This document shows positions 1 through 64,000 of a stretch of 64,000 nt of DNA, piece after piece (position 1 is the first letter of the stretch; each line of letters begins with the position of its first letter). The position numbers and the translations under genes were made by a program. The notes under the pieces are model-generated. The model saw nothing but the letters and a program-made list of their open reading frames with translations. It had not been told where the DNA came from and made no database searches. The stretch comes from Actinomycetales bacterium (GTDB lineage Bacteria > Actinomycetota > Actinomycetes > S36-B12 > UBA5976): contig JAIXQF010000004.1 of assembly GCA_027484085.1 (NCBI GenBank), positions 170,035 to 234,034 on the forward strand, in the 5' to 3' direction.

Positions 1-7439: not shown

Positions 7440-8629
7440 GCCCAGTCTCCAGGCAACTTGCCTGCCTGTGAATGGCGAACTGAACGACGCGAGATTGACC
7501 AGCGATGTACTTCTGATGGGCCATCGTAAATTCGAAATGGTCTAATGTCTCGGAAAATTTGTGCGATCGGTAGCTCGCTCGAAGTACCTTTAGCGCCACA
7601 AAGTTGCATCGAGCGATCCACGATTCTAAAAGTTGCTTCAGCTACGAAAGTCTTTGCAATTGAAGTTTCAGCTCGGGCTGGCAAGCCTTGATCCAGTACC
7701 CAAGCAGCTCGGTGGATAAGGGCTCGACAGGCAGAAATATCAATTTCATTGTCTGCAATCATTTGCTGTGCCATTCCCAAGGAAGCCAACTCAGTGCCAA
7801 ACATTGGACGATTAGCAGCGTAATCAACTGCAGATTCATGTGCCCTACGCGCCGCACCTAGCCAACGCATACAGTGTGTTAAGCGTGCTGGGCCTAATCG
7901 AACTTGGGCATTAACAAAGCCTTCGTCAACTTGTCCGAGAACGGCATCATTTGAAACTTCACAATTTGAAAAGTCGACAACTCCATGTCCACCCGTGAAT
8001 GCACTATCCAAGGTGTCAAGACTGCGAACCACCTTCATACCTGGGTTATCAGCATCGACCAAGAACATGGTGGCGCCACCAGAGGTTTTGGCCATAACAA
8101 TTGAGAACCCCGAGCCATCGGCGCCAGTGATTAACCACTTATTTCCATTGATTACCCAACCTGAGTTGGTTTTCTCGGCAACAGTGGAAAGTAGATTTGG
8201 ATCAGCGCCAGCGCCCGGACTTGGCTCGGTCATTGCAAACGAAGATCTAATCTCGCCGCGGGATAGCGGTGCAAGGTACTTGTCACGTTGGTCGGGCGTT
8301 GCGATTTTGTTGAGCAACAAAATGTTGCCCTCATCTGGAGCTGCACAGTTAAGTGCAGTTGGTCCAAGCAAACTTCGTCCTGATTCCTCAAGGATTACGG
8401 CTTGTGCTACATGGTTAAATCCATGCCCACCAAATTCTTTAGGAGCTGTGGGAGCAAAAACTTTTGCATTTCGCGCTTTCTCTTGCAAAATTACACGAAG
8501 TTCAGGATTGATGCCGTGAGAATTTGGATTTAACTCTGGTTCGTGCTGGATAACTTCGGAGTTAATAAAGTTGCGAACACGCAATGCAAATTCTTTTACT
8601 TGGGGATCTTGATCAAACTCATAGCTCAT
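7436..8629 (-). CDS. Acyl-CoA dehydrogenase family protein (ACAD10/11 / LvaC-like)
   Basis: NCAAPDEGN, FAMTEP, NGNKWLITG, RLGPARLTHCMR and RIYDGPSEVH motifs. Confidence 0.88.
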   Translation of the reverse strand: MSYEFDQDPQVKEFALRVRNFINSEVIQHEPELNPNSHGINPELRVILQEKARNAKVFAPTAPKEFGGHGFNHVAQAVILEESGRSLLGPTALNCAAPDEGNILLLNKIATPDQRDKYLAPLSRGEIRSSFAMTEPSPGAGADPNLLSTVAEKTNSGWVINGNKWLITGADGSGFSIVMAKTSGGATMFLVDADNPGMKVVRSLDTLDSAFTGGHGVVDFSNCEVSNDAVLGQVDEGFVNAQVRLGPARLTHCMRWLGAARRAHESAVDYAANRPMFGTELASLGMAQQMIADNEIDISACRALIHRAAWVLDQGLPARAETSIAKTFVAEATFRIVDRSMQLCGAKGTSSELPIAQIFRDIRPFRIYDGPSEVHRWSISRRSVRHSQAGKLPGDWA

Positions 8630-8721
8630 GTGAGGAATCCATAACAATAGTTTTCGTATTCATAATTCTATCTTCCGTTATGCTTTGATTTGTAACTTCT
8701 CAAATAATAGGGCTGTTCGAA

Positions 8722-9369
8722 ATGACTGATTCGTCACCAAAAGGTTCACTAACCTTTGAAGCCCTGACCTTACTTCGGGACGAAATCATTCAGGGCAAGA
8801 TCCGGCCAAATGAAAGATTGATTGCAGTCGATCTGGCTGAGCGCCTTAGAACATCTCGCACTCCAATTCGTGAAGCACTCCAACTCTTAGAAGCCGAAGG
8901 TTTAGTCGTTGCAGCTAAACGCGGTTATGTTGTGCGCGAGCACACTCGTGACGAAATAGTTGAGATTTATGAAGTCCGGGCCAGCTTGGAAGGTATGGCA
9001 GCTCGCCTTGCTGCTCAGAAATCAGGCACTGCGGCCTATAAAGAAATTGAAAGTATTGGCGCTCATAAAGATTCACTAATCACGTCGAATGATCGAGATC
9101 TAATTGTTGACTTGAACGATCGATTCCATGCGGCAATCTTCACCGCATGCGGTAACTCTCGTTTGGAGAGAATCAACCGAAGCAATAGCAAGCACTTTTT
9201 CAACCATCGCATTGCTGAGATGTACTCCAAGGAAGAGACAAAGCTTTCAATCAAAGGACATGCAGCAATTCTTAAGGCGATTAAGAATCATGATCCTGAT
9301 GATGCAGAAACCCAAGCCCAGCAGCATGTATTTGATGCGCTCGAAGTTACTTTGCTAAAACTGCGCTAA
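8722..9369 (+). CDS. GntR (FadR/FCD) transcriptional regulator
   Basis: SRTPIREAL wHTH; YEVRASLE and NDRFH FCD motifs. Confidence 0.9.
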   Translation: MTDSSPKGSLTFEALTLLRDEIIQGKIRPNERLIAVDLAERLRTSRTPIREALQLLEAEGLVVAAKRGYVVREHTRDEIVEIYEVRASLEGMAARLAAQKSGTAAYKEIESIGAHKDSLITSNDRDLIVDLNDRFHAAIFTACGNSRLERINRSNSKHFFNHRIAEMYSKEETKLSIKGHAAILKAIKNHDPDDAETQAQQHVFDALEVTLLKLR

Positions 9370-9376
9370 CGATTGA

Positions 9377-10132
9377 TTAGGTGTTTCCGTTTATGGTGAT
9401 GCCACCATCTACGGTAATTGTTTGCCCTGTGATGTAACTGGAGTCCGAAGACATTAAGAATTTAACTACAGTCGCAATTTCATGTGGTTCGGCTAGACGC
9501 TTTTGTGGAATTCGTGACGTTAGTGCCGCTTCCGAAAGTCGGCCGTCCTTTATTCCGCCTGCAACCATTTCAGTTCTGGTCCACCCAGGTGCAACTGCAT
9601 TTACCCTGATATCTCGATCGGCCCATTCCAAACCAAGGGTTCGGGTTAAACCTTCAAGCCCGGCCTTAGCTGCGGTGTATCCAGCCCGTCCTGCGATTCC
9701 AACGCTGCCTGCAATTGAGCCGACATTCACTATAGTTGCGCCTTGTGATTTTTCTAGATCCGTAAATGCTGCTTGGCTACACCTAAAGACACCACTTAGA
9801 TCGGTATCAATCACTGTCTCCCAGTCCGCTTCACTCAACACTTCAGATTCATCGCGAATGATCACACCTGCGCAATTGATTAATGAATCAAGGCTTCCGA
9901 ATTCATTTCGAGTGTCATCGATTACGGAATCAATAGATGCTCTATCTCGCACATCCATAACTCGGCCAATTGCGTTGCCGGGACCTTTACCTAAACCGGA
10001 AACTGCAGAATCAATTGCTTGGGCATCACGGCCAGTGATTACAACATTCCAGCCATCAGCAATTAGTTGCTGACTAATTGCTAGCCCGATTCCTTTTGCG
10101 CCGCCTGTTACTAGTGCAGTCTTCATACTCAA
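9377..10132 (-). CDS. SDR oxidoreductase (FabG-like)
   Basis: TGGAKGIG, YTAAK, NAVAPG, ITGQTITVDGG. Confidence 0.9.
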   Translation of the reverse strand: MSMKTALVTGGAKGIGLAISQQLIADGWNVVITGRDAQAIDSAVSGLGKGPGNAIGRVMDVRDRASIDSVIDDTRNEFGSLDSLINCAGVIIRDESEVLSEADWETVIDTDLSGVFRCSQAAFTDLEKSQGATIVNVGSIAGSVGIAGRAGYTAAKAGLEGLTRTLGLEWADRDIRVNAVAPGWTRTEMVAGGIKDGRLSEAALTSRIPQKRLAEPHEIATVVKFLMSSDSSYITGQTITVDGGITINGNT

Positions 10133-11392
10133 CTACTTGCGGTAAGTGCGAACGACAAATGGTTCCATGTCGATTTCAGGTTTGCGCCCAGCAATGATGT
10201 CAACAATTGCAGCGCTGGATCCACTAGACATAGTCCAGCCCATGTGACCATGACCGGTGTTGTAGAACAAGTTTTTGTGCTTCTTGCCTTTACCAATGAT
10301 TGGAGGACCATCCGGTGTCATCGGACGTAGTCCAGCAGTCATTGAGCCGCCATCCCAGTCAGCAGCATCTGGCCAAAGTTCTTTCGCGGTGCTGCGAATT
10401 GCCGCAAAATCTTCTGGCTTATGAGAGCGATCGAAACCAGAGAACTGTGCTGTGGAAGACATGCGCAACTGATCACCCATAGGCGACCAAGCAACTAAAG
10501 TTTTTTCGTCAACGCCACCTAGTTCCGGAGCCTTTGATTTGTCCTTAATGTCAAAGGTCATCGAGAAACCTTTGGCTGGATAAACCGGAAGATCTTGTCC
10601 AACTGTGCGAGACAGTTTTGGACTCCAAACACCCATTGCCAGCACGTAGTTATCAGCTGTCAATAGTCCTTGATCTGTTTGCAAGCCAGTGATTCGATCG
10701 CCATCTGCAATGAATGACTTCGCAGTAACGCCAAGTTTGAATTCGACGCCCTTACTGATTAGAAGTTCCGTGAGTTTACGGGTGAACAATTCGGAGTTAC
10801 CGCTGCCATCGTTAGGTGCGTGGATTGCACCAGCAAGTTGAACGGTGGCATTTCCAAATGCGGGATCAACGGCAGCCAATCCCTTCATATCTAATTGTTC
10901 AAGTTTCTGACCATTGTCAGTAAGCAGCTTCATCTTGCCCATACCAAGCTCGAGTTCTGCTGCATCGCGATACAAGTAAAGCAATCCCTTATCGATGCCT
11001 TGGTAATCAATTCCTTCAGCTAAGGCAATTTCATCAAGTTTCGTTTGGCTGTAATCACACAAATGCATTTTCGCCAAAGTATTGATTGCCGCACGCTCTG
11101 TTGTGCATTCGCGCATGAACTGTAAACCCCACCATAAGAACCTTGGGTTCAATGTGGGCTTAACTCGAATCGAAGTCTTTTCGCCGAATAGCGACTTAAC
11201 TAGCATCTTGGGTGCAGCTGGTGATGCCCAAGCAAAGCAGTGCCCAGGTGCAATCAAACCCGCATTCACAGCAGTTGCTTCAGATCCAACTTTCGAAGCT
11301 TTGTCGACTACGACTACTTCATGACCTTCTTTAACTAAGTAGTAAGCAGTTGTAACACCAACAACGCCACCACCAACAACGATTGTGCGCAC
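10133..11392 (-). CDS. D-amino acid dehydrogenase (DadA-like)
   Basis: VVGGGVVGVTTAYYL, WASP, PVYPAKG, GLRPMTPDGPP, NTGHGHMGWT. Confidence 0.88.
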   Translation of the reverse strand: MRTIVVGGGVVGVTTAYYLVKEGHEVVVVDKASKVGSEATAVNAGLIAPGHCFAWASPAAPKMLVKSLFGEKTSIRVKPTLNPRFLWWGLQFMRECTTERAAINTLAKMHLCDYSQTKLDEIALAEGIDYQGIDKGLLYLYRDAAELELGMGKMKLLTDNGQKLEQLDMKGLAAVDPAFGNATVQLAGAIHAPNDGSGNSELFTRKLTELLISKGVEFKLGVTAKSFIADGDRITGLQTDQGLLTADNYVLAMGVWSPKLSRTVGQDLPVYPAKGFSMTFDIKDKSKAPELGGVDEKTLVAWSPMGDQLRMSSTAQFSGFDRSHKPEDFAAIRSTAKELWPDAADWDGGSMTAGLRPMTPDGPPIIGKGKKHKNLFYNTGHGHMGWTMSSGSSAAIVDIIAGRKPEIDMEPFVVRTYRK

Positions 11393-11427
11393 CAGAATCT
11401 CCTTGAGGTTTAACTAACGACAGTCTT

Positions 11428-12162
11428 TCAGCAAATTCCCTGATAGTCACGAGGAACCGTTGCGTTATAGACATAAGTAATGAAATTTGCCCAATCAAAG
11501 ACAGGCAAACCCGTAGCTGCTTCGATGGCCTTGCTATACGGTGGCAGATCGCTGCATTCCAGCATAAATGCCCGAATTTTTGGATCGCGTTTCAAAACAT
11601 CTTTGGCTGCTTGAACCACTTCGGCTCGCATCTTGTCTTCATCAAGAGTTCCAAGTTCTTTCAAGATCACATCGTTGAAATGTGAATAAGTTTCCATGCC
11701 TTGCACAGTTAAGCGCGAGCTGTCGCTAATTCCAGCACCAGCTAAGAGTTCGTCGGTTAGAGATGCTGAGTTTGCAGTCAAAACGCCAATGTTGTGATCT
11801 TTGCCGAACATGTTTAGCAACATTGGAATTTGTACCAAGCTAGTTAAGAAAACGGGGATGTTAACTTGGCTGGCAACTTCTTCCTGGAACGAAGCCATAA
11901 ATCCGCAGTTACCTGTGATTGCCCGAACGCCTTCGGCCTCGAGCTTCTTTGCAGCAGCAACCATGATGCTGGAATAGCTTTCACCATTGCCACGCAAGAC
12001 GTCGGCACCTGATACGCCTTTCACAGATTCGTAGCGCACTGGAAACGGAAAGGTCCCGGCATTGTTTAGATCACCAGGAATGAATGGAATGTGCCACTCG
12101 GCACAAAGCATCCCAATTGCGTACCCATAGGCAACCTGTCCGGCTCTGGCTTGGTAGATCAT
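11428..12162 (-). CDS. Asp/Glu/hydantoin racemase superfamily protein
   Basis: PGDLNNAGTFPFPV and two Cys motifs, TGNCGF and LECSDLPPY. Start taken at ATG 12162. Confidence 0.75.
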   Translation of the reverse strand: MIYQARAGQVAYGYAIGMLCAEWHIPFIPGDLNNAGTFPFPVRYESVKGVSGADVLRGNGESYSSIMVAAAKKLEAEGVRAITGNCGFMASFQEEVASQVNIPVFLTSLVQIPMLLNMFGKDHNIGVLTANSASLTDELLAGAGISDSSRLTVQGMETYSHFNDVILKELGTLDEDKMRAEVVQAAKDVLKRDPKIRAFMLECSDLPPYSKAIEAATGLPVFDWANFITYVYNATVPRDYQGIC

Positions 12163-12197
12163 ATGAGTCCCTATTTGATTCGAGATTCGAGAGAATC

Positions 12198-12222
12198 TGT
12201 ATGCATTAGTGCATGCACTAAT
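12198..12222. promoter_or_regulatory. Operator-like palindrome in the divergent promoter of the catabolic cluster
   Basis: Perfect 18-bp palindrome ATTAGTGCATGCACTAAT (12205-12222) with an adjacent TGTATGCA (12198-12205). Confidence 0.6.
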
Positions 12223-12302
12223 CATTCTTTGCCCAGAAAGTCCCTAAGTCAAGCCTGTTTTGCCACTTGCCAATGCTGGGCGCAGCGTGGAAGAGTGCAA
12301 TC

Positions 12303-13388
12303 ATGAGCGAATCGCGGTTTTTGCCGAACTTTGAATCAATCGCTCCATTTAGCCGATTGACCGAATCTGGAATCCTCGATTCCGGTGAATCCCCAATGTC
12401 TGATGAAGCAGTCTTAGAGGCACTTCGCTACATGACGCTGACTCGGGTTTTCGATGACAAAGCAACCAGCATGCAACGACAAGGCCGCTTTGGAACATTT
12501 TCATCCGTGCGTGGCCAAGAAGCATCCGTCGTTGGCGCAGCTTCAGCGCTAGATCCAGCGAAAGATTGGATCGTTCCGCAATACCGGGAATTTCCGGCAT
12601 TAATTCGACACGGATATCCAATTGAAAATTTCGCTCTGTATTTCATGGGCAACCCAAAGGGTGGAACTATCCCAGCGAACGTAAACATGTTGCCAATGCA
12701 GATATCCCTAGCAGCGCAGATCCCCCAGGCAACCGGTTTGGCGTGGGGTTTAAAGATGCAAGGTAGCGATGGCGTTGCGATAACTTTCTTTGGAGATGGC
12801 GCATCGTCAGAAGGCGACTTTCACGAAAGCCTAAATCTTGCAGGAATTGTGAAAGCACCGGTTATCTTCTTTTTGCAGAACAACGGCTGGGCAATTTCAA
12901 CCCCTCGAGAGAATCAAACTGCTGCACGATCATTTGCCGAACGTGCGATTGGCTATGGCGTTGAAGGTGTGATCGTTGACGGGAATGATCTACTTGCAGT
13001 TCACGAAGTAACTGCGCGCGCGGTAGCTAAAGCACGCGCTGGCGATGGCCCAACACTGATTGAATCAGTGACGTATAGAACAGGCGCACATAACACCGCT
13101 GATGATCCAACGCGATACATCGATCAACAAGAACTTGAAAAATGGCAACAGAAAGATCCAGTAGAGCGCATTAAGAATTACTTACGTAGTCGTGGAATCT
13201 GGAATGAAACTTTAGAACAGGAAATGCTAGACAGTTGCGCGGCACAAATTGATGAAGCAATGGAGATAGCTCGCAATACTCCGCTCGCCACCAGTGATGC
13301 ACTGTTTGATCACGTTTACGCTGAACCACCACAGCGCATGCTTGACCAAAAGCTTGATTGGGCAAATCGAAATGGTGGTGCCCGATGA
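12303..13388 (+). CDS. 2-oxoacid dehydrogenase E1 alpha subunit
   Basis: QRQGR, GQEA, PQYR, GDGASSEGDF...NNGWAIS TPP motif, HNTADDP. Confidence 0.92.
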   Translation: MSESRFLPNFESIAPFSRLTESGILDSGESPMSDEAVLEALRYMTLTRVFDDKATSMQRQGRFGTFSSVRGQEASVVGAASALDPAKDWIVPQYREFPALIRHGYPIENFALYFMGNPKGGTIPANVNMLPMQISLAAQIPQATGLAWGLKMQGSDGVAITFFGDGASSEGDFHESLNLAGIVKAPVIFFLQNNGWAISTPRENQTAARSFAERAIGYGVEGVIVDGNDLLAVHEVTARAVAKARAGDGPTLIESVTYRTGAHNTADDPTRYIDQQELEKWQQKDPVERIKNYLRSRGIWNETLEQEMLDSCAAQIDEAMEIARNTPLATSDALFDHVYAEPPQRMLDQKLDWANRNGGAR

Positions 13389-14368
13389 GCGAAAAGACAA
13401 TGATTGAAGCGATTCGCGAATGCCTTGGTCAAGAAATGGATGCCGACAGTCGTGTTGTTGTAATCGGTGAAGACGTTGGCGTACTTGGTGGCGTATTCCG
13501 TGCAACTGATGGTTTGCAGGCGCGCTTTGGCAAAGAACGGGTAGTTGATATGCCACTTGCCGAAGGCGTAATTGTTGGTTCCGGAATCGGATTAGCGATG
13601 AGCGGTCTTCGTCCAGTTATTGAATTGCAGTTCTTAGGTTTTGGTCACCAAGCATTTCATCAAATCGGTCAGCAAGTCGCGCGCCTGCGTTACCGTTCAC
13701 AAGGTAGGCATGCACTTCCACTTGTGATTCGTTCCCCATTTGGTGGTGGTGTTCGCACTCCGGAACTTCACTCTGATGCCTTTGAAGCTTTTTACACGCA
13801 CACGCCCGGTTTGAAAGTTGTTGCTCCGGCAACTGCATACGATGCAAAAGGCTTACTTGCAGCAGCGATGGAATCAGATGATCCCGTACTTTATCTAGAG
13901 CCGCTTAAGGGCTATCGCTTAACTAAAGATGAAGTACCTGACGAGCGCTACACAGTTCCCCTTGGCAAACTTCGAGTTGCTCGAGCTGGAACAGCTGTAA
14001 CTTTGATTGCCTGGTCTGCCGCAGTTAACGTTGCCGAACGCGCAGCCGAGGAACTTTCGGAACAGGGAATCAGTGTTGAAGTTCTTGATCTACGATCGCT
14101 AAATCCATTAGACATCGATGGCATAGCCGAATCTGTTTCAAAAACAGGTCGAGTGGCTATCTTGCATGAAGCTCCGCTTACTGGCGGTTTTGGTGGCGAG
14201 TTAGTTGCAACGATTCAGCAAGAATGCTTCTACAGTTTGGAAGCACCAATCATTCGTATCTCTGCGCCCGACACCCCGTATCCACTTGGTGGTGTTGAAG
14301 ATCTTTACATCCCAGACGTTGATCGAGTAGTCGATGAAGTAGCAGCTTTGGCAAAGGCATCGGCATGA
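13385..14368 (+). CDS. 2-oxoacid dehydrogenase E1 beta subunit
   Basis: GEDVGVLGGVFRAT, PLAE, ELHS, GLKVVAP. Confidence 0.92.
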   Translation: MSEKTMIEAIRECLGQEMDADSRVVVIGEDVGVLGGVFRATDGLQARFGKERVVDMPLAEGVIVGSGIGLAMSGLRPVIELQFLGFGHQAFHQIGQQVARLRYRSQGRHALPLVIRSPFGGGVRTPELHSDAFEAFYTHTPGLKVVAPATAYDAKGLLAAAMESDDPVLYLEPLKGYRLTKDEVPDERYTVPLGKLRVARAGTAVTLIAWSAAVNVAERAAEELSEQGISVEVLDLRSLNPLDIDGIAESVSKTGRVAILHEAPLTGGFGGELVATIQQECFYSLEAPIIRISAPDTPYPLGGVEDLYIPDVDRVVDEVAALAKASA

Positions 14369-15585
14369 GCAACTTGATTGACTACAAACTTGCAGATGTT
14401 GGCGAAGGTATCGCTGAAGCCGAAGTTATCGAATGGCTTGTTGCAATAGGCGACATGGTTAAAGAGGATCAGCCGGTAGTTGTAGTTGAAACTGACAAGT
14501 CTCAGATTGAAATTCCTGCACCAGTAACTGGAATCGTAAAATCTCTCGGCGCAAAAGTTGGTGACGTTTTAGCCGTTGGTTCAAGCCTGATGCAGATTGA
14601 AGCTACTGGTGCCATATCGAAAGACATCGCTGCGCATGCATCTGCGCCGGTGGCAGAAGTCAAGCAAGCTTCAAAATCTGCAGCAACTCCAGCTCGAGCC
14701 ACAAATGTGCGACCACTGGCAAGTCCTAGCACTCGAAAGCTTGCAGCTTCACTTGGAATCTCACTAGATGCAGTAACTGGATCAGGACCGAACGGCCGAA
14801 TTACTGCTGAAGATGTCACAAATGCAAAGTCAGGTACAAGTTCCCAATCAGTCCCACATGACACTTCACCATCGATCTCTCAAGTAGATGGCAACGGAAT
14901 TACTTTGATTCAACTGCGCGGGCTTCGCCGGCAAATTGCAACCAGCATGTCGGAAGCACTTCGCATCCCACACATCACAGAATTTAAAGAAATTGATGCC
15001 ACTGCACTTATGGCATTACGCAGCGAGCTTGCTCCTAAGTTTGAGAAAGATGGAATTAAATTTTCTGTCACTCCGCTCCTAATGCGCGCTTGTGTACTTG
15101 CATTAAAGAATCACCCGTCATTTAATGCGCGCTTTGATTCCGAAATGGGAGAGATTCGCCAATACGATGACATCAATCTAGGGTTTGCAACTGCTACGGA
15201 TGATGGCTTGATCGTCCCAGTAATGCGTGGAGCGAATGATTTCACAGTCGAAATGTTGGCTGAGCAAACTGAGAAGCTTGCGGAATTAGCAAAGACTCGC
15301 AAGGCAACCTCGGACCAACTAGGCGGCGGAACATTTACCGTTACAAACTTTGGATCCTTTGGTACTTGGCTAGGCACGCCAATCATCCGGCCACCTGAGG
15401 TGGCAATTGCAGGATTTGGTCGCATCGCCGAGAAAGTAATCCCGGTCGATGGTGCGCCTGCAGTACGAATGGTTTTACCAATCGTGGTAGCCGCTGATCA
15501 TCGAATCAACGACGGTGCACACCTCGGGGCATTTGTTTCTGACATTGCAAAGTTGCTTTTGAACCCAGAAACTTTAGTGAAGTAG
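14365..15585 (+). CDS. Dihydrolipoamide acyltransferase E2
   Basis: Lipoyl ETDK, E3-binding ASPSTRKLA...GSGPNGRIT, catalytic DHRINDG. Confidence 0.92.
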   Translation: MSNLIDYKLADVGEGIAEAEVIEWLVAIGDMVKEDQPVVVVETDKSQIEIPAPVTGIVKSLGAKVGDVLAVGSSLMQIEATGAISKDIAAHASAPVAEVKQASKSAATPARATNVRPLASPSTRKLAASLGISLDAVTGSGPNGRITAEDVTNAKSGTSSQSVPHDTSPSISQVDGNGITLIQLRGLRRQIATSMSEALRIPHITEFKEIDATALMALRSELAPKFEKDGIKFSVTPLLMRACVLALKNHPSFNARFDSEMGEIRQYDDINLGFATATDDGLIVPVMRGANDFTVEMLAEQTEKLAELAKTRKATSDQLGGGTFTVTNFGSFGTWLGTPIIRPPEVAIAGFGRIAEKVIPVDGAPAVRMVLPIVVAADHRINDGAHLGAFVSDIAKLLLNPETLVK

Positions 15586-15595
15586 GGAAGTCACA

Positions 15596-17023
15596 GTGGT
15601 TGTTGGAGAAATGCCTTCATCGGTTGATTTATTGGTTATAGGTGGCGGACCTGGCGGCTATGTAGCGGCAATTGCGGCAGCCCAACTGGGACGCCAAGTT
15701 GTTCTAGTAGATGCCCAGGGTGAAGCTGGGCTGGGCGGCGTTTGCGTGAACGTTGGTTGCATACCCTCAAAGGCTTTAATCGGATTAGCCCACGCAACGC
15801 ATGACATATCAGGATGGAGCAAGCGAGGCCTAAAGGTTTCCAGTGAACCAGCTGTCGACATGAAGGAATTCCAGAATTGGAAATCCGAAGTAGTTACTGG
15901 ATTGAATGGCGGTGTTCGCCAACTTCTTAAAACTGCAGGCGTTGAAGTTCGTCAAGGCTTCTTTAGATTTACTCGGAAAGATCAAGGCGTGCTCGAGTAC
16001 GGTGATGCTCCGCCAACACACATTCAATTTAAGAATTGCATTATTGCTACTGGCTCTCGGCCGACCGTTATTCCTGGCTTACCACGTGATGGAAAACGAA
16101 TTCTGGATTCATCGGATGTTCTGGCTCTTGACGTTTTGCCCAAATCAATTGCAGTTGTGGGTGGCGGATACATCGGAGTTGAACTTGGCACTGCCCTAGC
16201 TCAGCTTGGATCAAAGGTCACAATGATTGAAGCTGCAGAAAGATTATTGCCGGCACTTCCATCAACATTGGTGGCTCCAGTAGCCCGCCGTCTTGGTGAA
16301 CTTGGTGTTGATGTTCGGGTCAATACCAAGGTGGTTAGCGACAACGGTAAGGCATTAACAGTCACGGCCGATGGGACTGAATCTGAAATTGATATTGATT
16401 ATGTTGTGGTTGCAATTGGTCGTACACCTAACACCGATGACATCGGACTTGAAGTTATTGGGATCAAGCCAAACGCACGGGGCATTCTTGAAGTTGGTCC
16501 AGATCTCTTGGTTACGCCAAAGATTGCAGCGATTGGCGACATTACTCCTGGTCCTGCACTGGCACATAAGGCAAGTGCCGAAGCGCATGTGGCCGCTGAA
16601 GTATTGAGTGGTCACGATGCCAAGTTTGATCCAACTGCAATTCCGGCAGTCGTGTTTAGCGATCCAGAAATTGCAATGACAGGCTTTACAGTCGAGGAAG
16701 CAAAAGAGGCCGGATATCAGGCTCAAGCTGCAATGTTCCCAATGGCTGCTTCAGGTCGAGCTTACACACTTGGCGAAAAGGCTGGATTTGCTCAACTCGT
16801 TCACACACCAGATGGTGTTGTGCTCGGTGCCCAAATTGTCGGACCTCACGCCTCGGAATACATTGCCGAAGTTACTTTGGCAATCGAAATGGGAGCAAAC
16901 CTGCAAGACTTAAGTGACACGATCCACCCACATCCATCAATGAGCGAAACCTTGCCGGAAGCTGCTCGCGTTGGTTTGGGATTTCCAATACATGTTTCAC
17001 CAAAACGCCAACGCAATACCTAA
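15596..17023 (+). CDS. lpdA: Dihydrolipoamide dehydrogenase E3
   Basis: GGGPGGY, GGVCVNVGCIPSK, HPHPSMSE. Confidence 0.92.
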   Translation: MVVGEMPSSVDLLVIGGGPGGYVAAIAAAQLGRQVVLVDAQGEAGLGGVCVNVGCIPSKALIGLAHATHDISGWSKRGLKVSSEPAVDMKEFQNWKSEVVTGLNGGVRQLLKTAGVEVRQGFFRFTRKDQGVLEYGDAPPTHIQFKNCIIATGSRPTVIPGLPRDGKRILDSSDVLALDVLPKSIAVVGGGYIGVELGTALAQLGSKVTMIEAAERLLPALPSTLVAPVARRLGELGVDVRVNTKVVSDNGKALTVTADGTESEIDIDYVVVAIGRTPNTDDIGLEVIGIKPNARGILEVGPDLLVTPKIAAIGDITPGPALAHKASAEAHVAAEVLSGHDAKFDPTAIPAVVFSDPEIAMTGFTVEEAKEAGYQAQAAMFPMAASGRAYTLGEKAGFAQLVHTPDGVVLGAQIVGPHASEYIAEVTLAIEMGANLQDLSDTIHPHPSMSETLPEAARVGLGFPIHVSPKRQRNT

Positions 17024-17044
17024 GAAGGGAAGTACGTTTTAACT

Positions 17045-18367
17045 ATGCGTATTACAGAAGCCGACAAGAAGTTCCTCAAGGCTGACATTGAGGTTCTAAA
17101 GGCACCAGAGTTAGATTCCCCGCCAGCACAACGACTACCAGAAGTAATCGAAACTGTTTCGAAGATGCTTTCTGATATTGAGAAGAACGGTCTTGATGCC
17201 GTTAAGAAGTATGCCCGCGATCTTGATAAGTGGGACAAGGATTTCGAGTTGAGTGCCGCCGATCTTGCCAAGACTGGTGACAAGCTTTCACCAGAACTTC
17301 GCAAGGCACTTGAGATTGGTTCAGAACGTACCAAGATGTTTGCAGTTGAAACACGCAAGCACTTAGTTGATTTCGAGCTAGAAACCACTCCCGGCGTTGT
17401 TTTGGGCCAGAAGTACATCCCAATCGAACGTGTTGGTGCTTACTTGCCTGCAGGTAACTTCCCAATTCTTTCTTCTGCTTTCATGACTGTTGGGGTATCC
17501 AAAGTTGCTGGCGTGCCAATGACTATGGCTTGCACACCTCCTATGTCTGACACAGGTGGCAATGACGCAGTTCTTTACTCTGCATATCTATCTGGCGTGG
17601 ATCGCACCTTCATTCTTGGTGGTGTTCAAGCCCTTGCTGCAATGACATTTGGTCTACTTGGCGAAAAACCAGTCGACATCCTTGTTGGTGCAGGCAATGC
17701 TTACGTTGCAGAAGCCAAGCGTCAGCTGTTCGGCCGCGTTGGTATTGATCTTCTTGCAGGTCCATCTGAAGTAGCAGTTATCGCAGATGAAACTGCTGAT
17801 GCCCGCATGGTCGCTTGCGATCTTTTGGGTCAAGCAGAACATGGCATGCAATCGCCTGCTTCGCTGGTAACAACTTCGCGCGAATTAGGACTTGCTGTTA
17901 TCGAAGAAGTTAAGCGCCAGCTTGCTGAACTTTCTACCGAATACATCGCCGGTCCAGCGTGGCGCGATTACGGAACTGTTTACCTAGTCAAGACACCAGA
18001 TGAAGCCATTGAAGTTATGGACACTTTGGCACCAGAGCACCTAGAAATCCTGACTGGTGATAACGACTACTACCTAAAGCATCTTAAGAACTACGGCTCA
18101 CTTTTCATTGGCGAATGGTCCACAGTTTCTTATGCAGACAAGGGAACAACTGGTACCAACCATGTGCTTCCAACTGGTGGTGGCGCGAAGTACACATCTG
18201 GTTTATCGGTTGGTCGCTTCCTAAAGCCAGTTACTTACCAAACTTCAACTCGCGAATCCACAATGCAGGTTGCACCTCACAACTCTGCAATCGCAGGATT
18301 CGAAGGCATGTCAGCACATAAAGCAACTGCAGACTTGCGTATCGAGATGCTAAACGCTGGAAAGTAA
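17045..18367 (+). CDS. Histidinol dehydrogenase paralog, HpsN (sulfopropanediol 3-dehydrogenase)-like
   Basis: PGVVLGQKYIPI, VAEAKRQLFGRVGIDL, DLLGQAEH, EHLE, DKGTTGTNHVLPT; catabolic context with no other his genes. Confidence 0.75.
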   Translation: MRITEADKKFLKADIEVLKAPELDSPPAQRLPEVIETVSKMLSDIEKNGLDAVKKYARDLDKWDKDFELSAADLAKTGDKLSPELRKALEIGSERTKMFAVETRKHLVDFELETTPGVVLGQKYIPIERVGAYLPAGNFPILSSAFMTVGVSKVAGVPMTMACTPPMSDTGGNDAVLYSAYLSGVDRTFILGGVQALAAMTFGLLGEKPVDILVGAGNAYVAEAKRQLFGRVGIDLLAGPSEVAVIADETADARMVACDLLGQAEHGMQSPASLVTTSRELGLAVIEEVKRQLAELSTEYIAGPAWRDYGTVYLVKTPDEAIEVMDTLAPEHLEILTGDNDYYLKHLKNYGSLFIGEWSTVSYADKGTTGTNHVLPTGGGAKYTSGLSVGRFLKPVTYQTSTRESTMQVAPHNSAIAGFEGMSAHKATADLRIEMLNAGK

Positions 18368-18373
18368 ATCTCA

Positions 18374-18417
18374 AAAACAAAGGCCCGCTCTAGAAAGTTA
18401 GAGCGGGCCTTTGTTTT
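18374..18417. terminator. Bidirectional intrinsic terminator
   Basis: AAAACAAAGGCCCGCTCTAG-AAAG-TTAGAGCGGGCCTTTGTTTT between convergent genes. Confidence 0.9.
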
Positions 18418-18422
18418 GCTAT

Positions 18423-20312
18423 TTATAGATCTATACGAGTTCCAATTGTGATTACGCGGTCATATGGCAACCCATAGAACTCAGTTGGAGCCACAGAGTT
18501 TCTGTGAAGTAATTCAAACAAGGCCTCAGTTCGGTGTCCGATAGAGCCATGGTCGGACGCTAAGAAGTGACGCTCCGAAAGGTAATACGTTGCAACCTTT
18601 TCTTTTTCGCCGAGTACTTCTCGTTCAAGTACCTCTGGCAAGTTGATGGTTTCCATATAGCCTGCATACACTGTGACGCGACATAAGCGATCTGAAATGT
18701 GATCACACAAAACCGGTGTTGTGCTAACTGGTTGGGTATCTGACTTAACTGTCACGACAATTACTTCCTCAGGCAAGGAATGCATAACCGTAACGTGCGA
18801 GATCAAAGCAGCCGGAACCATTTCTGCTGGTGATGCCATAAAGATTGCAACACCTGGAACGCTTGCAATCTCGCCAGTTTCTAAGCCTTGATAAATATCC
18901 TGCCAAGTGCGAGTGGATTCACGCATTCTTCGGTTCAAAGCTCGGTTTCCAGATCGCCAGATACTCATGATCGCGAACACCAAGCCACCAAGTGCAATTG
19001 GAACCCAACCACCATCGAAAACATTGCCAGCAGTTCCAATAAGGAAACTTAAATCAACAACTAAGAACGTCACAGTCAGTGGCAAAACCTTAGCCAGGGA
19101 CCACTCCCAAACTTGGCGAGCCACAATATGGAATGCAAAGGTTGTTATCGCCATTGTTCCTGCGATCGCTAGCACATACGCGCTAGCAAGTGCTGAGGAT
19201 GACTTAAATCCGATTACCAGCGCAATACTCGAAATACCCACAAGCCAATTCACGATTGGAACATAAATTTGTCCTTCATGCTCTGCACTTGTATGACGAA
19301 TTGTTAGGCGTGGGAATAGACCTAGCTGAACAGCTTGTCGGGATAGTGAAAATACGCCAGTGATCAACGCTTGGCTAGCGATGACAGTGGCGAGCGTTGC
19401 AGAAATAATCAAAACTACGAGCATCGTTTGGTTAGGCGCCAAACCGAAGAATGGATTTGATGCTGCCTCAGGATTGGTTTTGACTAAAGCTGCCTGACCT
19501 AAGTAGCAAAGAATTAACGCCGGACCAACTAGAAACATCCATGCCCATCGAATTGGGTTAACTCCAAAGTGACCCATGTCGGCATACAGCGCCTCTGCTC
19601 CGGTTACGCACAAAATTACAGACGCCAGAATTGCAAAAGTCTTGAACCCATTTTGTCCGATGTATTCAAACGCATACACCGGTGATAGCGCCTTGATTAC
19701 GGATGGTTCACCAAGAAATCTGTATACCCCGAGCCCACCAATTAATCCGAACCACCAAAGCATTACCGGACCAAATACATTTCCAATGGCATGAGTTCCG
19801 CGTGACTGCACAAGAAACAGCGAAGCAAGAATAAGAACGGTAAGCGGAACTGCAACTTTTTCTAAGTCTTCATTAAGTAAAGCCAAGCCTTCGGTTGCAG
19901 ACAAGACCGAAATTGCAGGAGTTAATACGCCGTCACCAAATAAGAGTGCAGTTCCCACCAAAATCAAAATCAAAGCTGCATTATGCTTCGCGGTTTTCGG
20001 TCCGCGGATCTTGCGAGGCATCAGTGAAAGTAGCGCGAGAATGCCACCTTCACCTTTATTGTCAGCGCGCATTACGAAACTCAAGTATTTGACGGAAACA
20101 ACCAGAGTAAGGGTCCAGAAAAAGAGGGAAACAATTCCGTAGATGTCATCCGAAGCAGCACCTGATCTATGCAAGGTTTCTTTCAGCGCGTAAATCGGGC
20201 TAGTTCCAATGTCACCGAATACAACGCCAGTGGCACCCAAAATTAAACTTGCTTGTCCAGCTAGCTTGGATTTCTTTTGCGATGTTTCCGAATTGCCACT
20301 TTGCTTAGACAT
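18423..20312 (-). CDS. kup: KUP/HAK/KT potassium transporter
   Basis: GVVFGDIGTSPIY, ADNKGEGG, GDGVLTPAISV, EALYADMGHF, GQIYVP. Confidence 0.95.
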   Translation of the reverse strand: MSKQSGNSETSQKKSKLAGQASLILGATGVVFGDIGTSPIYALKETLHRSGAASDDIYGIVSLFFWTLTLVVSVKYLSFVMRADNKGEGGILALLSLMPRKIRGPKTAKHNAALILILVGTALLFGDGVLTPAISVLSATEGLALLNEDLEKVAVPLTVLILASLFLVQSRGTHAIGNVFGPVMLWWFGLIGGLGVYRFLGEPSVIKALSPVYAFEYIGQNGFKTFAILASVILCVTGAEALYADMGHFGVNPIRWAWMFLVGPALILCYLGQAALVKTNPEAASNPFFGLAPNQTMLVVLIISATLATVIASQALITGVFSLSRQAVQLGLFPRLTIRHTSAEHEGQIYVPIVNWLVGISSIALVIGFKSSSALASAYVLAIAGTMAITTFAFHIVARQVWEWSLAKVLPLTVTFLVVDLSFLIGTAGNVFDGGWVPIALGGLVFAIMSIWRSGNRALNRRMRESTRTWQDIYQGLETGEIASVPGVAIFMASPAEMVPAALISHVTVMHSLPEEVIVVTVKSDTQPVSTTPVLCDHISDRLCRVTVYAGYMETINLPEVLEREVLGEKEKVATYYLSERHFLASDHGSIGHRTEALFELLHRNSVAPTEFYGLPYDRVITIGTRIDL

Positions 20313-20388
20313 CTAGAATCTTTCGTTAGCAGTCGACGGTGCGAGTAGCACCCTATTTATCTTATGCACTTGATGTGGATGGACTGAC

Positions 20389-21816
20389 TCACGTTGGGAC
20401 TTTCGCCACCTTTAATGTTTGAATTTTTGGCGGCACTGTAGGACTCATCAGAATTTCAATTTCTACCAAACCTGAATCACTCGAAACTTGCCATTTAGCG
20501 TGTGCTGGCGTGGTACTAGAAAGCGTGCCAGGTATGCGCGTGATTGCGCTGGCATTGCCAACAATCTCAATGATCGATGACATTCGCTCATGTCGAGGTT
20601 GATCCAGATCCATATTCACAGCAAACCAGTCATCTGCTTTTTGATCACTCCAGTTCTGCAGCAAATTTTCAACAGCATTCATTGCAGATGCAGTTTCAAA
20701 CCAAAGGTCTGATTCAGAATATGTTCTTGCTGGTGCATGGTCACGAACGATTATGTTCATCGCCTCACTCGCAGCTGGCATCATCGGCGCATACGTGCGA
20801 TTGCCAAGTGCCACGATTCCCCAGCCAGATTGCGGATGCCAACGCATGTGAGAGCCAAAGCCTGGGTAGCCGCCACTGTGCGAAACAAATCGACCAAGCA
20901 ACGAATCATCATCAACCAGTAAGCCATAGCCATATGAAGTAGTTATTGATTTAATTTGATCGGTATGGCTATCCAAAAATGCAGCAGTGCGCGCATGTCG
21001 TTGCGGCTCTTGCATTTCGCGTCTACTCCACCTTTGCAATGGATGTGTCGATGACTCATTCCATGCCGACTGGAAACCAGCAACCCATTTTGCTAAGTCT
21101 TCAACGTTGCTAAGCAGACCCCCCATAGCGCTGAATGCACCGGGAATTGTCAGTGGCTCAGGAACAAAGCCACTCGCAAATTCGGCATATCCCTGGACGA
21201 ATCGTTCATTCGCAACTTCGGATTGATGGAATGTCGTTGAAGACATTTTCAGCGGATTATGAATCTCTGATTTAACGAAATCGAGGTAATCAACTCCACT
21301 AACAACGGTGATCACACGACCCAGCAATGCATATCCAAGGTTCGAATACTCAAATCCCATTCGTGGTGTTCTCGTAAACGAAAGCCCTTGACTTACAAGG
21401 TCGTCAAAGGCTTCAATTTCTAAACTTTCTTGCCGATCGCCCCATGGGTCATCAGTTGGGAAACCTGCATTCATAGTTAGTAAATCCCGAATCGTAATCG
21501 GGTGACCGGATTCTGGAACACCGATGCTCGTTGTCCAAGGAAGATATTCGGTTACGGCATCATCGAGCCGGAGCTTGCCAGTGTCCCGCAACAACAAGAT
21601 TGCGGTGGCGGTAAAACTTTTCGTCATTGATGCAATTCGAAACACACTTGACTGATCTGGACATGCCGTTGAATCCAAGACGATTTCGCCAAAGCCTTTG
21701 GAATGGACAAGCTGGCCGTCTTTAATCAGGCCATATGCAATTCCTGGGATCCTTTTCTCTTGCTGATGTTTTGAGAAGTGTTGATCCATCAAGTCAAAGG
21801 TGTGCTGGTAATCCAT
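20389..21816 (-). CDS. Serine hydrolase, beta-lactamase (AmpC-like) family
   Basis: FRIASMTK (SxxK), YSN, HSGG. Confidence 0.85.
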   Translation of the reverse strand: MDYQHTFDLMDQHFSKHQQEKRIPGIAYGLIKDGQLVHSKGFGEIVLDSTACPDQSSVFRIASMTKSFTATAILLLRDTGKLRLDDAVTEYLPWTTSIGVPESGHPITIRDLLTMNAGFPTDDPWGDRQESLEIEAFDDLVSQGLSFTRTPRMGFEYSNLGYALLGRVITVVSGVDYLDFVKSEIHNPLKMSSTTFHQSEVANERFVQGYAEFASGFVPEPLTIPGAFSAMGGLLSNVEDLAKWVAGFQSAWNESSTHPLQRWSRREMQEPQRHARTAAFLDSHTDQIKSITTSYGYGLLVDDDSLLGRFVSHSGGYPGFGSHMRWHPQSGWGIVALGNRTYAPMMPAASEAMNIIVRDHAPARTYSESDLWFETASAMNAVENLLQNWSDQKADDWFAVNMDLDQPRHERMSSIIEIVGNASAITRIPGTLSSTTPAHAKWQVSSDSGLVEIEILMSPTVPPKIQTLKVAKVPT

Positions 21817-21900
21817 GTCCTCAAGTTTGCCATTTAAGTTACGAAAGAACCCACAGACATTTAGATAGGCTCAATTCGGTATTTAGTCGAAGGAGATATC

Positions 21901-22332
21901 GTGGATTTAAGTTCCGTTAGCTGGACCGGCGTTCTGGCTGTCTTTGTTGTTAACTTCTTAATCGGTTTTGCTTGGTTCAATGGCAAGACGTTTTATCCAC
22001 TTTGGTGGAAGGCACTAGGTAAATCTCCTTCTGAAGAACCGGGCCAGGGTCAAAGTATGGGCGCCGTTTTCGGATCCACTATTTTGGCAGGAATTGTGCT
22101 TTCCACAGCAATGTCAGTTTTGGCGAGTTTGGTTACGCAGGCAAGCGGTACAGATTTCACAATCGCTAATGGAATTTCGCTTGGCTTGTTTGTAGGTGTT
22201 GGCATAGTCTCCGCACAATCTCTCAGCCATAAACTTTTCGGCCAACAAGGTTGGATGGTTTGGCTGATTGAATCTGGTGGCGATGTTGCAGCCGCAGTTG
22301 GCATGGGCATAGCTCTAAGTTTTATTTACTAA
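21901..22332 (+). CDS. DUF1761-like membrane protein
   Basis: Four hydrophobic helices, IGFAW...F...W pattern; RBS AAGGAG. Confidence 0.7.
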   Translation: MDLSSVSWTGVLAVFVVNFLIGFAWFNGKTFYPLWWKALGKSPSEEPGQGQSMGAVFGSTILAGIVLSTAMSVLASLVTQASGTDFTIANGISLGLFVGVGIVSAQSLSHKLFGQQGWMVWLIESGGDVAAAVGMGIALSFIY

Positions 22333-22349
22333 TTCTTCAATTCTGCGAA

Positions 22350-22389
22350 GACTGCCTACTTCTCATAGATTTGAGGGTAGGCAGTTTTT
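22350..22389 (+). terminator. Intrinsic terminator
   Basis: ACTGCCTACTTCTCA-TAGATT-TGAGGGTAGGCAGT followed by a T run. Confidence 0.7.
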
Positions 22390-22404
22390 CTTAGGAGACA
22401 TCAA

Positions 22405-23331
22405 GTGGCAGCAAATGCGTTACAAGAACGCTTTGGCACTCGATTTCGCCGAATCATTACCAATACCGAAGATGGCGTCCCACCTTGGATGGATGCGGTT
22501 GAGTCCGGTGAAACCCGAGGACTTTATCTCCCGCACGATGCGCCGTGGGTGGTTCATGGAGATGTTGCAACTTTAATTGGCGGTATTCGCGCATTACTTA
22601 TGCAGGCATTGCACCCGGGAAGTCTTGCCGGTGTTGAACAGCACTCTCGGTATGAGCACGATCCACTTGGTCGACTTGCTGGCACCACAAAATGGCTCAC
22701 GATAGCAACCTTTGGCTCTGCTGAAGCGTTAGCTAATGAATCTGCTCGAGTGAATCGAATGCACGACCATGTCAAAGGTGAATACACAACAGGCAAAGGC
22801 GAAGCCAAGGCCTACAAAGCTGCAGACCCAGATTTACTCGCTTGGGTTCACATTGCCTTTACTGATTCATTTTTAACAACACACGAACTTTATGGCGCCG
22901 AAGAAATTCCAGGTGGTCCTGATGAGTATGTTTCACAGTGGTCAAAGTCAGTGGCTCCACTTGGATTAATCGATGCCCCTATGTCTAGAGCCGAACTAAA
23001 GCGAGAGATTAAGCGCTATCGCGACGAAGGCATTTTGGCCACAAGTGAAACGACGAAACAAGTTGTGGAGTTTATTCGCAAGCCACCACTTTCTAAGACT
23101 GCGTTAGTTGCCTACGATCGAATGTTTGATGGGGCAGTCGCATCAATCCCAGCGGAATTCCAAGAAATGTTGGGACTTAAGGGGAAGAGCTTGAAAATCG
23201 CGGGACCAATTACCCGTGGCTTACTAACTTCACTCCGCATGGCTCTGGGTCCAAGTTCACCGATGGAAGATGCTGCGATCGCACGCTTGATTCGCATCGG
23301 TGAATTGCCCCAAGACTATTCCGCTAGTTAA
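22405..23331 (+). CDS. MpaB/Lcp-like oxygenase family protein (DUF2236)
   Basis: GGIRALLMQALHP, DPLGRL, VNRMH, DPDLLAWVH. Confidence 0.8.
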   Translation: MAANALQERFGTRFRRIITNTEDGVPPWMDAVESGETRGLYLPHDAPWVVHGDVATLIGGIRALLMQALHPGSLAGVEQHSRYEHDPLGRLAGTTKWLTIATFGSAEALANESARVNRMHDHVKGEYTTGKGEAKAYKAADPDLLAWVHIAFTDSFLTTHELYGAEEIPGGPDEYVSQWSKSVAPLGLIDAPMSRAELKREIKRYRDEGILATSETTKQVVEFIRKPPLSKTALVAYDRMFDGAVASIPAEFQEMLGLKGKSLKIAGPITRGLLTSLRMALGPSSPMEDAAIARLIRIGELPQDYSAS

Positions 23332-24712
23332 AGTCCACGTATTCGTCGGCGATTGCCAGCTGTAGCCATTGACGTGAATCTTCAGAATCACTTTCACTTA
23401 GTAAATAAGCCGGAAGCAAAATAATCGAGCCATCGTTTAGGTACCAAGAAATCAAACTTGTTTCTACTTTGGAAATTGTTACTCGGTAAACACCTGCATC
23501 TAAAATTGGCTGGCCTACCTGATTGCGCGCTACCGCCAATGAATTTCCACCGATCGTTAGATCCCCTGGATAGACCATCCCGTCCTTAAAAACTTCCTGT
23601 GATGCCAAATTCACCCAAAGTCCATTCTGGGAGCGCTCAATTGCAGTCCTGGCACCAACAATTTTGTACTCAGCCGTCGGAACAAATTTGGCAAAGAAAC
23701 CATTAGCACTCAAGATCTTGTTATCTGGGCCAACCGTCATCGTCCAAAACTGATTTGATGCAATTCCATCGATGGATACCTCTGCAGTTACCAACTTGTA
23801 AACACCTGCGAGTTCAGTGCCGTAGCCCCACGTACCACCGTTGTCGCTAACCGACCAGGAAGCTGATTCAGAATTGAATCCAAGCGCAATGAATTTTTCT
23901 TTAGCTAATGCCAAGGCAGACTCATCAGTTGGAAAATTTCCGCCAGGTGTTTCACATTCACTTGGCGCTGGCATTGGTTTAGAAGTTGCACCCGGCTCTG
24001 CTGTTGCTACATCAACGCCCGACACCCCTGCCGAAGAACTGGACTTGGTGTCATACATAGGTATGTCACCGCCGCAGTAACTGGGGTTAACCGATGAGTC
24101 AATGTAATTCCAAGTTACTAACTGACTTAAATCCCAGCTTGACCCACTGATTTGGGCGACTGCTTTGGTATAACTTTTGTCACCAACGAAGTAACCATCT
24201 GTCTTGCTTCCAGTAATTTTTCCATCAACTAAAAACGTATTTGCGATTACTTCAAGCTGAGCTTTGCGATCAACATCGCTGGCATCAAATGTGTAACCAA
24301 CTTGAACACCTGAAGTATTAGAAATATCTGAGCCAGCTTCTAGGTAAGCGCGGCCACCCCATCCTGCAAAATCACCCGCTAGTGACAATTTTTGATCTTG
24401 CGCTCCTACTGCCGAGCTTCTTTCAGGTGCAGAAATGGGAGAATAAACAAACCATGAATCGGAACTAGATTGCGCTGCAATCGTGTATCCAGCCCCGCCA
24501 CCTACGAATAACGCAACGCTCGCTGCCACAGCAACTGGCGCAAGCCAAGAACGCTTAGAGATAGTTACTACTTTGTTTGATTCAGCCAGAACTGAGGCAC
24601 GAATAGCGGCTAGATCTGGAACAGATGCTGAGTTGGCAGGATCATTTGCCCGCAACAACTCCCAAGCCTGGTCGCCTTCATTGCCAAATTCTTTGCCGAA
24701 TTCGTTAGTCAT
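23324..24712 (-). CDS. Single-pass membrane protein, probable anti-sigma factor
   Basis: N-terminal LLRANDPA motif, one TM helix, large extracytoplasmic domain ending LLPAY; adjacent to an ECF sigma. Confidence 0.6.
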   Translation of the reverse strand: MTNEFGKEFGNEGDQAWELLRANDPANSASVPDLAAIRASVLAESNKVVTISKRSWLAPVAVAASVALFVGGGAGYTIAAQSSSDSWFVYSPISAPERSSAVGAQDQKLSLAGDFAGWGGRAYLEAGSDISNTSGVQVGYTFDASDVDRKAQLEVIANTFLVDGKITGSKTDGYFVGDKSYTKAVAQISGSSWDLSQLVTWNYIDSSVNPSYCGGDIPMYDTKSSSSAGVSGVDVATAEPGATSKPMPAPSECETPGGNFPTDESALALAKEKFIALGFNSESASWSVSDNGGTWGYGTELAGVYKLVTAEVSIDGIASNQFWTMTVGPDNKILSANGFFAKFVPTAEYKIVGARTAIERSQNGLWVNLASQEVFKDGMVYPGDLTIGGNSLAVARNQVGQPILDAGVYRVTISKVETSLISWYLNDGSIILLPAYLLSESDSEDSRQWLQLAIADEYVDFN

Positions 24713-24740
24713 GATTTCTCCTATTTGCTCTGTACCCTTC

Positions 24741-24769
24741 TTATGTCACTTGCCCCCTAAATCTTTCAC
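24741..24769 (-). promoter_or_regulatory. ECF-type promoter motif (leftward)
   Basis: GTGAAAGA-N14-GACATAA on the minus strand, identical to the rightward copy. Confidence 0.7.
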
Positions 24770-24795
24770 TTAGATTTAAAGGTATTTGGCTAATC

Positions 24796-24824
24796 GTGAA
24801 AGAAACCGTTCAGTTTCGACATAA
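24796..24824 (+). promoter_or_regulatory. ECF-type promoter motif (rightward)
   Basis: GTGAAAGA-N14-GACATAA upstream of the sigma gene. Confidence 0.7.
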
Positions 24825-24856
24825 ATTGATGGCAAGAGCGATTTAGGGAGTATCTG

Positions 24857-25327
24857 GTGTCCGCACTTGAGTTCGAGGAGCTCTACGAACGCCATGCTCT
24901 GGATGTTTATCGATACATATCCCGTCGTCATATTGGTAACGATTCCCAAGATTTAACGAGTGATGTCTTTGTTATTGCGTTGCAAAAAATTAACTCGATA
25001 CCTGTTGGGTCAGAGTTACCCTGGCTTTATCGCACCGCATGGAATGTCTTAGCAAACGCTCATCGAAAAAATGATCCGATCCCCACAGATTTTGTGTTGA
25101 GTGAAGTTGAACCTGATTGTGCCGACGAAGTTATAACCAATGACCAACTAAGCAAAGCCTGGAAACTTGTTCCTGAAAAAGATCGTGAAGTTTTGCGGCT
25201 GGCAGCTTGGGAAGGCCTTAACGGAAAAGAATTAGCGCAAGCAATAGGTATTTCCGAAGGTGGTGCTGGCGCTGCATTGTCCCGAGCCCGAGCAAATTTG
25301 CGCAAAGCTTGGGAAGAAGAAAACTAA
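24857..25327 (+). CDS. ECF RNA polymerase sigma factor
   Basis: FEELYERH, QDLTSDVF, PWLYRTA (region 2); REVLRLAAWEGL...LSRAR (region 4). Confidence 0.9.
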   Translation: MSALEFEELYERHALDVYRYISRRHIGNDSQDLTSDVFVIALQKINSIPVGSELPWLYRTAWNVLANAHRKNDPIPTDFVLSEVEPDCADEVITNDQLSKAWKLVPEKDREVLRLAAWEGLNGKELAQAIGISEGGAGAALSRARANLRKAWEEEN

Positions 25328-26083
25328 CTACATTCTTAAGTAAGAGGCGCCATTGAAATCAAGAACTGCGCCACTTGCCCAAAGCGAATCTTTTGAGGCT
25401 AAGAAGTAAATTGCACGAGCTAATTCATCAGGTTCAGCAACGCGACCAAATGGACTTTGATTACGAATGTCATCACCAGTTGGACCATCAAGAAGTTCAG
25501 CTGCCATTTCAGTGTCAACAAAACCTGGCGCCAATGTGGTGACGCCAATACCTTCTGGTGCAAGAGCCTTAGCAATTGACTGACCAAAGGCAACAATGGC
25601 TGCTTTGCTTGCGCCGTATGCCGGGCTAACTGGCTCACCGCGGAAAGCTCCACGGGAACCGACATTAACAATTCGGGAATCGCCGTGGCGTGGCATGTGT
25701 TGCAGCGCGCACCATGTGACATTTGCAGCGCCAGTTAAGTTAACGCCTAAAGTGTCAGCCCAAGCTTTTTGCCAAACTTCGTAACTCGAAGATTCAATTG
25801 GGTGATCAAAGAAAACCCCAGCATTGTTAATCAAAATGTCGATGTGACCAAATTCTTTAGCTACCGCATCGACCATTACTTTGATGGCGTCAGCATCACG
25901 TAGATCAGCTTGCGCAATCATGTGCCCAGAGCCTTGAAGTGACGCCATTACCTCTTGGGCAAGGTCACCATTTGAACTGTAGTGAACTGCAATGCGATCA
26001 CCTTGCTCAGCGAAGTGCTTTGCAATGCTGGCACCAATTCCACGCGAGCCACCGGTTACTAATACTGTGCGCTGGGTTGTCAT
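25328..26083 (-). CDS. SDR oxidoreductase
   Basis: TGGSRGIG, NNAG, YGASK. Confidence 0.9.
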   Translation of the reverse strand: MTTQRTVLVTGGSRGIGASIAKHFAEQGDRIAVHYSSNGDLAQEVMASLQGSGHMIAQADLRDADAIKVMVDAVAKEFGHIDILINNAGVFFDHPIESSSYEVWQKAWADTLGVNLTGAANVTWCALQHMPRHGDSRIVNVGSRGAFRGEPVSPAYGASKAAIVAFGQSIAKALAPEGIGVTTLAPGFVDTEMAAELLDGPTGDDIRNQSPFGRVAEPDELARAIYFLASKDSLWASGAVLDFNGASYLRM

Positions 26084-26095
26084 ATCAATTACTTC

Positions 26096-27139
26096 CTAGA
26101 TCGTTGCGGTATCAATTACAAAGCGGTAGCGAACATCACTGGCAAGTACTCGCTCGTATGCCTCATTGATTGCACTGGCTGGAATGATTTCGATGTCACT
26201 AACGATGTTGTGCTCACCACAGAAATCCAGCATCTCTTGGGTTTCTTTGATGCTTCCGATGTTGGAACCAGAAAGGCTTAGTTGGCGACCCATCAGGATG
26301 CTGCCATCTATTGAGTAAGGCTTGCCGGGCGCACCAACTACAACCAAAGATCCCCATTGACGAAGAGTTCCGATGTAACGACGAATTTCAATTTCCGCAG
26401 ACACAGTATTGATAATGAGATCGAAGGTATTGGCAAGTTTCTTTAGTTCTTCTTTGTCAGAAGTAACCACAAAATTCTTTGCTCCCATGGCAAGTGCGTC
26501 TTCGCGCTTACCTTCACTGTGACTCATCACGGTAACCTCTGCGCCCATTGCTACGGCAAGTTTCACAGCCATGTGCCCAAGTCCACCTAGACCCATAACA
26601 GCAACTTTTTTGCCAGGTCCGGCATTCCAGTGACGAAGTGGCGAGAACGTTGTGATGCCAGCACATAAAAGTGGCGCTGCTCCTGCGCGATCAAGATTCG
26701 CTGGCACGTGTAATGCGTAGTCAGCTTTAACTACAACGTTCTTTGAGTAACCACCGTAAGTAGGAGTAACACCATCGCGTTCCATACCGTTGTAGGTATA
26801 GGCCGAGTTGTCTAGGCACCAGTGATCGTTTCCATCTAAGCAGTATTCGCAAGTGCCACAAGAATCAACAAAGCAACCAACGCCCGCAACGTCACCGACT
26901 TTGAACTTGGTTACATTTGATCCAACTGCTACAACGGTGCCAACGATTTCATGTCCGGGCACCATAGGAAAAATTGCTTCGCCCCACTCTTCGTTAACTT
27001 GATGAATATCAGAGTGACAAATACCAGCAAACTCAATGTCGATAGAAATATCATTTGCGCCCACTTCACGGCGCTCAAACTCCCACGGCTCAAGTTTTCC
27101 GTTAGCAACCTGTGCGGCGTAACCCTTGGTCAATGACAT
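26096..27139 (-). CDS. NAD(P)-dependent Zn alcohol dehydrogenase (AdhC/cinnamyl type)
   Basis: GICHSD, GHEIVG, CGTCEYC, PLLCAGIT, GLGGLGH, RYRFVID. Confidence 0.92.
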   Translation of the reverse strand: MSLTKGYAAQVANGKLEPWEFERREVGANDISIDIEFAGICHSDIHQVNEEWGEAIFPMVPGHEIVGTVVAVGSNVTKFKVGDVAGVGCFVDSCGTCEYCLDGNDHWCLDNSAYTYNGMERDGVTPTYGGYSKNVVVKADYALHVPANLDRAGAAPLLCAGITTFSPLRHWNAGPGKKVAVMGLGGLGHMAVKLAVAMGAEVTVMSHSEGKREDALAMGAKNFVVTSDKEELKKLANTFDLIINTVSAEIEIRRYIGTLRQWGSLVVVGAPGKPYSIDGSILMGRQLSLSGSNIGSIKETQEMLDFCGEHNIVSDIEIIPASAINEAYERVLASDVRYRFVIDTATI

Positions 27140-27193
27140 TTGAACTCCTGTTTTGCGCCGGTGATGACGCGATAACTTAACTGGGCGAGACTC

Positions 27194-27760
27194 TTATGAT
27201 ACTTCGGAATGTGGTTTCCACTTGATGCTGCCAAGCGCAATTAGTGCAGCAATCATCAGCACTTGAATGGCGATTGCACTTGGTGAAGTGAGCGAAGCAA
27301 GCAATACATCTCCAAATGATGATGCGGCAACGGCAGATGCCCCAGTAACAGTGATGCTGTAAGTGACAAGTCGACCGGCAGCAAATGCAAGCACCAGCGG
27401 TTTGATTTCAATCGCCTTCATGATTCCAGCAGCTTCGAAGAGCTGAGCCGAGGAAAGTGGGGAAATTAGAAAAAGCGCAAGGAGGGCACGAACATGATGT
27501 TGAGACTTGGTCAAGTGCGAAGCAGCATTTTCCATGTTTTGGACGTAAGAGTTTGGCAACTTATCTCGGTAGCGGCGAAACAAGATTGCTAGAGTCCAGC
27601 GTCCGGTTGAAGCTGCAAGGATTCCCGTAGCGATTAAGACAACATCCGCCATTCCAAGAGTCAAGGCGAAGTATGCAAGTACCGTCCAGGTTGGCGGAGC
27701 AAATGCTGGAAGTAAATTCATTCCATAAACAATCGCAAAGACCATGAATATCTCGAGCAC
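27194..27760 (-). CDS. Membrane protein (VTT/DedA-like)
   Basis: Hydrophobic; NLLPAFAPPTW and SPLSSAQLF motifs. Confidence 0.65.
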   Translation of the reverse strand: MLEIFMVFAIVYGMNLLPAFAPPTWTVLAYFALTLGMADVVLIATGILAASTGRWTLAILFRRYRDKLPNSYVQNMENAASHLTKSQHHVRALLALFLISPLSSAQLFEAAGIMKAIEIKPLVLAFAAGRLVTYSITVTGASAVAASSFGDVLLASLTSPSAIAIQVLMIAALIALGSIKWKPHSEVS

Positions 27761-27780
27761 GATCTAAGAATAGGTGTGGA

Positions 27781-28290
27781 TCAGAAAGTGAAGCCTTCGT
27801 GTGCCAAAAGTTTGGCTTTAAGGTCAACACCAAATCCATAGTTACCAATAGCGCCGCCAGTCTTTACCACTCGATGACATGGCACGATCGGTGCGATTAA
27901 GTTCGTTGCCATTGCGGTTCCGGCGGCTCGAACAGCCAAGGGACGCCCCGCTTTTGCAGCTAGGTCGGCATAACTAATCACGCTTCCTGCTTTAACTTTG
28001 CGCAACGCCTTCCAGACATCTTGGGTGAATTCGCCACCAGGCTGACGAACCTTCAAGGAGTTGAATGCATCCAGGTCTCCATCGATCCAGGATTTAACTA
28101 CCGAAGTTACCCCGGCAAGTTTTGGATCTGATTTGAATTCGACAATGTTTAGCTTGTGGCCTGACTTCTTCAAAAACTTTGGAATCTCACTAAAGGCAGC
28201 ACCAATCACAACTGGCTCTTTCGTTACATCGACAAAAGTAGCAATTGGACCCCATGGGGTTTTGATTTCATAGCCCAACACTGAAGTCAT
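27781..28290 (-). CDS. ogt: Methylated-DNA-protein-cysteine methyltransferase
   Basis: SYADLA, AVRAAG, VPCHRV active site. Confidence 0.9.
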   Translation of the reverse strand: MTSVLGYEIKTPWGPIATFVDVTKEPVVIGAAFSEIPKFLKKSGHKLNIVEFKSDPKLAGVTSVVKSWIDGDLDAFNSLKVRQPGGEFTQDVWKALRKVKAGSVISYADLAAKAGRPLAVRAAGTAMATNLIAPIVPCHRVVKTGGAIGNYGFGVDLKAKLLAHEGFTF

Positions 28291-28685
28291 GTCAACAAAC
28301 CCTTGCGCTCGATGAAGTCCCACTTGTTGCCATACTTATCCGCAAACACCACGACCTTGCCAAACTCTTCGTGCCGTGGTTCTTCAGTAAAGGCAACATT
28401 GTGTTCTGCCATGCGGGCATAGTCGCGATCAAAGTTATCTGTGTACAAGAAAAACATCACGCGGCCACCAGTTTGATTGCCTATGACAGCACTCTGCTCT
28501 GGAGTTGCCGCCTGTGCAAGCAATAGTGCTGCGCCATGGTTTGGATCTGGCGCAACAACAACCCAACGTTTTGTTTCAGACATCTTGGTGTCTTCGATCA
28601 AAGTGAAACCAAGGGCATTTGTGTAGTAATTAATTGCATCGTCGTAGTTATCAACCACGACTGTAATCATTCCTAGGTGTGACAT
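28287..28685 (-). CDS. VOC/glyoxalase family protein
   Basis: VVVDNYDDAI, KRWV, GNQTGGRV, FADKYGNKWD. Confidence 0.88.
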   Translation of the reverse strand: MSHLGMITVVVDNYDDAINYYTNALGFTLIEDTKMSETKRWVVVAPDPNHGAALLLAQAATPEQSAVIGNQTGGRVMFFLYTDNFDRDYARMAEHNVAFTEEPRHEEFGKVVVFADKYGNKWDFIERKGLLT

Positions 28686-29834
28686 TTAATCCTCAAGCAC
28701 ACTTGCCATGCGTATTACCGCTTCTTTGATGATCTCTTTGCTGGTAGCCAGATTCAAGCGTACGAAATCTTTGCCTACGCCACCAAAGTCAGCACCATTA
28801 CTTAAGGCAACTCTGCCTTTATCCAGCAAGAGCTTTGTCACTTCTTCTTGGCCGTATTCACTTAAGTCAATCCAGGCCAGATAAGTGCTGTCTGGAACGG
28901 TGTATTTTGCTTTTGGCAGATGTTTCTTAAGTAACTTTGCTAAGTAATGCCGGTTCTCATCAATGTTCTTTAGCACGGCTTTAAGCCACGGTTCGCCTTG
29001 GTTGTATGCAACAATACTTGCCCATACTCCTAGCAGCGAAGCTCGCCAAGCAGAAGAAATTGGCAGTAACGCTAAGCGATCATTTATTGCAGAATCATCA
29101 GAAACTATTTGCGCGCACTTCAATCCGGCAAGATTCCAAGACTTACTTGCGGAAGTAATACATAGCCCAGTCTCGCGCGCAGTCTCATTTACATTTAGAT
29201 ACGGAATGAATTTGGCACCAGAAAAGATCAGCGGCGCATGAATTTCATCACTGATCACTAGGACGCCATATTTCTTGGCTAGCTCAGCAATTTTTTCTAA
29301 CTCATCCAAGGTGAAAATGTGTCCGACTGGATTATGTGGATGGCAAAGTAGATAAACCTTTGCGCCGGCTGCAAAAGCATCCTCTAAACCTGCAAGGTCG
29401 AGCGCCCATTCATCACCAAGGTGTGAAAGCGGAACATCCACCGCTTCACATTTTGCTTCCTTAATCCAGGTAAAGAAATTCAAGTAAACGGGAGTATTAA
29501 TGACAACCTTGTCGCCAGGCTGGGTCCAAAGCCGCAACACTTCTACTCCAGCAACACCAACATCTGTTGCTAAGTAGAACTGATCTTTGTTAACAGTCCA
29601 GTCCCAATTTCGCTTTGCGTAATTTGCAAATGCTTGGGGAAGTTCAGGGGCGATGCCGGAGTAGCCGGTATCACTGCGCTTAACCATGTCAATCAAGACA
29701 TCGCGAATTGGCTTTGCAATAGGGTAATCCATCTCTGCGACTGGCAGCGGCAAAACATCTTCGGGAAATGTACGCCATTTTGCGCTTCGACGTTTACGAA
29801 GTTCAACTAACGAATCTGCAGAAACTCTGACCAT
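28686..29834 (-). CDS. MalY/PatB PLP-dependent C-S lyase (cystathionine beta-lyase-like)
   Basis: SAKW, LPVAEMD, PHNP, SDEIH, SASKSWNLAG. Confidence 0.88.
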   Translation of the reverse strand: MVRVSADSLVELRKRRSAKWRTFPEDVLPLPVAEMDYPIAKPIRDVLIDMVKRSDTGYSGIAPELPQAFANYAKRNWDWTVNKDQFYLATDVGVAGVEVLRLWTQPGDKVVINTPVYLNFFTWIKEAKCEAVDVPLSHLGDEWALDLAGLEDAFAAGAKVYLLCHPHNPVGHIFTLDELEKIAELAKKYGVLVISDEIHAPLIFSGAKFIPYLNVNETARETGLCITSASKSWNLAGLKCAQIVSDDSAINDRLALLPISSAWRASLLGVWASIVAYNQGEPWLKAVLKNIDENRHYLAKLLKKHLPKAKYTVPDSTYLAWIDLSEYGQEEVTKLLLDKGRVALSNGADFGGVGKDFVRLNLATSKEIIKEAVIRMASVLED

Positions 29835-29853
29835 ATAGTCAGGCTAGCAATGC

Positions 29854-30897
29854 TTAAGGCTTAATGATGGTGATACCTGGCAATGGGTTAGTACCTAGGC
29901 CAGCAAGAGCGTCAGGAACCTGTTCCAAAGAAATTGTTCGTTCGACCAAAGTGTCAGGCCGCAATGTGCCTTCCGCAATCTCATTGAGCATTTGGGGATA
30001 GTGTGCCGCAGACATGCCGTGACTTCCCATGATTGATAGCTCGCGCCCAATCACAGTATGCATCGGAATAGAAGCTTGATCTTTAACTTCGGCCGGCGGT
30101 AACAAACCAACTTGAACATGGCGGCCTAATCGCCGCAATGACTCAACTGCGAGTTTGCTAATTGCAATACTGCCGAGTGCATCAATCGTTAAGTCAGCTC
30201 CAGCTGGTGAATACTTCTTGATTTCCTTCACCACATCATCATGAATCGAATCAAGAACATAATCAGCGCCAGCTAATCGAGCGCGATCGCGAGCAGGATT
30301 TGAAGTATCAATGCCAACGACAGTCGCACCACGAGATTTTGCAATCATTATGGCTGCTAGTCCAACGCCACCGCATCCAAAGACTGCCACGGTTTCTCCA
30401 GCCTGTACTTTGCCGACGTGCACAACAGCTCGATAGGAAGTTGCAAAGCGGCAACCTAAGGCCGCTGCAGTCTCAAATGAAATCGAATCAGGCAGAGCAA
30501 CGACATTGAAGTCAGCATGCGGAACTCGAACGTATTCGGCAAATGAACCTGGTCCGTTAAATCCTGGTTGCCATTGATATAGACAAACTTGCGCATTGCC
30601 TGCTTTGCAATCAATGCAATCGCCACAGCCACAAACAAACGGAACGGTTACTCGGTCGCCAACTTTCCAGCCCTTAACGTCAGCGCCGACTTCAGAAATA
30701 ACCCCAGCGAATTCGTGACCTGGCACATGGGGCAGCTCTGTGATGTCTGAATCATGCCCTTGCCAGCCATGCCAATCACTTCGGCAAAGACCGGTTGCCT
30801 CAACTTTGATAACAACGCCATGGGGCCGAGCCACAGGCATATCCCGATTGGCTATACATAAGGGGCTTCCGAAGGCATCGAACTGGGCTACACGCAT
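29854..30897 (-). CDS. Zn-dependent alcohol dehydrogenase family protein
   Basis: GLCRSD, GHEFAG, CGDCIDC, LGCRFAT, GCGGVG. Confidence 0.9.
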   Translation of the reverse strand: MRVAQFDAFGSPLCIANRDMPVARPHGVVIKVEATGLCRSDWHGWQGHDSDITELPHVPGHEFAGVISEVGADVKGWKVGDRVTVPFVCGCGDCIDCKAGNAQVCLYQWQPGFNGPGSFAEYVRVPHADFNVVALPDSISFETAAALGCRFATSYRAVVHVGKVQAGETVAVFGCGGVGLAAIMIAKSRGATVVGIDTSNPARDRARLAGADYVLDSIHDDVVKEIKKYSPAGADLTIDALGSIAISKLAVESLRRLGRHVQVGLLPPAEVKDQASIPMHTVIGRELSIMGSHGMSAAHYPQMLNEIAEGTLRPDTLVERTISLEQVPDALAGLGTNPLPGITIIKP

Positions 30898-30980
30898 GAA
30901 ATAAGGGTATTCCAGGCGGTCTTATCCACAGGATTCGCCCCCAATTTGCATAAAATCTCTTTCTGCGTATGCTATTTCTC

Positions 30981-31001
30981 ATTGAGTCAACCCGACTCAA
31001 A
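30981..31001 (+). promoter_or_regulatory. HAIR (HspR operator) upstream of dnaK
   Basis: aTTGAGT-CAACCCG-ACTCAAa versus consensus CTTGAGT-N7-ACTCAAG; hspR is in the operon. Confidence 0.88.
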
Positions 31002-31076
31002 GTATCTGATGCTTGAGGTTTCAGGTGCCGTGAGTCGGGTATGACTATAAGCGAAAACCCTTTCTTGGAGGAAAAA

Positions 31077-32900
31077 ATGGCTAAAGCCGTAGGTATCGAC
31101 CTGGGAACCACTAACTCGGTGGTCTCAGTACTTGAAGGTGGAGAACCCACCGTCATTGCAAACGCAGAAGGCGCCCGCACCACACCTAGTGTTGTCGCAT
31201 TCGCAAAGAACGGTGAAGTCCTGGTTGGCGAAGTTGCCAAGCGTCAGGCCGTCACCAACGTAGACCGCACGATCCGTTCCGTGAAGCGTCACATGGGTGA
31301 CACAACTTGGAATGTCGATATCGACGGCAAGAAGTACAACGCTCAGGAAATCTCAGCTCGTATTTTGCAGAAGCTAAAGCGTGATGCCGAGGCTTACCTA
31401 GGCGACACAGTTACTGATGCAGTAATCACTGTTCCGGCTTACTTCAATGATGCACAGCGCCAAGCAACTAAGGATGCTGGCCAGATCGCAGGTTTGAACG
31501 TACTGCGTATTGTCAACGAGCCAACTGCAGCAGCTCTTGCATACGGATTGGATAAGGGCGACAAAGACCAAACAATTTTGGTATTCGACCTTGGTGGTGG
31601 AACGTTCGACGTTTCACTTCTTGAAATTGGTGAAGGCATCGTAGAAGTTAAAGCCACAAGTGGCGATAACAACCTCGGTGGCGACGACTGGGATCAGCGC
31701 GTGGTTGATCACTTAGTTACTCAGTTCAAGAATTCAAACGGTGTTGATTTGTCAGCAGACAAGATTGCCTTGCAGCGCCTTCGCGAAGCAGCTGAAAAAG
31801 CGAAGATCGAACTTTCTTCGTCACAATCAGCAAATATCAACTTGCCTTACATCACTGCATCTGATGCCGGTCCACTTCACCTTGACGAAACTCTGACTCG
31901 TGCAGACTTCCAAAAGATGACAGCAGATCTAATTGATCGCACAAAGACACCTTTCAACCAGGTAATTAAAGATGCTGGCGTCAAGGTATCCGATATCGAT
32001 CACGTAGTTCTTGTTGGTGGCTCAACTCGTATGCCAGCCGTAACCGATTTGGTTAAGGAACTAACGGGTGGACGCGAACCAAATAAGGGCGTTAATCCTG
32101 ACGAAGTAGTTGCAGTAGGCGCTGCACTTCAGGCCGGCGTACTTAAGGGTGAAGTTAAGGATGTGCTGCTTCTTGATGTGACACCGCTATCACTTGGTAT
32201 CGAAACCAAGGGCGGTCTCATGACCAAGATGATCGAACGTAACACCACGATTCCAACAAAGCGTTCGGAAATCTTCACAACTGCTGAAGACAACCAGCCA
32301 TCTGTTTTGATCCAGGTATTCCAGGGTGAACGTGAAATGGCGGCTTACAACAAGAAGCTTGGAACTTTCGAGCTAACTGGTTTGCCACCTGCACCACGTA
32401 ACGTGCCACAGATTGAAGTTGCATTCGACATCGATGCCAACGGTATCGTTCACGTTTCAGCTAAGGATCTTGGAACAGGTAAGGAACAGTCCATGACTAT
32501 CACTGGTGGTGGAGCTCTTTCAAAGGAAGAGATCGATCGCATGATGGCAGATGCCGAATCACACGCTGAAGAAGATCGTCAGCGTCGCGAAGAGGCTGAA
32601 GTTCGCAACCAAGCAGAGTCTTTGGTGTTCCAGACCGAGAAGTTCCTCGAGGAAAGTGGCGACAAAGTTCCAGCAGATGCCAAGGCAAATGTTGATGAAC
32701 CACTTGCTGAACTAAAGGCCGCAATTGCCGGAGACAACATTGAAGCCATCAAGGCTGCAGTCGAAAAGGTTGCAAGTGCCAGCCAGGCTTTGGGTGCTGC
32801 GTTGTACGCAAACACTCAAGCTGAAGGTGGCGAAGCGACTGCCGATGGTGATGACGATGTGGTTGATGCCGAAATCGTGGATGAGACCGAAAAGGTATGA
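31077..32900 (+). CDS. dnaK: Chaperone DnaK
   Basis: [25 protein letters not shown]; RBS GGAGG before ATG 31077. Confidence 0.98.
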
Positions 32901-33463
32901 GTGACAACGACCAAGGCGTAAACCAGGCCGAGGGCGTAAAGATCACAGATAAGCGCAAGCTTGATCCAGAAACTGGAGCTCCTCGCACATCTTCGGATGC
33001 GCAGGAGTCTCCAGTTTCTGAGCCAGAGGTTGCAAGTGATCCTGTCGCGGAACTTACCGCCGACTTGCAACGTCTTCAGGCTGAGTTTGCGAACTATCGC
33101 AAGCGCGTGGAACGTGATCGCGAGACAACGCGTGATCTCGTCATTTCAAACACACTTGCTGAATTGCTTCCTGTAATTGATGACATCGGTCGTGCTCGCA
33201 CACATGGCGAACTCGAAGGCGCTTTCAAAAGCGTTGGTGAAGCACTTGAATCAACTGTCACTCGTTTAGGCCTCAAGCCTTTTGGCGAACCCGGCGATGA
33301 GTTTGATCCAACAAAGCATGAAGCGATTTCTCATGAATACAGCGCTGATGTTTCGACATCGACTTGCATGAATGTTTTTCAGCCCGGTTATGAATTCAAC
33401 GGCAGAATCATTCGCGCAGCAATTGTGAGTGTCGCTGACCCAGAAACTGCAAACGCCGAATAA
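32897..33463 (+). CDS. grpE: Nucleotide exchange factor GrpE
   Basis: [24 protein letters not shown]; follows dnaK. Confidence 0.96.
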
Positions 33464-33510
33464 TTGATTTCTAGCTTGCTAGCGATCTAAAGCATCAGGA
33501 AGGAGACGCT

Positions 33511-34464
33511 ATGAGTGCAAAAGATTTGTATGAAAAGGATTACTACAAAATCCTTGGCGTCGCTAAAGATGCTGATGCTGCAACTATCAAAAAGGCGTAT
33601 CGCAAACTTGCTAAAGATCTTCACCCAGATGCAAATGCGGGCGATAAAAAAATCGAAGAAAAGTTCAAGGCAGTTAGCGAAGCTTACGACGTAGTTTCGG
33701 ATCCAAAACGTCGCGCGGAATATGATGAGGCGCAACGTTATGGTTCGGCCGGGGGACGACGTGGTCCTACAGGTCCAGGTGGATTCCCAGGTGGACGAGG
33801 ACAAAACGTCGAGGATTTATTCGGCGGTGGAGATCTCTCCGATATCTTTGGCGGCCTCTTTGGCGGCGGACGTCAGCGCGGACCGCGCAAGGGCGCAGAT
33901 CTAGAAACTTCAGTAACGATTAGTTTCGAAGACTCGATTCATGGCGTTACCTTGCCGCTTCGGTTGAGTACTGGAAATATTTCAGCTCGAATCCCAGCTG
34001 GTGTAAAAAACGATCAGCGAATTCGCCTCAAGGGTAAAGGCCAAGCAGGAGAGCCAGGTGCACCAGCCGGCGATCTGTTTATCAACGTTGCTGTTTCTCC
34101 GCATCCAGTGTTTGGCCGCGATGGCGATAACTTAACCGTGATCGTTCCGATTCGATTCGATGAGGCCGTTAATGGTGCAGACATCAAGGTTCCAGTACTG
34201 GATGGTCCAGCAGTAACAATTCGAATTCCGGCTGGCACAAAGACTGGTGCAAAATTCCGAGCCCGCGGAAAAGGTGTAGTGCGACCAGAAAAAGCTGGCG
34301 ACTTAATTGTCTCGGTGGACATTGCCGTACCTAAAGATTTATCGGCTGCAGCTCAAAAAGCCTTGGATGAATTTACTTCTGCAACTCAAGACTTTGATCC
34401 CCGCGAAGAATTGATGCGTAAGAGTGGTAACTTATCTGGCGTCAGAAAGGGATCTGATGATTGA
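33511..34464 (+). CDS. dnaJ: DnaJ chaperone lacking the zinc finger
   Basis: J-domain with HPD, G/F-rich region and C-terminal domain; no CxxCxGxG repeats. Confidence 0.9.
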   Translation: MSAKDLYEKDYYKILGVAKDADAATIKKAYRKLAKDLHPDANAGDKKIEEKFKAVSEAYDVVSDPKRRAEYDEAQRYGSAGGRRGPTGPGGFPGGRGQNVEDLFGGGDLSDIFGGLFGGGRQRGPRKGADLETSVTISFEDSIHGVTLPLRLSTGNISARIPAGVKNDQRIRLKGKGQAGEPGAPAGDLFINVAVSPHPVFGRDGDNLTVIVPIRFDEAVNGADIKVPVLDGPAVTIRIPAGTKTGAKFRARGKGVVRPEKAGDLIVSVDIAVPKDLSAAAQKALDEFTSATQDFDPREELMRKSGNLSGVRKGSDD

Positions 34465-34798
34465 TTTTGAGCACGATGACGAGGTTCCGGTTTATGTCAT
34501 TTCGGTGGCCGCTCAAATCGCTGGACTACATCCCCAGACTCTGCGCCAGTATGACCGCCTTGGATTAGTTTCACCGGGCAGATCAGTTGGTCGCAATCGC
34601 CTCTATTCCTTGAAGGACATTCAGCGTTTACGGGAAGTAACAAAACTTTCCAATGAAGGTGTGACGCTTTCTGGAATTATGCGAATTCTGATTTTGGAAG
34701 AACAACTCGAAAAAGCGTTGAAAGAAAATATCCGCCTTCGCGAAGCTATTGGGCCATCGACCGCTGTCGTGGTCTGGCGACCAAATCGACGAGCCTAA
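34457..34798 (+). CDS. hspR: Heat-shock repressor HspR (MerR family)
   Basis: YVISVAAQIAGLHPQTLRQYDRLGLV; follows dnaJ. Confidence 0.95.
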   Translation: MIDFEHDDEVPVYVISVAAQIAGLHPQTLRQYDRLGLVSPGRSVGRNRLYSLKDIQRLREVTKLSNEGVTLSGIMRILILEEQLEKALKENIRLREAIGPSTAVVVWRPNRRA

Positions 34799-34800
34799 AC

Positions 34801-35550
34801 ATGACTGCATTAATCACAGGAGCTAGCGCAGGTATTGGCGCATCCTATGCAAAACAGTTAGCAGCTTCTGGTACCGATTTAGTTTTAGTAGCCAGAGATG
34901 CTGTGCGGCTAGAAACCTTGGCTAATGAACTTAAAGCAAAACACAGTGTTCAAGTTGAAGTCCTGCCAGCAGACCTTGCTAACCGCGGGCAGCTTGAAAA
35001 GGTTTGCACGCGCGCAGCGCAAAGTGACATTGACCTTGTCGTAAACAATGCTGGATTTGGAATCAAACAACCATTTGTTGGTGGCACCATCGAGGCCGAA
35101 CAAAACCTACTTGATGTCTTAGTGATTGCAGTAATGCGAATTACTCATGCGGCATTGCCTGGAATGTTGCAAAGAGATCGTGGTGGCGTTATCAATGTCA
35201 GCTCAGTTGCTGGCTGGATGTCGAGTGGAACATACAGTTCAGCAAAGGCATGGGTTACAAGTTTTAGTGAAGCACTAGCCACGCTTCATAAAGAATCAAA
35301 CGTACACGTGATGGCACTCTGCCCTGGCTACACCCGAACCGAATTTCACGCTCGCGCAAACATGGAAACCGAAACTATCCCAAACTGTATGTGGCTTGAT
35401 GTTGATGCAGCAGTTGCAAAGTCACTAAAGGATTTCAAAAACGGAAAAGTAATCAGTGTCCCAGGAATGCAATACAAGTTCTTAAGTTTGGTTGCGCAAT
35501 ACTTACCACGACCGATAGTCCGAAAACTCTCGGTCGCGTCACGGCGCTAA
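34801..35550 (+). CDS. SDR oxidoreductase (DltE-like)
   Basis: TGASAGIG, NNAG, YSSAK, LCPG. Confidence 0.9.
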   Translation: MTALITGASAGIGASYAKQLAASGTDLVLVARDAVRLETLANELKAKHSVQVEVLPADLANRGQLEKVCTRAAQSDIDLVVNNAGFGIKQPFVGGTIEAEQNLLDVLVIAVMRITHAALPGMLQRDRGGVINVSSVAGWMSSGTYSSAKAWVTSFSEALATLHKESNVHVMALCPGYTRTEFHARANMETETIPNCMWLDVDAAVAKSLKDFKNGKVISVPGMQYKFLSLVAQYLPRPIVRKLSVASRR

Positions 35551-35975
35551 AGCGCAGCTAAAACTTCTTGCGGCGATTCGGTTGTAACTTTCCAGCCACG
35601 CAATCGTGATTGCAACGAAGCCTCTTTAGCGGATTCACCCGCCGCCTCTGTTATTACAACTGTCACAGGAGCATCTGGCCAATCACCGTAATCGCCTCCT
35701 ATAGTTGGCATCACTGGATCGATCAATACATAGCCAACTGCGGGGCGGCGAAGCGACCTGCGACTAAATCCAATTGCTGGGGCATGAACACTTGTCTCGC
35801 CATGAAATACCAAAATCAATGGCTCAGCTGTGCTGGCAAGTTGTGACGCAACGTGAGTTACCCAGCGAACTGAATCAGCTGGAGGGGTAATCACTAGCGG
35901 TGTCTTGGCAAGGGACACCTGCACCGACACCGTATTAATACCGTCAGTCTCTGGAAGGAACGCAATAGTGGCCAT
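35547..35975 (-). CDS. Hypothetical protein (reduced alpha/beta-hydrolase-like)
   Basis: LILVFHG...GYVLID...DWPDAP; no GxSxG nucleophile. Confidence 0.55.
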   Translation of the reverse strand: MATIAFLPETDGINTVSVQVSLAKTPLVITPPADSVRWVTHVASQLASTAEPLILVFHGETSVHAPAIGFSRRSLRRPAVGYVLIDPVMPTIGGDYGDWPDAPVTVVITEAAGESAKEASLQSRLRGWKVTTESPQEVLAAL

Positions 35976-36062
35976 TAGATAACTTTGCCATGAGTAAAAC
36001 AAAATGTGTACTGGCAGAGCGAGCCAGATAAATTCATGAAGTTTAACTGTGATACTTGAGTA

Positions 36063-36386
36063 ATGGCTTGGATATATTTATTGCTTGCAATCATGTTCGA
36101 GTTAATTGGCACAACTGCCCTCAAGTTTTCAGATGGTTTCACGAAGCTGTACTGGACCATGGGAATGGCCGTTAGTTATGGTTTGGCTTTTTACCTTTTG
36201 GCAATTGTCGTAAAGACCATTCCGTTAGGAATTGCTTACGCGGTTTGGGCTGGCCTTGGAACTTTAGGCGCATTCTTCATTTCCATCTACATCTTCAAGA
36301 CCGAAGCCAGCAATCTTGCTTGGTTTGGTGTGATCTTGGTTGTTACTGGCGTCGTACTGCTCAATGCTGGAAGCAACAGCCACTAA
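36063..36386 (+). CDS. SMR family small multidrug transporter
   Basis: WIYLLLAIMFELIGT (conserved Glu), AYAVWAG; four TM helices. Confidence 0.92.
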   Translation: MAWIYLLLAIMFELIGTTALKFSDGFTKLYWTMGMAVSYGLAFYLLAIVVKTIPLGIAYAVWAGLGTLGAFFISIYIFKTEASNLAWFGVILVVTGVVLLNAGSNSH

Positions 36387-36421
36387 GCCTTTGCCTAAAG
36401 CAAGTAGCAGCACTTAGTTAG

Positions 36422-37063
36422 TTATGCGTTTGGAATTTCCCAATTATCTTGTTGATCCATTATTGAATGAAGAGTCTGTTCGGCAGTAGAAACTATTTGA
36501 CTAGTTTTTGAGATCAAATCTTGAGCGGATTCCGAACTCAGCAAGTCGTATTGATCCAACTCTCCTATGGGTAAGATTCCGGCTAATTGCCAACACGCTT
36601 CCATTGGGTCATCACTAAGTACAAAGTCTGCGCCGAACTGCAAGTTCGTAAACTCGCTTGCGAATGCCAACAATTGACGAACTTTAGTTTCAAGTTGGAT
36701 TTTGGATTCCAATAGGTTCGCATCCCAAACCAAGTCGGGAATGAATTCAATGACAGCGAGTGGATATGGATCATCGGGTAACCAAGTTTCAACTTTGAAT
36801 CTTTGTGTGCCAACGGATTCCAAGCCATAAAATTCTTCGGTTGTTCCAATGTTGGTAACGGCGGCAAGTGTTCCGATGTCCATTCGCTTTTCGCCGCCAC
36901 CAATTTCAATCCCGCGCTCAATCAGCACAACTCCAAATTCAGGATTCTCCGAACCCATCAAATCTCCAAGCAGCTTGAGATAACGAGGTTCAAATATGCG
37001 TAGCGGAAGGGGCATGCCTGGCAGCAATACGGTTCCCAGTGGAAACATTGGCATTACAGTCAC
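36422..37063 (-). CDS. Lon protease N-terminal substrate-binding domain protein
   Basis: PMFPLGTVLLPG...LRIFEPRY, FGVVLI. Confidence 0.88.
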   Translation of the reverse strand: MTVMPMFPLGTVLLPGMPLPLRIFEPRYLKLLGDLMGSENPEFGVVLIERGIEIGGGEKRMDIGTLAAVTNIGTTEEFYGLESVGTQRFKVETWLPDDPYPLAVIEFIPDLVWDANLLESKIQLETKVRQLLAFASEFTNLQFGADFVLSDDPMEACWQLAGILPIGELDQYDLLSSESAQDLISKTSQIVSTAEQTLHSIMDQQDNWEIPNA

Positions 37064-37174
37064 TGTGCACCAGACCCAATCTTTAGATTTGAAATAAGTA
37101 TATGTATGGGCAAATCCATGAACGGCTCTATGTGGCTAAAAAACCCTTATTTTTCGGCATCCTGGGGATTTCGA

Positions 37175-37236
37175 TTTGCACTCTAGGGGGGAGAGTGCCA
37201 ACAATAGTATTAGCACTCGGAACCCCCGAGTGATAA
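37175..37236 (+). promoter_or_regulatory. Tandem CIRCE elements (HrcA operators)
   Basis: TTTGCACTC-N9-GAGTGCCAA (37175-37201) and TTAGCACTC-N9-GAGTGATAA (37210-37236). Confidence 0.93.
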
Positions 37237-38947
<1,711 letters not shown>

Positions 38948-38974
38948 AAGTTCATCTGAAGAAGTTCAAAACAA

Positions 38975-39010
38975 GAACGGCTCCGAGATTTCTCGGGGCC
39001 GTTCCTTTGT
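38975..39010 (+). terminator. Intrinsic terminator of groEL
   Basis: GAACGGCTCCGAGA-TT-TCTCGGGGCCGTTC followed by CTTTGTGTT. Confidence 0.88.
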
Positions 39011-39183
39011 GTTAACAAAAGAGCAGGCGCGCTTTATGCGTACTCCTGAAAGGCAGACTTGGCGGTTTTCTTGGACATACCGAGGTTTCGTTGGATCTGG
39101 GACGTTTGAGACTTCAGCAACAGTTAGGCTGTAGGTCGAAGGCGCGCCCTTCCTTTGAAGTTGCCAATAGTTCGGAGTAGGCC

Positions 39184-41418
39184 TTGTCTAGAATTCGTGG
39201 AATATTTGCCTCGTTAGTTGGATCAGTCCTGCTGCTGACTGTATTCGTTGGCCCGGCTCAAGCGGCTCCAGTTAATGATCGCATCGGTGACGCAACGGAT
39301 ATCACGTTAACCGCCAATGAAGGTTCAGCTCAATTTACGACGGCCCAAGCTTCTCGTGAAAATGCCGAGTATTTGGGACCCGATTCCTCGTTTCAAAATA
39401 CGGTGTGGTTTCTATGGGATCCAACGTCAAATGAGCTCGCAACGATCAGCAACTGTTCTGCAAGTGCAGAAACCCGACTTTTCGTTTACGAAGTAAGTGC
39501 AACAACCACCTCTGAACCCACGTCGGCTCCAACAAAAGGCACATCCGCCAACTGCACCAATGGCAACTCAATTTCCATAGTTGCTTCTGCATCAAAGCTT
39601 TACTATGTCCAAGTTGTTTCAAAAGTTACGTCGACTGGAACCGTATCAATATCGTCAGCAGCACTGCCAACATATACTGAGTTAACCAAAGTAACTATTT
39701 GCCATCGAACACATGCGACAACGAATCCGTATCGCTTGATTACGGTTTCAGTTTCATCCATTGTTGACAGCAATAGCGCACCTAATGGCCACGCTTTACA
39801 CAACACTGATGCGCGTCGATTAATTACAGACGGCCCGGCAGGGCTGTTCCGTCCGACCTATGCTTACCCTGCAAATGCAAAACATTGGGGCGATATCATC
39901 CCGCCATTTCAGACTCAAGGTGGCGGAATCTACGAGGGCTTGAATTGGTCTTGGCCAACAAACTTCTCGTCTGGTGCAGACACAATCTTTGATCGCAGCG
40001 AATTTACTGCTCACGTTGCATCGGGTGGATCAGCAGATGGACAAGCCGCTGTTGCTTTCTGCACGGGTTCAGCCGGAAATAGTTTGACTGCGAGACAGTT
40101 TTTCGAAAACGAGCGAGCTGCAGGTGAAGATCAAGCAGACGTGCTTGCAGATCTGGATGAACAGGCAGCAGAAGAAGACGACGCAGTTAGAACTTCATTG
40201 GGTGGAAGTTTTGTGAATCCAACAGGAACAACAGAACTGTTTCCTACTCCAGCGCGACCTATCGTCACCGCCGCGCGTAAAGTTATACGTTCTGAGTCCA
40301 AGACTGTTGTATTTGATGTAAATATAAACGAGTCGGTCACTGGCATTTCAACAAGTGACTTTACAGTTTCAGGATCTGCAACCAGCTGCTCGGTTACGGC
40401 AATTTCAGCTTCGTCCGGAAATTCGGTTGAGGTGACCGTTGTTTGTGAAACAACCGGTACCGTGAAGATTTCTGTTGCCAAGGATGGCTTTAACGGAGCT
40501 ACAGATATCGGACCAGCCGCAATAGTTGAGTCAAATGAAACCGAAATTTATGAAGAGCCGACCCCATCCCCATCGCCATCGGTGAGTCCAAGTTCAAGTC
40601 CATCGCCTTCTCCTTCCGCGTCACCGCGTGGTGGATCGCGATATAAAGGCAACAAAGCTCCGAAGCAGTCTCTATCTGGAGTTGTTTGGGCTGACCTGAA
40701 TCAAAACGGCTCTCAGGAAGTTAGCGAACCAAATCTTCCAGGTGTCACATGCACCTGCCAACTGGAGGTTGCACCTTCCAATCTCGCCGCGAATCAAAGG
40801 TCTGTGATTGGAGTCAGCGATCCAAGATATGTCTCTACATCTTTTACAGTGAAAACAGATTCTAAAGGTGAGTACTTACTCAGAAATGTTTTGGCTGGTG
40901 ACTGGACTACAACCTGCACTGCTCCAGAAGACATGACAGTTACCTATGACAGCACTGATGCTTCAGATGGAATCATGACTACTGCAGTGCCGAGCAATGG
41001 CACAGGTTTCACTTGGTTGGGCTTGACTGGAAGTTCTGCGATATCAGCACCAATTACTGATCCAAGCGGACTGCCTGCTGAAGGTGAAGTAGTTCTTACT
41101 TGGAACGGTACAGATGAGAAACCCGGAACTACAGATGATGTCAACTTTGTGGTGGAGGCAACGGACGGAGAAATTAACCTGTCCGGACTTCCTTCCGGTG
41201 GCTACCGAGTCAGCTCAATCGGAGGCACTTCTGTAATCGCCTATCTAAGAATATCAAGTGACTCAACTTTCGAGAACACAGTAGCGACTCGGAAATCGAA
41301 CTTGGCAAACACTGGGATTGGTCAGCCGATCGGAATGTTGAGCCTAGGAATAGCAGGTTTTGCGATTGCTTTATTTGGGTCTGTCGGGTTGGTGCGCCAA
41401 CGCAAATATCGACACTGA
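39184..41418 (+). CDS. Sortase-anchored surface protein (Ig-like and SdrD-B-like domains, LANTG)
   Basis: Signal peptide ending AQA; KVTICH...WGDIIPPF module; PS-rich linker; LSGVVWADLNQNG SdrD-B motif; LANTG + TM + RQRKYRH. Confidence 0.8.
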   Translation: MSRIRGIFASLVGSVLLLTVFVGPAQAAPVNDRIGDATDITLTANEGSAQFTTAQASRENAEYLGPDSSFQNTVWFLWDPTSNELATISNCSASAETRLFVYEVSATTTSEPTSAPTKGTSANCTNGNSISIVASASKLYYVQVVSKVTSTGTVSISSAALPTYTELTKVTICHRTHATTNPYRLITVSVSSIVDSNSAPNGHALHNTDARRLITDGPAGLFRPTYAYPANAKHWGDIIPPFQTQGGGIYEGLNWSWPTNFSSGADTIFDRSEFTAHVASGGSADGQAAVAFCTGSAGNSLTARQFFENERAAGEDQADVLADLDEQAAEEDDAVRTSLGGSFVNPTGTTELFPTPARPIVTAARKVIRSESKTVVFDVNINESVTGISTSDFTVSGSATSCSVTAISASSGNSVEVTVVCETTGTVKISVAKDGFNGATDIGPAAIVESNETEIYEEPTPSPSPSVSPSSSPSPSPSASPRGGSRYKGNKAPKQSLSGVVWADLNQNGSQEVSEPNLPGVTCTCQLEVAPSNLAANQRSVIGVSDPRYVSTSFTVKTDSKGEYLLRNVLAGDWTTTCTAPEDMTVTYDSTDASDGIMTTAVPSNGTGFTWLGLTGSSAISAPITDPSGLPAEGEVVLTWNGTDEKPGTTDDVNFVVEATDGEINLSGLPSGGYRVSSIGGTSVIAYLRISSDSTFENTVATRKSNLANTGIGQPIGMLSLGIAGFAIALFGSVGLVRQRKYRH

Positions 41419-41431
41419 AGTCGACCCTTTA

Positions 41432-41452
41432 ATTGAGTTTCTCAAACTCAAG
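41432..41452. promoter_or_regulatory. HAIR-like inverted repeat upstream of the DoxX gene
   Basis: ATTGAGT-TTCTCAA-ACTCAAG matches 13/14 HAIR positions with an N7 spacer. Confidence 0.45.
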
Positions 41453-41549
41453 GTTGGGTTGTAGCAGTGACGACTTGCAATAGACCTGAGTAACCAACAT
41501 TTTCAAAACTTAGCCATAGGCTGAGGCGTAGTACATCAGAAGGAAACAC

Positions 41550-41903
41550 ATGAACACCTCAACCACAGTCTTTACTGTTTTGCTTGCAGCAATCGCACTA
41601 GTTTCAGCAATGGGCAAGCTTCGTAAAATGCCGCCAGTTATGGAGTCGATGACACATGTTGGTGTAAAGCCAAATCAAATTCCGGTACTTGCATATCTTG
41701 AGATTGCTGGCGCCGTGGGACTATTAATTGGTATCGCGTATCCCTTACTAGCCTTTGTTTCCGCTGGTGCACTAATGCTTTACTTTTTAGGAGCAGTGAT
41801 TGCTCATTTGCGAGTGAAAGACAAGTTTAAGGATTTTGCACCAGCACTATTTCTTGCAGTTTTGTTTGGATACTTGTCATATTTAGTACCCACAGGTTTT
41901 TAA
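41550..41903 (+). CDS. DoxX family membrane protein
   Basis: SAMGKL, LEIAGAVGLL, GAVIAHLRVKD. Confidence 0.85.
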   Translation: MNTSTTVFTVLLAAIALVSAMGKLRKMPPVMESMTHVGVKPNQIPVLAYLEIAGAVGLLIGIAYPLLAFVSAGALMLYFLGAVIAHLRVKDKFKDFAPALFLAVLFGYLSYLVPTGF

Positions 41904-41949
41904 GAACCTGCAAGCAAAACCTTATGTTTTGATTTCCTAGGTGAAGTAA

Positions 41950-43326
41950 ATGAGCCAAGATAATTCAGTTGGTGCTGAAAATCGTCGTCGGATCGTGCTG
42001 CAACTTCGAGATCAGTTTCTTGACCTTGCAAGGGCGAGTCGTGAAGAAGTTGATCGATACTCACTAAATGAGTTAAAGGGAATTGTTAAGTTTTCAAAAC
42101 AGCGCATTCCTTGGTACACCAACTCACTTGAATCTGTCACTGATGTTGAAACAGCGAACTCACTACAAGACTTATTGCATTCGTTACCAATCCTGACTCG
42201 GCGCCAAGCCCAAGATAATTTTGATGGGCTATATTTCAAAGGTCCAAACCACGAACCGAGCGACTATGTAATTCAGTCCACATCAGGATCCACCGGTAAA
42301 CCTGTTTCTGTAATGAAATTCGCGCCTCTATATAGCGCAGAGTATGACGCACTGACACTTACCGAATGGCAACTCAACAAACGCGACACTTCAAAAGTTG
42401 TTACGACATTCCGCATCGTCGAAACCGAAGCTGAAGATGTTCCACTTGGGCCACCGCTTAGTTACATTGGTGCCACTCGAGTACATACTTCACGAAGCAT
42501 TTTGAAACGAACCATTCCGGAACTTCTGCGCGAACTTCATCGGTTGCGCCCAGATTACCTATTTGTAAATGGAGTTGTCTCCCGACAATTAGCGCTGGCT
42601 CAACTCGAAAGTGATTTTGAACCAATAAAGATCGAACAGTTCTTAACGGTTAGTGATCGGATTGATCCGCAACTGCGAGCCATGATTAGTGATGTCTTTA
42701 ATGCACGAATTATTGATCGCTACTCTTCTGAAGAATTTGGTTACATCGCTCTGCAGTGTCCAGTTCATGACCACCTTCACGTTTGCTCATCAAGCTTGAT
42801 TGTCGAAGTTGTTGATGACGAAGGAAAGGCATGTGAAGTTGGCGTACCTGGACGAGTCCTGGTCACATCGCTTCATAACTTTGCAATGCCTCTCATTCGT
42901 TACGACATCGGTGACATCGCGGAGCTGGGAGAACCATGTGACACCGGATGGAACTGGCCAGTGCTGAATCATGTTAGTGGGCGCATCCGAGATAGTGTTA
43001 CGACTCCTGACGGAGAGTTCCGCCTCGTTACTTTTTTCGATAGCAAGATGCTTGGTACTCGCAAGCTTCGTGACTATCAAATTGTGCTGTTCGAGAATTC
43101 CATCGTTTTCATGTATTACGTGAATGAGGAATTGGACGAGACGGAGCGTCACGATATTGAATCGGAGCTTCAGGAGGCGTTCAAACTCCCCCTACCAATT
43201 GTTTTCCGACGAATGGATAGTGAAAATTGGCAAAATCTTTGGAAACGACGTGAGTGGTATCGGGCGACGACAAACTATGACCCAAGTTGGAATGAAACTG
43301 AATTGATTTCGAAGGTGTCCGAATAG
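41950..43326 (+). CDS. Phenylacetate-CoA ligase / F390 synthetase-like adenylate-forming enzyme
   Basis: STSGSTGKP, YSSEEFG, MPLIRYDIGD, GR motifs. Confidence 0.85.
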   Translation: MSQDNSVGAENRRRIVLQLRDQFLDLARASREEVDRYSLNELKGIVKFSKQRIPWYTNSLESVTDVETANSLQDLLHSLPILTRRQAQDNFDGLYFKGPNHEPSDYVIQSTSGSTGKPVSVMKFAPLYSAEYDALTLTEWQLNKRDTSKVVTTFRIVETEAEDVPLGPPLSYIGATRVHTSRSILKRTIPELLRELHRLRPDYLFVNGVVSRQLALAQLESDFEPIKIEQFLTVSDRIDPQLRAMISDVFNARIIDRYSSEEFGYIALQCPVHDHLHVCSSSLIVEVVDDEGKACEVGVPGRVLVTSLHNFAMPLIRYDIGDIAELGEPCDTGWNWPVLNHVSGRIRDSVTTPDGEFRLVTFFDSKMLGTRKLRDYQIVLFENSIVFMYYVNEELDETERHDIESELQEAFKLPLPIVFRRMDSENWQNLWKRREWYRATTNYDPSWNETELISKVSE

Positions 43327-43413
43327 TAGCTCAAAGCAAACTAAACCGTGAATTTGCTGCATTTTTCACGGTTTGGCGTCAACAAATTCAGGGTGTGTGA
43401 CATAATTTTTTCT

Positions 43414-44868
43414 ATGAATCGTTCTCAGCGTCGTAACCAAAAATCATCAAATTCAACCGCTCGCAAAGCCGGCCTAACTTTCTTGACTGCTGCCGGTGTT
43501 GTTAGTGGCACCGTTGGTTTAGGAAGCCCAGCTCACGCAGCCGTTTATGCACCTATGAACTGTACAGACCTAGCGAGCGATTTAACTTCCCTAACTACTA
43601 CAGGTGGCACGCTAACTGCGGACTTCAGCGGAACTTGTGACTTTGCAGAGGGATATGTTTTCCAAGAAGCAACCACGATCATCGGTCCTGAAGATAGCTC
43701 ATTAGACCTTAGATTTTTTGCGAGTGCTGCAAATGCTTTTGTTTCCAATTCAGACCTAACTATTTCAAATTTGAATTTCGAACAAGCTGATAGCAATGTG
43801 AGTACGTTGTACTACTTCATCGTCTCATACCCAAGCCAGCCATTGACAGTTACTAATTCAACTTTTTCGAACGCCACTATGAACTCAGCTATCGGCGCTG
43901 AAGGCTCCGTAACGGTATCGGACTCAAGATTTGAAAACATTTCCACAATGTCAACTGGTGGGGCGATTTCTAATTCTTCAACTTCTGCTACCACAATCAC
44001 GAATTCAACATTCATAAATAACTCTTCGGGCGGTCAAGCGAGTGGCGGTGCGTTGTACACCAATGGCCCATTGACAGTTTCTGGTTCCACATTTGAATCA
44101 AATTCAGCTGGAGATCAAGGTGGAGCAATCTCTGCTTGGGGACCATATTCCAAAGTAATTACTAACTCAACCTTTACTGAAAACTCCGCAACTACAGATG
44201 CAGCAGTTTTCTTTTCTGAAGGTGGAATCATTTCAAACAGCACGCTTTGGAATAACGGTGACGCGGACACGTTCTCGATAGGTGCGAATACACCAAGTCT
44301 TACTTACTTATTCGCAAACATACTTGGCAACGATACGCCGAACACAGTGAAGGTTATTGATCCAACCGTAGACACTGTAGATCTAGGTGCAAATCTTTAC
44401 ACAGACGACAGTTTTAATGACACAACAACAGGTGCGGGATCCTCAGAATTAGTTAACCAGGCGGATTTGAATCTAGGTGTTCTTACCTTGAATCTAAATT
44501 CTCCCGTAAACACTGGTGTGACTAAAACAATTGCAATTGATTCTGATAGCGCTGCTTATGATTTTTATGCTGCCGACTCCGCGGGAATAAATCCAACCGC
44601 AGGTGGGGACATTTCAATTTTTACAAGTGGAGCAATTTCAACGCTGCTACCAACAACGGATCAGCGTGGAGTAGCGCGTCCTATCGAAGCAGGATTTGAT
44701 GTAGGTGCCTTCGAATTAGGGGAATTTACTACGCAAGAGACCGAAGAGGAAGTTCTAGCCAACACGGGATTGCCAACTGGCGCTGGATATCTTGGTTTAG
44801 TTGCTCTTGGATCTGCAGCAATACTTGGTGGATCCGCAGGAATTCAGAGGCGCCGTAAAAAGGCATAG
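43414..44868 (+). CDS. Sortase-anchored beta-helix adhesin-like protein (Pmp-like GGAI/FxxN repeats, choice-of-anchor Q-like end, LANTG)
   Basis: Signal ending AHA; repeated FxxN...GGAI; DQRG...DVGAFE; LANTG + TM + RRRKKA; -10 CATAAT just before ATG 43414. Confidence 0.82.
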   Translation: MNRSQRRNQKSSNSTARKAGLTFLTAAGVVSGTVGLGSPAHAAVYAPMNCTDLASDLTSLTTTGGTLTADFSGTCDFAEGYVFQEATTIIGPEDSSLDLRFFASAANAFVSNSDLTISNLNFEQADSNVSTLYYFIVSYPSQPLTVTNSTFSNATMNSAIGAEGSVTVSDSRFENISTMSTGGAISNSSTSATTITNSTFINNSSGGQASGGALYTNGPLTVSGSTFESNSAGDQGGAISAWGPYSKVITNSTFTENSATTDAAVFFSEGGIISNSTLWNNGDADTFSIGANTPSLTYLFANILGNDTPNTVKVIDPTVDTVDLGANLYTDDSFNDTTTGAGSSELVNQADLNLGVLTLNLNSPVNTGVTKTIAIDSDSAAYDFYAADSAGINPTAGGDISIFTSGAISTLLPTTDQRGVARPIEAGFDVGAFELGEFTTQETEEEVLANTGLPTGAGYLGLVALGSAAILGGSAGIQRRRKKA

Positions 44869-46424
44869 CAATTCTTCACGTCTGATTTTCTGAAGGTTTT
44901 GATCTATCTGACATACTTTGAGCATGAATCGTGCTCAACGTCGTAGTCAAAAAAGCCCCAAGTCAAATGCCCATAGAGCTGGACTGACTTACTTAACGGT
45001 TGCTGGTGTAGTTAGCGGATCGTTTGGATTGGTCAGCCCGGCACATGGTGCGGCCCTTAACTTAACCGCGAACTCCTGCGAAACCATCAATTCCCAACTC
45101 TCATCGTTGTCGAATAATGCCGATGGCGGGACGTTGGATATCAGCTATGTGGGTGAGTGCGTTTTAGATTCCGGATATTTCATGTCGGGGAATTCCACAA
45201 TAAATGGACCCGAGTCTGGCGATCTAACGTTGCAAGTTCCAGTTGGACTCAACTACGGAATTGCATCAAACTCCGAATTAAACTTGTCAGACCTTAGCTT
45301 TGTTGCCCCACAAGGCATGGGATTGACGCTATCAATCTTGGAACTCGGAAATAGTGCTACCACCTCTATAACCAATGTGAATTTTCGCGATTCATACCTC
45401 AATGGAGCCGCGATCTATGCCGAAGGCAGTGTGACAATCGCTAATTCATCATTTACAAATATCCAATCAATGGGCGATGGTGCAGCTATTTCAGCACCAG
45501 CGGGTTCGACTATTGGAATCTCTAATTCTGTTTTTGCTAATAATCAAGCAAGTGACGAAGAGAATGGTGGCGCAATTAGTGCATGGGGAGCGCTAACGGT
45601 TGATAACTCAACTTTCCGTGCGAATGGGGCAGATGACGACGGAGGTGCAATTTACTCCAGTGGCTATCCGCTAGTTGTGACAAATTCAAGTTTCGACTCA
45701 AACGGCGCTGACCGCAGGGGTGGAGCAATTTACGCTCTTTATGAAGCACGCATCTCTAATTCAACATTTACTGGGAACAACGCGGCCACTGCTGCAGCTT
45801 CTATTTTCCTGGGAGAGGGTGGAGTTATCTCCAACAACACCTTCTGGAATAACGGCGCCGCTGACATATTCTCAATTGGCGTGGATCCCGTGAGTGCATA
45901 CTTCTTCGGCAATATTCTTGCTAATGACAATCCAGATACCGTCAAGCTGTTAGATCCAAGCCAATCCATAATCGACCTTGGTGCGAATCTTTACACAGAT
46001 TCCAGCTTTGATGATGCGACCACCGGTGATGGTTCATCTGCGCTTACAACAGTCGAGGAACTGAAGTTAACTGGCCTTGATTCAAATCAGGAACCAACAG
46101 TCAACTCCGAAAACACCCGATACGTAGCTATTGCTGCGGACAGCATTGCGTATGACTACTACCAAGCAGATTCGGCTGGAATTAATCCGACGGCGGGCGG
46201 TGCAATGCTGTCGCTACTTGCAGAAAGCGATCAACGCGGAGCATCACGTCCTCTTAGCTTCGGATACGACGTGGGTTCATATGAATCTGGAAACAAACCA
46301 GTGGAATCGCCAACGGAGGACCCTGAAGTGAAACTGGCAGATACCGGATTTCCAACTGGCACTGGATATCTTGGCCTGGTTGCTCTTGGATCTGCAGCGA
46401 TACTTGGCGGATCCGCAGGAATTC
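44773..46424 (+). repeat. Near-identical 73-bp sorting-signal segments of the two paralogs
   Basis: 44773-44845 versus 46352-46424: 67/73 identical by manual alignment. Confidence 0.8.
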
Positions 46425-46447
46425 TGAGTCGACGTAAGAAAGCCTAA
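44924..46447 (+). CDS. Paralogous sortase-anchored beta-helix protein (LADTG)
   Basis: Same architecture as 43414-44868; DQRG...DVGSYE; LADTG + TM + RRKKA. Confidence 0.82.
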   Translation: MNRAQRRSQKSPKSNAHRAGLTYLTVAGVVSGSFGLVSPAHGAALNLTANSCETINSQLSSLSNNADGGTLDISYVGECVLDSGYFMSGNSTINGPESGDLTLQVPVGLNYGIASNSELNLSDLSFVAPQGMGLTLSILELGNSATTSITNVNFRDSYLNGAAIYAEGSVTIANSSFTNIQSMGDGAAISAPAGSTIGISNSVFANNQASDEENGGAISAWGALTVDNSTFRANGADDDGGAIYSSGYPLVVTNSSFDSNGADRRGGAIYALYEARISNSTFTGNNAATAAASIFLGEGGVISNNTFWNNGAADIFSIGVDPVSAYFFGNILANDNPDTVKLLDPSQSIIDLGANLYTDSSFDDATTGDGSSALTTVEELKLTGLDSNQEPTVNSENTRYVAIAADSIAYDYYQADSAGINPTAGGAMLSLLAESDQRGASRPLSFGYDVGSYESGNKPVESPTEDPEVKLADTGFPTGTGYLGLVALGSAAILGGSAGILSRRKKA

Positions 46448-46464
46448 ACTTTCTCTCCGTCTTT

Positions 46465-47118
46465 ATGAAAAATTCAAATGGCAAGATTTTCGTTGCACTT
46501 ATTGTGATTGGTGTGGCACTTGCATCAGTAGGTATCTGGTTTGGCTTCCTTTCGGGCTACCTAAAGGCAATGAATGACACTGAGCAAGCTCAGCAACTGT
46601 TTGTAACGCAAACGCCGAGTTCGACGGAAGCGTCTCCAGAACCAGAACCGATAACACTTGTTGACGGCACTCCTAAGTGGGGCCAGGTATTCGCAGTTAT
46701 GCGGATTACATCACTTGGGTCAGATTGGGTCCGAACAATCTCCGAAGGTACCTCGCTAGGCATTTTGGATCGGCTAGGCGTTGGGCATTATGAAGATACC
46801 GAGTTCCCTGGTGAACCTGGAAACTTTGCCGTGGCTGGCCATAGCGGAAACAAGTGGACTCCATTTGCAAAGTATCAAGACATCAAGCCGGGCGATTTCA
46901 TTCAAGTTGAAACTTTTGATTCAAATTTCACTTATAAAGTCGTTGAAACTGTCACGGTTGATGAAACAGACATGGAAACGGTTTACGAAAACCCAACTCT
47001 TAAATCAGATACCGATGGAAAGAGTTGGTTAACAATTACAACCTGTGTAACTAATGGACCAGAAGATAAGCGAATCGCTATTTTTGCAGAATTAGTATCT
47101 GAGGTGCCCAAGGAGTAG
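46465..47118 (+). CDS. Sortase (class E-like)
   Basis: GHY...PGEPGNFAVAGH, LTITTC and downstream Arg (His-Cys-Arg triad); N-terminal TM. Confidence 0.9.
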   Translation: MKNSNGKIFVALIVIGVALASVGIWFGFLSGYLKAMNDTEQAQQLFVTQTPSSTEASPEPEPITLVDGTPKWGQVFAVMRITSLGSDWVRTISEGTSLGILDRLGVGHYEDTEFPGEPGNFAVAGHSGNKWTPFAKYQDIKPGDFIQVETFDSNFTYKVVETVTVDETDMETVYENPTLKSDTDGKSWLTITTCVTNGPEDKRIAIFAELVSEVPKE

Positions 47119-47127
47119 TTTGCAAAT

Positions 47128-47640
47128 ATGCATCCTTCAAAGCTCCTAATCGCCTCACTTGCCGTACTCTCGCTTACTTCCTGCTCAACAAACGCATCAG
47201 ACATAACTCCATCTGAAAGTCCAACCGTAACGGCAACCGCATCCCCGCCAGAAACTTCCTTCTCGAAAGAGGCAGTTATCTTGGTGACCCAAGCGTTTTA
47301 TGACGAGTACCTGGACTGCATGACAAACCCACCAACCCAAGCAGCCGGTCAGGTTGGAAATTGGTGCGCAAGCAACAATGCAAACACGACCACAAACTTC
47401 CCAGCCAATCTAGAGGCGGGTGGAGTGGCGGAAGCTGGAGCAGATCCAATCGTTTGCGCGCAAAGTTTTCCGATGAGCTATGAAGTGCGAGACGATTCTT
47501 CGTACTCTCATTCCGAAAAGCAGGGAACTGCGTTTGTCGTTTAACAATTTGGTTCAGGCGAACTGGCTCTAACTGTGCTTTTGAATGGCGAAGGTGAAAA
47601 GTTGCTTGTCGACAACATTGTCTGCCCGATACCTCAATAG
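47128..47640 (+). pseudogene. Lipoprotein interrupted by an in-frame TAA at 47542-47544
   Basis: Lipobox LTSC; frame continues QFGSGELALTVLLNGEGEKLLVDNIVCPIPQ to TAG 47640. Confidence 0.65.
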
Positions 47641-47701
47641 CCCAAACTCCGCTGCAAATTTCTTAAACTGCCAAAGTTTTTCAGGCTGAATTATTTCTGG
47701 A

Positions 47702-49360
47702 CTATCCCTGTGTTGGGTTCCCATACAGCAAGTCATCGGCATCCAAAATTCGATATGCATAACCTTGTTCAGCTAAGAACCTTTGGCGATGCGCTGCAAA
47801 GTCTGCATCCACGGTGTCGCGCGTGACGATTGTGTAGAAGTGCGCAGAACGCTTGTCACCCTTTGGGCGAAGTACGCGGCCAAGGCGCTGCGCTTCTTCT
47901 TGCCGAGAACCAAACGTGCCACTGATCTGAATTGCGACGCCAGCCTCAGGTAAGTCAACAGAGAAATTCGCGACCTTAGAAACTACGAGTACGCGAGTTT
48001 CGCCTTCGCGGAAGGACTGGAACAATCGCTCACGTTCTTTAATCGGCGTAGCACCAGTAATGGTAGGCACACCTAAATGCGTGCTGATTTCATCTAGTTG
48101 ATCGAGGTACTGACCAATAACCAAAATGTGATCTTCCGGATGAAGGTTAACAAGATGTTCAACAACCCGATTTTTGTAAGAGGTAGTACTGGCTAGGCGA
48201 TAGCGCTCTTCCGGTTCTGCCATCGCATAAGCCAAACGTTCAGCATCAGGCAAAGTCACGCGAACTTCGGCGCAATCGGCGGGTGCGATATATCCCTGAG
48301 CTTCGATGTCTTTCCACGGTGCGTCGTATCTCTTTGGCCCGATCAGCGAGAACACTTCACCTTCCATGCCATCTTCGCGAACCAGAGTTGCGGTTAAACC
48401 AAGACGTCTACGCGCCTGGATGTCAGCTGTGAATCTGAAAACTGGAGCAGGCAACAAATGAACTTCGTCATAAATAATCAAACCCCAGTCACGGGCATCG
48501 AATAGTTCTAAGTGTGCGTAGACACCTTGACGGCGGGTAGTCATAACTTGATACGTTGCAATTGTTACTGGACGAATCTCTTTGCGAGCACCTGAGTATT
48601 CACCGATTTCCTCTTCAGTCAATGTGGTGCGCTTTAGCAATTCAGATTTCCACTGTCGAGCTGAAACTGTGTTTGTTACGAGAATTAAAGTCGTCGCGCC
48701 AGCCAAGGCCATAGCAGCAGCGCCAACAATTGTTTTTCCAGCACCACATGGCAGCACAACAACGCCAGAGCCACCATGCCAAAAACCTTCCGCAGCTTCG
48801 CGTTGGTAGGTCCGCAACTCAAACGAATCTTCGGCCAGTGCGATCGGATGAGCTTCTCCATCAACGTAACCAGCTAAGTCTTCTGCGGGCCAACCAAGTT
48901 TGAGCAAAGCCTGCTTGATGTTTCCCCGTTCACTTGCATGAACTGCAATTGTGTCTTCATCAATTCGCTTACCGACCAATGGCTTGATTTTCTTGGAGTG
49001 CAGAATTTCTTCCATCACAGTGCGATCATTTGCAGTCAGTACAAGTCCATGCACTGGATGCATGTGTAATTGCAGGCGGCCATAGCGAGCCATGGTTTCA
49101 GCGATGTCAACGAGCAATGCGTGTGGAACGGGGTAGCGCGAGTACTTCAATAAGGTATCGATCACAGACTCGGCATCATGCAAAGCGGCGCGAGCGTTCC
49201 ATAAACCTAGAGGCGTGATGCGGTAGGTGTGAATGTGCTCGGGGGCTCGCTCAAGCTCGGCGAACGGTGCGATGGCATGACGGCACTCGCCGCTGAGCTC
49301 ATGATCAATTTCTAGTAGGAGAGTCTTGTCGCTTTGAACGATTAACGGTCCGTCAGTCAT
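47702..49360 (-). CDS. DNA repair helicase XPB (Ssl2/Rad25 family)
   Basis: MTDGPLIVQSD, LPCGAGKT, DEVH, GLTAT, QRLGR. Confidence 0.95.
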   Translation of the reverse strand: MTDGPLIVQSDKTLLLEIDHELSGECRHAIAPFAELERAPEHIHTYRITPLGLWNARAALHDAESVIDTLLKYSRYPVPHALLVDIAETMARYGRLQLHMHPVHGLVLTANDRTVMEEILHSKKIKPLVGKRIDEDTIAVHASERGNIKQALLKLGWPAEDLAGYVDGEAHPIALAEDSFELRTYQREAAEGFWHGGSGVVVLPCGAGKTIVGAAAMALAGATTLILVTNTVSARQWKSELLKRTTLTEEEIGEYSGARKEIRPVTIATYQVMTTRRQGVYAHLELFDARDWGLIIYDEVHLLPAPVFRFTADIQARRRLGLTATLVREDGMEGEVFSLIGPKRYDAPWKDIEAQGYIAPADCAEVRVTLPDAERLAYAMAEPEERYRLASTTSYKNRVVEHLVNLHPEDHILVIGQYLDQLDEISTHLGVPTITGATPIKERERLFQSFREGETRVLVVSKVANFSVDLPEAGVAIQISGTFGSRQEEAQRLGRVLRPKGDKRSAHFYTIVTRDTVDADFAAHRQRFLAEQGYAYRILDADDLLYGNPTQG

Positions 49361-51663
49361 TATGCAGTTCCTTCTTCGTCAACGTTCTCGGCAAGTTCAG
49401 CACCCGTGATGCGGGCAATAGTAAATGTGCGCACTTCGTTGGTTCGCACATCAAATGCAGTTAAGAATCCACCAGTAATTGTCAGCGGTTCCACAATTCT
49501 TTCGCTAGTCATGCCACCTTTATCGGCATAACCAATCCAGACTTCTTTACCGAGCGCTAGCGCATCGTTAAGCAGAGTCAAGGTTTGAGAAGTCGTACTG
49601 CGTGGCCCATTCGTAGAAGCCGGCTTGCTGGCATCTACTCGTTCGCCAGCGCGTAATGCTTTAACTGCCGCATTGACTAAACGGTTTGAAGGTCCGGTAA
49701 CCGTCACAGGCGAAGCAGCTGCCCGGGCTGACGTGCGCTTGGTATCTGGGCGATGAATGAGCACGGTGCCTTCGGCACTTTCAGCAACCGGGGCATAACC
49801 GCACGCGCGAAGTTTCTCCAGAACTATGTCCGCAGGAGATGAGCTGACGACAATGCCTGGAGCAAGTGATCGAAACTTCAATGATGCAAGCCGACGATCT
49901 GCTTGGACGGCAGTTACTAATTGCTCATCATCACAACGCAGATAAATCGAGGCCACACCAACGCGAAGCACGCCATGTTTGCGCGCAACGTCTTCGACTA
50001 GATAGGTAAGCGGCTGTGGCAGTGGCGTTTTGGAAAGCGCTGCTAGGAACTCAATAATGTCGTTTGCTGATTGACCTTGATCTAAAGCGCGGCGAATCGA
50101 ATTCTCGGTGAACCGGTAAGTAGTTGCTGCTCCCGTGGATTCCACATCAGCAAGCACAGCCATTGTTCGACGCTGGTTAGCAGCTAGTCGACCTGGCGCT
50201 AACGCAGTTAAGTCAGCCTGCACAATTACGTGGTCAACAGGGTTTGGCAATAGGGAACCCAGAACCTTCGTCGGATCATCGCCTTTGGCAACTGCCCGAC
50301 CGAATGAAGTTATGGCTCCTAGTGCAGTAATGCCAAGGGTTGCTGCTTCCTCCAGGACTGCCGAAACTGCAGCCGCCCGAACCATGGAAGAACGACGGGG
50401 GCGATGCCAATCAAGGTGCTCAGTAATTATGGCTGCGCTCGTAGTTGCGCCATCTTCGAGACCGACAAAGATATCGAGTAATGAAATACGTAACGGATTG
50501 ATAAAGCCGCGTTCAACTGCTGCAGTTAAAGAGTTAATTCGATCGCCACCGTCACCACCAACAACGTGGGGTGCGCGAACCATGTCTCGCCAAGACTGCG
50601 CTAACAACGTCCAGCGTGAGGCATCATCAATACTTAGCCAGCGATCGTATGCAGTTGTTGGTAACCAGCCGTCATGGGCATCAGCGCCAAGAAGGCCGGA
50701 TGCAAAAGCCACTTCAGTTACCAGCGCAGTTAGATGTTCGGAGACTCGAAGCAAATCCTTAGCCGCCGCCAAATCGCGGATCGCAAGTCCACCACCGCGC
50801 AATTGTGCAGGTGGGGCAATGGACCAAGCTTCAAGCAAAGTTTCAACTAGGCGAACAAAATCCAGCGCAGCATGGGCACCAGTGTCATTGACTCGCTTAA
50901 AGTCAATCGAACTCAAAACTGGCTTACCATTATCCGTTTTGATTTCTTTAAGCAGTAAACCATTACGCAATGAAATAGAAACTTCGCGTGGAACCACAAC
51001 AGAGGTGTCACTGACCGGAACAATCAATTCGTGAGCAAGTAACCACTCCAATGGCGACTTAGCATCTTCAATGCGCACTGATCGATTTGCTTGGCGCATG
51101 GTTCCGGCTGGCGTTCCCCACAAAAGTTGATTCATAATGTCGCGAACTTCATCGGGTCCTGAAGCAAGAGTTTTTTCTGCCAAGGTTTTCTTAGATGCAT
51201 ACTCCTTAACCTTGCGACGTGAGTCGGCAAATGACGCGGCTAGTCCACATGGGTAAGCGCCGAAAGACTCACGAGCAACGCGAACTAAATGCAGTTCTTC
51301 ATCGTCTCCCCAAACAAGAGCGCTAGAAAGCAATCGATCTATAGCGCTATCAATTACTTGGGAACTGTAGCCAATGGCACCTTTTAGGCCAGCGTGAACT
51401 TCAGTACGAGCTGTTGGATCAGGTAAAGCTGCCAAGACTTCGCAAACACTTAGTTCAATGTGATTGAGCGCATCTAAAGCGGCGCTAACGCTAGGCGAGG
51501 TAGTAGCCCGAACCGCAAGCTGTCCAAGGTCAGTTGGAACCGGGTGCAATAGGTCAGGGCGGGTTGCGAATAGGACTTCCAGTTGCTCATCGCTGCGCTG
51601 ACGCAGGTCATCGGCTAAAGACCTTGGGCGAACGGCCATTTCGGTCTTTTTGGAAGTGCTCAT
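49360..51663 (-). CDS. XPB-associated helicase-binding protein with C-terminal WYL domain
   Basis: RPDL, VQADLT...APG, YRFTENSIRRALD, PQPLTYLV; C-terminal IGY...RIVEP...RTF...RI. Confidence 0.88.
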   Translation of the reverse strand: MSTSKKTEMAVRPRSLADDLRQRSDEQLEVLFATRPDLLHPVPTDLGQLAVRATTSPSVSAALDALNHIELSVCEVLAALPDPTARTEVHAGLKGAIGYSSQVIDSAIDRLLSSALVWGDDEELHLVRVARESFGAYPCGLAASFADSRRKVKEYASKKTLAEKTLASGPDEVRDIMNQLLWGTPAGTMRQANRSVRIEDAKSPLEWLLAHELIVPVSDTSVVVPREVSISLRNGLLLKEIKTDNGKPVLSSIDFKRVNDTGAHAALDFVRLVETLLEAWSIAPPAQLRGGGLAIRDLAAAKDLLRVSEHLTALVTEVAFASGLLGADAHDGWLPTTAYDRWLSIDDASRWTLLAQSWRDMVRAPHVVGGDGGDRINSLTAAVERGFINPLRISLLDIFVGLEDGATTSAAIITEHLDWHRPRRSSMVRAAAVSAVLEEAATLGITALGAITSFGRAVAKGDDPTKVLGSLLPNPVDHVIVQADLTALAPGRLAANQRRTMAVLADVESTGAATTYRFTENSIRRALDQGQSANDIIEFLAALSKTPLPQPLTYLVEDVARKHGVLRVGVASIYLRCDDEQLVTAVQADRRLASLKFRSLAPGIVVSSSPADIVLEKLRACGYAPVAESAEGTVLIHRPDTKRTSARAAASPVTVTGPSNRLVNAAVKALRAGERVDASKPASTNGPRSTTSQTLTLLNDALALGKEVWIGYADKGGMTSERIVEPLTITGGFLTAFDVRTNEVRTFTIARITGAELAENVDEEGTA

Positions 51664-51836
51664 CTTGCTACGTTACGCGGTTTTGGTTGCTGAGCGCCAC
51701 TTGAGAAATGTTGGCATTCGTTGCAGATTTAGCCCTGAATCCTGCGGTTTGGGTGGATTCGGACTTTTCATCTACCCTTGAGTAAGGCATTCGTTTAACG
51801 AATGTCACATAAAGTAACCAGCGCAAGGAGAACACC

Positions 51837-52220
51837 GTGCCTACAGGCAAAGTGAAGTGGTACGACACCGAGAAGGGCTTCGGCTTCCTTCAAACGGATG
51901 AAGGCGAAGAAGTGTTTTTGCACGCCTCCGCGCTCCCAGCTGGAACCTTAACTTTGAAGAATGGCACCCGCTGTGAGTTTGGCGTGGCCGATGGCAAGCG
52001 TGGAATGCAGGCATTGTCAGTCCGAGTTATTGAAGCACCACCAAGCGTGGCCAAGGGTGGCCGCAAGGACGCTGAAGATATGGCAATCGTTTTGGAAGAT
52101 GTCATCAAGTTGCTCGATGGTTACGCCGGAAACTTGCGACGTGGACGTTACCCAGATGATAAGCAGACCGAAAAGCTAGTTGCAGTGCTTCGCGGCGTCG
52201 CTGATCAGATTGATGTTTAA
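51837..52220 (+). CDS. Cold-shock domain protein with actinobacterial C-terminal extension
   Basis: MPTGKVKWYD.EKGFGF...VFLH. Confidence 0.92.
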   Translation: MPTGKVKWYDTEKGFGFLQTDEGEEVFLHASALPAGTLTLKNGTRCEFGVADGKRGMQALSVRVIEAPPSVAKGGRKDAEDMAIVLEDVIKLLDGYAGNLRRGRYPDDKQTEKLVAVLRGVADQIDV

Positions 52221-53210
52221 TTGAGCACAACAACTTCCGCGGTCGAGATAGCTCGATCCGCACTTCTTGATTCAATTCCAGCCGATCACGTTGGCAAGGC
52301 TTTGGATTCTGTTGTTGAGCCAACTGAAGATTCTTCAGTGACCATCATTAGCTACACGTTTGAATGCACTTCACCTGGTTACCCAGGTTGGTATTGGGAA
52401 GTAAGCCTGGTCGAAGTTTCTGGTCAAGCAGAACTTTCTGTCAGCGAAGTAAACCTATTGCCAGGCTCAGCTGCGTTGGTTCCTGAGCAATGGAAGCCTT
52501 GGGCTGATCGCGTTGAAGCCGGTGACTTAGGCGTTGGTGATTTATTACCAGTATCTGAAAACGACGAACGTCTAACTGCAGGCTTTACTGCACTTGGCGA
52601 TCTGGATGATCTATCCGATGACCTCGCACCTTTGCATCCTGTCCAATGGGAACTTGGCTTGGGTCGCGAACAAGTACTTAGCACTATTGGTTTAGAACGA
52701 GCAGTCGATCGTTGGTTTGAAAAACAAAATGGTCCACGTTCAGCCATGGCAAAGTCTGCTCCAGCGCAGTGTGGCTCATGCGGTTTCTTAGTTGCAATCG
52801 GTGGCTCAATTGGTCAGGTATTCGGTGTTTGTGGAAATGAATTTGGCGCTGCTGATGGTCAAGTAGTTGCAACTACATTTGGTTGCGGTGCACATTCATC
52901 GGTTCGCGTTGCACAATCCACGCCAATCCCAGTTGTCGATTTAGTAATTGATGATCGTGCGGACGAGCAAAGTGATTCAAGCGATCTACCGGATTATGTT
53001 GCTGACCCTGTCGTAATTGATGCAGATGAAACCGAAGCAATTGATTCCGACGAAGCTGAAGATCGCACAGAAGTTCTTGCTTCCGAATTTGCTATGAAAG
53101 AAGCAGTTGAGGCAATCGAAGCTGCCACTGAAATTCTTGAAATGGAAAATTTAGATTCCGATGAGTCTGCAACTGAAATCGCAGATTTCTTCGGCGATGA
53201 CGATAAGTAG
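52221..53210 (+). CDS. DUF3027 family protein with acidic tail
   Basis: GYPGWYW, LLPG, W.PW.DR, CGSCGF...GVCGN...GCGAHS. Confidence 0.85.
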   Translation: MSTTTSAVEIARSALLDSIPADHVGKALDSVVEPTEDSSVTIISYTFECTSPGYPGWYWEVSLVEVSGQAELSVSEVNLLPGSAALVPEQWKPWADRVEAGDLGVGDLLPVSENDERLTAGFTALGDLDDLSDDLAPLHPVQWELGLGREQVLSTIGLERAVDRWFEKQNGPRSAMAKSAPAQCGSCGFLVAIGGSIGQVFGVCGNEFGAADGQVVATTFGCGAHSSVRVAQSTPIPVVDLVIDDRADEQSDSSDLPDYVADPVVIDADETEAIDSDEAEDRTEVLASEFAMKEAVEAIEAATEILEMENLDSDESATEIADFFGDDDK

Positions 53211-53214
53211 CTAG

Positions 53215-53574
53215 CTAGCAGCATTTCAGGTGCAGTACCCGCGCAATTGCGTGTATCGATTCCGGAATTACTTTGTAGTAAACGTTCATGCCACGACGTT
53301 CCTTTTGCACAATTCCTGCCAATTCAAGTCTCTTTAGGTGGTGACTAACTGTTGGCTCCGACAGATTCAGAACGGGAGCCAGGTCACATGTGCAAGCTTC
53401 CCGATCATCTTGGTCCAATAGAAAACTGACCAACTGAAGCCTTGCCGGATCCGCCAAGGCCTTTAACCGAAGGGCAAGATCGTTGGCATCGGCCAGACTG
53501 ATCTGCGCAGTTGAGCCAAGTGGAGGGCAACAGATGAGGTCGAGTACTTCGAGGATGGGTGGCGATTTAGGCAT
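53215..53574 (-). CDS. ArsR/SmtB metalloregulator
   Basis: CCPP, KALADPARL, ACTCDL, LSEPTVSHHL, C-terminal CC. Confidence 0.92.
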   Translation of the reverse strand: MPKSPPILEVLDLICCPPLGSTAQISLADANDLALRLKALADPARLQLVSFLLDQDDREACTCDLAPVLNLSEPTVSHHLKRLELAGIVQKERRGMNVYYKVIPESIHAIARVLHLKCC

Positions 53575-53593
53575 AAAAAAGAGTATGCCACAT

Positions 53594-53646
53594 ATTTGAC
53601 ATCTATCTAATAAGTGACATATTTAGTTATTAGATACTCATCTAAT
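53594..53646. promoter_or_regulatory. Two probable ArsR operators overlapping divergent promoters
   Basis: Perfect ATTAGAT-ACTC-ATCTAAT (53629-53646) and imperfect ATTTGAC-ATCT-ATCTAAT (53594-53611), which overlaps TTGACA at 53596. Confidence 0.75.
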
Positions 53647-53663
53647 TAGGAAAGGAGCTGAAA

Positions 53664-53738
53664 ATGACATTCTGCTGTGAAGCCGAAGCGGTAGAAGCGC
53701 TCGAAGTATGTTGCTCAACGGAAACTTCTTGTTGCTAA
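53664..53738 (+). CDS. 24-aa Cys-pair peptide MTFCCEAEAVEALEVCCSTETSCC (candidate metal/metalloid chelator)
   Basis: Strong RBS AAAGGAG at 53651-53657; three CC pairs; divergent from ArsR; below the ORF-track cutoff. Confidence 0.75.
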   Translation: MTFCCEAEAVEALEVCCSTETSCC

Positions 53739-53758
53739 ATACCTAGCACTAAGAACTA

Positions 53759-54052
53759 CTAGCTGGTTGATTCCTTGGCTTGCTCGATCCGAGCAGCACG
53801 TCGCTTGGTGTAACGCATTCCCAGCAAGCCAAGGATGATCCCGGCTACGCCAATTGCGATCCAATTGTCTCTACCAGCAGCCTCAAGTTGGTTGCGTAGC
53901 AAAACCATAATCAAGGTGGCTACTGACCATATAACTGTGCCCACTGTGACTGCTGTGATTCCGTTTACTTCAAGTGGCTTGAGTTCCTGCTTGGTTGCTG
54001 GGGAACCAGGGAATTGATCGGACTCGTTCAGAGAGTCTGCACTATTACTCAC
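53759..54052 (-). CDS. DUF2530-like small membrane protein
   Basis: PL...VGTVIW, two TM helices, basic tail; usual neighbour of the NCS2 permease. Confidence 0.75.
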   Translation of the reverse strand: MSNSADSLNESDQFPGSPATKQELKPLEVNGITAVTVGTVIWSVATLIMVLLRNQLEAAGRDNWIAIGVAGIILGLLGMRYTKRRAARIEQAKESTS

Positions 54053-54075
54053 AAGTAGGACACTAGCGTGTCGTT

Positions 54076-55551
54076 ATGGAAACCACTACAAAAACACAGG
54101 GCACATCGGCATGGGATCGCTATTTCCACATGACCGAGCGTGGCTCGAATCTAGGAACTGAAGTACGCGGTGGCATTGTCACCTTCGTAACGATGGCTTA
54201 CATCGTCGTACTTAACCCACTTATCGTCGGTACCGCCAAGGACATCAATGGGAATTTCCCAGGTGGTGGCCAGGACATCGGGGAAGCAATTTCGTTGGTA
54301 GCTGCAGCTACTGCGCTTGTTGCAGGCCTGATGACAATCTTCATGGGCGTGTATGGACGTTTCCCTATCGCTATTGCAGCCGGCCTAGGTCTTAACGGAT
54401 TCTTGGCTTTCGGCCTTGCTCCGTACATGACCTGGCCACAAGCATTTGGTCTAGTCATCATCGAAGGCTTCATCGTCTTGCTTTTGGTTCTAACCGGATT
54501 CCGCACTGCGGTATTCCATGCAGTGCCAGATGAACTGAAGTATTCAATCGGTGCGGGTATTGGTTTATTCATCGCGCTAATCGGATTAGTTGATGCCGGT
54601 ATTGCTCGACCAGGTGTGCCACTGATTACTTTTGGTGTATTTGGCGAGTTGGCTGGTTGGCCAATCTTTACGTTCGTGTTCGGTCTTCTCCTCATGGTCG
54701 TATTGGTTGCCCTTCGCAAGCGCGCTGCAATTTTGATTGGCTTACTAGTTACAACTGCACTTGCAGTTTTGCTAGAAGCCACTCAAAAGATTGGTGGTTC
54801 AAATACCGATCCATCACTGCCTGGTCTAGAAAACCCAGTCGGTTGGAATCTAAACATTCCAGCAATCCCAGAGACTCTTATCGGTTTTGTTGATCCAACA
54901 CCGTTGTTTGATATCGACATCTTCGGGGCTTTCTCATCATTTGGTGTGTTGGCAGCTGGCCTTGCAGTGTTCTCACTGTTGCTTAGCGACTTCTTCGACA
55001 CCATCGGAACCGTTACTGGGTTGGCAAAAGAAGCTGACCTAATGACTGCTGATGGCGAAGTAGAACACCTAGGTGAAATCTTGGCTGTTGACTCGTTGGC
55101 AGCAGTTGCAGGTGGTTTTGCCGGAACATCGTCAAACACCGCTTACATCGAATCTGCTTCAGGTATCGGCGATGGCGCTCGCACTGGTATTGCCAGCTTG
55201 GTAACTGGAACCCTGTTCTTGTTAGCGATGTTTATTGCACCGCTGACAAAGATTGTTCCTTACGAAGCAGCAGCTCCAGCGTTGGTGATTGTGGGCTTCT
55301 TAATGATGACTCAGATTCGCCACATCCCATTTGATGATTATGCAATTGCGATTCCATCGTTCTTGACCATCATCTTGATGCCATTCACCTACTCGATCAC
55401 AAACGGTATTGGTGCAGGCATGGTTTCCTATGTTGCAATCAAGATCGCACAAGGCAAGTCAAAAGAAGTTTCAGGTTTGTTGTGGATTATCTCTGCAGCA
55501 TTCGTGATCTACTTTGCAGTTCACCCATTAAAGGCACTGCTCGGCTTGTAA
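54076..55551 (+). CDS. NCS2 (AzgA-type) purine permease
   Basis: EVRGGIVTFVTMAYI, GLGLN, DFFDTIGT, YIESASGI, GARTG. Confidence 0.93.
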   Translation: METTTKTQGTSAWDRYFHMTERGSNLGTEVRGGIVTFVTMAYIVVLNPLIVGTAKDINGNFPGGGQDIGEAISLVAAATALVAGLMTIFMGVYGRFPIAIAAGLGLNGFLAFGLAPYMTWPQAFGLVIIEGFIVLLLVLTGFRTAVFHAVPDELKYSIGAGIGLFIALIGLVDAGIARPGVPLITFGVFGELAGWPIFTFVFGLLLMVVLVALRKRAAILIGLLVTTALAVLLEATQKIGGSNTDPSLPGLENPVGWNLNIPAIPETLIGFVDPTPLFDIDIFGAFSSFGVLAAGLAVFSLLLSDFFDTIGTVTGLAKEADLMTADGEVEHLGEILAVDSLAAVAGGFAGTSSNTAYIESASGIGDGARTGIASLVTGTLFLLAMFIAPLTKIVPYEAAAPALVIVGFLMMTQIRHIPFDDYAIAIPSFLTIILMPFTYSITNGIGAGMVSYVAIKIAQGKSKEVSGLLWIISAAFVIYFAVHPLKALLGL

Positions 55552-55562
55552 ATTCAAGTCTT

Positions 55563-55593
55563 TGGGGCGCACTGTGAAAAACGGTGCGCCCCA
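55563..55593 (+). terminator. Terminator-like hairpin
   Basis: TGGGGCGCACTGT-GAAAA-ACGGTGCGCCCCA immediately after the permease stop. Confidence 0.75.
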
Positions 55594-55637
55594 TTGTCGT
55601 GTCTGCCGACCTAAAAATATTGAGTTATTGTTTAGGT

Positions 55638-55730
55638 ATGAATTCTCGAGCCCGCCGAATCGTAACGATTGTTGTACTTGTTAGCTTTCTAGCGGCGGCT
55701 ATTGCGGCAGCCGTTTCACCTATTTTGTAG
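55638..55730 (+). CDS. 30-aa single-pass membrane microprotein
   Basis: MNSRARRIVTIVVLVSFLAAAIAAAVSPIL; -10-like TATTGT 6 nt before the ATG; fills the intergenic gap. Confidence 0.6.
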   Translation: MNSRARRIVTIVVLVSFLAAAIAAAVSPIL

Positions 55731-55745
55731 AAATCCTTTGCTTAG

Positions 55746-56765
55746 CTAAATACTTCGAACGCGAATTTGTAAGTTGATAAGCAACTTGTAAACCAGACTT
55801 CTATCCTTAGTCTGATTTACGGTTGCAACATAACGCGTGCTTGAAATGGGATCAAAGTACATAACATGCCCGCTTGCACCGGAGTGTCCATAAAGGGGAT
55901 TAAGCGATCTGAATCCTGTCATGAAGCTCGGAAGACTCAGCTTCATTTGCCCTAGCCCGTATTTCAATGGTGGGAAAATCTTTCGCCAAGTCTGCTTTGT
56001 TGGGTCTGCAAAATCTGGACTAAACAAACTTCCGTCGTAGTAGGACTTAAGAAACTTCATTGTCTCGTCTGTTGTGGAAACTATCCCACCGTCACAACCA
56101 GTTGAGGCCATTGCCAAATCGATGTTTAGAGGGCGATTCCCGTAGAGCATTTTCGAGATTTTTGATTTATCTTCTGAACCCGTTAGGACAAAAGTGTTTT
56201 CCATTCCCAGAGGTATTGCTATTAAGTTTCGTACCGCAGATGCGTAACTATTGCCGTTGATGGTTTCAAACACCCGACCCAGCAACTGGTAATTGGTATC
56301 CGAGTAATGCGCTGATTTACCTAGCTCGCCGTGAACACCAATCGCTCTGGTTCGTTCGATGGCATCTTGATAGCTCCAGCCTCGATCTTGGTTAACTATT
56401 TCATCAAACAACGAATTCCGACCTGGAAGTTTGTCACCAAAGTAATCCGATATCCCTGAGGTATGAGTTAGTAGATGCTCGATTGTGACTAAAGATTCGT
56501 TCCTAGGTTTCGTTAATCCCAGCAAAGATTCTGTTCCCAAAACATCTGCGACGCGGGTGTCCAGTCCGAGCTGGCCGTTATCAACGAGCTTGAATATCAG
56601 AGCATTTGTATAGAGCTTGGTAGAACTTGCAATGTAATGCAGCGGAAATGCACTCTCGGATTCGAATCGGTATTCAAATCCAGGAGCTTCAATGAGTACC
56701 TTTATGTCACCGGCTGTTTGGGAAGTTACGAACTTATCTAGATATTTATCAACTTTTGTAACCAT
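55746..56765 (-). CDS. Serine hydrolase, beta-lactamase family
   Basis: IASSTK, LLTHTSG, YSDTNY, GHSG. Confidence 0.85.
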   Translation of the reverse strand: MVTKVDKYLDKFVTSQTAGDIKVLIEAPGFEYRFESESAFPLHYIASSTKLYTNALIFKLVDNGQLGLDTRVADVLGTESLLGLTKPRNESLVTIEHLLTHTSGISDYFGDKLPGRNSLFDEIVNQDRGWSYQDAIERTRAIGVHGELGKSAHYSDTNYQLLGRVFETINGNSYASAVRNLIAIPLGMENTFVLTGSEDKSKISKMLYGNRPLNIDLAMASTGCDGGIVSTTDETMKFLKSYYDGSLFSPDFADPTKQTWRKIFPPLKYGLGQMKLSLPSFMTGFRSLNPLYGHSGASGHVMYFDPISSTRYVATVNQTKDRSLVYKLLINLQIRVRSI

Positions 56766-56797
56766 GGAACGAATTTATCACGGGACTAGATTCAAGA

Positions 56798-64000: not shown

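Follow-up and report, generated by a model that had tools for sequence, protein, structure and literature searches.

An ArsR-type repressor paired with a 24-residue triple cysteine-pair micropeptide: a candidate arsenite or soft-metal stress cassette in a freshwater actinobacterium

In SmtB-SmtA of Synechococcus, a repressor of the ArsR/SmtB family is encoded divergently from a metallothionein gene. SmtA has 56 residues and folds around a Zn4 cluster that includes His, and SmtB senses Zn at a His/Asp/Glu site. Smaller thiolate ligands are also known: phytochelatins, synthetic (Glu-Cys)n peptides and the 25-26-aa copper metallothionein of Neurospora are short, acidic, Cys-rich binders of As(III), Cd or Cu. 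Phytochelatins are the products of an enzyme and are not gene-encoded, and we know of none of these three that is under ArsR control in bacteria. In arsenic operons, ArsD is a protein of ~120 aa with a thioredoxin fold, Cys12-13-18 and the ArsA ATPase as its partner. The mycobacterial Rv2640c-CadI pair (NF041413 / NF041414) has a divergent regulator-effector layout with a VOC-fold enzyme as effector. Mycobacteria also harbor unannotated polycysteine short ORFs with consecutive Cys codons; these are leaderless, are located upstream of cysteine-metabolism operons and work by attenuation (10.1101/834739).

Here we describe a cassette of about 545 bp in a small freshwater actinobacterium, found within the window (the whole 64,000-nucleotide stretch of DNA that was analyzed). 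It contains arsR and a 24-codon micro-ORF and no other gene. The micro-ORF (plus strand) is divergent from arsR (minus strand), with a predicted promoter and two predicted operator dyads in between. The features, in window coordinates, are:

53211..53758, no strand: arsR + micro-ORF cassette, present in some genomes and absent from others, inserted between the convergent DUF3027 and DUF2530 genes
53215..53574, minus strand: arsR, encoding a 119-aa ArsR/SmtB-family repressor (Pfam HTH_5 and NCBIfam matches)
53575..53663, no strand: control region of 89 nt shared by arsR and the micro-ORF, with the same layout in relatives
53594..53611, no strand: imperfect operator dyad ATTTGAC-ATCT-ATCTAAT, overlapping the -35 (predicted)
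53596..53623, plus strand: promoter-like site of the micro-ORF, 10/12 matches to the promoter pattern (predicted)
53629..53646, no strand: perfect 7-4-7 operator dyad ATTAGAT-ACTC-ATCTAAT, between the -10 and the Shine-Dalgarno (predicted)
53650..53657, plus strand: Shine-Dalgarno GAAAGGAG, 6 nt ahead of the ATG
53664..53738, plus strand: unannotated 24-codon micro-ORF, ATG start, TAA stop, peptide MTFCCEAEAVEALEVCCSTETSCC
53759-54052, minus strand: convergent DUF2530 gene, 20 nt past the micro-ORF stop

The empty site, seen in G022 and G012, consists of the DUF3027 stop, 4 nt and the DUF2530 stop. Since only 6 of the 41 genomes of the genus carry the cassette, it is dispensable. A sequence-only reading of this DNA had pointed to an unannotated ORF with its own ribosome-binding site, followed by a convergent gene, and all three are found here, at 53664-53738, at 53650-57 and in the form of the DUF2530 gene.

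The peptide carries six Cys among its 24 residues, arranged as three pairs, together with five Glu; it has no basic residue and no His, and Phe3 is its sole aromatic. Searches against Pfam and NCBIfam returned zero families at E up to 1, leaving the curated metallothionein models of both collections unmatched, but the power of such searches is low at 24 residues. PDB sequences gave zero matches at E up to 10. The function of the peptide therefore rests on its composition and context. Its likeness to phytochelatins, (Glu-Cys)n peptides and the Neurospora metallothionein is one of composition only, and its size class is that of the smallest known metallothionein. With ArsD it shares vicinal Cys pairs, an ars context and a CC-x5-CC spacing identical to that of Cys112-113/119-120 (numbering from PMC12607644); it has no such thioredoxin fold and no match to the ArsD model PF06953.

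The resemblance to SmtB-SmtA lies in the architecture: a divergent repressor, a small thiol-rich product (predicted to be sequestering here), operator repeats in the shared intergenic region and, as proposed here, a product that would lower free inducer and so close the loop. The components differ, with a product of 24 aa that has vicinal CC pairs in place of the His-containing SmtA, and a repressor that is all-cysteine and falls in an arsenic-linked clade. We read the cassette as a new variation on the SmtB-SmtA idea, with an arsenite/soft-metal micropeptide as its output. On balance we favor, with some reservation, a self-contained two-gene stress cassette in which ArsR would switch an acidic, arsenite/soft-metal-binding micropeptide with three vicinal Cys pairs. 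We take the peptide to be, most likely, a very small inducible trap that catches arsenite or a comparable thiol-seeking poison.

The repressor matches Pfam HTH_5 (PF01022) at 55.9 bits (cut-off 22, E 3.8e-15) and NCBIfam NF033788 at 81.1 bits (cut-off 55); by these matches above curated cut-offs it is an ArsR/SmtB metalloregulator with a winged helix. Its start at MPK is conserved in 9/9 orthologues. The best NCBIfam model is the Rv2640c family NF041413, to which ArsR 1-119 aligns over model positions 1-118 of 118 with 142.9 bits, under the cut-off of 155. The locus shares with Rv2640c-CadI a divergent regulator-effector layout and a full-length regulator match, and the ArsI/CadI-like partners of relatives bear CC tails, but the score stays below 155 bits and ArsR is paired here with a peptide of 24 aa, not with a VOC-fold enzyme. 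ArsI/CadI (NF041414) has no match in this genome; a divergent ArsI/CadI partner is present in the near relatives L077 and L081 and in L011, L014 and L018.

The three cysteine motifs that had been noted in the repressor (a CC, a CxC and a terminal CC) correspond to C15C16, C61-T-C63 and C118C119. Of the 81 clade members, 72 retain C15 and 72 C16, 77 retain C61 and 77 C63, and a terminal CC is present in 42. When ArsR is aligned with PDB sequences, its N-terminal CC coincides with Cys15-16 of C. glutamicum ArsR (6j0e) and its terminal CC matches the CC of A. ferrooxidans ArsR (6j05); the top matches include CadC-type proteins (Lmo1102, 1u2w/3f72), and SmtB (1r1t) is also matched. For the C. glutamicum-type site (Cys15, Cys16, Cys55'), the CC aligns and the Cys55 column is Asp; C61/C63, located 4-6 residues past that column, might substitute for Cys55'. 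The A. ferrooxidans-type site (Cys95, 96, 102) has no third Cys here, the protein ending at its terminal CC. A methylarsenite-selective ArsR of Shewanella reportedly uses a two-Cys C-terminal site. The R773-type site, a CxCxxC triad of Cys32/34/37 in helix alpha-3 (PMC12607644), is incomplete: C61 and C63 are present and the third position is Ala66, an Ala in 78/81 clade members. As ArsR scores below the Rv2640c cut-off and has no complete As(III) site type, the inducer might instead be Cd, Hg, Cu or something different.

The same architecture might accordingly serve another soft metal (Cd, Pb, Hg, Cu(I) or Zn), with the peptide as a micro-metallothionein for it. We consider this unlikely, but it draws on several observations. 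The nearest named family is Rv2640c, and its partner family, ArsI/CadI, is named for 'heavy metal resistance'; CadC-type proteins are among the top structural matches, and an N-terminal Cys combined with an alpha-3 CxC resembles the CadC layout; not one of the characterized As(III) triads is complete in ArsR. Adjacent Cys pairs are used in the handling of Hg(II) as well. Against this reading, the neighbors of the clade are overwhelmingly arsenic genes (MIP, LMWPc ArsC, Acr3, ArsD/ArsA, ArsI-like, ArsP_1), and the Pfam-scanned loci showed neither a metal P-type ATPase gene nor a CDF gene beside clade members. By sequence relationship, the regulator belongs to this arsenic-linked clade. In 16 of 19 loci of the same order, at least one ars-type Pfam family lies near the arsR homologue, and the orthologous control region in relatives precedes ArsI-ArsC-Acr3, an ArsP_1 permease(-Trx3) or micro-ORF-ArsC. 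The genome itself retains arsenic-related genes outside the cassette. The sequence-only reading had called Acr3/ArsB and ArsC absent here; Acr3 is found in 0/41 genomes of the genus, but ArsC is not entirely missing from this genome, as an LMW-phosphatase-type ArsC-like gene is present on another contig. An ars-type MIP channel, 48-55% identical to operon-linked ones, is also encoded elsewhere in the genome.

The control region ties the peptide to the repressor. Its layout in relatives is a TTGACA-centered palindrome and a TTAGAT-N4-ATCTAA-type dyad preceding the Shine-Dalgarno. In the cassette, the -35 TTGACA (53596-53601) is followed by a 16-nt spacer and by CATATT (53618-23), itself preceded by TG. 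This promoter-like site is the sole one in 53100-54150, but by itself the match proves nothing because shuffles give an average of 1.1. The -35 is invariant in 6/6 aligned loci, as is GGAAAGGAG of the Shine-Dalgarno. The sequence-only reading had placed here a TTGACA promoter and two 7-4-7 dyads overlapping the promoter region, and we located all of them, one dyad being perfect and the second imperfect. The imperfect dyad, a direct-repeat partner 35 nt away with 2 mismatches to the perfect one, is kept in 5/5 congeners; in the perfect dyad the arms are unchanged among congeners and the 4-nt spacer varies. The perfect dyad is matched nowhere else in the 1.8-Mb genome, allowing up to 1 mismatch. 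The peptide is therefore the repressor's only visible output, in line with the suggestion that it is the sole gene opposite ArsR: the only perfect operator in the genome sits on its promoter.

We infer repression, the identity of the inducer, translation and binding, in the following order of events. Without inducer, an ArsR dimer would sit on the two dyads, which overlie the -35 and the start region of the promoter that serves the peptide; they probably also cover arsR's own back-to-back, probably leaderless promoter. A thiol-seeking metal(loid), most likely arsenite or methylarsenite, would bind the cysteines of ArsR and release it from DNA, upon which the strong ribosome-binding site would allow the peptide to be made. 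Its thiolates would then tie up the toxicant, six thiols being enough for two As(III) in S3 sites or three methylarsenite in S2 sites. The peptide would buffer the toxicant, or carry it for hand-over, until the poison exits, for example through the ars-type MIP channel, or is diluted by growth; as free inducer drops, ArsR would rebind, following the logic of SmtB-SmtA. As a defense, a stoichiometric trap with no pump of its own is unusual.

The peptide is not unique. On the sequence evidence, it belongs to a broader group of micro-ORFs that end in CC and occur in the ars clusters of actinobacteria. Among 80 loci examined, acidic micro-ORFs of 12-20 codons that are preceded by a Shine-Dalgarno and end in CC were found in 8 loci outside the genus (L054, L058, L069, L070, L071, L080, L091 and L102), two of which (L071 and L080) represent a second, unrelated lineage with arsR opposite a lone micro-ORF. 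Under a strict tail criterion, 389 kb of loci contained 22 matches, and each of 20 shuffles contained 0. The micro-ORFs of other taxa are placed between genes or at the ends of operons, alongside permease, reductase or channel genes. In a neighbor-joining tree computed without support values, the micro-ORF loci are scattered among ArsR clades. CC-ended tails recur on larger proteins as well: ArsD proteins adjoining clade ArsRs end in ...CCGGxGCC (10/10 tested), and such tails also occur on ArsI-like proteins and on a DUF2703 protein.

These tails bear on a different role for the peptide, as a carrier or modulator that takes up As(III) on its CC arms and passes it to ArsR, thereby tuning the switch, or to an exit route, for instance the MIP channel, or as a sacrificial thiol/redox buffer. 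The ArsD tail and the C-terminal CC arms of the MerA type are thought to act as such carriers. A CC ends both the repressor and the peptide, as it does 42/81 clade ArsRs, and on ArsD, ArsI-like and DUF2703 proteins a CC tail cannot serve as a bulk sink. The association of micro-ORFs with permease, reductase and channel genes in the operons of other taxa, and the MIP channel retained in this genome, also favor a carrier. We nevertheless find this role improbable here: the genus' cassette includes no partner gene and the operator occurs nowhere else, making a carrier harder to justify than a sink.

A search of relatives for Cys-pair micro-ORFs opposite arsR, proposed as a check by the sequence-only reading, recovered the micro-ORF in 5/5 congeneric arsR loci. 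In a metagenome pattern search, nine of ten matches were true copies, located on nine contigs; the tenth was false and sits in unrelated high-GC DNA. Across six species, the dN/dS of the micro-ORF is 0.114, vs 0.066 for arsR, and its variable sites are distributed 6/2/12 over the three codon positions. The Shine-Dalgarno, start and stop are intact in 15/15 copies, and the sole indel is an in-frame insertion of a GAA codon, in L003. Five of the six Cys are invariant, C17 being replaced by Asp in one lineage. Beyond the cysteines, the residues EAEAVEALE are invariant while codon third positions vary, which points to selection on the peptide. Judging from these comparisons, the micro-ORF is a genuine gene, beyond chance, and purifying selection acts on it.

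Such a pattern leaves little room for the micro-ORF to act as a translated sequence or as RNA, either through Cys-codon stalling as a thiol sensor or as an ArsR-gated antisense RNA against DUF2530, and we regard both as very unlikely. The precedent for stalling comes from mycobacteria, where polycysteine short ORFs are cysteine-responsive attenuators (10.1101/834739); unlike them, the micro-ORF is led by a Shine-Dalgarno rather than leaderless, stands under a metalloregulator and lacks a gene downstream that it could attenuate. An antisense role is suggested by the terminator scan, which found no terminator-like site in the 20 nt between the micro-ORF and DUF2530, so the transcript may continue antisense into that gene. 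However, the closeness of DUF2530 goes back to a single insertion site and provides no independent evidence, and micro-ORFs of other taxa occupy operon ends or positions between genes. The RNA itself appears ordinary, with 0 Rfam 15 matches at E up to 1 (53300-54000) and a fold z of -0.31, and the invariance of EAEAVEALE points to the peptide level. Nine RNA runs contained small shares of a 3.3-kb stretch. The four freshwater data sets examined gave contigs over DUF3027, DUF2530 and the permease and zero over 53229-53676; these contigs are those of relatives at low depth and weigh neither for nor against transcription of arsR and the micro-ORF.

The conservation of the micro-ORF is equally hard to reconcile with a functionless leftover, whether derived from the 5' part of a longer first gene rich in Cys or from an ars gene's CC tail, stranded beside arsR when the operon was lost. 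Relatives do carry longer operons behind the same control region: ArsI-ArsC-Acr3 in the nearest Nanopelagicales relatives and, in a sister genus, a 53-codon Cys-rich ORF that begins, like the 24-codon one, with M-T-x-C-C and is followed by an ArsP_1 permease. The 53-aa ORF of L033 has no homologue among proteins of 29-93 aa. With the cassette's patchy distribution (6/41 genomes), this agrees with the proposal that the ORF could be a deletion remnant as far as its origin is concerned; as a description of its present state the proposal fails, the ORF being selected and not decaying. A dN/dS of 0.11 across six species, intact signals in every copy with a lone in-frame indel, and the recurrence of arsR opposite a lone micro-ORF in an unrelated lineage make a leftover highly improbable. 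A RiPP precursor was rejected, with no maturation enzyme in or beside the cassette.

A literature search found no published ArsR-controlled Cys micropeptide, with supplements and most subscription journals beyond its reach, and in a 2018 review of prokaryotic ars genes the words 'peptide' and 'metallothionein' are absent. Such micro-ORFs are far under the size called by annotation pipelines, and an exact look-up of seven of their peptides in a collection of 15 billion proteins found 0/7. We tentatively propose, as a possibility that goes further than our favored reading, that CC-ended poly-Cys micro-ORFs of 12-25 codons are an overlooked and widespread gene class of ars clusters, in effect gene-encoded phytochelatin analogues, and that in this streamlined freshwater genus peptide and ArsR would form a complete, mobile, pump-free inducible defense. 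On this view, micromolar toxicant would be buffered by a few dozen molecules of the peptide, given the ultramicrobacterial cell size. The defense may be tuned to methylarsenite, which needs no more than two thiols, the number offered by each vicinal pair and by the terminal CC of ArsR.

If the peptide binds arsenite or methylarsenite, it would represent a new kind of arsenic resistance gene, a ribosomally made thiol trap. Sequestration, the strategy of plant phytochelatins and, for zinc, of cyanobacterial SmtA, would then also be used by bacteria for metalloids, and the recurrent CC tails on ArsD, ArsI-like and ArsR proteins would find a common explanation as a single chemical module. Combining sensor and peptide in 545 bp, the cassette would be roughly the smallest complete inducible detoxification unit on record, and a ready-made part for arsenic biosensing or bio-accumulation. 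It also hints at how abundant, genome-streamlined freshwater actinobacteria that lack Acr3, as do all 41 genomes of this genus, may cope with arsenic.

The genome containing the window is 1.8 Mb long and 98% complete. Its arsR gene stands opposite the micro-ORF, with the following elements in window coordinates.

Elements of the arsR/micro-ORF locus
53215-53574, minus strand: arsR, encoding a 119-aa ArsR/SmtB protein (HTH_5, E 3.8e-15)
53594-611: imperfect dyad ATTTGAC-ATCT-ATCTAAT, overlying the -35 of the micro-ORF promoter
plus strand: promoter-like site of the micro-ORF (sequence match), TTGACA, 16 nt, CATATT, with an upstream TG
53629-46: perfect dyad ATTAGAT-ACTC-ATCTAAT, between the -10 and the SD of the micro-ORF
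plus strand: SD of the micro-ORF (from sequence), GAAAGGAG, 6 nt upstream of the ATG
53664-53738, plus strand: 24-codon micro-ORF, peptide MTFCCEAEAVEALEVCCSTETSCC, 89 nt from arsR on the opposite strand
53759-54052, minus strand: DUF2530 gene, next after the micro-ORF and convergent

The sequence-only reading had described the ribosome-binding site, TTGACA promoter, two dyads and convergent neighbour accurately. We infer that the arsR promoter lies back to back with that of the micro-ORF (TGGCATACT, 6 nt, ATG), which would give a leaderless mRNA.

On comparative grounds, the micro-ORF is a gene. It occupies the same position in all five congeneric genomes that have an arsR orthologue (78-82% identical), and metagenome contigs scanned with a degenerate pattern yielded ten matches, nine of which show the arsR/ORF/DUF2530 arrangement (the tenth is a false match in high-GC DNA). 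Such ORFs opposite arsR, which the earlier reading had proposed to look for in relatives, occur in congeners, in metagenome contigs and at two loci outside the genus (L071 and L080). In a six-species alignment, variable sites of the micro-ORF at codon positions 1, 2 and 3 number 6, 2 and 12, mean pairwise dN/dS is 0.114 versus 0.066 for arsR, and length differs only by one in-frame GAA codon. Invariant parts are the core FCCEAEAVEALE, the stop and four more cysteines; one lineage has Asp in place of Cys17. Rfam had no match for the region and the RNA fold is ordinary (z -0.31). A collection of 15 billion proteins contains none of seven such small ORFs, which gene callers have thus never reported. 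Synonymous sites have diverged less than half as much in the micro-ORF (dS 0.52) as in arsR of the same genomes (dS 1.17), which could be small-sample noise or extra nucleotide-level constraint.

The best curated model for the repressor is the Rv2640c family, matched over the full length at 142.9 bits, just below the cut-off of 155. All three cysteine motifs ascribed to it earlier (CC, CxC and terminal CC) appear in PDB alignments, read with the site definitions in PMC12607644: the N-terminal CC aligns with Cys15-16 of C. glutamicum ArsR, the terminal CC with that of A. ferrooxidans ArsR, and helix alpha-3 has the CxC while lacking the third cysteine of the R773 triad. Among 81 clade ArsRs, C15 and C16 are each conserved in 72, and C61 and C63 each in 77; 42 of the 81 (L036-L115 and the window) end exactly in Cys-Cys, an ending common to the micro-peptides and ArsD. 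This arsR is the only strong HTH_5 gene of the genome (57.1 bits versus 22-27 for the next five), and the perfect dyad occurs once; a dyad search allowing up to one mismatch revealed no other ArsR target in the genome. Within the same order, L021:1390-1839 encodes, upstream of ArsC and Acr3, an ArsR belonging to a different family. Its N-terminus is extended by a stretch in which CCP-A-x-EAV recurs and which contains four CC pairs, resembling a fusion of the micro-peptide motif to the sensor.

The control region is recognisable in relatives as a TTGACAT..GTCAA or ATCTAA element and a TTAGAT-N4-(A/G)TCTAA dyad directly before the SD. Downstream of it lie ArsI-like, ArsC and Acr3 genes in two Nanopelagicales MAGs (L077, L081), ArsP_1 alone (L034), ArsP_1 with a thioredoxin-like domain (L035, L085, L091), a 16-codon ORF followed by ArsC (L069, L070), or a 53-codon Cys-rich ORF starting M-T-x-C-C followed by an ArsP_1 permease (L033). 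At least one ars-type Pfam family is present in 16 of 19 arsR loci of the same order; none was found in the other three, perhaps because ORFs were picked crudely in high-GC DNA. The Cys-rich ORFs at L033:1939-2100 (53 codons) and L085:2225-2416 (63 codons) are uncalled, have strong SDs and lie directly 5' of genes for ArsP_1-type permeases; the 15-billion-protein collection contains neither of them, and a search with the former among proteins of 29-93 aa gave no homologue. In the L034 ars cluster, a DUF2703 protein (L034:905-1390) carries a low-complexity C-terminal tail with two CC pairs, and similar tails occur on the ArsI-like proteins of L011, L014, L015 and L018.

Our survey took in the loci of the best 80 of 129 relatives, each covering a clade arsR and 2.5 kb on either side. 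Beyond the five genus copies, SD-led acidic micro-ORFs ending in CC were found in eight.

Acidic micro-ORFs ending in CC, by locus
L054: MGCCDDCTCTDEDCC, between an oxidoreductase and a MIP gene
L058: MDCCDEITNSCETGCC, after an ArsI-like gene
L069, L070: MDCCDDCSDCCCEGCC
L071: MSCCEGCCESCEDCC
L080: MSCCEDCCDNCQEDCC
L091: MDGCCDCGVACC, after a permease-Trx3 gene
L102: MDDCCDDTCTTEDCGTSCC

Two further loci have the 53- and 63-codon Cys-rich ORFs before a permease (L042, the same as L033, and L085). At L071 and L080 the micro-ORF is the sole gene opposite arsR and the neighbour is convergent, as in the window; the two ORFs are distinguished by synonymous substitutions and a single in-frame codon. 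A strict tail criterion (last 12 residues ending CC, at least four Cys, and no R, K, H, W, Y or F) gave 22 matches in 22 of the 80 loci (389 kb), none in each of 20 shuffles, and five in the 1.8-Mb genome, the micro-ORF being one. The 22 comprise 11 micro-ORFs, 10 ArsD C-termini (all ten confirmed by Pfam) and one unclassified match; L058 and L090 fall outside this criterion. The survey by itself documents the pattern for actinobacteria. The micro-ORF loci are spread over several ArsR clades in a neighbour-joining tree without support values.

The cassette has a patchy distribution: within the genus, 6 of 41 genomes yielded an arsR orthologue, as did 3 of 5 from one sister genus, against none of 47 from six other genera of the family; many of the genomes are incomplete. 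In two congeners (G022 and G012), 4 nt separate the DUF3027 and DUF2530 stops; this empty site makes the ~545 bp (53211-53758) a clean insertion. Several other genomes have 4-6 kb of other genes at the same spot. The junction (53208-53762; compared in G001, G011, G022, G012, G026, G027 and G030) is a variable spot in the genus, empty in two genomes and holding solely the 545-bp cassette in the window's genome. In other carriers, the genes left of arsR are convergent and bear no relation to arsenic. A DDE transposase gene follows the arsR/micro-ORF pair at L102:680-2020, a hint that insertion sequences carry such pairs along. Elsewhere, an arsR homologue adjoins a DnaB helicase gene with an intein (LAGLIDADG domain; L016:1-1476).

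The sequence-only reading had held that Acr3/ArsB and ArsC are absent. This stands for Acr3 and ArsB, not found in the genome, but not wholly for ArsC: an LMW-phosphatase-type ArsC-like gene (G000 contig C2:797-1204, L032) has arsenate reductases as its best models, all below cut-offs. It lies at a contig end, back to back with a WhiB-like gene. Glutaredoxin-type ArsC, ArsP_1 and ArsI/CadI were likewise not found in the genome, ArsM and ArsH gave only sub-cut-off matches, and Acr3 is found in none of the 41 genomes of the genus. A MIP channel gene adjoining pheT (G000 contig C2:281967-282635; L130:1291-1959, minus strand) encodes a protein 48-55% identical to MIPs inside arsR-linked operons of relatives; this protein falls well short of the cut-offs for aquaporin Z and for aquaglyceroporin, and may be an arsenite channel that the genome retains apart from any ars operon. 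Because these two genes are present, the cell may reduce arsenate and let arsenite exit passively, outside the control of this ArsR. The cassette would add the only inducible element.

SmtB-SmtA follows the same logic; the cassette differs in its 24-residue product, vicinal-pair chemistry, arsenic-type cysteine sensor and stand-alone organisation. The CC-x5-CC spacing of ArsD (Cys112-113/119-120, by the numbering in PMC12607644) equals that of the peptide's last two pairs, and mycobacterial polycysteine leader ORFs, as described in 10.1101/834739, are a different device. A literature search, with supplements and most subscription journals beyond its reach, found no description of an ArsR-controlled Cys micropeptide, and the words "peptide" and "metallothionein" are absent from a 2018 review of prokaryotic ars genes.

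Most likely, ArsR would repress at the two dyads, a thiophilic metal(loid) would release it, and a thiolate-rich acidic peptide would then be synthesised to buffer the toxicant or hand it on. The genes neighbouring clade ArsRs favour arsenic as the toxicant, and so do the CC modules that recur on ArsD, ArsI-like, DUF2703 and ArsR proteins. Methylarsenite would be an attractive target, since one vicinal pair supplies the two thiols needed by that ion; this reading leans on a Shewanella ArsR that reportedly has a two-cysteine site. Such bacteria have a cell volume of ~0.03 cubic micrometres, in which 1 micromolar corresponds to ~18 molecules, so that a handful of peptides could matter.
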